Position numbers and translations under genes: made by a program. Under the pieces are notes generated by a model. The model worked only from the letters and a program-made list of their open reading frames with translations. It was not told where the DNA came from and did not search any database. Below are positions 1 to 64,000 of a DNA stretch of 64,000 nt, in pieces. Positions within the stretch are counted from its first letter, which is position 1. The number at the start of each line of letters is the position of its first letter. Location of the stretch: assembly GCA_002839375.1 (NCBI GenBank), contig PGXY01000009.1, positions 64,080-128,079 on the forward strand, given 5' to 3'. The DNA is from Spirochaetae bacterium HGW-Spirochaetae-1. Lineage in GTDB: Bacteria; Spirochaetota; UBA4802; UBA5550.

Positions 1-1579
1 CACCTTCGATGATAATGCTGATACCCTCCACGGTTTCATTTGATATTTTCATGCCGAGATTTATTTCAGTATTATTTTCCTGAATCAGTCTGTTTATGTT
101 TTTGATGCTTGATGCGGTCTGGTCGGCCAGTTTGGAAATCTCATCGGCAACGACGGCAAATCCCCGTCCCGATTCTCCTGCCCTGGCCGCTTCTATGGCC
201 GCGTTGAGTGAAAGCAGGTTGGTCTGGTCCGATATGTCATTGATCATTTCCACAATACCGATCATCTCATGGGAGCTTTCATTGATTTTACCCATACTGT
301 TATTCATGCTTTTAAGGGAGTCCTCGCCCGATCGAGCCTTTTCTGTTATTGATTCGGTGATGGAGCGCGTCTCTTCTATATGGCGGTTCATTTCCAAAAC
401 GGCGTCGGACAGTTTGTAAATGTCCTTCATCAATTCTTCCATGCTTCCATGCTGGTCCCGGGCGTTAAAGGCGATATGTTCCACGGCGGCGGATATCTCC
501 TCGATTGTCGCCGATATTTCCTCTGCCGAGGCAGCCTGATTCTGGGCATTTTCGGAAAAGTTAATGGTAGCCTTGGAAATCTCATCCGACGATGTGGTCA
601 GCGTAAAGGTCATTTCCTGGACTCTGGCAATAATCGATTTTAGCTTTTCCCTGAAGGTGTCCAGAAGAATGGCCATCTCGGTGAGTTCATCGGGGGCGAG
701 TTTTTTCATAACGTCGCATTCGCGGCAGTCCCGGAATTTGCCCTTCAAGATGGATGGGCAGGCGATGGTGTTTCCTATAAGGGGGGCGTAGGAGCCAACT
801 TCAATGAAGCAGGAGCAGTTCATTTTATCATACATGGAACAGTCCTCTTTCCCGCAGTTCCTGATCTCACTGCACTTCACCTTTTCGAATTGCATGGTTT
901 CGGCAAGATGGCCCTGTGTGAGCCTGTGCAGCCCTTCTTTCATGCGGTCTATCTGTGAGAGAATTCTCCTGCTGATTGCTGTTCCTGAAAAAAAGGCAAG
1001 GGCACACAAAAGGAGGATAATGATGATATTTATAATTGTGAAGGATCTCACCGATGCATGCAGGGAGGATATCTCAGTATTTCTCCGCGTATCGTTCAAA
1101 TATATAAAATTGCTGAAAAGCTCACGTATCCGGGAAAGGCTTTTTTTTGTTTCATCACGGTAACGGGCAATTTTTTCATCCTGGTATTTTTCATTTGTGA
1201 TGGCGATTGCGGAATTATGCAGCTCCCTGTGAGGAGCCTCCATATCGTGGAATATTTTTTTTTGCTCTGTGGTGAGATCATCGGTGCCATTATTTTTAAT
1301 AAGATCGTAATACCATTTCCCAAAGGCGCATTGGTGGGGATCGGTTATGCCCTTAAAATGAGACCCGGTGATAATGGATTCAGCCAGTTCATTTACCCAC
1401 ACGACATGATCGACCAGCTTTTCTTTTATCAGGATTTCGTTGTTTATCAGTGATTCAATATGCGCATTCCTGCTTTGAATTGTTTTCTGAAAAATAAGAG
1501 ATGCTATTCCCTGTACAACGATAATAAGAATAACCGCTGATACTGAATAGAATAGGCGTTTTTTAATTGTTAAATGCAT
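1..1579 (-). CDS. Methyl-accepting chemotaxis protein (N-terminal ~525 aa in window; 3' end runs off window start). TM, CZB-like zinc-binding sensor, TM, HAMP, Cys-rich insert, MA signalling domain
   Basis: Manual reverse-complement translation from ATG (complement of 1577-1579): [30 protein letters not shown]... The frame stays open to position 1. Contains H-x-C-x-F-G-K-W and HRELH (CZB-like H/C/HxxxH pattern) and the MCP signature [28 protein letters not shown]. Plus-strand ORFs 96..1453 are antisense shadows: their [11 protein letters not shown] is the mirror of [11 protein letters not shown]. Confidence 0.75.
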
Positions 1580-1879
1580 ATGCACCTCTTAAGGCTTGTT
1601 ATACGGGCACGCATTATATTGAGCGCACACCTGTATAATAGTACTATACATGTCTTATATTCAAAAGTAAAATATTTAAAAATATTGATAATTATATGTC
1701 GGGAAATCATAAAAAATGTATGGTTGATTTACCCCTGTGCTGTTCTGCTATTATCCAGTGAAGAAGATTCGAGAGTATTCCGGCTGCGGGGATGTCATAA
1801 AGTAATTGACAGTACAATATCGTGTGATATCACTTTGGTCGCTGCCTTTAAAGAAAATTTGTACAATGAGAGATCAGAT

Positions 1880-3721
1880 ATGAATATAGGAACTGCCGAT
1901 ACCGCCGCTACCGGGATCAGCCCCATGAGTTTTTTTCAAAGGTTCATTTTTTCAACGGAATTAATCAGTTACTTTATTGTTATTCCTCTCCTGTTTCTTT
2001 ATTTTGCCGTGAACCTGGATATATCCCTGGCTAATCTCATGCTTCTTCTGAAGATACTGGCTATCGTCATTCCCGTCTCCATGTTCACAACTTTTCTCAG
2101 TGATTATATCGTAATTATTCCCGTATTGCGGTATCTCAAAGTACGGGAAGGGGCGGGGGAGATGGCATCGGACATATATGACGGGGCTTGCCGCAGGTTT
2201 TTCATGCTTCCCTATTATCACGCCTTCGGTTCGCTCATTCGCTGGATCGCCGGCCTTGCCATGGCCTATGTACCCTTTACCATGCTTGCCAGCCTGAGCA
2301 GGATACAGGTGGTCAACGTATGGACAACGGCAGTCATTATACCACCTTTCGGCATGGTGCTGTATTTTTTTCTTACTGAAAGAATTACGCAAAAGTACCT
2401 CTTTATGGGGATTTTTACATCCTACAGTCCCGGGGGCAGGGATCTGCGGGTGAGCTTCCGCATGCGCATTGTTGTATCCACTATTATCATGGTGAGCCTG
2501 CCGGTCACGGCTGTAATCGGTTATTTCCTGATTACCCTGGAAACCGCCGGTGTTCTTGCCTCCATCTCGGCGATGAAACTTTTTCTCATCCTGATTTTCG
2601 GTTTTCTGGTGGCGGGCAGCCTGATTTTAACTCTTACCAGATCCCTGACCGAGAAGGCATCTATAATTACGGACCACCTGGGGAAGATAGGCGAGGGGGA
2701 ACTCGCGACGGATCCGGTCCCCATGGCTGTCATGGATGATCTTGCAGTGATAAACAGAGGAATCCAGGAGATGAAGGGACGGATCGCCGGCATTATATCG
2801 GAAATACGCACGATGACGGGCCTTCTTGATTCATCGACTGTTGAGATTTTCAAAATAACCGATTCCTTTTCCGAGGATACGCAGAACCAGGCCGCTACAA
2901 TCGAGGAGATAACCGCCACGATCGAAGAGGCCGCTGCGAACATTGAAGGAATATCCGTAAATACCACAAACCAGGTAGACAGCCTGAAGGATCTTGTAAG
3001 CGGGATGGACGAACTGACTTCAACTATGGAGGCCATGCAGGAAAAAACGACCGGTGCTTCGAAGCAAACTGATGATATCTCAAACCAGGCCCGCCAGGGA
3101 GAGGAGTCCCTGCAGAGCATGATCGAGAGTATGAGAAGGATTTCCCAGGGATCAAGCCGCATGACCGACATTATAAGCATTATAAACGACATATCTGACC
3201 AGATTAATCTTCTTTCGCTCAACGCCTCTATCGAGGCCGCCAGGGCCGGGGATTACGGTCGCGGTTTTGCCGTTGTGGCCGATGAGATATCAAAGCTGGC
3301 CGAAACCACGGCCGCGAGCGTCAAGGAAATCGGCACCGTCATTTCTTCCAGTGATAAAGAGGTGGAGGAGGGCATCAGGATTGTCAACGGTGTTGTTGAA
3401 AAAATGACCATGATAACCCGTGGCGTTGTTTCTATAAAAGCCATGACCGATGAGATCAGGGCCTTCATGAAGAAACAGATAGATGGCAACGTGGAAGTCA
3501 ACAGTGAGGTGGCCGGAGTGATGAAAAAGGCCGGACTCATCGAATCCTCGCTGATTGAACAGAAAAACGCCATGAATGAAGTGAGCCGGTCTATAAATAC
3601 TATTAATTCCCTTACGCAGCGCATAAGCTCCGGTGCCGAGGAGATTGCCGCTTCCATGGGAGAGAATTCAGGCAGGGCCGTGGACCTGAGAAGAATGGTT
3701 GAACTCTTCAGGGTTTCCTGA
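1880..3721 (+). CDS. Methyl-accepting chemotaxis protein with multi-pass (6-8 TM) N-terminal membrane domain, HAMP-like linker and MA domain
   Basis: ORF 1574..3721. I prefer the ATG at 1880 ([12 protein letters not shown]...) because 1574-1879 is an AT-rich promoter-like region. Signature [29 protein letters not shown]. Upstream lies a hydrophobic N-terminal domain of about 270 aa. Confidence 0.85.
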
Positions 3722-3759
3722 TATCCTTTCGTCCTATTATACCGCACGGGAAACAGACC

Positions 3760-4215
3760 ATGAACTGGAAAATAGAAAGACTGCAAAGGCATGAGCTTGA
3801 TATAATCAGACCCCTCTGGGAGAAGCTCAACGCCATGCATCTGGAAGATTCTCGTTATTTCAAGGAACACTTCAGGTCATTCACTTTTGAAAAACGAACA
3901 GCTGCCTTTCGGGAAAGCCGGGACGATGATATCCTCATACAGATTGTGTTGTTTGAAGACGGACGCGCCGTGGGCTATTGCATTTCTACAGTTGACGGCG
4001 TTTCCGGGGAACTGGATTCCCTGTACCTCGAGGAAGAATGCAGGGGACAGGGGATCGGCGGACTTTTAGTTGAGGGCTGCATCGCGTGGTTTAATGATAA
4101 AAAGTGTTCCCGCGTAGTCGTGGGTATTGCCGATGGCCATGAATCGGTATTTCCTTTTTACCGGAAATTCGGCTTTTACCCGCGCCTTACATACCTGCAA
4201 CTGAAAGGGATATAG
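3760..4215 (+). CDS. GNAT family N-acetyltransferase
   Basis: 151 aa; acetyl-CoA binding motif RGQGIGGLLVEG (Q/RxxGxG/A); size typical of GNAT. Confidence 0.7.
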   Translation: MNWKIERLQRHELDIIRPLWEKLNAMHLEDSRYFKEHFRSFTFEKRTAAFRESRDDDILIQIVLFEDGRAVGYCISTVDGVSGELDSLYLEEECRGQGIGGLLVEGCIAWFNDKKCSRVVVGIADGHESVFPFYRKFGFYPRLTYLQLKGI

Positions 4216-4224
4216 GCCCGTTTT

Positions 4225-5457
4225 TCATTTATCCTTGATTATCCTGAATTCCGTGCGCCTGTTCAGTTCATCAAATCCCTTGCCGGTCTTTTTAACCACG
4301 GGCTGTGTTTTGCCGGCCCCTGTCGTTTTAAAACGTTCCTCGCCGAGTCCTTTCCCCGTAAGATACTTTTTGACTGACTCGGCCCGCTCGAGGCTGAGTT
4401 TGCTATTGTATTCGTCGGCGCCTTGCAGGTCGGTATGCCCCACGATTTCGAGCCTGATATCGCTGTTCTCCTTGAGGAATGCCGAGAGAGCGTCAAGATA
4501 GGGATAAGACTCTTTTTTTATGTCAGCCTTGTCGTAATCGAAATGTATGGCGCGGGTCTCGAAATTTGCCTCTTTGGCGAACACGAAGGCTGAGTATAAA
4601 TCAAAGAGCCCTATCCCGCCGTCCCGGTTAGATGAAATATAATAGCGCTGATCGGCGCGTGTCAGATACATCTCGTTTGCCGTACTGTTTATTTTATCGC
4701 CCAGGTTGACGGGCTCTCCGTATTTGCCGTTTTCAAATGAAACGAAATAAAGATCGAACATGCCCCGGCTGTCGGCCCTGTTGGAGGCGAAAAAAAATCC
4801 TTTCAGGTCCCTGGCCGGTATGAGCCCCACGTCGCGATAACCGGTGTTAAAGGGACCTGCCATGGGCCTGGGATTGACGAAATTGCCGTCCACGTTTTCA
4901 GCCTCGAGAAGAACCGTTCGGCTGCTGTCACCGAAAAGCCATCTTGTGTAATACAGTCTTCCGTCGGGAGTAATGCTCGGGGTTCTTTCGTGATGCGCCG
5001 TGTTAATCTGGCCGGGCATGGGTTCCGGAGGCGTCCATTGGCCGTTTAAATTTTCCGACCAGTAAATGTCGAAAGAGACCATGACCTGGCCGGGCTCGCT
5101 TCCGCGCAGTTCCATGCTGCCGTCACGATCGGAAGCGAAAACGAGAAACCGGCCGTCCGACGATATGAAGGGTGTTTCATCGTTAAAGGGCGAGTTCAGG
5201 ATAGCCAGCGCTTCGGGTACCGACCACGAACCGTCCCTGAAATAACTGATGAACAGGTCCTGGTACTTGCCGTTCCGGTTGGAGTTGAATATCATGTAAC
5301 TTCCGTCGGGACTTACGGCGGGTGCAAAATCGTTTACGGTGCTGTTCACCTGCTTTCCCATGTTTTTCGGGGTTTCCGAAACGGTAAATTTTCCGGAATG
5401 GGCAGTGGACGCGAACAGACAAATCATGGATGTTATTGATAGGATTCGGGACAGCAT
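4225..5457 (-). CDS. OmpA-family protein: signal peptide, TolB-like PD40 beta-propeller repeats, C-terminal OmpA-like peptidoglycan-binding domain
   Basis: Repeats SPDGSYMIFNSNRNG / SSDGRFLVFASDRDG / ITPDGRLYYT / FFASNRADSRGMFDLYF / YISSNRDGGIGLFDLY. C-terminus FDYDKADIK...LEIVGHTDLQGADEYNSKLSLERAESVKKYL...NRRTEF matches the OmpA-like domain. Confidence 0.75.
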   Translation of the reverse strand: MLSRILSITSMICLFASTAHSGKFTVSETPKNMGKQVNSTVNDFAPAVSPDGSYMIFNSNRNGKYQDLFISYFRDGSWSVPEALAILNSPFNDETPFISSDGRFLVFASDRDGSMELRGSEPGQVMVSFDIYWSENLNGQWTPPEPMPGQINTAHHERTPSITPDGRLYYTRWLFGDSSRTVLLEAENVDGNFVNPRPMAGPFNTGYRDVGLIPARDLKGFFFASNRADSRGMFDLYFVSFENGKYGEPVNLGDKINSTANEMYLTRADQRYYISSNRDGGIGLFDLYSAFVFAKEANFETRAIHFDYDKADIKKESYPYLDALSAFLKENSDIRLEIVGHTDLQGADEYNSKLSLERAESVKKYLTGKGLGEERFKTTGAGKTQPVVKKTGKGFDELNRRTEFRIIKDK

Positions 5458-5510
5458 GGATAATATCCTCCTGCCTGATTTTTTAAAGATTTTTACGGGA
5501 ATAATTGCAA

Positions 5511-6521
5511 TTAATCGGTCTTCCTTTCATGCTTCGCTTTAATCTCCTGAGACTTCCTGAACCAGACCTCTGCCTTATCTTTTCTGCCGAGTTTCTGCAT
5601 GATCACGGCAATATTATTATAGGGAACATAATTGGAAGGGTCAAGCTTAATACTCGCCGTGTATTCCTTCAGTGCTTTTTCATACTCGCCCCTGTCGAGG
5701 TAAATATCGCCCAGCGTGTTGTGCGTTGATGCCCGGGAAGGATCGAGTTCGTTGGCCATTTGCAAATCGGTCAATGCTTCACTGACGCGCTTCCCGGCAT
5801 AGTACGACGAGCCCCGGTTGTGATATGCCGAAGAAAAAAGAGGGTAGAGCCCGATCGCCGTACTGAAACAGGATATGGCCTCGCCGAACTTTTTTTGTGT
5901 CATCAAATAGGCGCCCATGTTATTGTATTCCACGGCCAGAAATTCCTTCCGTGTCAGGGTTTTCATGTACACGCCTTTCTGTATCGATTTATCGTTTATG
6001 CGGAGTGTCTCCATGTAATACGAATCGGGTTGCGGCCTCCCCTGTGTCGGCTCCCAGTTGAGATAAGAACCGTCATTAAAATAGAAACGGAGAAAACTGT
6101 GATTGGGAGCGTATACGGGTACAATGGGGATCTTCATTACTTCGGCAATGGCGATATATATGACACAGTAATTATCGCAGTCCAGGAGTTTGGATTGTAT
6201 GCCCATGCCGAGGAGATAATTCTGTTTATAAACAAATCCTTCATTCCCGAGAAGGGCATCTATCTGCGCCAGGGTCTTAACCGCTTCTTCTGTCGTGCTG
6301 TTTTGTTTGAAGTTCACGACGGTAAGGGCCTTATTGATGAGAGCGTTGATCGCAGCATGATGTTCCGCTCCCGCGTACAGGTCCTTTTCCAGGTCAAGAA
6401 AATCATGGGCGATGGTCCTGGGTTGGCCTTTATAGATGGCGAGGTCGGGAGCCGCCGGTAGGGGCGAATTGATAACGGCAAAAAGCAGTACGATAATTAT
6501 TTGATAGATACTATGCTTCAT
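5511..6521 (-). CDS. Secreted TPR-repeat protein with N-terminal putative transglutaminase-like/cysteine-peptidase-like domain
   Basis: Signal peptide MKHSIYQIIIVLLFAVINSPLPAAP. C-terminal TPR units (AYHNRGSSYYAGKRVSEALTDLQMANELDPS..., HNTLGDIYLDRGEYEKALKEYTASIKLDP...). N-terminal region has a C...H...E/D pattern (DNYCVIYIAIA, APNHSF). Confidence 0.55.
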   Translation of the reverse strand: MKHSIYQIIIVLLFAVINSPLPAAPDLAIYKGQPRTIAHDFLDLEKDLYAGAEHHAAINALINKALTVVNFKQNSTTEEAVKTLAQIDALLGNEGFVYKQNYLLGMGIQSKLLDCDNYCVIYIAIAEVMKIPIVPVYAPNHSFLRFYFNDGSYLNWEPTQGRPQPDSYYMETLRINDKSIQKGVYMKTLTRKEFLAVEYNNMGAYLMTQKKFGEAISCFSTAIGLYPLFSSAYHNRGSSYYAGKRVSEALTDLQMANELDPSRASTHNTLGDIYLDRGEYEKALKEYTASIKLDPSNYVPYNNIAVIMQKLGRKDKAEVWFRKSQEIKAKHERKTD

Positions 6522-6736
6522 GGTGATATCCTCATGGGACCCTGGTTATAGTTCAACAATTAACTGTCGGATGAGAAACTGTTAATTATAAGGGAAAATC
6601 CATATTTGCAAGGCATTTTTGTTGTATTTTTGAGGAATCATGATTGGAACTGGTTTTTCGCCGATGAAAATCCTGAGCGATGTAAAAGGAGTCCGGTAAA
6701 ATACTTGAAATTTGCCGCTGCTTCCATCAAGCTTCT

Positions 6737-7930
6737 TTGAGGCAGGGAATAAAGGGAATGCGGTGTAGATCAATGCATTTAAATAGAATACGGGGAACAT
6801 GTATCCTTATTTTGCTTTTCTCTTTTATCACGACCATGGAAGCGGGGAGTGACGGCAGAACGGTAAGGATATGGCTGAAAATTTTTCAGAAGAGGGACAG
6901 GATAACTCTGAATAACAGAAGCGGTCTCCTTGTCAATGATGCATCAATACCGGTCGTGACCGTGGATATCGCTCTTGCCGGGGGCAGGCTGGAAACGGGA
7001 GGCGCGCTTTTTGACTCGGTGAGGATTTATCCCGCCGATGGCGGCCTTACGACAATCACCACTGTATACGGGGAAAAGACATACAGCGGTTTCTTCGACA
7101 TCGGTCTGAAGGAGGGACAGCTCTTTGTGGTCAATACAACGCCTTTCAATGATTATCTCATGGGTGTTGTGGGCTCTGAGATGGGTGAGTCCTTCAGGCT
7201 CGAGGCTTTGAAAGCGCAGGCGGTCTGTTCCCGCACATATTTTCTAGCTGTGCGGGAAAAGAGTGGAGACTATGATGCCTGCGATGTGGCGGGCCGCTTC
7301 CAGGCCTTTCGCGGCATGCAGTATGCCGGGGACAAAACTCGCGAGGCCGTGCTCTCTACGGACGGGCAGGTGCTCCGCAGTCCTGATCCCGATTTTATTC
7401 CCTGGTTTCATTCCACCTGCGGAGGAATGCTGCTCACGCCCGCCGAGGCATGGCGTGATGCGGCCATAGATCCGTCCAGGGCAGCGCCGCGTTTTGACAG
7501 CGATGAAAACAGTCCCCGCTGCCGTATCTCTCCATTTTTCTCCTGGTCAGCCTGCCTGGAAGAAGGGGAAATCATCCGTGCCCTTAAGAAACAGACAGGG
7601 CATGATATTTCCGGCATGGAATTTGTTTTTAACAATCACGGCCTGCTGCGCCATGTTCTGCTTTCTGCGGGGAATAAAAAAATTGAGGTAATGCCGGGAT
7701 TCACTTTCAAGGCCTGTCTTGAGCGGCAAGGCATTGCGGCAATACGCAGCGTCCGTTTTTCCGCTGAAAAAAAAGGTGACCGGTGGTGTTTCACCGGTAG
7801 GGGTTTCGGTCACCTTGTGGGCCTGTGCCAGTGGGGAGCCGAGGCCCAGGCGCGTCAGGGGAAAGTGTATGATGAAATACTTAAATCCTATTATCCTGGT
7901 GTTTCTGTTTTACATAAAGACGGATACTGA
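6737..7930 (+). CDS. SpoIID/LytB-domain protein (putative amidase enhancer)
   Basis: Conserved SpoIID motif LEALKAQAVCSRTYFLA. The ORF uses TTG at 6737; ATG alternatives are 6758 and 6773 (MHLNRIRGTCILILLFSF looks like a signal peptide). Confidence 0.7.
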   Translation: MRQGIKGMRCRSMHLNRIRGTCILILLFSFITTMEAGSDGRTVRIWLKIFQKRDRITLNNRSGLLVNDASIPVVTVDIALAGGRLETGGALFDSVRIYPADGGLTTITTVYGEKTYSGFFDIGLKEGQLFVVNTTPFNDYLMGVVGSEMGESFRLEALKAQAVCSRTYFLAVREKSGDYDACDVAGRFQAFRGMQYAGDKTREAVLSTDGQVLRSPDPDFIPWFHSTCGGMLLTPAEAWRDAAIDPSRAAPRFDSDENSPRCRISPFFSWSACLEEGEIIRALKKQTGHDISGMEFVFNNHGLLRHVLLSAGNKKIEVMPGFTFKACLERQGIAAIRSVRFSAEKKGDRWCFTGRGFGHLVGLCQWGAEAQARQGKVYDEILKSYYPGVSVLHKDGY

Positions 7931-7942
7931 TTTATCTATCGT

Positions 7943-9409
7943 TCAAATTTTATTTCCTCTCCATGCTTGCAAGGCGAGTGAGGTTCCATAACATAAAAAA
8001 CCCGCCGCCATGGCTGGAAGTATCTCATATACGTGGTCGCTTAAATGGAAGACATGGCGCCAGAGAAGAACAGTCGTAATTCCCGATGCCATCATGGCCA
8101 GGGAAACGAAACGATTCACGGGTCTGTCGAGGGACCTGAGGATGATGAGGGGACCGAGTCCCGCTCCCAGGGCCGACCATGTTATAGTGACAAGTGAAAA
8201 GACGCTCTGAGGCCCGGAAAGACTGAAACCCAGGGCGAATACGGTGACAATCAAAGTACCGGCCTTTGTCTTGAATCGCGAGGCTCCCATGCCGGGGGCA
8301 ATATCCTGGGTCAGTGCGGCTCCGCTTGAAAGGATCTGGGAGTCGGCAGTGGACATGGTGGCCGCAAAAAGGCCTGCCAGGATAAGCCCTATGAAGACCG
8401 ACGGCAGAAGATGCATGGAAAGAGCGGGCAAAGCCAGTTCCGGATCGAAGTTAGCCGGAAGTCGATCTGCGCGGATATTCCAGGACAGCATGAGGCGGTG
8501 AATCATGCTTATATCGGAAAGCAGCACCCTCGAATAGAGTCCCACTCCCACGGCTGCCGCGGAAAAAGGTATATACCATGCGAAGTAGGTCCTTCGTGCC
8601 CTTTTTATATGTCGGGGAGAACGAATACTCATGGTCCGTATCTGCATGTGCGGTTGTCCAACAACACCGATGCCCGCAGCGAACCAGCCCAGCACATAGA
8701 GTCCCGGTCCGAATTTAAGGTTTCCCGGGAACAGAGTAACAAGAGCGGGATCTATCTTAAGCAGTGCATTGTAAAGTGAAAGGGGACCGCCAACTGCGCC
8801 CATGGCTGTACCGAGAAGAATGCTCATGGAGATTATCATCACAATGGCCTGTGCCGCGTCGGTCCAGATAGAGGCCCGGATGCCGCCGGCAATGCAGTAG
8901 ATTAGGACAATGACCGATCCGATAATTGCGCCGGTAGAATAGTCCCAGCCGAAGAGGACATACAGTGCCTTACTCCCGGCCTTGAGCTGAGCCGACGCGT
9001 ATACTGCAAGCAGCACCAGGGTTATCAGTCCCGCTGCAGTGACGATCACGCTGTCGATTCCCTTTACGGTGCTTCCGATGAAACCCGGGACTGTTTGCGT
9101 CTGCAGGGACTCGCTGCGTTCTCTCAGTTTTCTGTAAACAAGGTGCCACATTATGTAATCGCCGCAGATCCAGCCTATGGTCACCCAGATTGAAGAGAGA
9201 CCGTAGTGATAGGTAAAGCCGATGAGACCTATGAACATGTATCCGCTGGTGTTTGTTGCGGCAGCAGAGAGGCTTGCCAGTACGGGGTGAATGTTCCTGC
9301 TGGCTATGAGATAATCTTCGGTTGTTTTTTTGCTTTTATATGTTGAAGCGATGCCTATAAGGATAAATGCGAGAAGAAATATGAGAAAGGTCGTTATAAC
9401 AATTGTCAT
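7943..9409 (-). CDS. Sodium:solute symporter (SSS) family transporter, PutP/PanF-like
   Basis: 488 aa, about 13 TM. N-terminus DYLIASRNIHP and the SSS consensus GGIRASIWTDAAQA. Confidence 0.75.
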   Translation of the reverse strand: MTIVITTFLIFLLAFILIGIASTYKSKKTTEDYLIASRNIHPVLASLSAAATNTSGYMFIGLIGFTYHYGLSSIWVTIGWICGDYIMWHLVYRKLRERSESLQTQTVPGFIGSTVKGIDSVIVTAAGLITLVLLAVYASAQLKAGSKALYVLFGWDYSTGAIIGSVIVLIYCIAGGIRASIWTDAAQAIVMIISMSILLGTAMGAVGGPLSLYNALLKIDPALVTLFPGNLKFGPGLYVLGWFAAGIGVVGQPHMQIRTMSIRSPRHIKRARRTYFAWYIPFSAAAVGVGLYSRVLLSDISMIHRLMLSWNIRADRLPANFDPELALPALSMHLLPSVFIGLILAGLFAATMSTADSQILSSGAALTQDIAPGMGASRFKTKAGTLIVTVFALGFSLSGPQSVFSLVTITWSALGAGLGPLIILRSLDRPVNRFVSLAMMASGITTVLLWRHVFHLSDHVYEILPAMAAGFLCYGTSLALQAWRGNKI

Positions 9410-9532
9410 TATAAATGTTTTTTGAGTAGTTCCTCCGTATTTTATTGTATGAAGAATGGACCCGTCCTTTGTTGAAGGCCCGGTTGATATTTTCAGGTAT
9501 CATCTCATGATATGCTGTCAAGGGAATTTTTA

Positions 9533-10111
9533 TCATTCCGGCTGTTTGAACTGTTCGTGAAAGGTATCCAGCCACACAAATTCCTGCAGTTCCTTTCTTT
9601 TGGGTGCCGGCTTCGGTGTATCCCGGAGTTCAGGTTTTCCCACGGGAATTATGGCGATAGCATCCATTCCCTCGGGCACTGAGAGTATACTGTTGCACTT
9701 CTCGTGATCGAGTGATCCAACAACGACTGTGCCCAGTCCCAGTTCATGGGCCCTGAGGCAGAGGTTCTGAACGGCCATGCCCAGGTCGAACATGAACCAT
9801 TGCAGAAAATTTGTGCGCTCTTCATCACCCCGGTGATGGACAAGTTTTGTTTCGGCGCACGCGGCGATTAGTGCCGTAGCTGAAAAGGAACATTTCCTCG
9901 CCGGATTGGTCTCTGAATAGGTATTGGTTATTTCTTTGATGATGTTTCTGTCACGGATGACCACGAACCGCCAGCTCTGGGTGTTGGCCCATGATGGCGC
10001 ATAACGCGCCGCTTCAAGCATCTCCCGCAGCTCGCCGTCGCTCACTTCATAATCGGTGAACCTGCGCACGGATCGTCGGTTGTAAATCGCTTCCATCAGT
10101 TCCATATTCAT
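9533..10111 (-). CDS. Nitroreductase family protein
   Basis: N-terminus MEAIYNRRSVRRFTDYEVSDGELREMLEAARYAPSWANTQSWRFVVIRD is the classic nitroreductase signature. Confidence 0.8.
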   Translation of the reverse strand: MNMELMEAIYNRRSVRRFTDYEVSDGELREMLEAARYAPSWANTQSWRFVVIRDRNIIKEITNTYSETNPARKCSFSATALIAACAETKLVHHRGDEERTNFLQWFMFDLGMAVQNLCLRAHELGLGTVVVGSLDHEKCNSILSVPEGMDAIAIIPVGKPELRDTPKPAPKRKELQEFVWLDTFHEQFKQPE

Positions 10112-10273
10112 CCTCCGTAGTATCGACTAACAGTAAGAGTGTTTTATTGTATGTCAAGATATTATTAAAACAAAAACCGTCTGTACGGTGCAAAAAAACA
10201 TTGACGTATTTACTCTGACTTTATAAGGGTATGATACAAAAATAAAAACTCTGCAGTTAAAAAGGAGTGAATC

Positions 10274-12028
10274 ATGGGATCAATGAAAACAAATTTTATG
10301 AGCGTATTTCTTGTCATGCCAATTATTTTCTGCCTGCTGCTAACGGCCTGTGATTCCGGTGATACGTCTCTTCTCGGTGATGATTCAAAACAGATCACCA
10401 ATGTCGGCAGTGACTTGTCCGGTGATTCTGACAGCGTGGATGCCGGTGACGGGACCTATGATTATTCTTATAACGATTCAATCCTTATTCCCTCAACTGT
10501 AGATAATGAAACCATCAACATCGCCGCGAATATATTCATTCCCGTTGAAAAAAAAGACGGTGAAATTTTTCCCGTCATCATATTCATCAACAGCTGGGCT
10601 CTGGAAGAACATGAATATATTATGCAGGCCAAAAAATTCGCCAAAAAAGGCTATGTTGTTTTGAGCTATTCGTGCCGAGGCTGGGGCGTTTCCGGTGGAA
10701 AGATCCAGATGGGCGGTGATATCGACTGGATGGATTTCAGCACTATCGTGGACTGGCTTGGTGAAAATGCCCCCATTGACGAGCAGAACATCGGGGTATG
10801 CGGTTCCTCGCTTGGAGGCGGCGGCTCACTGCAGGCCATAGCCCATGATGAACGCATCAAGACCGCTGCGGCCACAAGCCCCTACATAGATCAGTTCAAG
10901 AGTATGTATTCCCAGGAAACGCCGCGCCTGGTCTGGGCAAGCCTGCTTATCTTCAGCGGCGCCCTGATGGGACGTATCTCGCCCTGGATGCTGGACCTCT
11001 ATGAATACACCCTGACGGGAACAAATATTGATACTGTCTATGAATTGACCTGGGACCAGGGTCCTATCAATTATATCGATGAAGTGAATAAGAGAAACTG
11101 TCCGGTATACGTCAGTTCCAACATGGGTGACTATGTATTTTTTTCTAATTTTGCCGTGGAATATTTCAACAATCTCAGTGTTGATCACAAGTTTCTTGAC
11201 CTGAACCAGGGGACCCATGTTTCAGCTGAGATGGGGGGAATTCTTGGATATAAGAACTACGTCTTCGATAATATCCATCTCTGGTTCGATCATTTCCTCA
11301 AGGGAGAGGATACGGGCATAACCGGGACGGACAGAACAGCGACAATTACCATGGAAGTGAAATTGACAAATGAGCGCATAGTCTACGAAAAGGAAAGCCT
11401 GAAGCATGTCGACGGCGATGCCGTGACCTACCAGTGGCCTCCGAAAAATGAAAGGAAAAAAGTTTTCTATTGCGCGCCGGGAGAAGAGGAAAACCGCGGT
11501 GTGCTCTCCATGGAAAAAAACACCGAGGAACAGATCAGTTCCATTATTTCCTTCTTTCTCACGGGCACAACAACGGGTATTCCCATTGTGTCTCCGATAC
11601 TGGAAGAGAACGGGACCCCCTTCACCGTGCCTCTCTGGAGCATGATACCGGCGAAATCAATGGTATATCTCACGGAAGAACTGGAAAGCCCGCTGTATAT
11701 GCGCGGTGTGCCTTCGGTCAACCTGCGCATGGCCCTTTCGGGCAAGCGGGGGCAGGTGGTGCTCTATCTCTTCGATGTCGATGAAAATAACAACGCTACG
11801 TTTATCACCCACACCTTCAAAACCTGGTGGAACGCCGTTGAGGGCGAAATCATGGACGTTCCCCTGGACTTCGTATTTAACGCCTATGATTTTGAAGCGG
11901 GCCACCGTCTGGCCCTGGCCATCGATACCTCGGACACGGAATACGGGGTTCCCACCATTTATCAGTACAAGGTTTCTTTTGTTCATGATGATGTGGACCA
12001 GATGGAGCTGAGTATTCCTGTGGAATAA
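10274..12028 (+). CDS. Secreted lipoprotein, CocE/NonD (X-Pro dipeptidyl-peptidase-like) alpha/beta hydrolase
   Basis: Lipobox LLTACDSG; nucleophile elbow GVCGSSLGGGGS (GxSxG); about 580 aa with C-terminal beta-sandwich-sized region. Confidence 0.7.
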   Translation: MGSMKTNFMSVFLVMPIIFCLLLTACDSGDTSLLGDDSKQITNVGSDLSGDSDSVDAGDGTYDYSYNDSILIPSTVDNETINIAANIFIPVEKKDGEIFPVIIFINSWALEEHEYIMQAKKFAKKGYVVLSYSCRGWGVSGGKIQMGGDIDWMDFSTIVDWLGENAPIDEQNIGVCGSSLGGGGSLQAIAHDERIKTAAATSPYIDQFKSMYSQETPRLVWASLLIFSGALMGRISPWMLDLYEYTLTGTNIDTVYELTWDQGPINYIDEVNKRNCPVYVSSNMGDYVFFSNFAVEYFNNLSVDHKFLDLNQGTHVSAEMGGILGYKNYVFDNIHLWFDHFLKGEDTGITGTDRTATITMEVKLTNERIVYEKESLKHVDGDAVTYQWPPKNERKKVFYCAPGEEENRGVLSMEKNTEEQISSIISFFLTGTTTGIPIVSPILEENGTPFTVPLWSMIPAKSMVYLTEELESPLYMRGVPSVNLRMALSGKRGQVVLYLFDVDENNNATFITHTFKTWWNAVEGEIMDVPLDFVFNAYDFEAGHRLALAIDTSDTEYGVPTIYQYKVSFVHDDVDQMELSIPVE

Positions 12029-12049
12029 ATAATGCCAAGCGGCCCATGA

Positions 12050-12513
12050 AACGATACAGGTATACAAACCTATCATATAACGGGATTATACGGCGATATT
12101 AAATACTCTCCCTATCAAAACCGGCAGCAAGGCCTGAGTGTGGCCTTTTCACTGGGGGGTGGTTTTGCGTATCTTGGCGATGAGACAAAAGATTATTCTT
12201 ATAAATTTGACGCATCGGGATTTTTCAGCTATATCATCAGCCCTTTCTTTACGCCCTATTCACTTTTGCGGTTCTCACATTATAAACTGGATGGCTTCAA
12301 AAATCCAGATGATGATGAATGGTTTGGTGACATTGGTTATGCAAACTGCTATTTAATGGAAATGGGCGCCGGTGTTCAGCTTTTCTCAAGTTCATGGGTT
12401 AGTCTTTTTCTTGAGGGCGGGAGATTGATCAATCTTCATGGGGACGTTGGCGAGAATATAGGAAAATCCTGACTGGTAGGTCTGGGCGTGCAGTTCAAGC
12501 TGTAGAAATATTT
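12050..12513 (+). pseudogene. Possible degraded outer-membrane beta-barrel gene remnant
   Basis: In-frame translation from 12050 gives beta-strand-like segments (GLSVAFSLGGGFAYLGDE, AGVQLFSSSWVSLFLEGG) with no start or signal peptide. A different frame just downstream reads LVGLGVQFKL-stop, which looks like a terminal OMP strand, implying a frameshift. The ORF-track piece is 12140..12472. Confidence 0.3.
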
Positions 12514-12528
12514 ATTGTAAATGCGAAT

Positions 12529-12577
12529 AAAAAGGGGTCAGAGCCTCATTACAGTCCAAGGCTCTGACCCCTTTTTT
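12529..12577. terminator. Bidirectional rho-independent terminator
   Basis: AAAAA-AGGGGTCAGAGCC-(14-nt loop)-GGCTCTGACCCCT-TTTTTT. Perfect 13-bp stem flanked by an A-run and a T-run. Confidence 0.6.
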
Positions 12578-12595
12578 AAAGGTATCATTAATCTA

Positions 12596-12624
12596 TTGAC
12601 AAATTTCTGTAAAAGTGTTATCTT
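12596..12624 (+). promoter_or_regulatory. Putative sigma70 promoter for vapBC
   Basis: TTGACA (12596-12601), 17-nt spacer, TATCTT (12619-12624). RBS GAGG at 12645-12648, ATG at 12653. Short inverted motif TCATAT..ATATGA around the -10/+1 could be an autoregulatory operator. Confidence 0.4.
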
Positions 12625-12652
12625 TACATCATATCTGTAATCATGAGGTAAT

Positions 12653-12898
12653 ATGATACGCACCCAGATACAACTGACGGAACAACAGGCTGAATCCCTA
12701 AAAAAATACAGCGCCGAGATGAATGTATCCATGGCAGAGCTGATTAGGGATGCCATAGACAATCTCATGACCACCCGCGTCGTCATTTCCGATGCGGATA
12801 AAAAGAAAAAGGCCATGGAAGCAGCAGGCCGATTCAGGTCCGGGAACCGTGATCTTGCCAGGGACCACGACTGGTATCTGGCGGAAACCTTCGAATAA
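12653..12898 (+). CDS. vapB: Ribbon-helix-helix antitoxin (VapB/CopG-like)
   Basis: 81 aa, N-terminus MIRTQIQLTEQQAESLKKYSAEMNVSMAELIRDAI. Its stop overlaps the start of the downstream PIN gene (TAATGG). Confidence 0.7.
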   Translation: MIRTQIQLTEQQAESLKKYSAEMNVSMAELIRDAIDNLMTTRVVISDADKKKKAMEAAGRFRSGNRDLARDHDWYLAETFE

Positions 12899-13314
12899 TG
12901 GTCACTTTCATCGACACATCGGCATTTCTGGCGGTCCTGAACTCCGATGATGAATATCATTTACCGGCTAAAAAGTTCTGGATTAAAAGCATTGAGACGG
13001 ATATCTCCCTTATCACCACTAATTATGTCCTGGTAGAAACAGCGGCGCTGCTCCAGGCGCGGATCGGCCTGGAAGCCCTGGAGGTTTTTCATGATGATGT
13101 GGTGCCCCTTGTGTCCATCCACTGGATTGATGAGGCCATGCATAACGTCTCAATGGCGGCCCTTCTCACGGCGCGGCGAAGGCAACTTAGTCTCGTGGAC
13201 TGCGCCAGTTTTGAATGCATGCGCCGAAGGGGAATCAGGCGGGCCTTCACGCTTGACACTCATTTTCGGGAACAGGGATTTCAGTGCTTTCCTGATGAGG
13301 CGCCGTCGTCCTGA
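12898..13314 (+). CDS. vapC: PIN-domain ribonuclease toxin VapC
   Basis: 138 aa. Acidic residues at PIN positions (FIDTSAF, VLVETAAL, LVDCASF, TLDTHF); translationally coupled to the upstream RHH gene. Confidence 0.8.
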   Translation: MVTFIDTSAFLAVLNSDDEYHLPAKKFWIKSIETDISLITTNYVLVETAALLQARIGLEALEVFHDDVVPLVSIHWIDEAMHNVSMAALLTARRRQLSLVDCASFECMRRRGIRRAFTLDTHFREQGFQCFPDEAPSS

Positions 13315-13410
13315 CCTCTGCAGATAATTCCACAGTCTTTCTTCCACCGGCATCGGGAGAGGGCTGCTGGTTGGAAATTGCAAAATAATCATGGGGGAAA
13401 TCCTGAAAAT

Positions 13411-13445
13411 ATAGAGAGGGGTCCGGGGCTCTGACCCCTCTCTAT
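13411..13445. repeat. GC-rich hairpin sharing a 13-nt core (GGCTCTGACCCCT) with the terminator at 12529..12577
   Basis: Stem ATAGAGAGGGGTC / GACCCCTCTCTAT (13 bp), loop CGGGGCTCT. The string GGCTCTGACCCCT occurs at 12560-12572 and again at 13427-13439, bracketing the vapBC cassette. Confidence 0.45.
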
Positions 13446-13540
13446 ATGATTTCTTCAATAATCCATTTAGTGTCATACCTGCCATTCCAGAGCAAAAACA
13501 TATTATTTTCATGATTCCTGTGGGACCGGCCATGGAAGTA

Positions 13541-13569
13541 TTGACAAAAGAAATCAAATATCCTACAAT
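13541..13569 (+). promoter_or_regulatory. Consensus sigma70 promoter (TTGACA-17-TACAAT) for the CheY-like gene
   Basis: TTGACA 13541-13546, exact 17-nt spacer, TACAAT 13564-13569. RBS AGGAG 13591-13595, ATG 13602. Confidence 0.6.
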
Positions 13570-13601
13570 TTGCCTGATCAAATCCCATTCAGGAGTTAGT
13601 T

Positions 13602-13976
13602 ATGGCCAAAACAGTGATGATTATAGATGATGCCCAGTCCATGCGCCAGGTTGTTTCCCTGTCGCTCAATGATGCCGGTTACACCATTATCGAGGCTGCC
13701 GACGGCGTGGATGCCCTGCAGAAGCTGAAGGGAGACGTCGTGGACATGTTTATCTGCGATGTGAATATGCCCAACATGGACGGCATGACTTTTCTGAAAA
13801 CTGTACGGAGCGATGCTGAGTATGGCGATTATAAATTTACGCCCTTTATCATGCTTACCACGGAGATCGGCGAGGATATTAAAAAAAAGGGAAAGGAACT
13901 GGGCGCCAACGCCTGGATCGTAAAGCCCTTCAAGCCGGATCAGCTTATCGATGCCGTGAAAAAACTTATGAAGTGA
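13602..13976 (+). CDS. Single-domain response regulator (CheY-like receiver)
   Basis: 124 aa; MIIDDAQSMRQ...FICDVNMPNMDGMTF...WIVKPFKPDQL; phospho-acceptor Asp and the receiver K present. Confidence 0.85.
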   Translation: MAKTVMIIDDAQSMRQVVSLSLNDAGYTIIEAADGVDALQKLKGDVVDMFICDVNMPNMDGMTFLKTVRSDAEYGDYKFTPFIMLTTEIGEDIKKKGKELGANAWIVKPFKPDQLIDAVKKLMK

Positions 13977-13994
13977 CGCTGACTTAATTTATCT

Positions 13995-15014
13995 TCATTT
14001 CCCCTGTATTGTCATTCCCGCATGTTTTCTGGAAATATGGCCGTGCTCATGTAGCCAGCGTATGGTATCGCCATAAGTGGACGCAGGGTCACGGAAGGCT
14101 GTTCCGCATGTTTTAAGTGTTTTTTCACTGTCCACTTTCCGCCACTGTGTGACATACCTCATCCCTTCATGGGTCAGGGGAACATTCAGGGGATGGATGC
14201 GGCTCAACAGGTCGGTTACGGCGCCTGCTCCCCGAAGAAAAAATCCTGGCATTTGAAAAGTATGAACCCTGCGGCCTGTGATGGATTCAAGAAATACAGC
14301 CAGTTCCCGCCACGTCTTGTAGATGCCCCCGACAGGATAATATCCCGGTGTCCCCGCGCCTTCGAGAAGACGCACATGGATCATGGCCAGGTCACGCACA
14401 TCCAGGGCCTGGAAACCCGTGGAGGTGAGAGGCACTCCCCTGGTGAGAAAGTTCATGACACCGTAGTTCGATTCGCTCAGGCCCGGGTCCTGGGGCCCCA
14501 CGACCGCCGTGGGGTAGGTAATGCGGATGGGATTTCCGTTTCCCAGATACTTTCGGACCAGAATATCCGAATCGGCCTTAGACCGTCCGTAAGCGCTCCC
14601 CGTCGTGACTACAGGGCTCCTCTCATCAATGGGCGCCGAAGACGGGCTGAAGAGAACCGTGATGCTCGATACATGGACTATGGACTTCAAAGACCTGCGG
14701 CATGCCTCGTCCATGACATGCCCGGTACCCGTCCTGTTGGTGTGCAGCATTTCATCTTTCTTTGAATGGTCCATGGATACCATGGCAGCGGCGTGGAATA
14801 GGGCGTCGCAGGTATCCATGCATCGCGCCACGGATGCTCGGTCCAGAATGTTTCCATCAACCATTTCCGGAGCCTCGCAATGCAGTTCACGGAACACGCG
14901 CTGTGCCTTTTCCCTGCTGCGTACGAGCATGCGCACCTGGTGTCCCTCTTCAACGAGGGACTTTACCGTATGGGAACCGATGAACCCGGTCCCTCCTGTG
15001 ACCATGACCTTCAC
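13995..15014 (-). CDS. NAD-dependent epimerase/dehydratase family protein (extended SDR)
   Basis: N-terminal Rossmann motif MKVMVTGGTGFIGSHTVKSLVEEGHQVRMLVRS. Plus-strand ORFs 14169..15216 are antisense shadows. Confidence 0.8.
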   Translation of the reverse strand: MKVMVTGGTGFIGSHTVKSLVEEGHQVRMLVRSREKAQRVFRELHCEAPEMVDGNILDRASVARCMDTCDALFHAAAMVSMDHSKKDEMLHTNRTGTGHVMDEACRRSLKSIVHVSSITVLFSPSSAPIDERSPVVTTGSAYGRSKADSDILVRKYLGNGNPIRITYPTAVVGPQDPGLSESNYGVMNFLTRGVPLTSTGFQALDVRDLAMIHVRLLEGAGTPGYYPVGGIYKTWRELAVFLESITGRRVHTFQMPGFFLRGAGAVTDLLSRIHPLNVPLTHEGMRYVTQWRKVDSEKTLKTCGTAFRDPASTYGDTIRWLHEHGHISRKHAGMTIQGK

Positions 15015-15030
15015 GGGAAGTACGGCAGTC

Positions 15031-15444
15031 TCAGTTCTTGCATTCGCCGGTACGGCGTCCCGAGATTTTTTGGTTGATGAGCGTCCCGTTCATGTTTGTT
15101 TTGATTACTCCGTCGAAGGTGGTTCCGCGATAGGTGATGGAACCCTCGCTGCGGGTAGTCCCCTGCTTGCCTTTGCATTCCATGACCCAGGTGTAGGTGC
15201 TGCCCGTAATATTTGACGAGATGAGTTTGCAGTCCTGGTTTTTTTCCGGTTTCTGCGGTGTCATGTTTTCCTTGGTCAGGCAGTGCGTATATTTAATTGC
15301 CGGCATGGCAAAGGGCATGCCGGGCATTTCGGTCTGGATACTCATTTCCCAGTTTCCTTCGTTCATGTTGACGGCTGAGATTACGGAAATGCCGAAGGTG
15401 AAGACACAGATAAAGGCCAGAAGGGCGATTCTTATTTTTCCCAT
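15031..15444 (-). CDS. DUF3617-family secreted/lipoprotein (hypothetical)
   Basis: Start chosen at MGKIRIALLAF (signal peptide; AGGAG 7 nt upstream). Motifs MPGMPFAMP, HCLTKENM, two Cys pairs and GRRTGEC match my recollection of the DUF3617 pattern. Confidence 0.6.
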   Translation of the reverse strand: MGKIRIALLAFICVFTFGISVISAVNMNEGNWEMSIQTEMPGMPFAMPAIKYTHCLTKENMTPQKPEKNQDCKLISSNITGSTYTWVMECKGKQGTTRSEGSITYRGTTFDGVIKTNMNGTLINQKISGRRTGECKN

Positions 15445-15584
15445 GAGATATCTCCTGTTATACATTAATAGCCATTACATCACCGCCAGGGGTGATGATG
15501 GCCTGAATAGTGGGGATGGGCGGAAAAATGTCAATACAAAATCAGGATGTCCCGGCCGAACGAATGTGGCCGGGATTCTTGTTT

Positions 15585-16676
15585 TTATTTTGTCCGGAAC
15601 AGGTTTTTGTAGGCGTGGTCGCCGTGCCGGGAGTTTTCCCTCTGTTCCATCCATTCCTTCTCGTTTTTGGGAACATTGAGAATTTCAGCAGCCTCCCGTT
15701 TCTTCATTGTAATGGCTCCCGTGGGGCAGGTGGATACGCAGAGACCGCAGCCTATGCACCGCTCGTTTATAACTGCTTCGGCATCAACGGTTATGGCCCC
15801 GGCCTGGCAGCGGTCCAGGCACATGCCGCATGCCGTGCACAGGGATTCATCGACGACGGCAAGGTAACTGGAAAATGCCGTGGCATTCAATGAACCCAGT
15901 TCATGCATGCCGCGCAGAACGCCGCAGCAACAGGCGCAGCAGTTGCAGATGGCAAACTGGCCGTTTTTAAAGTTATTGGTCATGTGAACCAGGCCCGCCT
16001 CTTCAGCCTTTTTAAGAATGGCAAAGGCCTCCTGTTTAGAGATGGGGCGTCCCCAGAAATAATCATTGAAATAATTATCGATAGGCGCGACACCCATGCA
16101 GACCTCCATGGGTTTGTCACAGCGATGGCCCAGGATGGCTTTTTCCTTTTTGCAGATGCAGTCGCCCACGGCCCAGGCTTTGGCGTTCTCGATGATGGCC
16201 GTGAGGCTTTCATAGGGCTCGATGGATGAGCGGTCCGGGACATCTTCTTCAATGGGAAGAACTTTCAGAAGGGGGGGATTGTGGGTGAAAAACTCCCTGC
16301 CGAAGATATGCCTCATATAGTCTTCGCACATTTCCGCCAGTTCCCGGTCGAGGCGGTTGAGCTGGAATTCGTAGATTCCGAAGACAAAGGGAAGAAGCTT
16401 GTAGAGGTGAACCGATCCGATTTTCGCGCCGAAGATCTGTCCCTTGTTCTGCATTTCCTGGAGTTTGTCCGTGAGATAGGCCGTGTCCATGCCGGTGCGG
16501 GCCGCAATGGCTTCGGGGGTCTCGAAATCGAGCTTCAGTTTCAGAGTTATATCGGCCTCTTCTTCCGTGAATATTTTTTTCAGTATTTTTATTTCCAGCC
16601 CGTCTTCCGTGGCGGGATATCCGTTTGGTATGGTGTCCAGGAGTTCTCTCAGGCGGTGGTAAATTTCGTCGTTCAT
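15585..16676 (-). CDS. 4Fe-4S dicluster ferredoxin-domain protein
   Basis: Two ferredoxin motifs, CTACGMCLDRCQAGAI and CIGCGLCVSTCPTGAI, plus additional Cys clusters (CNCCACCCGVLRG). Confidence 0.7.
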   Translation of the reverse strand: MNDEIYHRLRELLDTIPNGYPATEDGLEIKILKKIFTEEEADITLKLKLDFETPEAIAARTGMDTAYLTDKLQEMQNKGQIFGAKIGSVHLYKLLPFVFGIYEFQLNRLDRELAEMCEDYMRHIFGREFFTHNPPLLKVLPIEEDVPDRSSIEPYESLTAIIENAKAWAVGDCICKKEKAILGHRCDKPMEVCMGVAPIDNYFNDYFWGRPISKQEAFAILKKAEEAGLVHMTNNFKNGQFAICNCCACCCGVLRGMHELGSLNATAFSSYLAVVDESLCTACGMCLDRCQAGAITVDAEAVINERCIGCGLCVSTCPTGAITMKKREAAEILNVPKNEKEWMEQRENSRHGDHAYKNLFRTK

Positions 16677-16750
16677 GATTTCACCCTTTGATATTGTTTT
16701 TATGGGGCAAACATAACAGTGTTATGATAATTTGTCAACCATAAAGCTTT

Positions 16751-16799
16751 GTCCCGGTTAGTAGTGAACGGTTTCAAACCATTCACTACTAACCGGGAC
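16751..16799. repeat. 49-bp near-perfect palindrome (intergenic hairpin element, copy 1)
   Basis: GTCCCGGTTAGTAGTGAACGGTTTCAAACCATTCACTACTAACCGGGAC. Lies between the stop of the DUF3795 gene and a TTGACA-17-TATGTT promoter-like site for the ferredoxin gene. Confidence 0.5.
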
Positions 16800-16865
16800 A
16801 AAACCGTATCGAGCATTTACTATTTTTTGGCCTGCTCTTTGAGATGCTCCCGCCGTTCCTTTGCT

Positions 16866-17312
16866 TCAGACATAGCGGGGAATATCTTTTGTTTCCTCAT
16901 AGTAAGCTTCCACGCCGATTTCCTTCATGCGCGAATTCATTTTGAGCCAGCGGGTTTTTAGATTATCATCGAAATTTGTTTTTCCGCAGGGAAACTCGCC
17001 GCATTGGAAACAGAAATCAACATGCTTATCCCCGTAGCATTTTGCCACGCCGCAGTTGGGATATTTGCAGTCGCCGTAACGGCAGCCACGACATTCTCCC
17101 CCGGTAAAATGTTCCAGCATTGTTTTAAATTGCGGGTAGCTTTCGAAAACCGGCCAGAATCGGGAGAAGCGCTGCGCGTAGCCGTCGAATGATCCCAGCA
17201 GTTCCCTGAGTTTAATACTGTGATGCCTGATGTCGCCTTCAGCATTGGCCATGCATTTTCGGCAGTTCAGGCCGCACGGGGCCAGTATGTTCAATATTTC
17301 ATGGTAATTCAT
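16866..17312 (-). CDS. DUF3795-family cysteine-rich protein
   Basis: 148 aa with about 14 Cys in CGLNCRKC / CRGCRYGDCKYPNCGVAKCYG / CFQCGEFPCG arrangement. Confidence 0.6.
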   Translation of the reverse strand: MNYHEILNILAPCGLNCRKCMANAEGDIRHHSIKLRELLGSFDGYAQRFSRFWPVFESYPQFKTMLEHFTGGECRGCRYGDCKYPNCGVAKCYGDKHVDFCFQCGEFPCGKTNFDDNLKTRWLKMNSRMKEIGVEAYYEETKDIPRYV

Positions 17313-17373
17313 GGTCCGCTCCTTATGTTGCTGTTAAAGGAAAAAGCGCATAACGCTTATCAGGAAAAATAAA

Positions 17374-18348
17374 TTACTGCACCTGTTCAATGGGGAATTT
17401 GTCCGAATTGGATTTATTTGTTTCACCGATGCCGGACAATAACCCCAGTGACAGAATGATAACCAGCATCAGGAAAACATAGCCTGCCGTAAAGAGTATC
17501 GATGTAAGAATTTTCGGCGCCCTGGTAAAGTATTTAACCCATACACCTTCAACTATCCTGGCGATGGTTTTCGAGTCTTTACTGCGGTAGTTTTTAATGT
17601 GCATCATGACCATGTCGACAAAGCCTGCCGGGATATTATCAGAGAACGTAAGAGGAGCCGCATCATTGTCATTTTTCAGCTGGTTTGATATTTTCGCCAC
17701 CTGAATCGTCATGGGGATTGACAGTGATATCAACACAGCGAATGCGATGAGCATCCAGTCCTGAAAGGTTATGGAAATATAGAATAATAGCAGCACCGCG
17801 CCGGCCTTGAAGACGATCTCCAGGTTCTTGCTGCGGGAAAAAAGAATATTGTCAAAAAAATGTCCTCCGTCCAGGGGATATATGGGCAGAAGGTTGAATC
17901 CGTTTATCAATAATGATATGAAGGCATATTGATGCAATGCCTGATTTCCCGTGACCAGGAAAAGAAAACCTGTGGCAATGGCCAGAACGATTCCCGGCAG
18001 GGGCCCCATGATGGAGACGATGGCCTTCTGTTTCGCATCGGGATTGGTCACCTTCCCGGTCACGGCAGCGCCGAATAAGGGAATGAAAAACATGCTGAGA
18101 TTTTTGTATTTATACAGTTTCATGAAGACCATGTGTCCCATTTCATGGATGAAGATGACAAGCAAAATTATGATCGAATCCCGTATCGGGCTGTTGAGCA
18201 CGTTGAAACCGAGAAAAAGCGAAAGCGTTATAGCCAGCACGAGGAGTGATGTCAGCATGTTTTTCTTCGAATTTTTATTTCTTGCCAGCTCGGCCATGAC
18301 TGCGCTTGTTTTAGGGCTCAGGACTGATTGGTCGGTTTGTTCTGTCAT
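17374..18348 (-). CDS. Site-2 protease family (M50) zinc metalloprotease
   Basis: Intramembrane HExxH (IHEMGHMVF) and the LDGG motif (NLLPIYPLDGGHFF); multiple TM segments. Confidence 0.7.
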   Translation of the reverse strand: MTEQTDQSVLSPKTSAVMAELARNKNSKKNMLTSLLVLAITLSLFLGFNVLNSPIRDSIIILLVIFIHEMGHMVFMKLYKYKNLSMFFIPLFGAAVTGKVTNPDAKQKAIVSIMGPLPGIVLAIATGFLFLVTGNQALHQYAFISLLINGFNLLPIYPLDGGHFFDNILFSRSKNLEIVFKAGAVLLLFYISITFQDWMLIAFAVLISLSIPMTIQVAKISNQLKNDNDAAPLTFSDNIPAGFVDMVMMHIKNYRSKDSKTIARIVEGVWVKYFTRAPKILTSILFTAGYVFLMLVIILSLGLLSGIGETNKSNSDKFPIEQVQ

Positions 18349-18411
18349 TGGTGTTCCTTTTCTAGTGATAAATGTATTATAAACGGGGTTTTGCCCGTTA
18401 CGTGTTACCTG

Positions 18412-18942
18412 TTATGTGCGGCTATTCCAGTCTTTCTTTAACAATGAATAAATCACATAATCCTGGAAGCCGTCATTGATGTACACGGCGCATCTTTTAA
18501 TTCCTTCCTCGAAAAATCCCAGCTTCTCCGGTATGTTCCTGCTGCGGTGATTGTTCGTAGCGACGCCGATTTCAATCCTGTTTACGGCGCTTTCCCTGAA
18601 CAGGTAATTGATCAGCATTTTGCAGGCGCTGAACATGATGCTGTTACCCTGGTACTTTTCAGCGAGCCAGTAACCGATCTCGCAGGAAAAATTTGCTTCA
18701 TCAAAATGTTTTACAGAAATAAGTCCCGCCAGTTTGTTCCTGTGGAATATCCCCAGGGGCTGTTCTATTGGGTTGGTGATTCTGTCAAGAGCGCTTTGAA
18801 TGTCTTCGGGGCTTCTCGTTGCATCCACCCAGAACAGCCAGGGACGCAGGTAGTTCCTGCATTCCTCGATCAGGCTGAATAACTCATGCGTATCGGTACG
18901 CATGAGGGGTTTTAGTAAAATGTCTTTTGTTTTCAATTCCAT
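18412..18942 (-). CDS. GNAT N-acetyltransferase, RimJ/RimL-like
   Basis: 176 aa; EIGYWLAEKYQGNSIM...NRIEIGVATNNHRSRNIPEKLGF is typical of ribosomal-protein N-acetyltransferases. Confidence 0.75.
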   Translation of the reverse strand: MELKTKDILLKPLMRTDTHELFSLIEECRNYLRPWLFWVDATRSPEDIQSALDRITNPIEQPLGIFHRNKLAGLISVKHFDEANFSCEIGYWLAEKYQGNSIMFSACKMLINYLFRESAVNRIEIGVATNNHRSRNIPEKLGFFEEGIKRCAVYINDGFQDYVIYSLLKKDWNSRT

Positions 18943-18957
18943 GTTTTATATAAGCGC

Positions 18958-18998
18958 CCCGTCGTAGTGAACGGTTACAAACCGTTCACTACGACGGG
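18958..18998. repeat. 41-bp perfect hairpin (copy 2 of the palindromic element family), 16 nt upstream of the GNAT start codon
   Basis: CCCGTCGTAGTGAACGGTT-ACA-AACCGTTCACTACGACGGG. It shares a core of about 29 bp, GTAGTGAACGGTT.CAAACC.TTCACTAC, with 16751..16799. Confidence 0.5.
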
Positions 18999-19025
18999 AC
19001 ATCCCACATGACAAGGTCCTTATGA

Positions 19026-19745
19026 CTACGCCCTCCTCCACGGATTAATCCCCTCTTCTTTGCATTTCCTGTACACCAGCACTACATAAATAATATCAAA
19101 GATGAGGATGGCGGCATACATGTAGGGAAAGAGCAGTTCGTCGGCATGGGGAGTTCCCGGTGTAATTGGTGATTTGGGATACACGATAAAAGCCAGATCG
19201 GCGAAGATAGTGCCGATCATCTTGGCCAGGGCGATGTAGATGGACTGGCCCGCAACGCTGTTCCTGCTCATGATCATTCCCACGTAGAGGATGGACATGA
19301 TCATGTTCATGCCGAAGGCCGAGTAGGCGCGGCCCATGCCCAGGGCATAGCCCTTGCTGGCCTCGAGGTTCATGACGCCGGGATGAAGTCCGTCATACTG
19401 GATGAAGAGCACTCCCAGGAAGGACGTGACCATGACCAGGGCGAAGAAGGGATAGAAGTACCGCGCCTGGAACTGCGGAAAGTCCAGCTTCCACGACTTG
19501 ATGAAGTGATACAGAATCACCACATCAAAAGAAAACCATACGATGTTGATATAGAGCTGGGGTGCCGGCGCCGGTGTGACAAAGGAATAAATGAATTCCC
19601 ATGATATGTTCATGGCCAGGGCCCACATGGGCATGCCGTGGGCCTTGTCCTGAAAACCGCGCTTGATGATGAGAATATAGGTTATGGTCCAGAAAAAACC
19701 CGACGTCGCCGCCATATAAAGATAGGGATGGGGATAATTTTCCAT
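19026..19745 (-). CDS. Integral membrane protein, function unknown (about 7 TM)
   Basis: 239 aa, highly hydrophobic. I recognise no family motif. Confidence 0.5.
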   Translation of the reverse strand: MENYPHPYLYMAATSGFFWTITYILIIKRGFQDKAHGMPMWALAMNISWEFIYSFVTPAPAPQLYINIVWFSFDVVILYHFIKSWKLDFPQFQARYFYPFFALVMVTSFLGVLFIQYDGLHPGVMNLEASKGYALGMGRAYSAFGMNMIMSILYVGMIMSRNSVAGQSIYIALAKMIGTIFADLAFIVYPKSPITPGTPHADELLFPYMYAAILIFDIIYVVLVYRKCKEEGINPWRRA

Positions 19746-19937
19746 GACGGAAGCCTCCTGATCGCTGATGATATTTTATGAGCCTTTTTGTATGCGTTCA
19801 TACCATCAGATTTGAACTGCCATGTCAATAATTCTATTAATTTTAAAAGAATGCCATAAAAAGATTTCTGATCTTGTTGCCCGGGTCCGGCTAGATTACC
19901 GGGGGATAATCCTTGACAGTGGCAGTAACAGGTTTAT

Positions 19938-20567
19938 ATGTTGCTTCAGCGGAGTGAAGGAATGAGCAGCGGGATCGTGACAGCGGATAAAGAAGGAAGG
20001 CCCATCAGCAGAGATATGATACGGGCCTGTGCCCTGGAATTGTTCATGAAGAAGGGCGTTGATGATACCTCGGTCAATGATATTGTGAAACAGGCCGCAA
20101 TAGCCAAGGGCACCTTTTATCTCTACTTCAACAGCCGCGATGACCTGATCAATGCCGTTTTCGACGAATTTTCCCATGAGTTTTTCCGTGAGGTTGTGGC
20201 GGCGAACCAGGACCTGCAGAAGATCGCACCCCTTGCCGAGTCTCTTCTATCCTACTTCGGGAGGAACACCCTGTTTCTTATTGAGGTACGAAAGAACCTT
20301 ACCATGCATCGCGAGTATCCCTATTACCGAAGTATCATGTCGGCCCTTTCGGACTTCATCAGCCGGTTTCTCAATCTCTATGAACAGTATCCCATTACAC
20401 AGCTTGACACCTATTCCGAGATTCTCATCGGCACAATACTTGAAATATGCTACCGGCTATATATTGATAAAAGTATAAAAAGCCAGGAAGAAGCCAGGGT
20501 GATGCTGGAGGATTTCATGAAGAGATTTTTTAATTGTGAGCCTGATTTTTTTCTTGCAAAAAAATGA
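19938..20567 (+). CDS. TetR/AcrR family transcriptional regulator
   Basis: HTH ISRDMIRACALELFMKKGVDDTSVNDIVKQAAIAKGTFYLYFNSRDDL. Diverges from the membrane protein gene 19026..19745. Confidence 0.75.
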   Translation: MLLQRSEGMSSGIVTADKEGRPISRDMIRACALELFMKKGVDDTSVNDIVKQAAIAKGTFYLYFNSRDDLINAVFDEFSHEFFREVVAANQDLQKIAPLAESLLSYFGRNTLFLIEVRKNLTMHREYPYYRSIMSALSDFISRFLNLYEQYPITQLDTYSEILIGTILEICYRLYIDKSIKSQEEARVMLEDFMKRFFNCEPDFFLAKK

Positions 20568-20685
20568 CCACCGGTCATTATGTGGATATCTGATAGTACG
20601 CACTGATGGCCCGGGCCATTTTATTTTTTACCTATAAATGACCGCTGGTCATTTATATCATTCACTATACTGAAAGGAGGCCCCC

Positions 20686-21591
20686 ATGAAGCCCACAATG
20701 AAAATACAGCAGGGTATGCTGGATAATCAGGATTCGCCGGTTTTCCGCAATGATTTTTTCCGGCGTTTTGAACTGAGACATGCCGATAAACCCCTGCAAT
20801 TGAACGAACGAATATCGAAGAAGTATCTTTTCCCGACTTTTTATGGTGATGTCACCTGCGCCATTGGCATTTTCATGTGTTCCTATGAAAAGGCTGCGGC
20901 GCTGGTGGCCCGGGAACTGCATCATAAGATCAAACCGGTAAAACTGACAAAGGGACGATCCATTATTGCCTTTTCCTGTTATGAATATAAAAATGTCATG
21001 GGCGTGGCACCCTATAATGAGATTGCCATGGCCATCCCGGTCATGGTGAACACCGCCTTCCGGCCGCCCGTGCTTCCAATGATACTTGACTCCTTCAGCC
21101 GCTTCGGCTATTATATTGCCGGCATGCCCGTGACGTCCTTTGAAAACCAGATCCGCGGAAACAAAATCTGGGGCCTGCCGAAAGTCACGCAGAGGATTGA
21201 TATGGAATCCCTGGGCGGCGACTGTGTTACAACGGCTTATGAGGAAAACGGCGATCCCTACCTGACGATCCGTGTGCCGCGTCAGGGGAAGCCCACACAG
21301 TTTGACGTGAGCTCCTATCTGTATTCACGATTGAACGGTACCATCCTCAGGAGCGAAACGAATTTTAAGGCCGCCTTTAATGTGGTAAAACACATGGATC
21401 TTCTTTTTAAAAAAGGAGCCAGGCCCGATAAAAAATATATTGAAATAGGGAATACACCTTCGACTAAAATGCTGCATGAGCTGGAAATAGAGGAACATCC
21501 CTTCCAGCTTCGCTATGCCGAGCATATGTCCAGCTGCTTTGACCTGCCCGATGACAAGGCGCCGGTGTGGCTGAATAATCTGAACGGATAA
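20686..21591 (+). CDS. Hypothetical protein (possibly acetoacetate-decarboxylase-like fold)
   Basis: 301 aa, no TM. A faint resemblance to ADC-family beta-cone proteins is a guess only. Sits between the TetR gene and the KPR-family gene. Confidence 0.4.
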   Translation: MKPTMKIQQGMLDNQDSPVFRNDFFRRFELRHADKPLQLNERISKKYLFPTFYGDVTCAIGIFMCSYEKAAALVARELHHKIKPVKLTKGRSIIAFSCYEYKNVMGVAPYNEIAMAIPVMVNTAFRPPVLPMILDSFSRFGYYIAGMPVTSFENQIRGNKIWGLPKVTQRIDMESLGGDCVTTAYEENGDPYLTIRVPRQGKPTQFDVSSYLYSRLNGTILRSETNFKAAFNVVKHMDLLFKKGARPDKKYIEIGNTPSTKMLHELEIEEHPFQLRYAEHMSSCFDLPDDKAPVWLNNLNG

Positions 21592-21614
21592 TGATAAAAG
21601 GGAGGATGCTGATA

Positions 21615-22649
21615 ATGAAAAAAGACATGAAGATAGTGATTTTCGGTGCGGGCGCCATCGGGCAGTCCGTGGGCGGATGGCTTGCCGGGGTCCACGAGAA
21701 CCTTTATTTCCTCGACAGGGGAGAAGTGGCAAAGACCATGAAGGAGAAGGGCATCACTCACTTCCAGCAGGGGAAGGAAAACGAGGGCGTTCATGTCTCT
21801 GTGAAAGTCATCAGTGACATAAAGGATGCCCGTGATGCCGATGTCATTGCCATCGGGGTAAAGACCTTCAGCCTGGAGGGTGTGGCAAAAATGATAAAGG
21901 ATACGGTGGGCGACCGTCCCTTTATCGTCGCCATGCAGAACGGCGTGGAAAACCAGGTCATACTGTCGAAGTATTTTTCAAAGGTGATATACTGCGTAAT
22001 TGGTTACAATGCCTGGATTGAAAAGCCCGGCGTGGTGGGATACCAGAAAAAGGGGCCGCTCATTTTCGGGACAAGGAACAATGAACTCATGGACGAGATG
22101 AAAGAGATCGCTGCTGTTTTCAACCGGGGAGTGGAAACCGTTGTTGTGGACCATCTCCAGGACGCGGCCCATTCAAAGGTTATCATCAATCTCACCAATT
22201 CTCTCACGACCCTTGTCGGTCTCGGATTTAAAGAGATATCGGATTACGGATATTTTCAGAAACTGCTGTCGAACCTGCTTTATGAAGGCGTGCAGATTGT
22301 GAAGGCCGCGGGGTACCATGAATGCAAAATAGGCGGCATGCCTCCGTGGCTGCTTATAAAACTTTCAGCAATGCTGCCACAGTGGATCACCCGGCCCCTC
22401 TTCATGAAAAACGTGAGGAAGATGGTTATGAGCAGCATGGCCCAGGATATCATCCAGCGCGGCGGCCATGATTCGGAGCTCGAGACCATCAACGGGTACA
22501 TCGTGGGTCTGGCTGATAAACACGGGGTAAAGGCGCCCTATAACAGGGCGATATATGAGCTCTGCAAAAGGGAATTTGCCGGTGAGTCATTTACTCCCCG
22601 GGATGTGAAAGATGTATGGAAGGAGGTGCAGCCGCGTCTTGATGGCTGA
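21615..22649 (+). CDS. 2-dehydropantoate 2-reductase (ketopantoate reductase, ApbA/PanE) family oxidoreductase
   Basis: N-terminal Rossmann MKIVIFGAGAIGQSVGGWLA. GGAGG sits 8 nt upstream of the ATG at 21615 (the ORF track begins at 21591). About 345 aa, typical for KPR family. Confidence 0.75.
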   Translation: MKKDMKIVIFGAGAIGQSVGGWLAGVHENLYFLDRGEVAKTMKEKGITHFQQGKENEGVHVSVKVISDIKDARDADVIAIGVKTFSLEGVAKMIKDTVGDRPFIVAMQNGVENQVILSKYFSKVIYCVIGYNAWIEKPGVVGYQKKGPLIFGTRNNELMDEMKEIAAVFNRGVETVVVDHLQDAAHSKVIINLTNSLTTLVGLGFKEISDYGYFQKLLSNLLYEGVQIVKAAGYHECKIGGMPPWLLIKLSAMLPQWITRPLFMKNVRKMVMSSMAQDIIQRGGHDSELETINGYIVGLADKHGVKAPYNRAIYELCKREFAGESFTPRDVKDVWKEVQPRLDG

Positions 22650-22732
22650 ACCAGGAACCGGGCATGCTTGTAATATAAGCGCAAAGGCAGGAAAGTGCCT
22701 TCGCGCCCGTGGGCGGCATGCAGCCGGTTTTT

Positions 22733-23140
22733 CTATTCCTTAACGGCACCGTACACGTCGGTGTATCGTGACGATGCTCCCCAGTTCATATAACGGGTAT
22801 ATCCCGCCTTTCCCAGACGTTTAGCCACCATCTGGGCACGTCCTCCCGTTTCACAGGCCAGAATAAGATATTGTGTTTTGGGAATTTCAGACAGCCTGTC
22901 CATAATTTCCCCCGAGGGAAAATTCTTCGATGTGGGAATATGCCCCTTTTTATAGGCGTCGGCAGGACGGACATCTATGATCCAGATGTCGGCCCGGGGC
23001 GTATCAATCAGGGTCTTCAGGGCAGCGGGCTCCAGGTATTGCCGGAGCATTGCTCCGTCTTTGCCGCTGCTGCCCTCATAGCATCCCGTCATGGTTGCCG
23101 CAAGAGTGATAAATGCCGCTAAGAGAAATAATTTTTTCAT
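22733..23140 (-). CDS. Rhodanese-domain lipoprotein (sulfurtransferase-like)
   Basis: Signal/lipobox LAATMTGC. Rhodanese active-site loop LILACETGGRAQMVAKRL with the catalytic Cys. Confidence 0.75.
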   Translation of the reverse strand: MKKLFLLAAFITLAATMTGCYEGSSGKDGAMLRQYLEPAALKTLIDTPRADIWIIDVRPADAYKKGHIPTSKNFPSGEIMDRLSEIPKTQYLILACETGGRAQMVAKRLGKAGYTRYMNWGASSRYTDVYGAVKE

Positions 23141-23301
23141 GCTTTGCCTCTTTTTCCAGTGATAAAGATATAATAGTGGAATAAGATACTTATTACAATA
23201 AAATAGTTTACTATTTAAAAAATAATCAGAAAAGAATGTCGGTGGCTCTATTCATGATTGGGTAATGGAGCATATCGACGGGGCAACATAACCATCGTCG
23301 A

Positions 23302-25275
23302 TTATTCGTATCGCAGGGCCTCGATGGGATTGAGCCTGGATGCCTGGGTTGCCGGCCAGATTCCGAAACCGATGCCGATGCAAATCGAAAAGAATACGGC
23401 TCCCAGCACCGCCATGATAGAAATTTTTACGGCCCATCCTGCTATGAGGGAAAAAAGCAGTGATATGGAAACTCCCAGTATGATCCCGGCCACGCCTCCC
23501 GTGAATGTCATTATTACCGCCTCGATGAGAAACTGGTAGAGGATATCCTTTCGGCGCCCGCCGATGGCCTTGCGAAGTCCTATCTCCCGCGTCCGTTCCT
23601 TTACCGATACGAGCATGATATTCATCACGCCCACACCTCCCACGATGAGGGATATGGCTGCAACCGTTCCGAGCAGGAGGCTCATGGTGGTGGCGGTGCT
23701 CATCATGGCCTTTCTCATTTCGGAAAAATCCCTGACTTCAAAGAGGCTTTCCTGTCCGGGAAGAACTTTATGCCTTGTTTTTAATGTGCTCATAAGGATT
23801 TCCTTTACAGATTCGGCGTTTTCAGGGGATGCAATTTCAACATGTATATCGTCAATGTAGGTTTTACCCGAAAGCCGGTACATGGCTGTTTTTATGGGAA
23901 TGATAATGATATCGTCCTGGTCCCGCATCATGGTTGCCCCCTTGGCGGGGAGGATGCCGATGACGGTAAAACCGATTTTATTTATTTTTATTTTTTTCCC
24001 GATGGGATATTCTTCGCCGAAAATATTTTTTAAAACCGTGGCGCCGATGACTGCGACTTTTTTCCTGGACCGGTTTTCCATCTCGGTGAAAAAACGTCCC
24101 GTCACGGGAACCGATGCCTTCATCACGGCGTAATCGACTCCGGTGCCCATTATGAGGGTGTTGCTGTTTTTTGCCCCGTAAACGACCTGGGCCCGGCTGT
24201 TTACCGCCGGGGATACTTTTTTTATTCCTTCGATTTCGAGAAATGAATCGGCATCAGCGATGCTTAAACGGCTCCCTTCTCCCTGCTGGAGAGACACACC
24301 TCCCGACCGTCTGAAACCGGGGTGAACCGTGAGTATGTTGGTGCCCAGCTTGTTGAGGCTTTCCGTAATAGATGCTTTTGCTCCTTCTCCAATGGCCACC
24401 ATGGAGATCACGGCAGCGACTCCTATCAGTATGCCCAGCATGGAAAGCAGGGACCTCATTTTATGGGAAACCAGGGAGAGCGCGGCCTGGCGGATATAAT
24501 CCATGAATTCGGCCCGTCCGAACGAGGCCGATGTAATTTTCAGAGCTCCGTTTATTTTGTCTGTATCTCCGGCGTCGGGAGATGCCGTATGAGTCTTGTT
24601 GTTTCTTTTATCTGAAATAATTACGCCGTCTTTCATCCGTATGATGCGTTTTGCCCGCCGTGCAACATCCTCCTCGTGCGTGACCATCACAATTGTTTTT
24701 CCATTGTCGTTCAGCTTTTCCAGAATGTCTATTATTTCACTTTCACTTTTCGTATCCAGGTTTCCCGTTGGTTCGTCGGCGAAGAGTATCACGGGCTCGT
24801 TCACCATTGATCGGGCTATGGCTACCCTTTGCTGCTCGCCCCCCGAGAGTTCATTCGGGTAGTGATCGACACGGTGACCCATTCCGACCCATTGCAGTTT
24901 TTCATCGGTCTTTTCTGCCATGTCTCGCTTTCCGGCGTAGAGCGTGGGGAGCATGACATTACCCGCTGCTGATAACCGGGGAAGGAGCTGAAACTGCTGG
25001 AATATAAAGCCGGCTATATGATTTCTCAGGATGGAAAGCTTGTCTTCATCGAGGCCTGTCACATCATGTCCCATTATGGCATAAGAGCCCGATGTGGGGG
25101 TATCAAGAAAACCCAGGAGGTGGAGCAGCGTCGATTTCCCTGAACCGGATGCTCCCATGATGGCGACGAACTCACCGGATTCAATGGCAAGTGAGACGCC
25201 GTTGACCGCTGCTACCTCGGTGTCGCCCATTTGATAAATTTTTGTGATGTTTTTAAGCTCAATAAGGGGGGTCAT
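23302..25275 (-). CDS. macB: MacB-type ABC transporter, fused ATPase + FtsX-like permease
   Basis: Walker A GASGSGKST, signature LSGGEQQRVAIARS, Walker B ILFADEPTGNLD. Followed by a periplasmic domain and four C-terminal TM segments. Confidence 0.85.
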   Translation of the reverse strand: MTPLIELKNITKIYQMGDTEVAAVNGVSLAIESGEFVAIMGASGSGKSTLLHLLGFLDTPTSGSYAIMGHDVTGLDEDKLSILRNHIAGFIFQQFQLLPRLSAAGNVMLPTLYAGKRDMAEKTDEKLQWVGMGHRVDHYPNELSGGEQQRVAIARSMVNEPVILFADEPTGNLDTKSESEIIDILEKLNDNGKTIVMVTHEEDVARRAKRIIRMKDGVIISDKRNNKTHTASPDAGDTDKINGALKITSASFGRAEFMDYIRQAALSLVSHKMRSLLSMLGILIGVAAVISMVAIGEGAKASITESLNKLGTNILTVHPGFRRSGGVSLQQGEGSRLSIADADSFLEIEGIKKVSPAVNSRAQVVYGAKNSNTLIMGTGVDYAVMKASVPVTGRFFTEMENRSRKKVAVIGATVLKNIFGEEYPIGKKIKINKIGFTVIGILPAKGATMMRDQDDIIIIPIKTAMYRLSGKTYIDDIHVEIASPENAESVKEILMSTLKTRHKVLPGQESLFEVRDFSEMRKAMMSTATTMSLLLGTVAAISLIVGGVGVMNIMLVSVKERTREIGLRKAIGGRRKDILYQFLIEAVIMTFTGGVAGIILGVSISLLFSLIAGWAVKISIMAVLGAVFFSICIGIGFGIWPATQASRLNPIEALRYE

Positions 25276-26342
25276 TTCTTTGTCGCTCCGGGCCGCTTGG
25301 GCATGAAGGGATTGGTAGCGTCCGACGCTTTTTCCGGTGTATAACTGCGCACCGGGACCATGACAGTGTCGGCCGAGCTCAGTCCTTCCGTGACTTCGAT
25401 GTTCTGATCATCGGCGATTCCCGTGGTGATAGGGCGTTTTTCCGGCTGTTTTGAGCCTTCTTTTTTGACGAGGACGAAGCTCCGGCTACCCTCCTGGATG
25501 ATCACATCCTGGGGAATCAGGAGCGCATTGTTTATTTCTTTTTCCGTTATTTCTATGCTCGCACTCATGCCGGACCTGAATTCGGCGGGAACGCTGTCGG
25601 GTGTTATCACCACATTATAGATCGTCACATTGTTCACGGTCTCCGATTCGTAATATATATGGGTGACCTTTCCTTTAACCGGCACTTCGGGATGGGAATC
25701 GAGTGAAATATATGCCGATTGGCCCTCCACGACCTTCCCTATGTCCGTCTCATCCACCTGCGCCTTGACGATAAGCCGGTCGGAAATGACCAGGATTGCG
25801 TCAGTAGTGGTCACGGTCTGTCCCGGTTCAATGGAACGGACTATGACCGTCCCATTTATCGGGGCAATGATGGGGATTGGTTTATAAGCGTCCTGCCAGT
25901 AGGCAAGGGCCGCGGCTCCCTGGAGACGGGCTGCGTCTATGAGTGCGGCCCTGTCGGTTGAACTCATGATGGCGAGAATTCGGCCTTTGTATACGCTGTC
26001 TCCCTCTTTTACGCGAATCTCTTCAATACGGCCGGCCACGGACGGTTTGATTTCCAGCCTGTTTTTCGGAAGTACCGTTCCCGTTGTTGAAACCGTCAGC
26101 TTGATATCGCCGGAAAAAGGTTTGATCTCTTTCATGGCGACATCGGAATTTTTTGTACACGCGGTTTTAATGATGAAAAACCCGCCGACGCACATTAAAG
26201 TGATGATGAAAAGTGCCGGTTTATTTTTTATTTTCATAATCCAGGGAGCCTCCCGTTGCATAGATCCATTGTGCTTCGGCATCCAGAGCCGCTGCGCAGG
26301 CCGTAAGGTGCGCTTTTTTCGTATTTGCCATGTTGCTTTCAA
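25272..26342 (-). CDS. macA: Periplasmic adaptor subunit (MacA/HlyD family)
   Basis: Overlaps the macB start (ATGA). Lipoyl/beta-barrel-type adaptor sequence. Likely true start near 26237 (MKIKNKPALFIITLMCVGG signal anchor), overlapping the tolC-like stop. Confidence 0.75.
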   Translation of the reverse strand: MKATWQIRKKRTLRPAQRLWMPKHNGSMQREAPWIMKIKNKPALFIITLMCVGGFFIIKTACTKNSDVAMKEIKPFSGDIKLTVSTTGTVLPKNRLEIKPSVAGRIEEIRVKEGDSVYKGRILAIMSSTDRAALIDAARLQGAAALAYWQDAYKPIPIIAPINGTVIVRSIEPGQTVTTTDAILVISDRLIVKAQVDETDIGKVVEGQSAYISLDSHPEVPVKGKVTHIYYESETVNNVTIYNVVITPDSVPAEFRSGMSASIEITEKEINNALLIPQDVIIQEGSRSFVLVKKEGSKQPEKRPITTGIADDQNIEVTEGLSSADTVMVPVRSYTPEKASDATNPFMPKRPGATKK

Positions 26343-27513
26343 TAATTGTCCAGTTGTCGAAAGTCAGCCTTCCGATGGAATACTGGGTCTCACCGATTTT
26401 TGATCTCTCAAGAGCGGCGGTAAGCGTTTCTTTCTGCACCTCGACGGTATCAATGCTGTCCCTGAGATTGTTCCATGATTCCTCCAGGCTTCTCATTACC
26501 TCATTTTTGACGCTTTTTTCATCACACTGCGCCTGCCGGTAAAGAGCCTTTGCCCTCTCATGGGAGTACCATGTCTCTCCGCCGGAGAACAGGGGCGCGG
26601 TGATTTCAAATCCCACTGACCAGTTCCCCGACATGCTGCCCGGTGAATCACCGCTTCTTCCGGCGCTTCCCGTGCCATACAGTTCCGGAGAGTAGGCGAG
26701 CTTCGAGGATTTCAGTTCGTATAACGCTGCGTTTACGGTCGACATGGATTTTCTGTATGTAGGATTATTTGCTGCCAGGAAAATAAAATCCGGTTTCAGA
26801 TCATACGAGGCAAGGAGGGTTAAGTCGCCTGTTACTGAAAAGTCCGGCGGTTCCTCCATTCCCATGATATAACATATCGTTTTTTTCCGTAGTGATATCT
26901 CCCTTATGGCGCTTTTAACATCAGCCTGGGATTGAAGATAATCGGCCCTGGCGAAATAATAGGAACCCCGGTGTTCACTGCCGGATTCATATTTCATTTT
27001 TACCAGTTCCAGTATGTGCTTTCTTCTTTGTTCTATTTCTTCCAGTATGGCCAGCATTTCCTGGGCCTTCAGGAGAGAGATAAAGGCCGTTTTCAGGTTG
27101 TATCGCACCGTGGCTGATGTGGCAGAATAGTTATATAAAGATGAATTTATTTCGGCATCGGCGCTTTTCAGGTCGTAGACGGATTTAAAGCCGTCAAACA
27201 CAAGCTGTTTCGCCGTTATCCCGTAAGCATATCTCTCTGTAGACCCGTATCCCGCTCCCGACGACCCCGATGATTTTTCGCCCGAGGCTGTGGCGCTTAT
27301 CTGTGGGAGTAGGGGTGACCGTGCTATCCCCCTGGCCGCTTTTTTCTGGTTTATTATCTCACGGGAAGATAACAGGTCCGGGTTGTGCGCAAGGGCGGTT
27401 TTCACACAGCTTTCCCATGTATACCTGACCGCGTTTTCGGCGGAGGCCGGTGTAAGAAGGGAGATACATGAAAATAACATGAGTAGCAGGATGGTTACAA
27501 TGTTTTTTCCCAT
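26221..27513 (-). CDS. tolC: TolC-family outer membrane efflux protein
   Basis: 430 aa. Signal peptide, two-repeat OEP architecture, and a coiled-coil-rich sequence typical of the OMF family. First gene of the tolC-macA-macB operon. Confidence 0.75.
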   Translation of the reverse strand: MGKNIVTILLLMLFSCISLLTPASAENAVRYTWESCVKTALAHNPDLLSSREIINQKKAARGIARSPLLPQISATASGEKSSGSSGAGYGSTERYAYGITAKQLVFDGFKSVYDLKSADAEINSSLYNYSATSATVRYNLKTAFISLLKAQEMLAILEEIEQRRKHILELVKMKYESGSEHRGSYYFARADYLQSQADVKSAIREISLRKKTICYIMGMEEPPDFSVTGDLTLLASYDLKPDFIFLAANNPTYRKSMSTVNAALYELKSSKLAYSPELYGTGSAGRSGDSPGSMSGNWSVGFEITAPLFSGGETWYSHERAKALYRQAQCDEKSVKNEVMRSLEESWNNLRDSIDTVEVQKETLTAALERSKIGETQYSIGRLTFDNWTIIESNMANTKKAHLTACAAALDAEAQWIYATGGSLDYENKK

Positions 27514-27871
27514 GATTATCGTATCCTCGGATTTCTTTATATTGAATAAAAGAGCGTCTCTGCGCTCGTGATGGATTTTTCAGGCACCTGTCTTATAGAC
27601 CCCGGTTTATTTCTTATTGTTCCATTTTTATGGTTTATATGCAAGAAAGAGTTTTGGAATTTGAATAATTCAGCGGCGGCGCGTCGGGATTAATGCGGTT
27701 ATATCGTCGACCGGGGGATCAGTTCCGCTAAGGGACCAATGCCTGTCATTGTGCTGTCCGTTGATGAGCTTCGGGCCGCGCTTCACCTTCACCACGGTAT
27801 AGTTGCCGGATGGGCAGTTGTGACAGGCGTCAGGAGCAGCAGGAACAGAACACGCGCAGGCCGGTATTCTG

Positions 27872-30340
27872 CTATTTGACGACGATATTCACCAGCTTGC
27901 CCGGCACGGCTATGACTTTTACGATGGATTTTCCCTCGATGAATTCCTTTACGCGGTCGTTTTCCATGGCCATTTTTTCCATGTCTTCCTTCGTGATGTC
28001 CGACGGGACCATTTCCTTGGACCGTATCTTGCCGTTCACCTGGAACACTATTTCGGTCTCGTTGCGCGTGGTGAGTTCATCGATATATTCCGGCCATGCC
28101 GCAGCCGTAAGTCCCTGCTTTCTGCCCAGGGTTTCCCACATCTCCTCGGCGGCATGGGGAATGAAGGGTGAAAGCATGGGGATGAATTTATCGAATATTT
28201 CCGATAAAACGGCCCTTCCTGCCGGGCTTTCCCATTCTTTTTCTTCAACCTGGTACAGGGCGTTGGTGAGCTCCATCATACGGGCGATAGCCGTGTTGTA
28301 CTGCATACGCTCCTCTATGTCTTTGGTGACAATTTTCAGGGTCCGATGCATCTCGATCCTGATTGTTTTCAGGGCATCGGTGAGCGCCTGGTTGTCGACG
28401 GCATGCCCGGCGTCGTATAGATGGGCGAAGCGGTTAACAAAACGCCATACCCGGCCGATGAAGCGGTAGCTTCCCTCGACGCCCTTGTCGGACCAGTCCA
28501 GGTCCTTCTGGGGAGGCGCTGCGAAGAGCATGAAAAGGCGTACCGTGTCAGTGCCGTATTTCGCGATGATCTCGTCGGGGTCAACTACATTGCCCTTGGA
28601 CTTGCTCATCTTGGCCCCGTCCTTAATGACCATACCCTGTGTGAGGAGTCTTTTAAACGGTTCGGTGGAGTTCAGGAGGCCCATATCGTGCAGCACCATG
28701 CCGAAGAAGCGGGCGTAGAGCAGGTGAAGCACGGCATGCTCGATGCCGCCTATATACTGGTCCACGGGCATCCAGTAGTTCACTTCGTTTTTATCAAAAA
28801 TTTCCGCCGATCCCGGCGAGGTGTATTTCGCATAATACCATGATGAGTCCACGAAGGTGTCCATGGTCTCGGTCTCGCGGCGAGCCTCTCCGCCGCAGCC
28901 CGGGCACTTGACATTGAGGAAGGATTCCATTTGTGTCAGCGGGGAGCGGGAGTCGCCGTGGAAGTCAACCTCGGTAGGAAGCAGGACCGGCAGGTCCTTT
29001 TCCGGTACGGGAACTGCCCCGCATTTGTCGCAGTAGATCATGGGGATTGGGCAGCCCCAGTAACGCTGACGGGAAATCCCCCAGTCGCGGATGCGGTAGT
29101 TCACCTGCCGCTTCCCGAATCCCTGCTTCTCGGCGTAATCGGAAATGCCTTCGATGGCCTCGCGGTTGTGGAAACCGTTGAAGGGTCCCGAGTTGACATT
29201 GACGCCGTCATCGATATAGGCGTCGGTCATGGCATTCACCTCGATGGGACTTTCAGGGTTGTCGATGACGAGCTTAACGGGGATGCCGTATTTTTTCGCG
29301 AAGGCAAAGTCCCTGGTGTCGTGGGCCGGGACGGCCATAATGGCGCCCGTACCGTATTCCATGAGAACGAAGTTGCCCACGTACAGGGGCACTTTCTCAT
29401 TGTTGAAGGGATTGATGATTTTCAGTCCCGTATCGATCCCCTCTTTTTCCTTGTCGTCGGAGATGCGGTCGGCCATGGACTGTGTCTTGATACGTTTGAT
29501 AAATTCCTTTACGGCAGAATCGGTAATTTTTTCCAGGAGCGGGTGCTCCGGGGCGATGACCATGAAGGTAACGCCGTACACCGTGTCGGGCCGCGTCGTG
29601 TATATAGGGAAATCCTCTCCTGATTCCAGTTTAAAAGTTATCTCCAGTCCCTTTGACCGGCCGATCCAGTTGCGCTGCATGGTGATGACCTGCTCCGGCC
29701 ATGTATCCTTCAGTTCTTCATGTCCCGCCAGGAGCCGTTCGGCATAGGCGGTTATCCTGAAGAACCACTGTTCCAGGTCCTTCTGGTGTACCTCGGAATC
29801 GCAGCGCCAGCACACACCGTTTTCCGCCTGCTCATTGGCCAGGACGGTCTGGCACGAGGGACACCAGTTTACCGATGATTTTTTCTTGTACACCAGACCC
29901 TTCTCGAGCATTTTTACAAACAGCCACTGGTTCCATTGGTAATATTCCGGCTTATAGGTGGCCAGCTCCCTGGTCCAGTCATAGGAAAAGCCCATGCGGC
30001 GGAGCTGCTTTTTCATGTTGTCGATATTTTCCGCCGTCCATTTGTGCGGCGGTATATTGTTCTTGATAGCGGCGTTCTCAGCTGGAAGGCCGAAGGAGTC
30101 CCATCCAATGGGATGAAAAACGTTTTTCCCCTTCATTTTCATGTACCGCGACACGATGTCGCCGATGGTGTAATTTCTCGCGTGTCCCATGTGAAGGCGT
30201 CCCGAGGGATAGGGGAACATCTCCAGGACATAATATTTTTCTTTCGAGGGATCAACGGTGTTCTTAAAGGCACCGTCCTCTTCCCATTTTTTCTGCCATT
30301 TATTTTCTATATCGATGAATGAATACTCGCGTTCTTCCAT
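27872..30340 (-). CDS. leuS: Leucine--tRNA ligase
   Basis: Start MEEREYSFIDIENKWQKKWEE (ATG complement 30338-30340, AGAGG RBS). HIGH motif HMGHARNY, KMSKS motif KMSKSKGN, CP1 editing domain; 822 aa. Confidence 0.95.
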   Translation of the reverse strand: MEEREYSFIDIENKWQKKWEEDGAFKNTVDPSKEKYYVLEMFPYPSGRLHMGHARNYTIGDIVSRYMKMKGKNVFHPIGWDSFGLPAENAAIKNNIPPHKWTAENIDNMKKQLRRMGFSYDWTRELATYKPEYYQWNQWLFVKMLEKGLVYKKKSSVNWCPSCQTVLANEQAENGVCWRCDSEVHQKDLEQWFFRITAYAERLLAGHEELKDTWPEQVITMQRNWIGRSKGLEITFKLESGEDFPIYTTRPDTVYGVTFMVIAPEHPLLEKITDSAVKEFIKRIKTQSMADRISDDKEKEGIDTGLKIINPFNNEKVPLYVGNFVLMEYGTGAIMAVPAHDTRDFAFAKKYGIPVKLVIDNPESPIEVNAMTDAYIDDGVNVNSGPFNGFHNREAIEGISDYAEKQGFGKRQVNYRIRDWGISRQRYWGCPIPMIYCDKCGAVPVPEKDLPVLLPTEVDFHGDSRSPLTQMESFLNVKCPGCGGEARRETETMDTFVDSSWYYAKYTSPGSAEIFDKNEVNYWMPVDQYIGGIEHAVLHLLYARFFGMVLHDMGLLNSTEPFKRLLTQGMVIKDGAKMSKSKGNVVDPDEIIAKYGTDTVRLFMLFAAPPQKDLDWSDKGVEGSYRFIGRVWRFVNRFAHLYDAGHAVDNQALTDALKTIRIEMHRTLKIVTKDIEERMQYNTAIARMMELTNALYQVEEKEWESPAGRAVLSEIFDKFIPMLSPFIPHAAEEMWETLGRKQGLTAAAWPEYIDELTTRNETEIVFQVNGKIRSKEMVPSDITKEDMEKMAMENDRVKEFIEGKSIVKVIAVPGKLVNIVVK

Positions 30341-30356
30341 GGGTGACCTCTGCAGA

Positions 30357-30812
30357 TTATTTTCCTTCTTTTTCAAGAATACCGAGGATTTCGTCCGGGG
30401 ACGATGACCTGATTATGCTTTCCTTTGTCTTCTCATTTTTCAGGATTGCCATGATATTCGAGAGCAGCCTCAGGTAATCCTTGTGCTGCCGTTCCCCCGC
30501 CGCTACGAGGATTATGAGGTGAACGGGATGACCGTCCAGCGAATCAAAGTCGATTCCTTTCTTGGATATACCTATGGCAAAGGCCATCTCTTTTACCATG
30601 TTGATCTTGGCGTGGGGTATGGCAATACCCAGTCCGATTCCCGTACTCATGATCTCCTCCCGTTCCTTAAGGGCCCGTGTCAGGGTTTCCACGTCGGAAC
30701 AGATTTCACTGTCCTGGAAGACCTGTGCCAGTTCCTCGATGGCCCTGAATTTGTTGTCAGCTTCCAGTTCCCGGATGAATTTTTTATTTGTGTAAACCGC
30801 TACGGGGGACAT
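30357..30812 (-). CDS. ptsN: PTS EIIA type-2 protein (PtsN/EIIA-Ntr-like regulatory protein)
   Basis: 151 aa. Phosphorylatable His in GIAIPHAKI, plus GHPVHLIILVAAGE. Confidence 0.7.
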   Translation of the reverse strand: MSPVAVYTNKKFIRELEADNKFRAIEELAQVFQDSEICSDVETLTRALKEREEIMSTGIGLGIAIPHAKINMVKEMAFAIGISKKGIDFDSLDGHPVHLIILVAAGERQHKDYLRLLSNIMAILKNEKTKESIIRSSSPDEILGILEKEGK

Positions 30813-31069
30813 ATGAATACCTCACATTTTCTGAATTGAAAGAGAAGATCATACCCTTTTTCAGCCCCTTCAGGTATATGTCAATGATTAATTCTTTTTC
30901 AGCCCCGTGGCTTTTTTTCTTGACATTTTTAGATATTTTTACATTTTGATGGACTTTAAGTATCTGTTTAACTGAAATTGTAAAGAGGGGCGCTGAACAA
31001 ATCCTGGAAGGCTGCGGGGAAACCGAAACGGTTTTTCCGAATAATTTATTCCTGATACGTGTTATAAGG

Positions 31070-31834
31070 TTGGCTGTCATGCATACCAAAACGCATAATT
31101 CCGAAAATCTGCAGCAGCGCTGCCAGGAACTGGAGCTTTTGCTGCGTCAGAAGGAGCAGGACCTGGACCTCTTTAAGAAGGCCGCCCTGGAAGCCGAGAT
31201 GCGCTGTTTTAAAATCGCCACGGAATACAAACAGGCCCTGGTGCAGAGGGACCGGGCCCTCATGGAACGGGAGCGCCAGATAAACGAGGTGCGGCTTCGC
31301 AACGAGGAACTGCAGGACCTGCGGGATAAATACCAGGGACTGGCCATGCGCGACGATCTTACGGGCATCTATAACCGGCGTTATTTCTTCGAACTGCTCA
31401 TCAACGAGATGGAGCGATGCAGGAGATACAGCGGCGCCTTTTCACTCCTGATGTTCGATATCGATAATTTCAAGCATTTCAACGATACCCACGGCCATCT
31501 CATCGGCGACGAGGTCCTGCGGCACTGCTGCGACATCGTGAAAGACAATATTCGTAAAAGTGATATATTCTCGCGCTTCGGCGGCGAGGAATTCATGATT
31601 ATTCTCCCTGAAACGGAGCTGAAATCGGCCGGTATCCTGGCTGAGAAGCTCCGTCACCATATCGACGACTCGCCCCTGGACCTGGGGAAACAGGAACTCC
31701 ATGTGACGGCCAGCTTCGGCGGCACCGGTTTTGACGAACGGGACATGCTTAAAACCGTCATCGAGCGCGTGGACAATGCCCTGTATATGGCCAAAGAACG
31801 GGGCAGGAACCGCGTGGAACTGGCCTACTGCTGA
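31070..31834 (+). CDS. Diguanylate cyclase (coiled-coil + GGDEF domain)
   Basis: GGEEF active site in RFGGEEFMIIL; product inhibition I-site RKSD; N-terminal about 90-aa coiled coil. Confidence 0.85.
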   Translation: MAVMHTKTHNSENLQQRCQELELLLRQKEQDLDLFKKAALEAEMRCFKIATEYKQALVQRDRALMERERQINEVRLRNEELQDLRDKYQGLAMRDDLTGIYNRRYFFELLINEMERCRRYSGAFSLLMFDIDNFKHFNDTHGHLIGDEVLRHCCDIVKDNIRKSDIFSRFGGEEFMIILPETELKSAGILAEKLRHHIDDSPLDLGKQELHVTASFGGTGFDERDMLKTVIERVDNALYMAKERGRNRVELAYC

Positions 31835-31953
31835 TCATTTCAGCAGAAATATCGAATTTTTATTGACTTAATTGCCCGTATATCTCTACTATAATAGAAC
31901 TGCTTGCCATAAGTGGGACTAATTCGTCAGCATACTATATCCAGGGGTACAAT

Positions 31954-32547
31954 ATGAAAGTTGTCCACGTATTAAAACGCATCGAAATGATCGACAATGA
32001 TATCAAGGATCTTAAAAAGCTTGAGAAGTCCATCGCCAGCAATAAATCCTTCTCAACCCCCATATACATGTCCATCGAGAAACAGATCAACATTCTTTTG
32101 GGCGAGAGGATAAAGATGCTGGAACTCGCTATCGCCAATCCCCCGGAAAGCCTGGTTGAACTGGTCGAGGGCAAACCGGAAGAGCGGCATACCGAACCGG
32201 CAAAAAAGACCGCAAAGAAAAAACCGGTCCCGACAAAGGCAAAACCCTCGTCTCCGGGAAAACCGAAACCCAGGTCAGGCGCCGATGATGATATGTCCGA
32301 CGATGATGATATCCCTATGCTCACCCAGGACATGATCGATGCCAGGATGAACGATATCAAGGTCAAGGAGGCCCCCCGGAAAAAGGAGGAGGCCAAATCC
32401 GATGTTCACGGCAGTGATGACAGCGTGAAAATACTGGACATAGCCCTGGAAAAGGGAACTCTGAGCCGGAAGGATGTTGATAACCGGAAGGATGTCGATA
32501 AGGAGAAGAAGGTACGCTTCTTCAGGGAAAATTTCCCCACGGATTAA
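31954..32547 (+). CDS. Hypothetical protein with Lys/Pro-rich low-complexity centre
   Basis: 197 aa; AKKTAKKKPVPTKAKPSSPGKPKPRSG; no recognised domain. Confidence 0.4.
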   Translation: MKVVHVLKRIEMIDNDIKDLKKLEKSIASNKSFSTPIYMSIEKQINILLGERIKMLELAIANPPESLVELVEGKPEERHTEPAKKTAKKKPVPTKAKPSSPGKPKPRSGADDDMSDDDDIPMLTQDMIDARMNDIKVKEAPRKKEEAKSDVHGSDDSVKILDIALEKGTLSRKDVDNRKDVDKEKKVRFFRENFPTD

Positions 32548-32698
32548 CGTCCTATACTCTTGCCCCCGGCGAACGGACCTGCCGTCCTTAATTAACTGAG
32601 ACCCGCCACCCCCTGAGGGGGGTAATACATTCATTTTACAATTTCCTTTAATGGCAAGTCCCCCTCCGGGGGATTTAGGGGGGGGGCACCGGCCAGCT

Positions 32699-35422
32699 TT
32701 ACTTTGACAGCAATTTAGCCAAAACAAATTCCAGCCGGTATTTCTCCAGGAAGTAAACCGCCGAGCCCATCTCCATGTCTTCATCGCGTATGCCGTTAAA
32801 TTCAATGGCGCTGATCAGTCCGTTTCCGCCGATCTGTGTTTTGATTCCGCTCAGCTTCTGCGAGAGGTTTTTGAGGGGAGTGAAATCCGTGGAGGCGCCG
32901 GGAGTTTTTATGCAGTAATAGTACTGGTTGTCGTTATACCGCGCAATGATTGCCACGGTAGGTTTCACCGTACGGAACTTCATGAGATGCAGGTCGGCCA
33001 GGAATGAACTTTCATTGGAGAAGGAGACCTCTCCCTGTTTGGACCGTGCCAGTTTGAGCACCTCTATCTTGACATTTATACGGGAAATCACTTTTTCATT
33101 ATTTATGGATTCTATAACATTTTTACTGAACTCATAGAGGTGCAGCAGGGCCTGTTCCTTGTCGGCCTGGGGTTTAACAAAGGAGAAAATATTTCCGCGC
33201 TCATCGAGGATATACATGAGCACATGTTCTTTTTTGTCCTCGTAGATGATGGAGATGGAATTTTTCTTTCGTTTGTTATAAATGGCTTCCATCATCATGA
33301 TGCGCGGATCACCCCCCTGGAAGTGGAGCGTCATGGCCTTCTTGGGGCTCACCGTGAGGGATGCCAGCATTTTAATGAGATGGGGCTGCCTGGTTACGGT
33401 GATGACTGCGCCATCCCTGTTTATCACCACAAAATGGGAGCCGATCCTGGTAACCAGGCGGAGCGACGACGGGGGATTGCTTTGAACGATGAAGTCATAG
33501 GTTTCCCTGAAAAGGCGGTCAATGTCTTTATACATTTTTTTAAAGGGTTCAGGCGTATTGACGGCGCAGTATTTTTCATAGGGCCGCTTAAGCAGTATAC
33601 CGTCGCAGAGTATCGTTTCCAGTATCCCGATGAGGGCATCCTCGGAAGTGTAATGATGGATATAGCTCTGTCCCCAGCTTGTCTTGAATACATGGTAGAT
33701 GCTTTCCAGGGCATCGGCGTTTTCGCGGTTGAAATTGATTATTATCATGTTGATGGTGTTGAAAGTCCGGTTGAGGTAGAACTCGTTTTTCAGATAAATA
33801 TCACCGCCGACGAAAAGGTTTGATATCTCCGTGAGGAGCTCCAGGATTAGATTCTGGTTTATCCTGCTGTATCCCGACTGGATCTGGAGCCGCGTGAATG
33901 TGGGATTGAAAATCTGGTTTATGGCGGTCCAGGTCATGAGCTTCACCAGGTCCCTCTCGGTCTTGAGCGTAGTGGAGATGAATTTGTCCGTGGAGCTTGT
34001 ATCGCGTTTATACAGCCGCCATTCGATATCGGTTATCCCCGCGTTCAGGGGTTCTACGTAGAGAATGGATTCATGGGGTGTGTCCTTGAAGGTGACATAG
34101 TTGTCTATCTCATCCTCGTTGGGGGTGAAATTGGCTTTGATTTTTCTGCTGAGAAGCATGAAGTCCGATTCGGAGATGCTCTGCGCCAGGTTCATGGCGG
34201 GAAGCTCACGGGCGATTTTCTGATAGCTGAGGAGCATGAATTTTTTCACCATGTTCCAGAAGAACATGATTTTTTTATAATCCCAGTTGTCGAAGTTGTC
34301 GTTTTCTTTTATATCGGCGGCGGTCCAGTTCCATTCCTTTACATAGCTGAACATGACAATGACCTTGTAGGGAAGGTTCTTGCTCTTCTGCATGGCGGCA
34401 TACTTGGACAGCTGGGGATTGATTTTAAGATAGAGGTTCTGCCGCAGGATCGTCAGGAGGTTCCGGTCTTCCAGTGTGGCGTTATAATAATCGTACACCT
34501 CTTCAAAGAGAAGAACATACGAGTCGAGAATCTTGTTGTCGAAATCACCCTTGTGAATGGCCGATTTTATTTTCTGGCTGATAAGGTATGCCTGGTCCGA
34601 ACCGAAAAGGTATTTTTCCAGGATGCCGATTTTCAGAATGGACTTGAAGGGATTCCCCAGGGCCTTTATGAGCTGGAAAAGGGCCGAACCGAGAAAGTCC
34701 TCCTTGGATATGTTGTAGAGATTGCCCAGGTCAATATAATACTCCTCGCGAAGCTCCGCCGGAACCTGCTGGTAGAGCATATCATATTCCCTGTCGCCGA
34801 TACGGGGGACCACCCACCAGAAGGGGATTTTTCCGGCGATTATAATGGAGCTCCGGTAAAACTCGTCCTTCAGGGTAGCACCAATGGTTGATCCGAAGGC
34901 CTCATCTTCATCCTCGGCGTAGATGTTATTTCGGAGGTTGCTGATATCGTTGGGGAAGAGATGCACGTCGATTCCGGCTTCATCCTTGGTCCATTTTTGT
35001 ATCTCGTCTATCTTCCTCTGAAAGTTACTCATGACGTCGGCGGGCACTCCCTTCCTGTCGATGCAGACCCAGTAATCGAAGTCGGACTGCTTCGTGTAGG
35101 CGATTGTGCCGACGCTTCCCATGACGGCCAGCATTTCCACGAAGGGGTGCTGGTTGTGGATGGATAATCCCGTTTTATGAAACCTGTTTTCCAGGTATTT
35201 GATCGTTTCCCGGTCGGGCTCATATCCTGCAATGCCCAGGGGAACCTTGCCCTCGACGAATCCCGGTATTTTCCGGTCGTTTACGCACAGGAGGAGCGGA
35301 ATGGCATTGACGACCTTTTTAATCGCCGTATTGGTAATGAGCTGCTGGAATCGGTCGAACTTGGCCCTGTTAAAGGTGAGAAAATTCTCCCGGTTTTTTT
35401 CGATTGTTTCTATAAATGACAT
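32699..35422 (-). CDS. cyaA: Class I adenylate cyclase (CyaA-like)
   Basis: 907 aa. N-terminal region aligns by eye to E. coli CyaA catalytic-domain motifs: [30 protein letters not shown] vs [38 protein letters not shown] vs [31 protein letters not shown] vs [23 protein letters not shown]. Confidence 0.75.
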   Translation of the reverse strand: [907 protein letters not shown]

Positions 35423-35807
35423 GATATCCGGTATTTATCGGCCGTTGAATTCTATAAGGTTGATTTTATTTTGATGTACTGTTTAATAAGTGTTACTTTA
35501 TAAATGACGGCCCCACTATCAAGTAAAAAATGAATAATGGTACAGGGATGCGGTCTTTTTAGTGCAGGTGAAAATTTAAAAAATTTAATAATAGACATTA
35601 GCATTGCCTGAAATAGGTTGGTATTTTGGCCGCGTATGCCGGGCATGATAAAAAAGAGAAGGTAAATTATCGGCATATACTGAATGCCGTTGCAGATTTA
35701 ACATTGACAGGAATTTTCAGCGATGCAAACATATTTTGAATGGTTGCATCGGTATATGTAAAATATTATTTTTGGATATTAAAATTTTATCCACCAGGAT
35801 GTGAAGA

Positions 35808-38240
35808 ATGATGGAAATTGATGAAATTATGATCGAAGGGAGCGATATATCAATCGATACGGACCTGATTGAGAGCGAGCTCGTCTCTATCGATCAGACA
35901 TTACCGGGACAGCTGTATATCATACCCATCCGGTACCGTCCCATTTTCCCCGGTATCGTTACCCCCCTGATCATTTCCCAGGGACGGTTCACCGATGCCA
36001 TTGACAAGGTGCTCAATGAATCACGAACCGTGGGGCTTGTCCTTATTAAAGACGATGAAAAGGATGAAATCGACTCCGAGGATCTCTACAACTTCGGAAC
36101 GGCGGTTAAGATACTGAAAAAAATCAATCTTCCCGACGGCGGTGTGAATGTTCTCATTAACAGCGTAAAGCGCTTCAGGATAAACGAGGTCATTTCCAAT
36201 AAAAAATTTCTCGTGGCCGATGTGGAATACATGGACGATCGGTTGGGAAGCGTTAAAAGCATTGAAATCAAGGCTCTGACCCGCGAGGTTCTGGGGCGCC
36301 TTAAAAAGCTGTCGGAAAACAATCCTCTTTTCACCGAGGAAATGAAGCTCACCATGCTCAACGTCGATGAGCCGGGAAAGATCGCTGACTTTGTCACCTC
36401 CATCCTCAATATCGAAAAAAACGAGTACCAGGAGGTGCTGGAGACCCTCAATGTGAAAAAGCGCCTGGAAAAAGTGCTCCGTCTCCTGCAGAAGGAGATG
36501 GAGGTTATGAACGTCCAGAAAAAAATCCAGGGCCAGATAAATGAAAAGATAGACAAGCAGCAAAAGGAGTATTTCCTCCGGGAACAGCTCAAGGCCATAA
36601 AACAGGAACTGGGCATCGAGGATGATGAAAAATCCGTCGAGGTCCGCGAGATGAAGAAGAAGGTCGACGATCTCGAGTTGAAAGGAGAGGTCAGGGAAAA
36701 GGTGACCGAAGAGCTGGAAAAACTCACGCTCATGGAACCTTCTTCGGCCGAATATACGGTGACCCGCAACTATCTGGAAACTATTTTCTCCCTGCCGTGG
36801 AATACCAAGACCGAGGATAAAATCGATCTGGATAAAGCGGAACGCATTCTGGAGCGGGAGCACTACGGTCTTGAAGATGTGAAAAAAAGGATACTGGAAT
36901 TTTTGGCCATAAAGAAAATCAAGCCCGACGCCAAGGGCTCTATCATCTGCCTCGTGGGGCCTCCGGGAGTGGGAAAGACCTCCCTGGGCAAGTCCATTGC
37001 CAAGGCTCTAAACAGAAACTTTTTCCGCGTCAGCCTTGGGGGGATGCGCGATGAGGCCGAGATCAAGGGCCATCGCAGAACCTATATCGGTGCTATGCCC
37101 GGGAAGATAATCCAGGGAATGAAAATTGCCAGGTCGCGAAATCCCGTGTTCATGCTTGATGAAATAGATAAGCTGGGACAGAGTTTTCAGGGCGACCCGG
37201 CCTCGGCCCTCCTGGAGGTGCTTGACCCGGAGCAGAACGTGGAGTTCCGGGATTATTACCTGGATGTGCCTTTCAACCTTTCCGATGTTCTGTTTATCAC
37301 AACGGCCAACACCCTGGACTCCATACCGGCCGTGCTGGCCGACAGGATGGAGGTCATCAGGCTTGCCGGCTACATCGCCATGGAAAAATACCAGATTGCC
37401 CGGAAATACCTGCTGCCCAAGCAGGTTGAACAACACGGCCTGAAAAAAAACAGCATTCAGATCGACAAGACCGGATTCCTGTACATCATTAACGGCTGGG
37501 CCAGGGAGTCGGGAGTGAGAAACCTGGAGCGGCAGATAGAAAGGATATGCAGAAAGACGGCGACCTTTGTGGCGAAAAAGAAAAAAATTTCACCGGCGCC
37601 GCTTTCCGTGGGGAAAATACGGGAGTACCTGGGACCGGAGATATATCTCGACGATGAGTTTACGAAAATAACAAAACCCGGGCTTTCCATAGGGCTGGCA
37701 TGGACCTCCCTGGGAGGCACTACCATCGTCATAGAATCGCTTTCCGTGGAGAACAGGAAGGGAGCGGGTCTCAAACTGACGGGTCAGCTCGGCGAGGTTA
37801 TGTCCGAATCGGCCAATATCGCCTACAGCTATATTCAGCATATGCTGGCCCGTGACGAACAGGCCCGCAAGTTTTTCGATAATAATGTCATTCACCTCCA
37901 CGTGCCGGCCGGCGCTACTCCCAAGGACGGGCCCTCGGCCGGGATTACCATGGCCACATCGCTTTATTCGCTGACAACGGGAAGGCTGGTGAAGAACAAT
38001 ATCGCCATGACAGGCGAGCTTACACTTACGGGGCGTGTTCTTCCCGTGGGAGGCGTGAAGGAAAAGGTCATCGCGGCGAAAAGGGCCCATATGAAGCACA
38101 TCATCCTGCCCTCGGACAACCGGAAGGATTACGAGGAAATCCCCGACTATATTAAGAAGGGGCTGCGTTTTTCTTTTGTCAGGGAAGTGGAAGAAGTATT
38201 CGAACTTGTCTTTGCCGGTAAAGCAAAGGTAAAAGGCTGA
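35808..38240 (+). CDS. lon: ATP-dependent Lon protease (LonA)
   Basis: 810 aa. LON N-domain, Walker A GPPGVGKTSLGKS, protease Ser in DGPSAGITMATSL and catalytic Lys. Minus-strand ORFs 36021..37436 are low-complexity shadows. Confidence 0.95.
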   Translation: MMEIDEIMIEGSDISIDTDLIESELVSIDQTLPGQLYIIPIRYRPIFPGIVTPLIISQGRFTDAIDKVLNESRTVGLVLIKDDEKDEIDSEDLYNFGTAVKILKKINLPDGGVNVLINSVKRFRINEVISNKKFLVADVEYMDDRLGSVKSIEIKALTREVLGRLKKLSENNPLFTEEMKLTMLNVDEPGKIADFVTSILNIEKNEYQEVLETLNVKKRLEKVLRLLQKEMEVMNVQKKIQGQINEKIDKQQKEYFLREQLKAIKQELGIEDDEKSVEVREMKKKVDDLELKGEVREKVTEELEKLTLMEPSSAEYTVTRNYLETIFSLPWNTKTEDKIDLDKAERILEREHYGLEDVKKRILEFLAIKKIKPDAKGSIICLVGPPGVGKTSLGKSIAKALNRNFFRVSLGGMRDEAEIKGHRRTYIGAMPGKIIQGMKIARSRNPVFMLDEIDKLGQSFQGDPASALLEVLDPEQNVEFRDYYLDVPFNLSDVLFITTANTLDSIPAVLADRMEVIRLAGYIAMEKYQIARKYLLPKQVEQHGLKKNSIQIDKTGFLYIINGWARESGVRNLERQIERICRKTATFVAKKKKISPAPLSVGKIREYLGPEIYLDDEFTKITKPGLSIGLAWTSLGGTTIVIESLSVENRKGAGLKLTGQLGEVMSESANIAYSYIQHMLARDEQARKFFDNNVIHLHVPAGATPKDGPSAGITMATSLYSLTTGRLVKNNIAMTGELTLTGRVLPVGGVKEKVIAAKRAHMKHIILPSDNRKDYEEIPDYIKKGLRFSFVREVEEVFELVFAGKAKVKG

Positions 38241-38410
38241 CTTATTTCCCGGCCGGGACGGATCGGCATGCTGGGAATAAAATAAAAGAGTCCAGGCAGA
38301 ATATTATTGACTTTGCGGCACAATAATGTCATTAATACATATATGGCATGACCATGGGGTTGTATTCCCTGTGATGCCGGTGAGCAATATCCTTTGCCAG
38401 GAGGGCCCAA

Positions 38411-39085
38411 ATGTCGATTCAGAATCTGATGGAAGATATCGTCGCCAATGTCGTTGAAGAGGTGATGAAAAAGGACAAGGATCTGGAAAAAATAAAGGTG
38501 AATCGCGATGATATCGTCGCCTATGTTTTGAACAGAATACCTCCCAAATATATAACCAGCGAGCGCGGAATTCTCCACGGGAAGATTCAAGCGCACTACG
38601 AGACGCAGCAGAAGACCGACATGCTGTTCAGCGTCTATGAAGCCATCGATGTAATAAAAAAAAGACGCTCAACGGAACTGCATTCTGCCGAATCAACAGC
38701 TGCTGCCGAAGAGTACCGCCTGTCTCATATAGTCGGCGAGGTTCTGGAGGAAACAACACTTTCCATGATTCCCAACGTGGAAGTGACGTTGCTGTTCAAG
38801 GGCAAACCGGCGAAGATGATCGACGACAACTGGAAAAATCCCTATACTACCAACAAGGCCACCAAGGGCTATTACCATTTTTGGCCCATTTTTTCCAAAG
38901 GCGATATGGGGAAAAGCGCCCATGTGCCCTTTACCCTCGAATTCAGTCATCCCAAGTTTGAAGATAAAAAGGTTGATATTGAGATAGAAACCATTTCGAA
39001 ACCCAACATGGCGAAGACCCACACCACCGCCATTGTGCTGCTGCAGGCGAAGGTCGGTGTAGACCTGGATTTTCTCTACAAGTAG
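38411..39085 (+). CDS. ComFB-domain protein (putative nucleotide second-messenger receptor) with C-terminal domain of unknown function
   Basis: N-terminal about 60 aa, NLMEDIVANVVEEVMKK...NRDDIVAYVLNRIPPKY, matches the ComFB family hallmark (DIxAxALNxLPPxY). C-terminal about 130 aa unassigned. Confidence 0.55.
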   Translation: MSIQNLMEDIVANVVEEVMKKDKDLEKIKVNRDDIVAYVLNRIPPKYITSERGILHGKIQAHYETQQKTDMLFSVYEAIDVIKKRRSTELHSAESTAAAEEYRLSHIVGEVLEETTLSMIPNVEVTLLFKGKPAKMIDDNWKNPYTTNKATKGYYHFWPIFSKGDMGKSAHVPFTLEFSHPKFEDKKVDIEIETISKPNMAKTHTTAIVLLQAKVGVDLDFLYK

Positions 39086-39130
39086 GATTTGCCGATTTCT
39101 TTTGAAAAATCGCCAGGGCGGGTTCTCACC

Positions 39131-40696
39131 ATGAAGGAATGGATTAAAAAGACATTGTTCCCGGGACGGGAGGAGTTTGGCGGCGAGTTTCAATCGGAGC
39201 TGCACTACCAGTGCAGCAGGGTCATTCTGCCCGCATCATTTATCTGCATTTTTGCCTGGATCAATTATATCCCCGTGGACGGGCAGCTTTATCCCGGAGA
39301 GCCCCATATCATAACGCTGCGTTACGGCCTTTCGGCTGTCGGGCTTCTTATTTTTGTCGCTCAGTTTATACCGGTACTGAAAAAGAAAAGCATGTATCTC
39401 CTGTTCGTCCTGGGAGTATATCTCCAGGCGGCTACGGCGGTCATCACGGCACTTACCAAGGGGGACCCCGTATATTTTTCCGGCTATATCTTTGTGGTCA
39501 TGATTCTCACCATTATGCCATTTATCAAGGTGCTCACGTGGATACTTCTTTTCCTGTCCGTGGCGCTCTTCATGTCAATAGGGATTTTCAAGGGCATGGC
39601 CTTTGCAACACTGCAAGAGCAGTACCGCCTCAATGATCTCCTCGCAACTGCCGGCTTCGTCATCGTTTTCATCTATGTCCTTGACCGGATCCGTTTTCAG
39701 AGCTGGCAGAAATCTGTAGAGATTCAGAAGCACAAGGAGAGCATACAGACCGACAAGGAGCGCATTGACAGCATCGTGGCCGAGACAAAGGATGTGCTGA
39801 CCCACCTTGACGAGGCCACGGGCATTATCAGCGGTTACTCTAAAAACGTGGACACGGCCATCAGGGAACAGTCGGAGCTCATGGCCAGGAGCCGGGTCTC
39901 GAATGACACGGTAATATCTTCTTTTGAAAAACTGAAAATCGAGACGAACAGCCAGCTGGAAATGAACATCAAGGGAAAGGGGCTTACGGAGCAGCTCCGG
40001 GGGGACATGAAGGTTTCGGCGCAGTCGAGCAGCGCCGCCATTGAAGAAGCGCATAAAATAAAAATTCTTTCCGATGAATGCGATATCAAACTCCAAAATT
40101 CGCGTAACGCCATTGAGAAACTGAAGGAGGAATCGTCGCGGATAGAGGAGATTTCCCAGACCATCAACGATATAGCCGATCAGACGAACCTGCTTTCGCT
40201 GAACGCCTCAATCGAATCGGCCAGGGCAGGGGATCACGGCAGGGGATTCGCCGTTGTCGCCGATGAGATATCAAAGCTTGCCGAGAAGAGCATTTCTTCG
40301 GCCCGTGAGATCAGCGGCATCATTGTGATGTCGGTAAGCCGGATCAACGAGGCCTCGGAACAGATCGAGGAAACCTCGACGGCCTTAAAGGATATAATAT
40401 CGTTCCTGGAAAACAACCGGAGCCTTCTGGAGGATTTCGGTACGGTCATCCAGTCACAGGTCAGGGACGTGCAGCTACTCATTGATCAGCTCGAGAATTC
40501 ACTGGATTACACGCATTCCATCGATCGTATTACCGATGAGAATGCCAGGGAAATTGATAATTCACGGATGATGATGGAAGAAATTGAAAAATTTTATCAC
40601 AATCTGGGCGACATGTCGACGCGACTACTGCAGCTCTCGGAAAGCCTTGCCGGTGATATAAGCAGGATGAAGAACGTGCTGTATCAGTCCCGCTAA
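39131..40696 (+). CDS. Methyl-accepting chemotaxis protein with 6-7 TM N-terminal membrane domain
   Basis: Signature [32 protein letters not shown] at 39131 (MKEWIKK) preferred over the TTG at 39089. Hydrophobic N-terminal about 200 aa. Confidence 0.85.
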   Translation: MKEWIKKTLFPGREEFGGEFQSELHYQCSRVILPASFICIFAWINYIPVDGQLYPGEPHIITLRYGLSAVGLLIFVAQFIPVLKKKSMYLLFVLGVYLQAATAVITALTKGDPVYFSGYIFVVMILTIMPFIKVLTWILLFLSVALFMSIGIFKGMAFATLQEQYRLNDLLATAGFVIVFIYVLDRIRFQSWQKSVEIQKHKESIQTDKERIDSIVAETKDVLTHLDEATGIISGYSKNVDTAIREQSELMARSRVSNDTVISSFEKLKIETNSQLEMNIKGKGLTEQLRGDMKVSAQSSSAAIEEAHKIKILSDECDIKLQNSRNAIEKLKEESSRIEEISQTINDIADQTNLLSLNASIESARAGDHGRGFAVVADEISKLAEKSISSAREISGIIVMSVSRINEASEQIEETSTALKDIISFLENNRSLLEDFGTVIQSQVRDVQLLIDQLENSLDYTHSIDRITDENAREIDNSRMMMEEIEKFYHNLGDMSTRLLQLSESLAGDISRMKNVLYQSR

Positions 40697-40739
40697 CTGT
40701 GTAATGGGAACGGTTGCCGTGACGTATGGGCCGTGCCGG

Positions 40740-42929
40740 TCAGTCGAAAACTGATTCCAAAAAATTTTTTACCCGTTCGGCCACTTTTTCTGCCGTGTCT
40801 CCCCGCACGATGCCGTGCCGCTCCGAGTATATCTCGTAAATTTCCTTTTTGGTGGTCCCCACTTTTTTGAATATTTCCATGGCGCTGACGGGATTAACTA
40901 CCGGGTCATTGGAGCCCTGTATGATGAGTGCGGGGATCTGGATGGCGGGAAGATTTTTTTCCACCACGTCCATAAGTTTCCCCAGTTCATTGACGCCCCT
41001 GACGGGATTGCGCAGGTAGTTGATATGGGGATTTTCCGGTGTATTGGCAATGAATTCCATCTTTCCTTTTCCCACGTGCAGCCTGTCCAGGAACTTGTTC
41101 CATGCCACGACGGCCGAGGTAAGGCGCGATGATATGTTCTGGAGCTTCAGCGGGGCTGATATGGAAATAACGCCGCTCAGCCTGTCACCCTTCTGCGAGG
41201 CCTGGAGAAGGGCCAGGCCCGCTCCCGTTGAAAAACCGGCAATGGCGAACCGCCTGACGGAATTTTCCATGACGATGTAGGCCCGGTTCACCGAGTTGTA
41301 CCATTCGATCCATTCGCGGGAGTCAAGGTCTTCCGGTGCCGTACCGTGACCGCGAAGGCGCACGCCGTAAACGGCATACCCTTTACCATGGATGATGTCG
41401 GCAAGGACCCTCATCTCCTCGGGAGCGGCCATGTAGCCGTGAATCAGGATGATCCCTTTTCTCTGGTACCACCGTTTCATGAAAAAGGGGCGGCCGATAT
41501 TTTTTGGTTTGCTTTCATCGGGCAGGAAATATTTTTCATAATCCTCTTCGAAAAATCGTTGGTCGAGTTCCAGGAAATACCCGCGTATTTTTCTCCGCGC
41601 CAGGAAGGCCGGCCGCGCCGCCGACTTGATGAGGAGCCTGGTTATGCCCGGCAGGGGTTCCAGCTCATTGGTGAAGACTTCGAATATATTGTCCTTGCGG
41701 ATCGTATGGAACTCATAGATATCACTGAACTTCTTTTTATTTTTTATTATGTAATGGTCTTTCATTGTTATGAGGCCGTCGCTGACACCGGCTTCGATGA
41801 AGCTGTTGAAACGCTGGTGCTCGTCATCGGTAATGATGTGAAACTGGTTCTTGTAAAGGTTTGTATGAAGGTTTGGGATCTTTTTTTCTTTCAGCTGTTC
41901 AATGGCCAAAAAGGCCCTGTTCTTGAGATCACATTCATGGATCTTTGTCCGGTTCGTTTTTGTCAGCATATAGGCGAAGATGTGGTCCGAGTTTATGGTG
42001 GTCATGCCGTAGATTGCATCCATGTAGCGTTGCATGAGGTCGATGCTGGGCCTGTTGAAAGGGACCTCTTTTTTCAGTTCGTCGGAATCAAGATAGAGTC
42101 TCCTGTTTGCCGCTTTTCCCATGGCCGTGCTGCAGCCGTTGAGATATTCACGCGGGTGTATGGGTTTGCCGAAATTAATGTCTATGTCCACGCCGTCGAG
42201 AAGCATTGTCCCTTCGATTTCCAGTTCCTCTTCCATTCTCTCAGAAACATTTTTGACGAACCGTTCCACCAGCCGGTTGATGGCGTTGTTGTGCACCCGG
42301 ATTGGATAATAGGTGATGTTTACCGGAATGATAAGGGACTCTTTGGCCAGGACGCCGTCCAGGTCCTGCGGGGTGAGCCTGAAGTGTTCCAGCATAGCCT
42401 TGAGTTCATCATTAAAATTATTCTCTTTCAGATAACGCATCTTTTCACGGTAAAACTCGGTGTTCAGGGCGACATTGGCGGCACCTGTATGGGGCGGTCT
42501 TCGTATCCCCGTGTTGTAAATCATATATTTTCCTTTTTCCACCAGTTTCTTGTCCTTGACCATCTGTCCCTCGGGGAATATAAGGGTGCTGTTTTCTCCC
42601 GTGAGCATTGAGCGCGTGAAGATCACGTCCCGGTCCGGGTCTTTCGTTGACACACCTCCCAGTTTCTCTATGAATTTGCCGAAGCCGCCGCCGAAGAAGG
42701 AATAGTGGGCCAGGGAGAAGGTGTACATGTTTAGATATTTTTTTATGATGTAGGGCATGAAAATTGTTTCCAGCCGGGTGAAATGATTGATAACAAAGAG
42801 GACCGGCTGGTCAGGTACATTCTCCAGGTCATGCAGCCTGATGTCCACCTTTGACGATTTGAACAGGGCGTCCAGTGCGACGATGACGGTTTTAGTAATA
42901 GGCTGCGATATTCTTTCCATGGATGACAC
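40740..42929 (-). CDS. Two-domain fusion: N-terminal PlsC-like acyltransferase domain + C-terminal alpha/beta-hydrolase (esterase/lysophospholipase-like)
   Basis: N-terminus VLFVINHFTRLETIFMPY resembles the NHxxxxD/E acyltransferase motif. C-terminus has HGYMAAPEEM...GHG and nucleophile elbow AGFSTGAGLAL (GxSxG) with downstream Asp/His. Confidence 0.6.
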   Translation of the reverse strand: MSSMERISQPITKTVIVALDALFKSSKVDIRLHDLENVPDQPVLFVINHFTRLETIFMPYIIKKYLNMYTFSLAHYSFFGGGFGKFIEKLGGVSTKDPDRDVIFTRSMLTGENSTLIFPEGQMVKDKKLVEKGKYMIYNTGIRRPPHTGAANVALNTEFYREKMRYLKENNFNDELKAMLEHFRLTPQDLDGVLAKESLIIPVNITYYPIRVHNNAINRLVERFVKNVSERMEEELEIEGTMLLDGVDIDINFGKPIHPREYLNGCSTAMGKAANRRLYLDSDELKKEVPFNRPSIDLMQRYMDAIYGMTTINSDHIFAYMLTKTNRTKIHECDLKNRAFLAIEQLKEKKIPNLHTNLYKNQFHIITDDEHQRFNSFIEAGVSDGLITMKDHYIIKNKKKFSDIYEFHTIRKDNIFEVFTNELEPLPGITRLLIKSAARPAFLARRKIRGYFLELDQRFFEEDYEKYFLPDESKPKNIGRPFFMKRWYQRKGIILIHGYMAAPEEMRVLADIIHGKGYAVYGVRLRGHGTAPEDLDSREWIEWYNSVNRAYIVMENSVRRFAIAGFSTGAGLALLQASQKGDRLSGVISISAPLKLQNISSRLTSAVVAWNKFLDRLHVGKGKMEFIANTPENPHINYLRNPVRGVNELGKLMDVVEKNLPAIQIPALIIQGSNDPVVNPVSAMEIFKKVGTTKKEIYEIYSERHGIVRGDTAEKVAERVKNFLESVFD

Positions 42930-42944
42930 TCCTCGATTGATACC

Positions 42945-43367
42945 TTAAAACCTTTTATTGAAATAATCGTCAAGTATGCGGGCGTGATCAAAGACAATAT
43001 TTTCCGGAAGCGAGTTTTGCGTGAAAACAGCCGCTTCCCGCGCATCATCGGCTGCCACGGGATTCCCATGGGCGGAAGCTATGTATACCGTGGTGATGGT
43101 ATGATGCCGGGTATCGCGGGAGGGATCGGAGTATGTATGGAACTGGCGTGACAGGGTGACGTGCAGGGACGTCTCCTCGAGCGCTTCCCTGACCGCGGCG
43201 GTTTCCAGGGATTCACCGTAATCCACGAAGCCGCCGGGAATTGCCCAGCCATGAGGAGGGTTTTTCCGTGCGATGAGCACGATTCCCCGGGGGCTTTTGC
43301 CGCCATCAGGGATTATTTCTATGATAATATCCACGGTGGGCAGGGGATTCCGGTGTTCTTTTGTCAA
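42945..43367 (-). CDS. NUDIX hydrolase
   Basis: Nudix box [24 protein letters not shown]. Confidence 0.8.
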
Positions 43368-44521
43368 AATTCTTCCCCTCCAATATTTTTTATCAGTGTT
43401 ATCTGATTACCCTTATCGTTAAATATGATTTTGTCAAAGGATTTTTTTATCATCTGCAGGCCCACGCCGTGGTAGGTGGAGAGAAAATTTTTACTGTACT
43501 TCCCGGTATTCCCCGACATGAAGGTCTGCCAGTCAAATCCATTGCCTTCATCGGTGATAATGTATTTCACGTGGTCTTTTTCCAGGGCATACTCCACCAG
43601 GACTTTTCTCTTCAGGATCGAATCATTGCAGCACTGCTGGACAAGGAATTCCCAGTAGTTGCCTCCGCGTTGCTTGAGTTCGGTTTTGGTTTTGTATCCG
43701 ACTTCCAGGTTGCCGTGTTCAATGGCATTTATTATGGTTTCCTGGAGGGCAATCTGGAGATAGAGTATGCCATTCCGTGGTATTTTACCATCGAGGTTCC
43801 GGATGAGGCGGTAGCTGAAGAGATGGACCAGGGAAAGATCGTTGTCCAGAACATAGCTGGCTTTCTCAGAGGTGAGCCATTTGTTGGTGATATAGTCGCT
43901 TTGCAGAAAGCGCCCTGTTACAAATATTCTGTGCAGCTCTTTATTCTTCAGCACCGGTTTCATTTTCAGGTGAATCGTCTGAATGTCGCGTGATTCCTTC
44001 ATGAAAACGGTGGTGATGAGCTCCGATTCAATCCCCATAAAAGCACTCTTCAGTTTATCCAGGACGAGCTGTCGGTAATGAACGTCGTTCTCAACGTCGG
44101 CAAGGAAAAATATTTCTCTCAGTGGCCTGCCGATAAGTGCTTTCTGGTCGATATTGAGGCTCCGGCTGAAGGCCGTGTTGTGATTAACGATACGACCCAG
44201 GTTGTCCAGGAGAATGATGATTTCATTGCTGTGGTTTTTCATCAGTTCAATGAAGCTCAGTTCTTCGTCGACTTCCTGGAATGACTTTCTGATCCTGTTT
44301 CTCGTCAGGGCAAGAAACAGGAAAAGTGCGGCCAGGGATGTGAATATGAGCAGAACCGGAGAGAGATAATGCTCTTTAATAGGCATTATGTGGCGATGAA
44401 TATGTTCAAAGAGGAAATCCAGAGACAGGACAATAACAAAGGCGGCAATAGAGAAGAGCGATATATACCTGATATATGCCCGTTCCATGCTGCTGAAGGT
44501 TCTTTTTATAGGATCATTCAT
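43364..44521 (-). CDS. Membrane-anchored PAS sensor with RsbW/SpoIIAB-type HATPase (Ser/Thr kinase-like) domain
   Basis: Two N-terminal TM segments, a PAS-like middle region, and C-terminal [12 protein letters not shown]...[12 protein letters not shown] (GHKL ATPase). No HisKA H-box is visible. Stop/start overlap with the NUDIX gene (ATGA). Confidence 0.6.
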
Positions 44522-45073
44522 GGTCTCAGCGTGATCATATCCTGCTGTTTTATTGACATGCTTCCTGCCCGAAACTATATATTATTTGCGGCAAAGGAAT
44601 CATGTCACTCCGATCGCCTCTTTGTTTCACCTGCTTGAGATGATAAAGCATTTCCATCGATTTACAAGCAAAATATAGTTTTATCCCGGTCAATTTCCGC
44701 TGAATAAAAATCCTGATTTTACCTCGTATTTGCCCGGAACATTTGTTGCAGGTTTGGTGTAATTTGCTGAAAAATACTAAAATTCTCTTGCTTTTTTTCT
44801 GTCATGCCGTACAAGTTATCCCGTCGATCCTGTATAATCCGGGGTCGTTTTTCGCCGCATTATATGTAAGGGGCCATTGGTCGGGAGTATCCATCGGTGT
44901 AATTTACTTTCCATATACATGAAAGCTGAGCAACAATCGATAAGGTACGCTCTATGTCCGGTGAGTGTGGTGAGACTGGTGTAGATAGTATACAGCGGTC
45001 TTTTCTTCCGTTTTTCCCCGGTGTTGTATGTCAGATTATGAAATAAGTGCCTGTGTGCATAAGTGAGGGTAGT

Positions 45074-47893
45074 ATGAAAAAGATGCTTGAGTTTGTCTTA
45101 TCCCGTCCGCGCCTGGTTATTGCAACCGCATTGATTATAACTCTCATAACCGGATACGGGATTACCTTGTTTGAATATGACAATTCAGAAAAAAACGCCA
45201 TGCCTTATGATGATACGACGTACCAACTCGGCGAGGAAACTAAAAAGCTTTTCGGCGACAGCAGCACATTTCTCATTGCAGCTATTGAGCCTGCCGAAAA
45301 AGGGAAACTGCTTACAAGAGAAACATTTCAGTATATTAATGGCATTGCCAACGAGGTACAGGAATACCGGACCTTTAACCGGGCGAAAGAAGATCTGCGT
45401 CTCGCAACCGTTCTTGAATCGGGAAACGTGAAAATTGCCGGGCCCGTTAAAATTTCAGATAAAGAGAAGGAACTTCAGGAGGGGTATGATCAGCCCTATA
45501 GGCCCCGTAACCGCTACGACTACAGCGCTTATCGTGCTGTTTCAATGAAGGACATCGCCTCGCGGCTCGATAACGGCGGCAGAGCCATGATGGAGACTAT
45601 CATTGAAGCGAAGAATATGAAACAGCTGGATCGCAGCTCTCCCATGGATATAAAGGATTACAAGATACTGCTCGAGTCCTGGGAGGATATATATCTTCTT
45701 AAATCAGTAAAATTACTCCAGGAGGCCGTGGACCCCATATCTATCACGGACATAAACGGCGAACATGATGAACTCAAAGCGGTAACCCTCATCCCCAAGG
45801 ATAAGGAGGGAAAGAGGATAATTCCCTCGACACCCGCCGACTTTGCTGCCTACAAGAAGAGACTTCTCCGGAACCCGGCCTTCAAGTCAAACTTTTATTC
45901 CATGGATGATAAGGGAGAGATACGTGCCCTGGCAATGTCCATGATGCTGCGCCGCCAGCGCAATTATGATGCCTTCACCGAGTATGGCTGGGCCATGTTC
46001 AATAAACATAATAACCCCCATTCTCCCGTGAAAGTTCTGCTCCAGGGAAGCCTGGTTTTCAACAAGGTCATTAATGAGTACAACGAAAAGGATATGGGCA
46101 AATATCTCCCCATTGCCGCTGTGATCATGCTTATAGTATTTTACTTGAATTTTAAGTCGATCCGGGGCATGGCCCTTCCCATTCTCTCGGTTTTCATGGG
46201 AAGCGTCTGGACCATGGGAATTCTGGGTTTTCTGGGCATTAAAATGACCATCCTTACCGCTATTATCCCGCCTCTGCTTATGGCCATCGGCAGCGCCTAT
46301 GCCATCCACGTGTTAAACCAGTATTATATCGATTTGGATATGATACGAAATGAGGGCAGAAAAAATGGTCTCATGAAGGCCATGCTGCACATTCTCAATA
46401 CCGTTCTTCTCACCGGTCTGGCCACCTTCGTGAGCTTCCTCACACTGACGACAAACACCGTGCGTGTTCTGGTGGATTTCGGTATCGGCATTGCCCTGGG
46501 CACTGTATTGATTATTGTAATATCGATAGTGGTTTTGCCGGCGGCCCTGGCCGTCCTGCCGATTCCCCGGGCCAAGAAGGGGGATAATGTTATGGGCACC
46601 GATGCGCCGTATAATCTCATGGTAAAGCGTATGGTGGATTTCATGGCGCATCTCAGCACGGATCATTATAAAGGAGTCGTGATTGTTGTCCTGATTTCCA
46701 TCGTGGTCAGCGTCTTCGGCATTATGCGGCTGAAGACCGAGACATCGGCCACTACTTACTTCAAGCCCGATTCATATATACGTAAATCACTGGCACGGAC
46801 CAATGAACTTTTCGAGGGGTCCTATGTTTTCAATATAGTGTTCAGTCCCGGCGAAGGCAAAGACGTAATAGACGCGGAATTTCTCAAATATATTGACGGG
46901 GTCCAGAAGTGGCTGAGCAGAAAGGAAAATCGCGACAACTATTATATCAGACTTTCAACGGGGTTCAATGATTATATCAAGCGTATGAACAAGGCCATAA
47001 ACAACGAAAAGCCCGAGTTTTACACTATCCCTAACGATACTATGACGATCATGGATTTCATGGAGATATTCTCCGGTGATGATGATAACTATGACGGCCG
47101 GCCAGACATGTTCGAATCAACGCTGAGCAAGGATTACAACAAGACCGTGCTCTATGTCAGGATGGGAAGCCCTCCCGGCATAGAGCTCAGTACCGCCCGC
47201 ACCGAGAGAACCCTGAATCATGTGAAGGAATATCTCGATTCCATTCCCAATCCAAAAGGGTATACGCATTATATCGTAGGAGGGCCGGTCAATTTCGTTA
47301 TCATCGCGAAATACATCAATAATGGTCAGATCCAGGGTATGATCACCGGTATCCTCTCTATCGGTATTATCATGTTTCTTATTTTCAGGAGCTGGCAGAC
47401 GGGATTGTCCGTGCTTGTTCCCATGGTGGCATCGATTGTCTGGATATTCGGATTTATGGGCTGGGCCGGTATTCCCTTTGGTATGACCGAGGCGCTCATA
47501 TCACCCATAGCCATAGGGATCGGTATCGATGACGCGTGTCATATCCTCAACATGCTGCGTAAAAAGGGCCTCGAGGGCATACCGATACGGGAGGCTATAA
47601 CCCAGACGCACCACGAAACGGGTCTGGCCATCGTGTACACCTCAATGGCCAACAGCCTGGGATCGTCGGTTCTCATCTTCTCCAGCTTTATGCCCGTTTT
47701 CAGGAGCGGTCTTCTGATCTGTGCTGTGTTGGTAATCTCCACGCTGTCGAACCTGATTCTCTTTCCCAGTGCCATCATGCTTCTGAAGATAAACGTATGC
47801 AATATAAAGGACTGGAAAATTTTCCGTTTCCTGCCGCTTCATAAGCTGCTCATTGAGGGTCCGGAAGAAGAGGACGGTGCCAGGCTCAATTAG
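45074..47893 (+). CDS. MMPL/RND-superfamily exporter (HpnN-like, two 6-TM bundles with large periplasmic loops)
   Basis: About 940 aa. TM1 followed by a 300-aa soluble loop, TM2-6 with SSD-like GLATFVSFLTL, then a second loop and TM bundle (GIGIDDACHIL). GAGGG RBS precedes the ATG at 45074. Confidence 0.7.
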   Translation: MKKMLEFVLSRPRLVIATALIITLITGYGITLFEYDNSEKNAMPYDDTTYQLGEETKKLFGDSSTFLIAAIEPAEKGKLLTRETFQYINGIANEVQEYRTFNRAKEDLRLATVLESGNVKIAGPVKISDKEKELQEGYDQPYRPRNRYDYSAYRAVSMKDIASRLDNGGRAMMETIIEAKNMKQLDRSSPMDIKDYKILLESWEDIYLLKSVKLLQEAVDPISITDINGEHDELKAVTLIPKDKEGKRIIPSTPADFAAYKKRLLRNPAFKSNFYSMDDKGEIRALAMSMMLRRQRNYDAFTEYGWAMFNKHNNPHSPVKVLLQGSLVFNKVINEYNEKDMGKYLPIAAVIMLIVFYLNFKSIRGMALPILSVFMGSVWTMGILGFLGIKMTILTAIIPPLLMAIGSAYAIHVLNQYYIDLDMIRNEGRKNGLMKAMLHILNTVLLTGLATFVSFLTLTTNTVRVLVDFGIGIALGTVLIIVISIVVLPAALAVLPIPRAKKGDNVMGTDAPYNLMVKRMVDFMAHLSTDHYKGVVIVVLISIVVSVFGIMRLKTETSATTYFKPDSYIRKSLARTNELFEGSYVFNIVFSPGEGKDVIDAEFLKYIDGVQKWLSRKENRDNYYIRLSTGFNDYIKRMNKAINNEKPEFYTIPNDTMTIMDFMEIFSGDDDNYDGRPDMFESTLSKDYNKTVLYVRMGSPPGIELSTARTERTLNHVKEYLDSIPNPKGYTHYIVGGPVNFVIIAKYINNGQIQGMITGILSIGIIMFLIFRSWQTGLSVLVPMVASIVWIFGFMGWAGIPFGMTEALISPIAIGIGIDDACHILNMLRKKGLEGIPIREAITQTHHETGLAIVYTSMANSLGSSVLIFSSFMPVFRSGLLICAVLVISTLSNLILFPSAIMLLKINVCNIKDWKIFRFLPLHKLLIEGPEEEDGARLN

Positions 47894-47974
47894 TGTGTTA
47901 TAGTCCCCGCACCGCAGTTTCAGGGCGGTACGGGGATTGGAAAAGGGATCGGGCACTTGCTGCCAAGGACGGCA

Positions 47975-48988
47975 TCACTTGCCGGGCGTTGCATCGTAAT
48001 AATATCGCCTGTCCTTAATCACGCGGCTTTCGATGTTTCCGTTTTTCTCCAGGTATTTCACCGAGAGGCGTATCCAGCCATGCGCCAGGTATCGCATCTT
48101 CGGATTGAAGGCGGGATACAGTGAGGTGATTATATCTCGCAGTGTTATACCGTTCCCGCCGGAACCGGTGATGACCTCCCGCACATGTTCAAGGCGTTCC
48201 CTGCGCCAGCTGATGAGTTCGTCTATCCTCTCAACGGGGTTTGTGATGGGGGACCCGTGGGAGCTCAGCAGCACTTCGAGCTTTGGAAGGTTTCTGATGC
48301 GCTCCAAGGTATGTATGTACTGGTCAAGGTCCGAATCGGGCGGTCCCAGCCAGGTGGTGATATTTTTAAGGACATTGTCGCCGCTGAAAAGAATGCCCCT
48401 TTCCGGATCATAGAGCGATATGTGATCGTCCATGTGTCCCGGCGTGGGGAAGATGCGCCACTGGCGCCCGTTTATGAGTATGGCGGTTTCTTCTGCTATT
48501 ATGATGTCAGGGTCGGGGATGAATTGCGAACCATAGAGCTTTTCGAAATAGAGTGTGAAGAGGGGAGTGTATACCGCTTTTTGTATGCGGCCGCGCATGG
48601 TTATATCCCGCAATGATGAGCGGAAACGGTCTTTTTCATAGCGCCTCACGTAGGATTCCCTGGAGTGCAGTTTTTCCGCCATGGGGGCCGTGAGAATAAT
48701 GGATGTTCCCAGTTTGTCCCTGATCCCGGCGGCTCCTGAAAAGTGGTCGGCATGAGTGTGGCTGGGAAGGACCCGCGTAACGGCAAAAGGCCTGCCCGTT
48801 TCCTCAAACCGTGATTGTATGGCGGTGAACTGGCTTATGAATTCTTTCAGGCTGCCGGTGCGGCCATAACCTGCGTCGAAGATGAGGCCGTCACTTCCGG
48901 CGATGACATAGATATTTACCGGCGGTGTCATGTTTCGTGCCACGCCTTTTTCCGTTATGCAGAAGATGTCGGGATACAGTTCTTTCAT
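47975..48988 (-). CDS. MBL-fold metallo-hydrolase
   Basis: HxHxDH motif SHTHADHFSGAAGI plus downstream His/Asp ligands. Confidence 0.75.
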   Translation of the reverse strand: MKELYPDIFCITEKGVARNMTPPVNIYVIAGSDGLIFDAGYGRTGSLKEFISQFTAIQSRFEETGRPFAVTRVLPSHTHADHFSGAAGIRDKLGTSIILTAPMAEKLHSRESYVRRYEKDRFRSSLRDITMRGRIQKAVYTPLFTLYFEKLYGSQFIPDPDIIIAEETAILINGRQWRIFPTPGHMDDHISLYDPERGILFSGDNVLKNITTWLGPPDSDLDQYIHTLERIRNLPKLEVLLSSHGSPITNPVERIDELISWRRERLEHVREVITGSGGNGITLRDIITSLYPAFNPKMRYLAHGWIRLSVKYLEKNGNIESRVIKDRRYYYDATPGK

Positions 48989-49341
48989 CGTACTTTATCT
49001 ATACATGGCGTCGGTCCGGTCGCGGATGAACGCTGCCGTAAAGAATTGTATGAAAACACGGCAGGGCCGGTCAAATACATTATCATCCTTTTGCCGGGGG
49101 AAAATGAAAAAAAAGTTGCTAATTATCAACATTCCTGCTAATAACTGCAGCAAAGATGAGCCTCAGGGGATGGAAAAGAATCTCCATGCACGGCTGATTC
49201 ATAAGGGAGCTTCAATAAATAATTTTTTTGTTGCTTCCTTGCGGGCGCAAACATCGCAAAAATAAAGTTTTTCATTTTAATGGTATTGAAAAACCGTTTT
49301 TTTTGAGGTGCCAATATTTTAAATTATCCAGGAGAAATGCA

Positions 49342-49866
49342 ATGAAAAGAATGTTCAGGGGGACCGCCATAATTCTGTCGGCAGTGCTTTCAATGAATGT
49401 ATTAGCGGGCTGTCACGGCAGCTATACGTTGTTTCACAAGGTGTTGAAATGGAACGGAACAATCGGGGATAAATGGGTCAGGTCCGTGGTCCATTTCCTT
49501 CTGTGGCTGGTTCCGATTTATGGCATATGCTTTTTAGTAGACCTGATCGGGCTTAACACTATTGAATTCTGGACCGGCAGCAATCCCCTGGCTATGAATC
49601 CCGGGGATAAAGAGCAGCAGGTCGTTACATACAATAATGATCTGTACCGCATAACAGCAACAAAAAACCGTTTTGATGTTGTCACGATGACCGGACAGAA
49701 AGCTGGTGAGGCCGTGGCATTGGTGTATCACGATGATCTCAATACCTGGAATGTGGAATCAGAAGGGATGGAAAGGGTTGTGGCCCGCATCGACGAAAAG
49801 GATCCGGCCCTGATGTACCTCATACATCCCGATGGCCATGAAGAACCGGTCAATGTAAACGAATGA
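49342..49866 (+). CDS. DUF3332-like lipoprotein (hypothetical)
   Basis: GGAGA RBS precedes ATG 49342. Signal/lipobox VLAGCHGSY followed by LFHKVLKWNGTIGDKW. Identified as DUF3332-like from memory only, a weak basis. Confidence 0.5.
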   Translation: MKRMFRGTAIILSAVLSMNVLAGCHGSYTLFHKVLKWNGTIGDKWVRSVVHFLLWLVPIYGICFLVDLIGLNTIEFWTGSNPLAMNPGDKEQQVVTYNNDLYRITATKNRFDVVTMTGQKAGEAVALVYHDDLNTWNVESEGMERVVARIDEKDPALMYLIHPDGHEEPVNVNE

Positions 49867-50949
49867 TTAAAAGCTGAATAATTTCTGATTCAATACGGCT
49901 ATGCAGCTGTCCACTGTTTCGGGGTCGTATTGAATGCCTCGCTTCTTCCTTATCTCCTCCACGGCGAGTTCCACTCCCATGGAGGCCCGGTAGGGACGAT
50001 GCGAGGCTATGGCCTCCACGACATCGGCCACGGTGAGTATTTTTGCCTCGGGTGTTATTTCGCTTCCCCCTATTCCCAGGGGATATCCTGAACCGTCTAT
50101 TTTTTCATGGTGCTGATACACGATCTTCGCCACGGGCCAGGGGAAATCTATCCCTTTGAGCAGTTCAAAGCCTGAACGGGCATGGTCTTTCACCAGGTTG
50201 AATTCGGCACCGGTAAGTCGCGAAGGCTTTGACAATATCTCCGAGGGTACCGAGAGCTTGCCCAGGTCGTGGATAGTGCCGGCCGTGGTGAGGCCGGCGA
50301 TTGAAAAATCGTCCAGGGACATGTTCCGGGCAATGACTTGTGCCAGCATGGCCACGCGCCGCTGGTGGCCGGCCGTGTAAGGATCCCGGAGTTCTACTGC
50401 CGAAACAATGGCTTGCACTGTACCCTGGAGGGTTTTCTCCAGCACCTGCATCTGTTCCTCTATTTTCTTTTCGGCCGTTTTCCTCATTTCGATTTCACGC
50501 CGCAGTTCCTCGGTCTGCTGTTGTACCATGAATTCCAGGTTTTCCTGGTAGCGCTTGTTTTCCCGTAGGAGCTGGGACCTCTCGATGGCCCTGCTGATGG
50601 AGTGGATCAGTATGTTCATGTCAAAGAGGGGCTTCATGAGGTAGTCCCAGGCCCCCAGCTTGACCGCTTCTATGGCCAGGGAGATATCACCCGTTCCCGA
50701 TACGGCTATGACGGGGATGTCAGGATATTCTCCGCTGACGTGTGTTATCACATCCAGGCCGTTCATCTCCGGCATCATGAGATCACACAGCACCACGTCG
50801 GGAGCTGCTGTCCTTATCATCTCGATTCCTTTCCTGCCGTTTTCAGCCTCGATGACCGAGTAGCCATGATCCTCCAGAAAGTCGGTCATGGTCTGGCGGA
50901 GGATATATTCATCGTCGATGACGAGGATTGTTGGGCTTATGCTGTTCAT
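49867..50949 (-). CDS. Response regulator with HD-GYP phosphodiesterase output (RpfG-like)
   Basis: REC domain (ILVIDDE...LCDLMMPEMNGLDV). HD-GYP motifs HDLGK and HHEKIDGSGYP. Confidence 0.85.
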   Translation of the reverse strand: MNSISPTILVIDDEYILRQTMTDFLEDHGYSVIEAENGRKGIEMIRTAAPDVVLCDLMMPEMNGLDVITHVSGEYPDIPVIAVSGTGDISLAIEAVKLGAWDYLMKPLFDMNILIHSISRAIERSQLLRENKRYQENLEFMVQQQTEELRREIEMRKTAEKKIEEQMQVLEKTLQGTVQAIVSAVELRDPYTAGHQRRVAMLAQVIARNMSLDDFSIAGLTTAGTIHDLGKLSVPSEILSKPSRLTGAEFNLVKDHARSGFELLKGIDFPWPVAKIVYQHHEKIDGSGYPLGIGGSEITPEAKILTVADVVEAIASHRPYRASMGVELAVEEIRKKRGIQYDPETVDSCIAVLNQKLFSF

Positions 50950-51526
50950 GCGCGGTTTCCCGTATCCTGTTAGTTCCTCTGCTAATACCTTCGTTTATGG
51001 CAAGGATTGCTTATTCTTCAAATCTTATGGAGACCTGCCTGAAGTATACACTCTTATGAAGTGGTATACAAGTAATTAATTCAGGAAAAATGTATTGGAT
51101 CGGCATAGAGTACTTCATTGAAGGGAGTCTCAAAATAGCTCGCCAGTCAAACCGTGGGATCGAGGAGATCAACTATGTAATCTTTCATATCCATATTAAT
51201 GTCGGATATATCGGTATCGGTAAAGCAGAGAATATACAATAGCCGAATGGTGCCCAATAAAACCGTTTGAATGGTAAAAGACCAGTTATGCATAAATTTG
51301 ACATGTATCGATAGATTTACTATTAATACAATATGGATGTTATCATGAAGATGAATAATTGCTACAGGGACAGGAGAAAGACGGAGCAGAGGAGCCATTT
51401 CCGGCGTGCAATTGAAAGAAGAGAACGGAACAGGCCCACCTTTGACCGCAGAATATTTGACAGGAGACTCTTCGAAAGAAGAGAGATTGGAAATAGTATA
51501 GAAGAGTATTGAAAAGGAAGGAGCGG

Positions 51527-52030
51527 TCAGGGCTGTATTTCTCCGTTGCCGAAGAGCAGTTTCATCGCTGCTACTTTTTCAGTGAAAACGGGGGAAAAAT
51601 ACAGTTCCCGGAGCAGGCTTGATTTTTCTTCCCTGTCGAGGAGATACTCGAGATACAGGGTGTAAACCTGGCCGTCGCTTGAGTCGGCAAGAACGATGAA
51701 GAGAGCAAAGCCCGTTCCCCAATAGAAAAAGCGCGTTTTCGTAACCGCCATATTGTCGGTTTGACAATCATTCATGAAAATTCCGAAGCGGTCGAGAAGC
51801 CGTGAACCTGAATGGCGGTCAGGCAGGCTGGTATTCAGACACGTGGTTATTTCTTTCCTCAGATGGGGCGTTTCCCGAATAAGGGTCTCCATGAAGAGCT
51901 CATTATGCCGTTCCAGTTCCTTCTCGGCAATCTTTGCCGGCAGTGTCACGGGAATGAGTAGTAAAATCATTATGATGCTGTATATGCCTGAAAAGTTCAT
52001 ATCCATGAATTCCAAATAAACCGATATCAA
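51527..52030 (-). CDS. Hypothetical secreted/membrane-anchored protein
   Basis: 167 aa, N-terminal hydrophobic segment, no recognised motif. Confidence 0.35.
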   Translation of the reverse strand: MISVYLEFMDMNFSGIYSIIMILLLIPVTLPAKIAEKELERHNELFMETLIRETPHLRKEITTCLNTSLPDRHSGSRLLDRFGIFMNDCQTDNMAVTKTRFFYWGTGFALFIVLADSSDGQVYTLYLEYLLDREEKSSLLRELYFSPVFTEKVAAMKLLFGNGEIQP

Positions 52031-52115
52031 TAGTATATGATGCTATACTACGACGATCACATTTCAAGCAATTTTTATGGCAACTACCGCAATTGGTGAA
52101 TAGAGTCGGCAGGAT

Positions 52116-54476
52116 ATGAATATAAAGATATTGCTTCCCCGGGCCCTGGCCGTGTTTATCTGTTTCATGTTATTTGTTCCTTTTGTATATATCGTCCTGG
52201 TATACCATGAAAGCTTTGATGTAATTAAACAGGAACTCATATTCAGGCCGAAACTGTCCACCTGCATCTATGATGCGAACGGAGAGCTCGTTGCCGAGCT
52301 TTTCAATGAAAACAGGAGGTATGCTGCACTGGGAGATATCTCTCCTGAGATCATCAAGGCCTTCCTGGTCGCCGAAGACAGGGATTTTTACCGGCACAGC
52401 GGATATGATTTTATCTCCATGGCCCGGGCCCTGATTATAGACCTGGCGAGCGGTGAGATCCGGCAGGGAGGGTCCACCATCACCCAGCAGTTGGCCAAGC
52501 AGCTTTATACCGGCCAGGAGCGGACTATACGCCGCAAAATACAGGAAATCTTTATCGCCCGGGAACTGGAACGGCAGTATGACAAGGACCGGATTCTGGA
52601 GATGTACCTGAACCAGATATATTTCGGTCACGGCGTGTACGGGGTTGATTCGGCATGCCGCTTTTTTTTCCGGAAGAATGCAGGAGAATCGGGGGCTGCC
52701 GAGGCAGCTGTGCTGGCTGCCATACCTGCCGCTCCCAACCGCTATTCGCCGCTGAAAAATCCGCGGGACTCCATGCTTCGCAGCAGACAGATAATCGATG
52801 ATGTGACAGGCGCCGGCCTGCTGGACAGGGAAAAAGCCCTGGAGGAATTTTCAGCTTTCTGGCATTCCTATGCCGGAGAGCTGGCAATAAGGGGATCATG
52901 GGAAAGCGTCAACAGTACGCCACACGATCGGGCGCCTCATTTTACCGATTACATGAGACGGGTGCTGATTAAAAAATACGGTGAAGACCGGGTTTATTCC
53001 GGCGGCCTGCGTGTGTATACGACCCTGGACCTTCGGCAGCAGGATATTGCCCAGAGGGTTGTGGCGGAAAAGGTGAAGGATCAGAGAATGACGGCCCGCC
53101 TGTATAATCGTGGTGCACTGAACGACATGGACAGGACCCTGGCCGGGGAATCGGCCCGGCGGCGAACGACTGGAAAAGAAGCGGCAATTCTTGCGTTGCT
53201 GTACCGGGAATTGCGACTGGCGGGTCTTGATGAACTGGAGTTGCTGACCGACCTGTTGAATGCCGATGGGGAGAGCGGGATGCTGGAGAGATTTTCGCGT
53301 CGTTACGAATCACTGGTTCGGGAATCGGCAGTTGAAGGAGCCTTTATCGCACTGGATGTGAAGAGCGGCGGCATCACAGCTATGGTGGGAGGCGGGGATG
53401 TCTATAACGGTAACCAGCTTAACCGGGCCATGCAGACCTATCGTCAGCCCGGTTCGGCGTTCAAGGCCTTCGTATATGGTGCAGGAATTGAACTGAAAAA
53501 AATATCACCGGCCACGGCCTTCCTCGATCTGCCCCTGGTGTTCAGGGAAGGAAAAAAAACATGGTCGCCTTCGAATTATGAAAAATCCTTCCAGGGCAGA
53601 GTTCTGGCCAGGAATGCCCTGGCGGCTTCGCTCAATGTCGCATCGGTCATGGTCTATGAAAAGACCGGTGGTGACAGTATAGCTCATTTTGCCTCGGGAA
53701 TTATGGGAATTCCCCGGGAGCGTTTTGCCGTAGATCCCACGCTCGCCCTGGGAACCACGGAAGTGTCGCTCATGGAGATGGTGCGCGGTTTTGCCGCCTA
53801 TGCCCGAAGCGGCACCGATGTGACCCCCCATGCCATCGTGAATATAACCGACAGCAGGGGCAGGAAAATATATGAACGAATTCCGGAAAAGAACAGGCGT
53901 GTTGTGAGCGGTGAAACTGCCTATATAATGACAAGCCTGTTGCGTGACGTGGTGGATCGGGGCACGGCACGGGGGGCGATACGGAACAAATCAGGGTTTT
54001 CCCTTCCTGCTGCGGGGAAAACCGGAACCAATACCAGCTACCGCGACGCATGGTTTATCGGCTATACGCCGGACCTTGTTGCGGGCGTCTGGTTCGGCTG
54101 CGATTCGCAGCTTTTCAGTCTCGGTTCCGGACAGGGTGGCGCCGAGGTGGCCGCTCCGGTGTGGGGTCGGTTCATGCGCGAGGTTTATTCCTCCCGGACA
54201 AAGGGCCGCTTTCCCGACAGGCCCGAGGGTGTGATTGCTCTCGATATTTGTTCCAAAACGGGAAATCTACCCGGGGCTGATTGTCCGGTGCGGAGCGAGG
54301 TGTTTATCAGGGGCACGGAACCAATGGAGAAATGCCGTGGAGACCACAGTGAAATTACCGGCCTCTTGAAACAGGCAAAGCAGGAGAAAGAGATTCTCCT
54401 GAACAGGGAACGTGAAAAAAGAGACAGGCGGGTCGTGGAAAAGCAGGGGATCGAAATTGAAGAGCATTATTTCTGA
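52116..54476 (+). CDS. mrcA: Class A penicillin-binding protein (PBP1A; glycosyltransferase + transpeptidase)
   Basis: GT51 motifs EDRDFYRHSGYD and GGSTITQQLAK. Transpeptidase SAFKAF (SxxK), SLN and KTGT. Confidence 0.9.
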   Translation: MNIKILLPRALAVFICFMLFVPFVYIVLVYHESFDVIKQELIFRPKLSTCIYDANGELVAELFNENRRYAALGDISPEIIKAFLVAEDRDFYRHSGYDFISMARALIIDLASGEIRQGGSTITQQLAKQLYTGQERTIRRKIQEIFIARELERQYDKDRILEMYLNQIYFGHGVYGVDSACRFFFRKNAGESGAAEAAVLAAIPAAPNRYSPLKNPRDSMLRSRQIIDDVTGAGLLDREKALEEFSAFWHSYAGELAIRGSWESVNSTPHDRAPHFTDYMRRVLIKKYGEDRVYSGGLRVYTTLDLRQQDIAQRVVAEKVKDQRMTARLYNRGALNDMDRTLAGESARRRTTGKEAAILALLYRELRLAGLDELELLTDLLNADGESGMLERFSRRYESLVRESAVEGAFIALDVKSGGITAMVGGGDVYNGNQLNRAMQTYRQPGSAFKAFVYGAGIELKKISPATAFLDLPLVFREGKKTWSPSNYEKSFQGRVLARNALAASLNVASVMVYEKTGGDSIAHFASGIMGIPRERFAVDPTLALGTTEVSLMEMVRGFAAYARSGTDVTPHAIVNITDSRGRKIYERIPEKNRRVVSGETAYIMTSLLRDVVDRGTARGAIRNKSGFSLPAAGKTGTNTSYRDAWFIGYTPDLVAGVWFGCDSQLFSLGSGQGGAEVAAPVWGRFMREVYSSRTKGRFPDRPEGVIALDICSKTGNLPGADCPVRSEVFIRGTEPMEKCRGDHSEITGLLKQAKQEKEILLNREREKRDRRVVEKQGIEIEEHYF

Positions 54477-54496
54477 AAAGGCCCGGACGGGAGAAC

Positions 54497-55933
54497 ATGA
54501 GTGAATTGATAAACATCGTATGCAGTAATTGCCACACCAGGTATGCCATGACCCGGATCGATATAAATGATTTGCATGCATCAGTGATGGTGTGTGAAAA
54601 ATGCCGGCGAAATATCAAGATAATACTGTGTCCCGGTTGCGAATCTTTCTATTCTCTGACTTATCAGCTGGTTCCCTATCAGCGATACATGATGGTGTGT
54701 AAAAAATGTTCGGCATCCTTCACGGTGACCTTTCCTGTAATGCAGGGACAGGTAATAAAAACTGATAAAACAATAATTCATGATACAACCGGGAATAGCA
54801 TGATGTTCCGGATGGAGAACAGTGTCCGCGATGCGGTAAACAGGGTGCCGGTGTATGGCCGTAGGCATTCCGGCGAGAGGAGAGAAACCGCCCATGAGGC
54901 TGCACCGTGTGGAGTCGATGAAAATGACGGGGTATTCGGCTCGTTACTTTCCGTTATTGGAAAAACGTTTTCGCCGGCAAAAATTGCATTGGCCATCCCA
55001 GTTGTAATCATTATTCTTCTGGCCTTAACGTACCTGCGGGGCAGGGCTCCGGTTTTTGTGAGGCGGGGAGCCGTTGACTCATTTCTGAATATCCCGGTCA
55101 TGGTATCAATCCTGGTGTTATATGTAATTACTGCCACGGCCATAGCCAGGGTGACCGTTGAGGATATGCTCCATGGCCGCGCGATGGGCATACGGAAAGC
55201 GGGAATGTTCGCCTTGAGAAAAGCAGGACTCGTGTCGATGGTCAATTTTCTTTTATGCGGTCTTCTCTTCGGTGCTTTCACCCTTTTCGGCATGATTCCC
55301 GTCGTAGGCCCGTTCTTTTTTGCATTGTCTTTCTTCCCTCTCTACGTTATAACCGTTATCATCATCATGATGATGATAACGGGATTCTGGTTTTATCCCC
55401 CGTTCCTGGCCTGTTCCCGTGAGAATGAGGAAAACAAAGAAAAAACATTTCTGCATTTTTTACTGCGCCACTTTATGGCACTCCTGTATCTTGTCCCCAT
55501 AATGATCATTGTCTGTGCCATTATATTTTCTGCCGTCTTTTCATTGCACTACGGGGCTTTGTCCGTCATGGCAGCCATTGTCAGGCTTGTGCCGGGTTCG
55601 GAGGCGGTGAAAACTCTTAATGCCATACCACCCGTTTTAAGTGTCGTGACCGATTTGTCCCTCCTGGCCAGGAATATGGACCTGGCAGGTACTTTACTGA
55701 AAGAACTTTATGTCTACCATAAAATCGCCGGACTCATCATGGGCCTTATTTTTTCAGGTCTGACTGTAATGTTTTTCTCGGTCATGATGTCTTTCACTGC
55801 TACACTATCGGCGGCGGTATATGTGTTACTTTGCCGAGGACAAAAGGTGACCGATACGGGTATTATGCGTGTCATGCTTTTCATCCTGTTCGCTCTGGGC
55901 ATCCTGTATTTTTTTAAGAAACTGTACCTGTAA
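54497..55933 (+). CDS. Membrane protein with N-terminal double zinc-ribbon and about 9 TM C-terminal domain
   Basis: CSNCHTRY...CEKCRR and CPGCESFY...CKKCSASF (two CxxC...CxxC ribbons), then a long hydrophobic domain. Begins 21 bp after the PBP1A stop. Confidence 0.5.
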   Translation: MSELINIVCSNCHTRYAMTRIDINDLHASVMVCEKCRRNIKIILCPGCESFYSLTYQLVPYQRYMMVCKKCSASFTVTFPVMQGQVIKTDKTIIHDTTGNSMMFRMENSVRDAVNRVPVYGRRHSGERRETAHEAAPCGVDENDGVFGSLLSVIGKTFSPAKIALAIPVVIIILLALTYLRGRAPVFVRRGAVDSFLNIPVMVSILVLYVITATAIARVTVEDMLHGRAMGIRKAGMFALRKAGLVSMVNFLLCGLLFGAFTLFGMIPVVGPFFFALSFFPLYVITVIIIMMMITGFWFYPPFLACSRENEENKEKTFLHFLLRHFMALLYLVPIMIIVCAIIFSAVFSLHYGALSVMAAIVRLVPGSEAVKTLNAIPPVLSVVTDLSLLARNMDLAGTLLKELYVYHKIAGLIMGLIFSGLTVMFFSVMMSFTATLSAAVYVLLCRGQKVTDTGIMRVMLFILFALGILYFFKKLYL

Positions 55934-56054
55934 ACCCGATAGCAAATCTCAAAAAGTTCTTGTAATAATTACTATATCGTCTTGAGTGAGATGGAAGAGG
56001 ACGTTATAGCAGTGATTATTAGAAGTTCCCTTATTTTAAACAGGAAGGTATTTT

Positions 56055-56840
56055 ATGAAAATTAATGAATTGTTCAGTCTAAAGGGAAAGGTGGCAATCG
56101 TCACGGGCGGCGGACGCGGTATTGGCCAGTTTATCGCTACCGGCCTGGCGGAAGCGGGAGCAAACGTAGTGATAGCCTCACGAAAAATGGAAAAACTGGA
56201 GGAGACGGCAAAGGAACTGGAATCCCTGGGAGTAAAAGCAATGGCCGTCAAATGCGACATGGGGGTCAAGGAGGATATCGAGGCACTGGCCGATATCGCC
56301 GTGAAGGAGTTCGGTACCGTCGATATACTGGTCAATAACGCCGGCGTGACCTGGGGCGCTCCCACGCTGGATTATCCCCTGGATAAATGGGACAGGATAT
56401 TCAACGTGAATGTGCGGGGGGTATGGATACTCTCGCAGAAGATCGCGAATGTGATGAAGGAGAAAGGCGGCGGCAAGATCATCAATATTTCTTCGGTTTA
56501 CGGATCGCGAGGTTCGCTTGAAATCGCCCATCCCGCCGTTGCGTATAATTCCTCAAAAGCGGCAATAGAGGTCCTCACCAAGAATCTCGCCGTGAAGCTT
56601 GCCCAGCACAAGATCCATGTAAACTGCATTGCACCCGGTTTTTTCCACACCGACATGATGGATTATATTTTTAAACCGGAGATGAAACCAATACTGGACG
56701 CCACACTGGGCTTTATTCCGCTTACGAGAGTCGGTCTCGAGGACGACATTAAGGGAGTAGCTGTATTCCTTGCCTCAAAGGCGTCGGATTACCTCACCGG
56801 GGCCGTAATTCCCGTTGACGGCGGGCTTCTTTCGAAATAG
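56055..56840 (+). CDS. SDR-family oxidoreductase (3-oxoacyl-ACP reductase/gluconate dehydrogenase-like)
   Basis: TGGGRGIG cofactor motif, NNAG, catalytic YNSSK. Confidence 0.85.
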   Translation: MKINELFSLKGKVAIVTGGGRGIGQFIATGLAEAGANVVIASRKMEKLEETAKELESLGVKAMAVKCDMGVKEDIEALADIAVKEFGTVDILVNNAGVTWGAPTLDYPLDKWDRIFNVNVRGVWILSQKIANVMKEKGGGKIINISSVYGSRGSLEIAHPAVAYNSSKAAIEVLTKNLAVKLAQHKIHVNCIAPGFFHTDMMDYIFKPEMKPILDATLGFIPLTRVGLEDDIKGVAVFLASKASDYLTGAVIPVDGGLLSK

Positions 56841-56959
56841 GTCTTTTACCTGAAAAGGCAATCCGCTGGCGTGATTATTTTTCTTCCTCTCTCTGAAGGG
56901 AGGGGAAGAAAAAAACTATCAACCGTAAATCGGTCTTCCCGGTAAACATAAATCAATTG

Positions 56960-57823
56960 TTATGCTGAAGTTATAATGTAGTAGGTCTCCGGTTCATTCT
57001 GGTTTTTTACCGTAACTGTGTTGACGCGGGCTCTCATCTCAAAACCCGGACCCTCGCTTGACCGGAATTTCAGCACACCATCCCACTGCTTGTCCGATAC
57101 CAGCCGTTCCCGTACTCCCTGGAGTTCACCCATCGTCGTTTCAATGCAATCCATCAGCGTTTGCGCGATAATGACGTTTTTCATGAATCCAGTGATCCTG
57201 CTGTACTGTTCATTGACATATTCGATGATGCCTCCCGCGTTGATAATCACTATGGCGGCAGGACTGGCGTCCAGGACCTGAGAAAGAACTTCGACTCTGC
57301 TTGATGCTGCCTCTTTCTGGCGTATGTTTTCATCGAGCCATTGAATGACCTGGGAAAGCCCGGCGGTTTTTTCTTCAACCTGGAGTTCCAGCTGATGATG
57401 CTCTTCCCGGAGTTCGGTCTGTCCTTCTGCTATTGCCCGGGACCGTTCGCGTTCACGGTAAAGCTCTTCCAGGGCATCGTGATATTCCGTCATATCGATA
57501 ATCAGGGTAAGTTTTGAAATGGTTCCATCCATATTGTTTACCGGGGTACTGGTCATGCGGAACATACGGCTGTCGCGGGGGCTCGTGGTTTCATATTCAA
57601 CCGTCTCTCCATGGAAAACACGGTCGTTCATACAATGGGCACATTCATTGTCAAGGCCGTGGAGTGCCCTGTAACAAAGTTCGCCCGTGGCATCGTATCC
57701 TGTTCTTTCGATGAGGCGTTGATTCATGTACTGAATCCGGTAGTCCCGGGAGGATATATAAATATAGCCCGGAAAAGAACAGAAAATGGCCTTCAGGATA
57801 TTGCTTTCATTGAACTGCATCAT
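56960..57823 (-). CDS. Tandem PAS-domain protein without output domain
   Basis: Two PAS-like segments separated by a coiled coil; Cys-rich patch CYRALHGLDNECAHC in PAS1. Confidence 0.55.
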   Translation of the reverse strand: MMQFNESNILKAIFCSFPGYIYISSRDYRIQYMNQRLIERTGYDATGELCYRALHGLDNECAHCMNDRVFHGETVEYETTSPRDSRMFRMTSTPVNNMDGTISKLTLIIDMTEYHDALEELYRERERSRAIAEGQTELREEHHQLELQVEEKTAGLSQVIQWLDENIRQKEAASSRVEVLSQVLDASPAAIVIINAGGIIEYVNEQYSRITGFMKNVIIAQTLMDCIETTMGELQGVRERLVSDKQWDGVLKFRSSEGPGFEMRARVNTVTVKNQNEPETYYIITSA

Positions 57824-58051
57824 TATCGCTCTTGGAAATATCGTACTGTCAGGATTGATTTTATCATGACTCCTGCATACGGTATAGCATGTATCGGCGA
57901 TTGAGTCAATAATGATAATTTATGCCGGGGGAATTAATTTATTCTTGGTCATAATTCAAAGATGTTGCGTATGATGAATGAATGGTTGCTGAAAAAAATA
58001 CGAAAAAGAAGAACTGTTCAGGAATAAATATATCATCGTGCGTTTTCTGAA

Positions 58052-59101
58052 TTAAAAGCCGATGTAAAATCCATTGTTCTGTGAGGCAAGCTGGCGCAGG
58101 AAATCAACGGCTTCAGTGTCTTCCTGGTTTCTGAATTCAGTGCCGATACCCATGGTAAAAATTTTCATGTTACGCCTGTTCATGGATTTAATTTTTTTCA
58201 GGAGCTCATTTTTGGTAGTGGTTTTTTTCCGCAGCGAGTCGGGCTGTCCGTCACTGAAGAGTATGATGCCCTCGGCGCTGCGATACGTGTCCCTGGCGAG
58301 AATGAATTCAAGGGCGTATTCCGTGGGCGTGTCATGGTATGGTTTCAGGCAGGCTATTTTTTTATAAAAATCATATTTTTCTTTTTCCGATGATACGGTT
58401 GTGAGAGAACCCTCGAAGTAGCCGTACTTGTAGCAGGGAAGGTCCATGCTGTCATAGGCTTCATCCCGCCGTTCGAATTTCCGGCATCGGCTGTCAATAT
58501 CCGGTTTGATGGTGAATCCGGGGCACTGTTCGCGGCTTATATTTTCAGCGAAGGCCGGGAAAAAAACTATATCGATCTGGTATTTCTCGTCCATGGCGGC
58601 GATAAACATTTTAAGGGCTGCCTTCACCTGGGAAAGGCGGTCCTCTTTATAACGGTTATTTTCCGGGGCCATGCTGCCCGAGAGGTCCACTACCATGACG
58701 ATTTTATGGGGGATCTGAAAGGCCATGAGTTTATCGGCATCTTCGGGAGTCTTGAAGAAATTCCTGTCAATGTCAGTGACCTTTTTTATGACTTCGCTGA
58801 ATTTATCCGCCGTGGCGTTCAGGGCTTTTGTGAGGGCCGATATAGTATCTGCTTTTTCAGGAAAATTTTCCCTGACTGTCTGGAGCTCTTTCCGCGTCTC
58901 TGTCAGTTCTTCCGTAGTCTTTGACAGCGTGTCCGTGGTGGCCATGAGTTCCTCTTTCACGTCCTGGCATGTCATGGACTCAATGCCGATTTTCTGCGTG
59001 AGAAGGACTATCATGATGATCATGACGGCGCCCAAGGCCCCGGTCATGACGTCCAGCATGGAAAGATTGAAAATATTTATTTCCCTGTTCAGGCGTCTCA
59101 T
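58052..59101 (-). CDS. ExbD/TolR-like membrane anchor fused to periplasmic coiled coil and von Willebrand factor A domain
   Basis: N-terminus EINIFNLSMLDVMTGALGAVMIIMIVLL resembles the ExbD/TolR TM signature, including the membrane Asp. vWA MIDAS VVDLSGSM, plus SDG and MGIG motifs. Confidence 0.6.
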   Translation of the reverse strand: MRRLNREINIFNLSMLDVMTGALGAVMIIMIVLLTQKIGIESMTCQDVKEELMATTDTLSKTTEELTETRKELQTVRENFPEKADTISALTKALNATADKFSEVIKKVTDIDRNFFKTPEDADKLMAFQIPHKIVMVVDLSGSMAPENNRYKEDRLSQVKAALKMFIAAMDEKYQIDIVFFPAFAENISREQCPGFTIKPDIDSRCRKFERRDEAYDSMDLPCYKYGYFEGSLTTVSSEKEKYDFYKKIACLKPYHDTPTEYALEFILARDTYRSAEGIILFSDGQPDSLRKKTTTKNELLKKIKSMNRRNMKIFTMGIGTEFRNQEDTEAVDFLRQLASQNNGFYIGF

Positions 59102-59133
59102 GGATTATGACCTCGATATATATCCGTGTCGTG

Positions 59134-59925
59134 TCACTTGCGGTCATCCACGGCCAGTCGGTTGATCAGGTTTGTCAGCACGTATTTCCCGTCCCTGTTG
59201 AGCGCCTCCTCTTCCCCCTTCTGAATCACGTTGAGAAGAAAAACAAGAATTGCGCTGAGCGTCAGGGCAACGATGGTGGTGCCGAAAGCGAAACCCAGGT
59301 CCGAGGTGAGGGTCTTGAACTGAAGTATCTTGTCGGCCTGGGCGCCCATGAACTTGTTTATGTCCAGGTGTCCCAGGGCCAGGGAGATTCCCACAACGGT
59401 CCCGATGAATCCCAGGGTGGGGATGGCCCATACGATATACCGGGTCATGGCGTAGCGCAGATCAAGGCGGTGTATGTTCAGTTCAAGGGTGCTGTTGAGG
59501 ACGGCGATGGTATCGCTGACGGAATGGGATTTGACATACTGTAGAATGCAGGTATTGATGAGGTCCGGCAGGTATGCCTCGCCGCGCATTGAAGCATTGG
59601 CCGCGTTTATACGTATGATTTCGATCTCCTGGTCGGTTTTAAGGAGCGATCCTTCAGTCTCGGGAAGGAAACCCGACATGCGGAGAAAAACATTTTCTTC
59701 GTGTGTGGCAATCCATCGGACCCAGAGCTGGGCCAGGCCAATGAAGAAAAACAGGTGCATGAGGTTTTGCAGTGTGAACGGGTAGACCGATGAGCTCGTC
59801 TCGCCGATGAGCATGTCTCCGGCGGCCTTTCCGCCGATAACAACGGTGAGGATAGAAATAATAACAATGGTCACAAGGACTGAAATACCCATGGCAACCC
59901 AGTTTCTGTTTATCGTGCTTATCAT
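59134..59925 (-). CDS. MotA/TolQ/ExbB-family proton-channel protein
   Basis: Start chosen at MISTINRNW (complement 59923-59925, GGGGA RBS). The ORF-track start at 60114 would overlap the upstream gene. 3 TM topology with family signature IPTLGFIGTVVGISLAL. Confidence 0.7.
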   Translation of the reverse strand: MISTINRNWVAMGISVLVTIVIISILTVVIGGKAAGDMLIGETSSSVYPFTLQNLMHLFFFIGLAQLWVRWIATHEENVFLRMSGFLPETEGSLLKTDQEIEIIRINAANASMRGEAYLPDLINTCILQYVKSHSVSDTIAVLNSTLELNIHRLDLRYAMTRYIVWAIPTLGFIGTVVGISLALGHLDINKFMGAQADKILQFKTLTSDLGFAFGTTIVALTLSAILVFLLNVIQKGEEEALNRDGKYVLTNLINRLAVDDRK

Positions 59926-59995
59926 GTGATATCCCCTGTTGAATTTATCGGATGTGATAACATATTTAGTTCCTGTACTATTGAACGGCACGGGA

Positions 59996-61423
59996 CTACC
60001 GCCGCGGTACGCATTTACCCGTATTGTCCCGGTAATAGCCGTCCTCGCAGACACAGGTTCCCTTACGCTTTGACCAGGTTTCATGTTCGCTGCGGCAGCG
60101 TTTGACACAGACAAATTTATGGGGTCCGCTCTTCATGGGCACCATGGCTTCATCATTGCGGCATCCCGCCGTGCAGGCCCCGTCGAATCCAATGATTTCA
60201 CAGGGATCGCACCGGTCAGTTTTTGTGTTGAGCCTGTATCCCTTCACGCACACGCACGTGCTCTGGTCGCTGTTCCAGGTCTCATGGGCGCGGCAGGTGC
60301 AGTAACCGTCTTCATTTATAAATCCCCGGCGCGCCTCGCAGCGCTCTTTGAATTTTATGAATTTAGCCTGCTGGTTCTTTTTCTTTTCTTCCCAGCCTTC
60401 TTTCTCTTTTTTGAACTCTTCCATTTCCCGGTCCAGGTTTTTTTGTTCCTTTTCCAGTTTTTCATCATGGACTTTTTTGTTTTCTCCGCTGTAGGCGTTG
60501 CGTGAAATGGTCTTCATGATGTCCAGCTCGGCCTGTTTGCGCGCCATGTCGCTTTCACGGTCATCGAGATTCTTTTTCGCATTGTCCAGGTCTTTTTTCG
60601 TCACATCGAGCTGGACCTTGGTGTCATCCAGTTCCTTCTGCATGGAGACGAGCTGTCCCCTTGTGGTGTCCAGGGCATCCTTCGTGTCGGAGAGGCGGGT
60701 CTTCACCGATCCCAGTTCATCTTCAGTCTGGTCCAGGCGGTTTTTTGCCGATGAGAGATCCCCCTCGGTTTTTTTCAGCATCTCGCGGGTACCATCCAGG
60801 TCGCCTTTGGTGCTGCCCAGCTCTTCACGGGCCTTGCCCAGGGCTTCAATTGCCTGGTCGAGTTTATCCCTGGTCTCGCCGAGACCCCGGCGCACCGCCA
60901 TGAGCTCGCGGCTCGTTGATGCCTGGCTTTGCCGTATAGTAGAATAGGTTCCGAAATTGAACCGCGCCGCCAGGCCGAAGTTTATATCGAAAGCGGTATG
61001 GGGCGTCATTATCATCACCGGAGCAGCGTATAGAGAGAAATTCACGGGATAATTGCGCAAAGGCAGATCCAGGCCCACGGGCAGACGAAGGGCCGCGCGA
61101 AAATCACCCTCATCGGTTCCCAGGAGGAAACCGCCGCCGAAGAAGAAGAGCAGACTCATCGAAGAATCACCATACAGATTAAAGGGTTCGTAGAGCAGGT
61201 CCGTGGTAAAGGCGAAATCTTTACTGATCGTTGCGCCCAGGGCACTGTCTATGCCCAGGTAGTCCGTGAACCAGTATCGCGTGTTAAGACCCGAGGGCAT
61301 GCCGGCTACGCCGCCTAGTTCAAAACTGCCTTTCTGTGAGAAAGACCCCTGGGCATTTGCCCCGCCATCCGGTATAGCGATCAACAGTAGGGATATTATA
61401 AAAGGAAATAGTCTGTTTAGCAT
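59996..61423 (-). CDS. Secreted protein: signal peptide, OmpA-like beta-barrel region, 16 perfect heptads, Cys-rich EGF-like C-terminal domain
   Basis: Start at MLNRLFPFIISLLLIAIPDGGANA (signal peptide); 61465 is an alternative. Amphipathic beta-strands end in FNFGTY. Heptads are LGETRDK LDQAIEA ... LDNAKKN. C-terminus has CTCRAHETW..CVCVKGY..CDPC..CTAGC..CVKRC..CVCEDGYY..C. Confidence 0.55.
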   Translation of the reverse strand: MLNRLFPFIISLLLIAIPDGGANAQGSFSQKGSFELGGVAGMPSGLNTRYWFTDYLGIDSALGATISKDFAFTTDLLYEPFNLYGDSSMSLLFFFGGGFLLGTDEGDFRAALRLPVGLDLPLRNYPVNFSLYAAPVMIMTPHTAFDINFGLAARFNFGTYSTIRQSQASTSRELMAVRRGLGETRDKLDQAIEALGKAREELGSTKGDLDGTREMLKKTEGDLSSAKNRLDQTEDELGSVKTRLSDTKDALDTTRGQLVSMQKELDDTKVQLDVTKKDLDNAKKNLDDRESDMARKQAELDIMKTISRNAYSGENKKVHDEKLEKEQKNLDREMEEFKKEKEGWEEKKKNQQAKFIKFKERCEARRGFINEDGYCTCRAHETWNSDQSTCVCVKGYRLNTKTDRCDPCEIIGFDGACTAGCRNDEAMVPMKSGPHKFVCVKRCRSEHETWSKRKGTCVCEDGYYRDNTGKCVPRR

Positions 61424-61512
61424 GGTTTTTTCTGTAAACCCCAATGATTTTGTCCCGTGTATCATATGATTTTCGGTACAAACCGGTTTGATATGAAGAG
61501 TTTATCTCGTAT

Positions 61513-61541
61513 ATGATATATAAATGCCGGGGAAAAGTCAA
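61513..61541 (-). promoter_or_regulatory. Putative sigma70 promoter (TTGACT-17-TATCAT on minus strand) for the 59996..61423 cluster
   Basis: Plus-strand AGTCAA 61536-61541 and ATGATA 61513-61518 with a 17-nt spacer, immediately downstream (on the minus strand) of the 34-bp palindrome. Confidence 0.4.
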
Positions 61542-61564
61542 TGTGAAAAGGGGAATTTGCGGTT

Positions 61565-61598
61565 TGTGTTGGTGCAAATCATGATTTGCACCAACACA
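61565..61598. promoter_or_regulatory. 34-bp perfect palindrome (candidate operator or terminator)
   Basis: TGTGTTGGTGCAAATCAT|GATTTGCACCAACACA is exactly self-complementary. It sits 7 nt after the lipoprotein gene stop and just upstream of the promoter above. Confidence 0.45.
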
Positions 61599-61605
61599 GG
61601 AATTT

Positions 61606-62772
61606 TTAATAATCCGAGGCAATAGGCCCCTGGTAGTTGATGGACATACCCAGGAGCTGAGAGGAGGATGCGCTCGATGTCCCGGCTGTGCCACCCAGGC
61701 CGATGTCGCAGGCCAGAACGATGTTGCCGGAAATAGCGCTGATACAGCCAGGCACTTCATTCCCCAGGATTGTTCCGCCGGACCAGAGCATTTTCCATAC
61801 ATTAAGGCTCGATGTTCCCATCAATGTCCATATTGCAGCACTGGAAACATACTGGTTATAGATGCTCCCATTAAAGGGTGTGCTGGCAATGCTACCGTTA
61901 CGCAGGAGGGGCATTAGACGTACTCCGTTACAATACAGCTCAATTATCGGTCCCTGGTTAACTGTAGGATCGTTCCAGCCCAGAATTTTCATTTCAACGG
62001 TAAAAGGCTCCTCGAGATTTATGAATTCTGAGTTGTCCGGCATGACATGAGGGATGTTGATAAATCCAAGCTCATCTGCCAGTGCGGTAGTGACATCGGG
62101 AAGCTGTAAGATCAGATAGTCTGCGCTTCCTGTTTTTACTGCTTTTACAAGGATACCACCGTTCTGCTGAGTTTCATGCCCATCTTCTACTTTGTCTACG
62201 AATCCCATGGTGAGTCCGGCATATTGGCCGGTTAATTTAAATTCATGACCGGTAAATATTCCTAATGTGTAAATGAAATTACTGGTTACAGTAGCGGTTT
62301 CCGTAAGGATGAATCTGCCTGTCATGGTCATTGGGAACGAATACCAGAGTTCATTCTCGTTCCGCCCCGCGTTGTTGTTGTTTATCATGAACCACACCAG
62401 CATGTTTTCTTCGCTGTTGTAGTAATAATATCCGTCTTCATCTTTTGGCGCTTCAACATAGTGATCTTCGTTGATGCTGAAAGAGCTTCCCTGCTGGTCC
62501 GTATATTTAGTACCGTAAATATCGGAAACGCTGTTGATGGCGCCGCAGAAACCATCGCAATCGCTGCCGGCGATTTCCTGGGGAAAGGCCACGATGCCGC
62601 GCATCTGGCCGTTAAGGACACTGACCAGGTCAGCTGCCGAGGTGACTACGCCGGTTTTTTCGTCGTCGGCATAGGGGTCGCGGTCTGATAGCGCGGGGCT
62701 GCAGGCCGTAAAGGCCGTCAGCAGTGCAACTGATAGTGATACTATCGAACTGATAAGATATTTATTTTTCAT
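61606..62772 (-). CDS. Hypothetical secreted lipoprotein
   Basis: Signal peptide and lipobox-like LTAFTAC. 388 aa, no recognised catalytic motif. Confidence 0.5.
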   Translation of the reverse strand: MKNKYLISSIVSLSVALLTAFTACSPALSDRDPYADDEKTGVVTSAADLVSVLNGQMRGIVAFPQEIAGSDCDGFCGAINSVSDIYGTKYTDQQGSSFSINEDHYVEAPKDEDGYYYYNSEENMLVWFMINNNNAGRNENELWYSFPMTMTGRFILTETATVTSNFIYTLGIFTGHEFKLTGQYAGLTMGFVDKVEDGHETQQNGGILVKAVKTGSADYLILQLPDVTTALADELGFINIPHVMPDNSEFINLEEPFTVEMKILGWNDPTVNQGPIIELYCNGVRLMPLLRNGSIASTPFNGSIYNQYVSSAAIWTLMGTSSLNVWKMLWSGGTILGNEVPGCISAISGNIVLACDIGLGGTAGTSSASSSQLLGMSINYQGPIASDY

Positions 62773-62786
62773 GGTATGTATCTCCT

Positions 62787-63845
62787 CTAGAATATATAGT
62801 ATCGCATGCCCATGCGGAAGGCCGAAGTTCCCAGGAGAACCGGATAGGCGAAGCGTTTCAGGTATTGGTTGTCCAGGGTTGCCACGCTGGCCCCGCCCAG
62901 GGCCGTGGTGAGTATCTGGGCACCGCGCTCGGAAAATTCAGCCTCGGCATAGACGGTTCCGGCTGTCCCCGTTCCCATGAACTCGAATGAACCCACCATG
63001 CGGTCCGTGAGAAAAAACTCGAAGCCGATGACGAAGTTGAAGGACATGGCCCTGAGCCGGAACTTCACGGTCTCATCGATAGCTCCCCTGCACAGGAGGG
63101 CATCCTGGCCTGCATAAGAGGTGATATATTGCACATACCTGTCGTCGGCCTTCATGCGCAGTGACCATCCGCCGCTGATGTAGCCGACACCCATGCCGCC
63201 GTATATCTTTGCCTTGTCGTAGAGGGTAGTCATGAACCCGAAGGTGACGGGAATTTCGTACCATGAAGATGTGAAGGTTGTATCAAGAGTTCCTCCGGCA
63301 AGATTGCCATCGTGGGGAAACTGTTCGTCATTGGTGCCGTTATAGTAGGTGAGAAATGAATCAACACCGGGACCGAGAATGCGCTTCTGATGGCCGCCCA
63401 TGAACTGGATGATGTAGTCAAAGCCGCCCCTGATGAAAAGGGGAAGGCCTGTCGCGTTATTCATGTCCCAGATGAGAGTGCCTGAAAGGCCCACGCCGAT
63501 CATGGGACCGCCTTCGCTATAACCGCCGACGAATTTGAACAGGTCCTGCGATGTTCCATCCGATGCATTGTAATATATGGCATTGTCCTTGTCGCTGACA
63601 ATCAGATACGAGGTGTTGGTATTTGCTGCCAGGCTATCCTCGTTAAGATCGAGCACGCCGTCGTCAATGATCGTCTCACCAAGGCCTGCCAGGTCCGGGG
63701 CCAGGTTGAAGGAAAAACCTATGGATAGATTTCTTGAAATGCCGCTTTTTTCTTTTTCCCCTTTCTTTTTCAACAGATCCGTTTCCTGGGCCTGAAGCGC
63801 GCCGGCCAGGAAGAGGAATGTCATGATACACCATATCTTTTTCAT
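62787..63845 (-). CDS. Putative outer-membrane beta-barrel protein
   Basis: Signal peptide MKKIWCIMTFLFLAGALQAQ, alternating amphipathic strands, and C-terminal ...RMGMRYYIF ending in Phe (OMP C-terminal signature). 14-bp gap to the downstream lipoprotein gene. Confidence 0.55.
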   Translation of the reverse strand: MKKIWCIMTFLFLAGALQAQETDLLKKKGEKEKSGISRNLSIGFSFNLAPDLAGLGETIIDDGVLDLNEDSLAANTNTSYLIVSDKDNAIYYNASDGTSQDLFKFVGGYSEGGPMIGVGLSGTLIWDMNNATGLPLFIRGGFDYIIQFMGGHQKRILGPGVDSFLTYYNGTNDEQFPHDGNLAGGTLDTTFTSSWYEIPVTFGFMTTLYDKAKIYGGMGVGYISGGWSLRMKADDRYVQYITSYAGQDALLCRGAIDETVKFRLRAMSFNFVIGFEFFLTDRMVGSFEFMGTGTAGTVYAEAEFSERGAQILTTALGGASVATLDNQYLKRFAYPVLLGTSAFRMGMRYYIF

Positions 63846-64000
63846 GGAACCTCCTGAAAATTCTTATATATTGATAATAAAAACCGTCTGGACGTATTTA
63901 ACTATGTTTATTATACTAAATACCGTCCAGACGGTGGAGTGTCAAGATTAATATTCAGCATAATCAAATTATGCGCGCATTTTCGGGATATAAAACGACA

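Follow-up and report, generated by a model that had tools for sequence, protein, structure and literature searches.

Organisation of the locus

Three co-directional genes lie on the minus strand of the window, the 64,000-nucleotide stretch of DNA analysed here: A (59996..61423), B (59134..59925) and C (58052..59101). An ORF check found all three at these positions, in agreement with a preliminary description of this DNA. The genes are separated by about 70 bp (A–B) and 32 bp (B–C). From its ATG at 61423, gene A encodes a 475-aa protein in which a signal peptide is followed by an outer-membrane barrel, a helical stalk and a Cys-rich knob; an alternative ATG is located at 61465. Gene B encodes a MotA/ExbB/TolQ-family channel subunit of 263 aa, one residue shorter than the 264 aa given previously. 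The product of gene C (349 aa) has a short basic N-terminus, followed by a transpore-type transmembrane (TM) helix, a coiled coil and a vWA domain.

A sigma-70-like promoter candidate (TTGACT-17-TATCAT, 61513..61541, minus strand) is located upstream of gene A. The site is present as described before and matches at 10 of 12 positions, but it is weak evidence for a dedicated promoter, because the region has no excess of such sites (12 found versus 8.9 ± 3.3 expected from shuffles). The perfect 34-bp palindrome at 61565..61598, also noted earlier, consists of two 17-nt arms with 100% complementarity and no spacer, and occurs once in the window, where no copy is expected. It could form a terminator-like stem and is read most simply as a terminator, since it lies 7 bp past the stop codon of the upstream lipoprotein gene. 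It is thus probably the terminator hairpin of that gene and marks the 5' boundary of the module.

A Pfam scan bore out the tandem-PAS protein and the outer-membrane protein reported beside the module, the latter being an OmpL1-like porin. The upstream 388-aa protein matched no family and is called a lipoprotein, as before, solely by its N-terminal sequence. None of these three neighbours is kept beside the module elsewhere.

A channel subunit paired with a membrane-anchored vWA protein

Protein B matches the Pfam family MotA_ExbB (PF01618) with 36.7 bits (cutoff 22.9), and its hydropathy profile contains three hydrophobic segments, in line with the 3-TM, ExbB/TolQ/MotA-type protein proposed at the outset. 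A single-sequence phmmer search of the PDB returned no match for B; a B profile detected PomA (E = 0.006), TolQ (E = 0.008) and MotA (E = 0.016), with the threonine residues aligned. Invariant residues of B comprise W166, I168, P169, GFIGTV (172–177), A213, F214, T216 and T217. Of these, T176 and T216/T217 correspond in the alignment to the PomA pore threonines. By its sequence, B is therefore assigned to the MotA/ExbB/TolQ family, with conserved pore threonines.

The sole TM helix of protein C (58997..59074, minus strand) spans residues 10–35 and contains Asp17 (codon 59051–59053). In 30 diverse sequences, Asp17 lies within the invariant motif F-x-x-S-x-x-D-x-x-x-G-A-L-G-A, in which F11, S14, D17 and G21–A25 do not vary. 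Of 115 C-family representatives (50% clustering), 113 have the TM Asp, which is thus essentially invariant among homologues. The helix had been said to mirror that of ExbD/TolR. Alignment by hhalign places D17 on TolR D23 and ExbD D25, but with a non-significant E value of 0.3, and a profile search of the PDB found no ExbD, TolR or MotB. The likeness in sequence is therefore at the level of the motif only, and homology lacks statistical support.

The TM helix is followed by a helical coiled-coil spacer (58754..58984, minus strand; residues ~40–116), the length of which varies across the family. In the monomer model, this region forms helices 46–79 and 81–116; pLDDT is low for the TM and coiled-coil parts. 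The vWA domain (58055..58714, minus strand; residues 130–349) was modelled with pLDDT above 90. Foldseek matched it to ITIH1 (E = 1e-8), as well as to CLCA1, alpha2delta and integrin I domains, so that the model confirms the vWA fold. The domain has a complete MIDAS, as first recognised, consisting of D139-x-S141-x-S143, T258 and D284. All five residues are invariant in the 30 diverse sequences, and DxSxS occurs in 115/115 C-family representatives. A clade-specific insert of ~40 aa with conserved Cys residues interrupts the vWA domain. These Cys residues and the basic N-terminus fit a topology in which the N-terminus of C would be cytoplasmic and the C-terminus periplasmic.

Of 77 related loci, 73 have gene B immediately upstream of gene C; the median distance between the two is 0 bp, and many pairs overlap by 4 bp. 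The pairing occurs in Spirochaetota, Bacteriovoracaceae and Bacteroidota; in a few Bacteroidota loci, a C-type gene does not have B beside it. Gene C is translationally coupled to B across phyla. The stator-type logic proposed for the module is supported by this coupling, together with the family of B, its pore threonines and the near-invariant Asp of C.

An outer-membrane protein with a stalk and a Cys-rich knob

Residues ~30–160 of protein A (60944..61336, minus strand) constitute an 8-stranded, OmpA/OprF-like outer-membrane beta-barrel, the final strand of which ends in ARFNF. The signal peptide and the OmpA-like strands were thus correctly recognised in the preliminary description. In known members of the OmpA-like barrel fold, the C-terminus is periplasmic.

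The stalk (60332..60955, minus strand; residues 157–364) comprises ~208 helical residues in three predicted helices. It includes the sixteen consecutive heptads reported before, each with Leu at position 1, but these depart from a perfect pattern: T/A fills position 4 in 13 of the 16 heptads, and K/R fills position 5 in 11. The heptad Leu is invariant across homologues, and no tandem repeat was found in this region at the DNA level.

The knob (59999..60340, minus strand; residues 362–475) is a beta-rich module modelled with a pLDDT of ~90. Its 114 aa contain 14 Cys, and not the approximately 18 counted originally. The EGF-like spacing held at the level of the pattern: two C-x-C-x2-G-Y-x7-8-C copies are present, and 29 of 30 A homologues have two copies of the general form C-x-C-x2-[GP]-[FYW]-x4-8-C, compared with 0.6% of shuffles. 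However, the knob matched no Pfam model, those for EGF included, no PDB entry and no recognised fold. Conserved acidic residues of the knob are E448, which is invariant, and D424, E425 and E381 (each at least 90%).

Distribution of the three-gene module

All 33 homologues of A are full-length orthologues encoded on contigs that also carry B and C. Domain HMMs placed A immediately upstream of B in 17 spirochaete loci and in two further loci (L092 and L093). A is present in every locus found in which C identity is at least 48%, with strict co-occurrence and adjacency of A, B and C in 19/19 loci of the clade; the three-gene neighbourhood is thus kept within the spirochaete clade. On this point and on the invariance of the TM Asp, the checks proposed in the preliminary description favoured its reading. 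The genes flanking A-B-C are not conserved between loci. All recovered A-B-C loci are metagenome-assembled or metagenomic sequence.

A is absent from Bacteriovoracaceae, from Bacteroidota and from a clade with C at 41–45% identity, so that within the B-C family it is restricted to a single clade. One relative that lacks A, L025, encodes upstream of B a lipoprotein containing true EGF domains, beside a 4xDsbA protein.

A candidate trans-envelope motor

Proteins of the MotA/ExbB/TolQ family typically form assemblies in which five channel subunits surround a plug dimer. B and C may accordingly form an inner-membrane, ion-driven motor unit of this type, conceivably with 5:2 stoichiometry and a rotating plug. 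C would replace ExbD/TolR/MotB, placing its Asp17 helix in the B pore beside the conserved threonines. In the periplasm, C would extend a coiled-coil arm ending in the vWA domain, the metal-ion site of which could grip an acidic residue of a partner. Since C has no peptidoglycan anchor, the C dimer would be the moving part and would pass torque or pull to whatever the vWA domain holds. In this spirochaete clade, the most likely partner would be protein A, whose barrel would sit in the outer membrane and hang the long stalk and the disulfide-rich, EGF-patterned knob into the periplasm. The knob could plausibly dock on the vWA MIDAS. Together, A, B and C would span the envelope and couple the proton-motive force to the outer membrane, possibly to tether or stabilise the outer membrane or to serve another process there. 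We consider a B-C proton motor coupled through A to the outer membrane the best explanation of the locus, with a probability of roughly 55%.

A rather unlikely but serious alternative is that B and C form a proton motor for which A is not the ligand. A would then act independently as a periplasmic spacer or tether anchored in the outer membrane, comparable to OmpM or Lpp and merely co-transcribed, while the vWA domain would have another target, for example a different lipoprotein of the outer membrane, a protein associated with the cell wall or a secreted polymer. A is missing from most B-C lineages, so the vWA ligand cannot be A in general; the third gene varies by lineage, encoding an ankyrin lipoprotein, an EGF lipoprotein, another lipoprotein or nothing at all. 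Neither structure nor sequence, down to the level of residues, provides evidence of a contact between knob and MIDAS. Against this stands the position of A beside B-C in all 19 clade loci while the flanks vary, a pattern that usually marks a partner in structure or function.

We regard as improbable a Zorya-like role as an envelope-integrity sensor, anti-phage or conflict system, in which the periplasmic arm would sense perturbation and signal inwards. Zorya is a precedent for MotAB-like defence, and some surroundings point in this direction: a sibling pair of B and a TPH protein (L004) is flanked by a reverse transcriptase and a complete Septu system (PtuA E = 2e-178, PtuB E = 8e-70), the A-B-C locus L092 is near PDC-M29A/B, some genes neighbouring spirochaete loci match Cas6 or MADS models, and FHA, Ser/Thr kinase and PP2C genes occur in sibling clusters. 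However, PADLOC gave only generic, weak ZorA/ZorB matches (B, E = 1.6e-4; C, E = 0.02), B has no ZorA-like long cytoplasmic tail, and the module has no effector gene. Moreover, the immediate neighbours examined are not defence genes, the Bacteriovoracaceae pair resides in a stable housekeeping neighbourhood common to 20–26 loci, and the window has ordinary flanks and a base composition that is not island-like. That the genes are ordinary paralogues of Tol-Pal, ExbBD-TonB or flagellar stator components, or BatA/BatB-type aerotolerance vWA proteins, is highly improbable. B does share a Pfam family with TolQ, ExbB and MotA, and there is a weak NCBIfam match to BatA. Yet the BatA score (18.6 bits) and the MotA score (15.5 bits) are far from the cutoff of 380 in each case; C has no ExbD Pfam match; B alone retrieved no PDB entry by phmmer; and no MoxR or DUF58 occurs among the window proteins scanned. 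ExbD, MotB, TonB and TolA domains were likewise missing from the seven window proteins scanned, the three of the module included, and the Pfam scan of the module found no TolR, TolB, Pal or OmpA-like peptidoglycan-binding domain. This reading is largely refuted by the family scans.

Comparison with known systems

By the family scans, the module is not Tol-Pal, Ton, a flagellar stator, BatA/B or Zorya: its three products matched no ExbD/TolR/MotB, TonB/TolA, BatA/B or Zorya model. With the 5:2 motors ExbB-ExbD, TolQ-TolR, MotA-MotB and PomA-PomB, the module shares the channel family of B and its aligned pore threonines, a partner with one TM helix and an essential-type Asp, and adjacent, translationally coupled genes. 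It differs in that C carries neither the ExbD/TolR periplasmic domain nor a MotB/OmpA peptidoglycan-binding domain; the output is a coiled-coil vWA protein and there is no TonB/TolA adaptor. Zorya ZorA-ZorB likewise represents a MotAB-like unit in a non-flagellar role, but its ZorA cytoplasmic coiled-coil tail, ZorB peptidoglycan-binding domain and ZorC/D/E effectors are missing here.

Protein A resembles OmpA/OprF-type barrels with periplasmic extensions in having a helical stalk with a terminal binding module. OmpM-type outer-membrane tethers also combine a barrel, a coiled coil and a cell-wall-binding head, in the reverse domain order. The head of A is a 14-Cys, EGF-patterned knob, in contrast to the OmpA-C or SLH domain of these proteins. 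BatA and BatB are, like C, membrane-anchored vWA proteins of spirochaetes and Bacteroidota; they are encoded in MoxR-DUF58-Bat operons and are not known to have a MotA partner or a TM Asp motif. GldLM/PorLM, the motor of type 9 secretion and gliding, and the Myxococcus AglRQS-Glt machinery share with the proposed motor an ion-driven inner-membrane unit with a single-TM partner that crosses the periplasm and drives an outer-membrane-associated process; no GldL or GldM homology was detectable in the module. In Myxococcus, the vWA protein CglB is the terminal adhesin (PMC9946355), a separate outer-membrane lipoprotein, whereas the vWA domain of the module is fused to the plug.

The module was initially thought to be unlike any canonical system. 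This is true of the families compared above, but a class of the B-C type was published in 2025, when motors composed of a TolQ-like protein and a transpore-helix-vWA (TPH-vWA) protein were predicted ('Origin and Evolution of Bacterial Periplasmic Force Transducers', MBE 2025; PMC12204202, section 8). There, AF3 models put the Asp within a TolQ-like pentamer, and the class is presented as a 'second family' of putative force transducers, with no phenotype reported (PMC12204202). The published set consists mostly of heterologous gene pairs, chiefly from Proteobacteria and Verrucomicrobia; its vWA section names no outer-membrane partner, and the word 'Spirochaet' is absent from the main text (PMC12204202). 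Protein C aligned over its full length with paired TPH-vWA proteins adjoining a B homologue, with probabilities of 99.3% and 98.7%. As judged from these alignments, C is homologous end to end to the TPH-vWA type. In both, a MotA/ExbB/TolQ-family gene is in tight linkage with one that encodes a single-TM protein carrying a conserved Asp and a C-terminal vWA domain, and both lack a tolR/exbD gene and the SHLS/His motif. The B-C pair is therefore not new. The module differs in that its TPH-vWA gene is single and encodes a heptad coiled-coil arm, a form that occurs in Spirochaetota, Bacteriovoracaceae and Bacteroidota, and its own clade adds a dedicated outer-membrane barrel-stalk-knob protein. 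The new elements are this single-copy coiled-coil version of C and protein A. Because the channel and vWA pair has already been predicted (PMC12204202), the stalk protein is the new part, and it represents a candidate outer-membrane partner of the pair.

Genomic organisation and conservation of the module

The window derives from a groundwater spirochaete MAG and has an unremarkable base composition; its protein A shares 100% identity with a protein of Spirochaetae bacterium HGW-Spirochaetae-1. Three open reading frames are present on its minus strand, as the preliminary description had stated, and are separated by short gaps: gene A (59996–61423), encoding a barrel/stalk/knob outer-membrane protein; gene B (59134–59925), encoding a protein of the MotA/ExbB/TolQ family; and gene C (58052–59101), encoding a transmembrane (TM) helix, a coiled coil and a vWA domain. 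The reported 34-bp perfect palindrome was found at 61565–61598, 7 bp past the stop of the preceding lipoprotein gene, and is unique in the window. The promoter-like site was recovered as a 10/12 sigma-70-like match (61541–61513), although the region shows no enrichment of sites of this kind. The earlier observation of A–B–C is confirmed, with minor corrections needed.

We scanned species-representative genomes and confirmed 276 relatives of C; the 80 loci fetched belong to MAGs of Spirochaetota/Leptospirales, to many Bacteriovoracaceae and to Bacteroidota. Cultured carriers of the B–C pair are Halobacteriovorax and Bacteriovorax strains and Thermaurantimonas aggregans. Of the 77 loci that have both genes, 73 carry B directly upstream of C, with a median gap of 0 bp and frequent 4-bp overlaps; a few Bacteroidota loci carry a C-type gene without a neighbouring B. 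Neither the window nor any of the 80 genome loci examined has more than one C gene. Sought in other genomes, as had been proposed, the three-gene neighbourhood proved to be conserved in the spirochaete clade: domain HMMs placed A directly upstream of B at 17 spirochaete loci and at the comparison loci L092 and L093, which together account for all loci found whose C is at least 48% identical, and detected A at none of the other fetched loci. The genes flanking the module vary from locus to locus, and the PAS protein, lipoprotein, OmpL1-like porin and SDR of the window were not found beside it at other loci; these flanking genes were therefore left out of the module. Because the flanks differ while the A–B–C adjacency is kept, the unit is A–B–C in the spirochaete clade and B–C in general.

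In the neighbouring clade that lacks A, the adjacent genes encode an ankyrin lipoprotein, an EGF-repeat lipoprotein or another lipoprotein, or there is nothing in this position. At one such locus (L025, 979–5039), the gene directly upstream of B encodes a lipoprotein that has 49 Cys and four EGF domains recognised by Pfam, and before it lies the gene of a 953-aa protein of four DsbA-like thioredoxin domains; the arrangement is anecdotal, coming from a single locus. The comparison protein P0112 (507 aa) joins a B-type protein to a protein with a transpore helix (TPH) and coiled coil, apparently by read-through or frameshift. The fusion is probably an artefact of assembly or gene calling, and it is independent evidence for the adjacency of the two types of gene.

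Two further genes of the window were inspected. A putative lipoprotein of 388 aa, encoded directly upstream of the module (61606–62772, minus strand), has no match in Pfam, NCBIfam or PADLOC and is not conserved beside the module at other loci. In a 478-aa protein (54497–55933, plus strand), a polytopic membrane domain comes after two zinc-ribbon-like CxxC pairs at the N-terminus; the sole Pfam match of this protein, to Zn_ribbon_4, is sub-threshold.

Protein B is a divergent member of the MotA/ExbB/TolQ channel family

Protein B (263 aa) has three hydrophobic segments by hydropathy and scores 36.7 bits against Pfam PF01618 (MotA_ExbB; cutoff 22.9, E = 4e-9). In NCBIfam it matched no TolQ, ExbB or MotA equivalog, the MotA model giving 15.5 bits (cutoff 380). 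When 30 homologues with identities down to 24% were aligned, W166, I168, P169, GFIGTV (172–177), A213, F214, T216 and T217 proved invariant. A search of the PDB with the single sequence gave no match; the alignment profile alone reached PomA (E = 0.006), TolQ (0.008) and MotA (0.016), all weakly, and the invariant T176 and T216/T217 align with the GT and TT of PomA TM3 and TM4. Because of the Pfam match, the invariant residues and the alignment of these Thr in the PDB profile, B is a divergent, though genuine, member of the channel family. The ExbB/TolQ/MotA signature noticed earlier is thus borne out by a PF01618 score above the cutoff and by conserved pore-lining Thr.

Protein C carries a conserved transmembrane Asp and an intact MIDAS

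Protein C runs from a basic N-terminus through one TM segment and about 75 helical residues to a vWA domain, which was modelled with a pLDDT above 90 and matches ITIH1 (E = 1e-8), CLCA1, alpha2delta and integrin I domains. Across 30 aligned homologues, with identities down to about 27%, F11, S14, D17 and G21–A25 are invariant in the TM helix, as are D139, S141, S143, T258 and D284 in the MIDAS, the metal-ion site of the vWA domain. When 1.84 billion representatives were searched exhaustively with a profile, the C family came to at least 100 clusters (50% identity) at E ≤ 1e-30; among the full-length matches in the best 150, the TM Asp is kept in 113 of 115 and DxSxS in all 115. The intact MIDAS claimed in the preliminary description was thereby corroborated, and the TM Asp, whose invariance it had proposed to check, is invariant in the alignment and nearly so among the representatives.

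C shares with the ExbD/TolR type its one TM helix, which lies near the N-terminus and bears a conserved Asp. The likeness of this helix to ExbD/TolR, also noted earlier, holds at the level of the motif: hhalign against E. coli TolR and ExbD set REINIFNLSMLDVM against SEINIV--PLLDVL of TolR, with D17 over D23, in a motif-level alignment that is non-significant (E = 0.3, probability 0.2). The helix contains no His, and C has no SHLS/His motif. A TM-helix profile searched against all PDB sequences recovered none of ExbD, TolR, MotB, PomB and ZorB. In Pfam, the ExbD/TolR periplasmic domain (PF02472) gave no match in C at E ≤ 1 and no peptidoglycan-binding domain was found; where the ExbD/TolR periplasmic domain would sit, C has its coiled coil and vWA domain.

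Immediately after the TM helix, in the sequence ES.TCQD, lies Cys45 (window 58967–58969). The closest spirochaete homologues (54–68% identity to C) keep this residue, which the more distant clade lacks; in a C dimer it could link the two chains by a disulfide.

Protein A combines a barrel, a stalk and a Cys-rich knob

The AlphaFold2 model of protein A (mean pLDDT 81.7) comprises a barrel (residues 34–156), three helices (157–203, 211–310 and 314–364) and a beta-rich knob (367–475; pLDDT about 90). The fold of the N-terminal domain matches OmpA, OprF, OmpX or OmpW barrels and is of the 8-stranded OmpA-like type. The helical stalk contains 16 consecutive heptads beginning with Leu, and no tandem repeats were found in the DNA beneath them. 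The C-terminal module is Cys-rich as described, but with 14 Cys rather than about 18. Its EGF-like spacing is retained as the PROSITE pattern C-x-C-x2-[GP]-[FYW]-x4-8-C, which occurs twice in 29 of 30 A homologues, but Pfam EGF models gave no match to the knob at E ≤ 1. The PDB likewise held no match for the knob.

Comparison with canonical systems and sibling loci

Family scans argue against B and C being ordinary TolQ/TolR, ExbB/ExbD or BatA/BatB paralogues, which the preliminary description had named as the readings that would overturn its own. For Tol-Pal and Ton, Pfam and NCBIfam, run on the module products and on the window neighbours that were scanned, identified no TolA, TonB, TolB, Pal or TonB-dependent receptor. 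A flagellar MotAB stator is disfavoured by the NCBIfam MotA score (15.5 bits against 380) and by a C protein without an OmpA-like peptidoglycan-binding domain. BatA/BatB was rejected on an NCBIfam BatA score of 18.6 bits (cutoff 380) and a context with no MoxR or DUF58 among the window neighbours scanned by Pfam. The proposed PADLOC scan of the module returned generic Zorya matches only, to ZorA2 (E = 1.6e-4, MotA core only) and ZorB (E = 0.02); B is short, with no long ZorA tail, and Zorya effector genes are absent.

Homologues of B (42–47% identity) are clustered at L094 (1848–8810), at L095 in the same layout and at L004 (7579–16780), together with small FHA proteins, a 482-aa FHA membrane protein, Ser/Thr kinase–FGE–sulfatase fusions, a vWA-FHA protein and PP2C, a gene content suggesting that phospho-Ser/Thr signalling is connected to some sibling motors. 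Near C-type genes, too, PP2C genes occur in 9 loci, mostly of Bacteroidota. In the comparison proteins P0107–P0118 and at L004 8796–9581, a near-identical transpore helix (MKPRNREINIFNLSMLDVISGALGAF...) and a coiled coil are followed by a different C-terminal domain of about 110 aa with the motif DIDLHVVDPSGAEFYY. Precomputed tables label P0107 and P0113 as PF28006 HpsJ, and P0113 also has a weak DUF2135 match. Since the near-identical helix is found on a different C-terminal domain, the same plug carries interchangeable periplasmic heads.

Proposed mechanism and alternative explanations

The best-supported reading is a MotA/ExbB-type ion-driven unit made by B, which a C dimer is predicted to plug. 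With no wall anchor in C, it is the dimer that would move, bearing two vWA heads with their MIDAS on a coiled-coil arm. Protein A, genetically locked to B–C in the spirochaete clade, would offer a stalk anchored in the outer membrane and a disulfide-rich knob as the likely ligand of the vWA heads. The helical parts span roughly 12 nm in C and up to about 30 nm in A if the stalk is fully extended. The periplasm of spirochaetes is wide, and these lengths would suit it. Taken together, A–B–C may form a self-contained trans-envelope machine, in which a proton-driven rotor of the TolQ-like/TPH-vWA type grips the EGF-patterned knob of A through its MIDAS; we hold this complete picture tentatively, with a probability of roughly 0.3.

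Alternatively, A may be an unrelated tether that is co-transcribed with the pair, an explanation to be set beside its presence at every locus of the clade. The module may also be a Zorya-like envelope sensor, since some sibling or related loci lie beside Septu, reverse transcriptase, PDC-M29, Cas6 or MADS genes. However, the context of the pair in Bacteriovoracaceae is stable and housekeeping-like, and separate tests of ten sizeable genes in the vicinity yielded no match to a defence family other than one of a generic Lon/BrxL type. PADLOC returned a scatter of partly generic matches among 91 neighbours of the spirochaete loci, evidence too weak to support a defence role for the module.

Two loci illustrate the defence contexts. 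On a 2.5-Mb contig (L004, 5760–11518), the gene pair for B and an HpsJ-like protein has an HRDC/reverse-transcriptase pair on one side and a complete Septu system (PtuA, E = 2e-178; PtuB, E = 8e-70) on the other, which puts a sibling of the module in a defence-island context. Next after A–B–C at L092 (3996–7998) come a beta-propeller protein, an ORF of 139 aa and a candidate PDC-M29A/B defence pair (E = 1.6e-41 and 1e-15).

Ion-driven 5:2 motors are the power source of flagella, TonB-dependent uptake, Tol-Pal, gliding and Zorya defence, and the vWA-tipped class is so far a computational prediction without a known partner or phenotype. If A–B–C does act as a trans-envelope machine, A would be the first identified outer-membrane partner of this class, and the module would provide a Tol-Pal-like energised link between inner and outer membrane, adapted to the wide spirochaete periplasm. 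The spirochaete version points to a specific candidate for the ligand of the vWA heads, the genetically linked protein A, and turns force at the outer membrane into a binding question that can be addressed by point mutants at D17, in the MIDAS and at the conserved acidic positions E381, D424, E425 and E448 of the knob. The B–C pair occurs widely (E ≤ 1e-30 in at least 100 clusters of 50% identity; 276 relatives in species-representative genomes), and genetics of this core pair may be feasible in cultured Halobacteriovorax, Bacteriovorax and Thermaurantimonas aggregans.

Relation to the predicted TPH-vWA class

Our search for literature on MotA together with vWA found nothing beyond work on Myxococcus CglB and one paper in MBE (PMC12204202), which predicts a class of TolQ-like plus TPH-vWA motors without a tolR or exbD gene. 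TPH-vWA proteins have a conserved Asp in the transpore helix, which AF3 models put within the Thr ring of the pentamer; their genes are for the most part arranged in heterologous pairs, come chiefly from Proteobacteria and Verrucomicrobia, and have no known phenotype (PMC12204202). The main text of that paper does not mention spirochaetes, and its vWA section names no outer-membrane partner.

At L094, a TPH-vWA pair of 307 and 312 aa, the second protein of which has a degenerate MIDAS, adjoins a B homologue of 42% identity. Because C aligns full-length with both proteins of this pair (hhalign probabilities 99.3% and 98.7%), we assign the B–C core to the predicted TPH-vWA class, orthology to the Idiomarina set of PMC12204202 being assessed indirectly, through the L094 pair. 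The preliminary description had found no canonical match for the module. This stands with respect to Tol-Pal, Ton, MotAB and Zorya, and its interpretation was largely right in its logic; the core B–C pairing, however, was already known as a published prediction (PMC12204202).

As in the TPH-vWA class, the tolQ-like gene B adjoins C, no ExbD or MotB domain was found by Pfam in the module products and window neighbours scanned, and C has a conserved TM Asp, no SHLS/His motif and a C-terminal vWA domain. In contrast to the heterologous gene pairs that predominate in that class, although not as an absolute requirement, C is single here. The new elements are thus the outer-membrane barrel–stalk–knob partner A and the single-copy, coiled-coil form of C.
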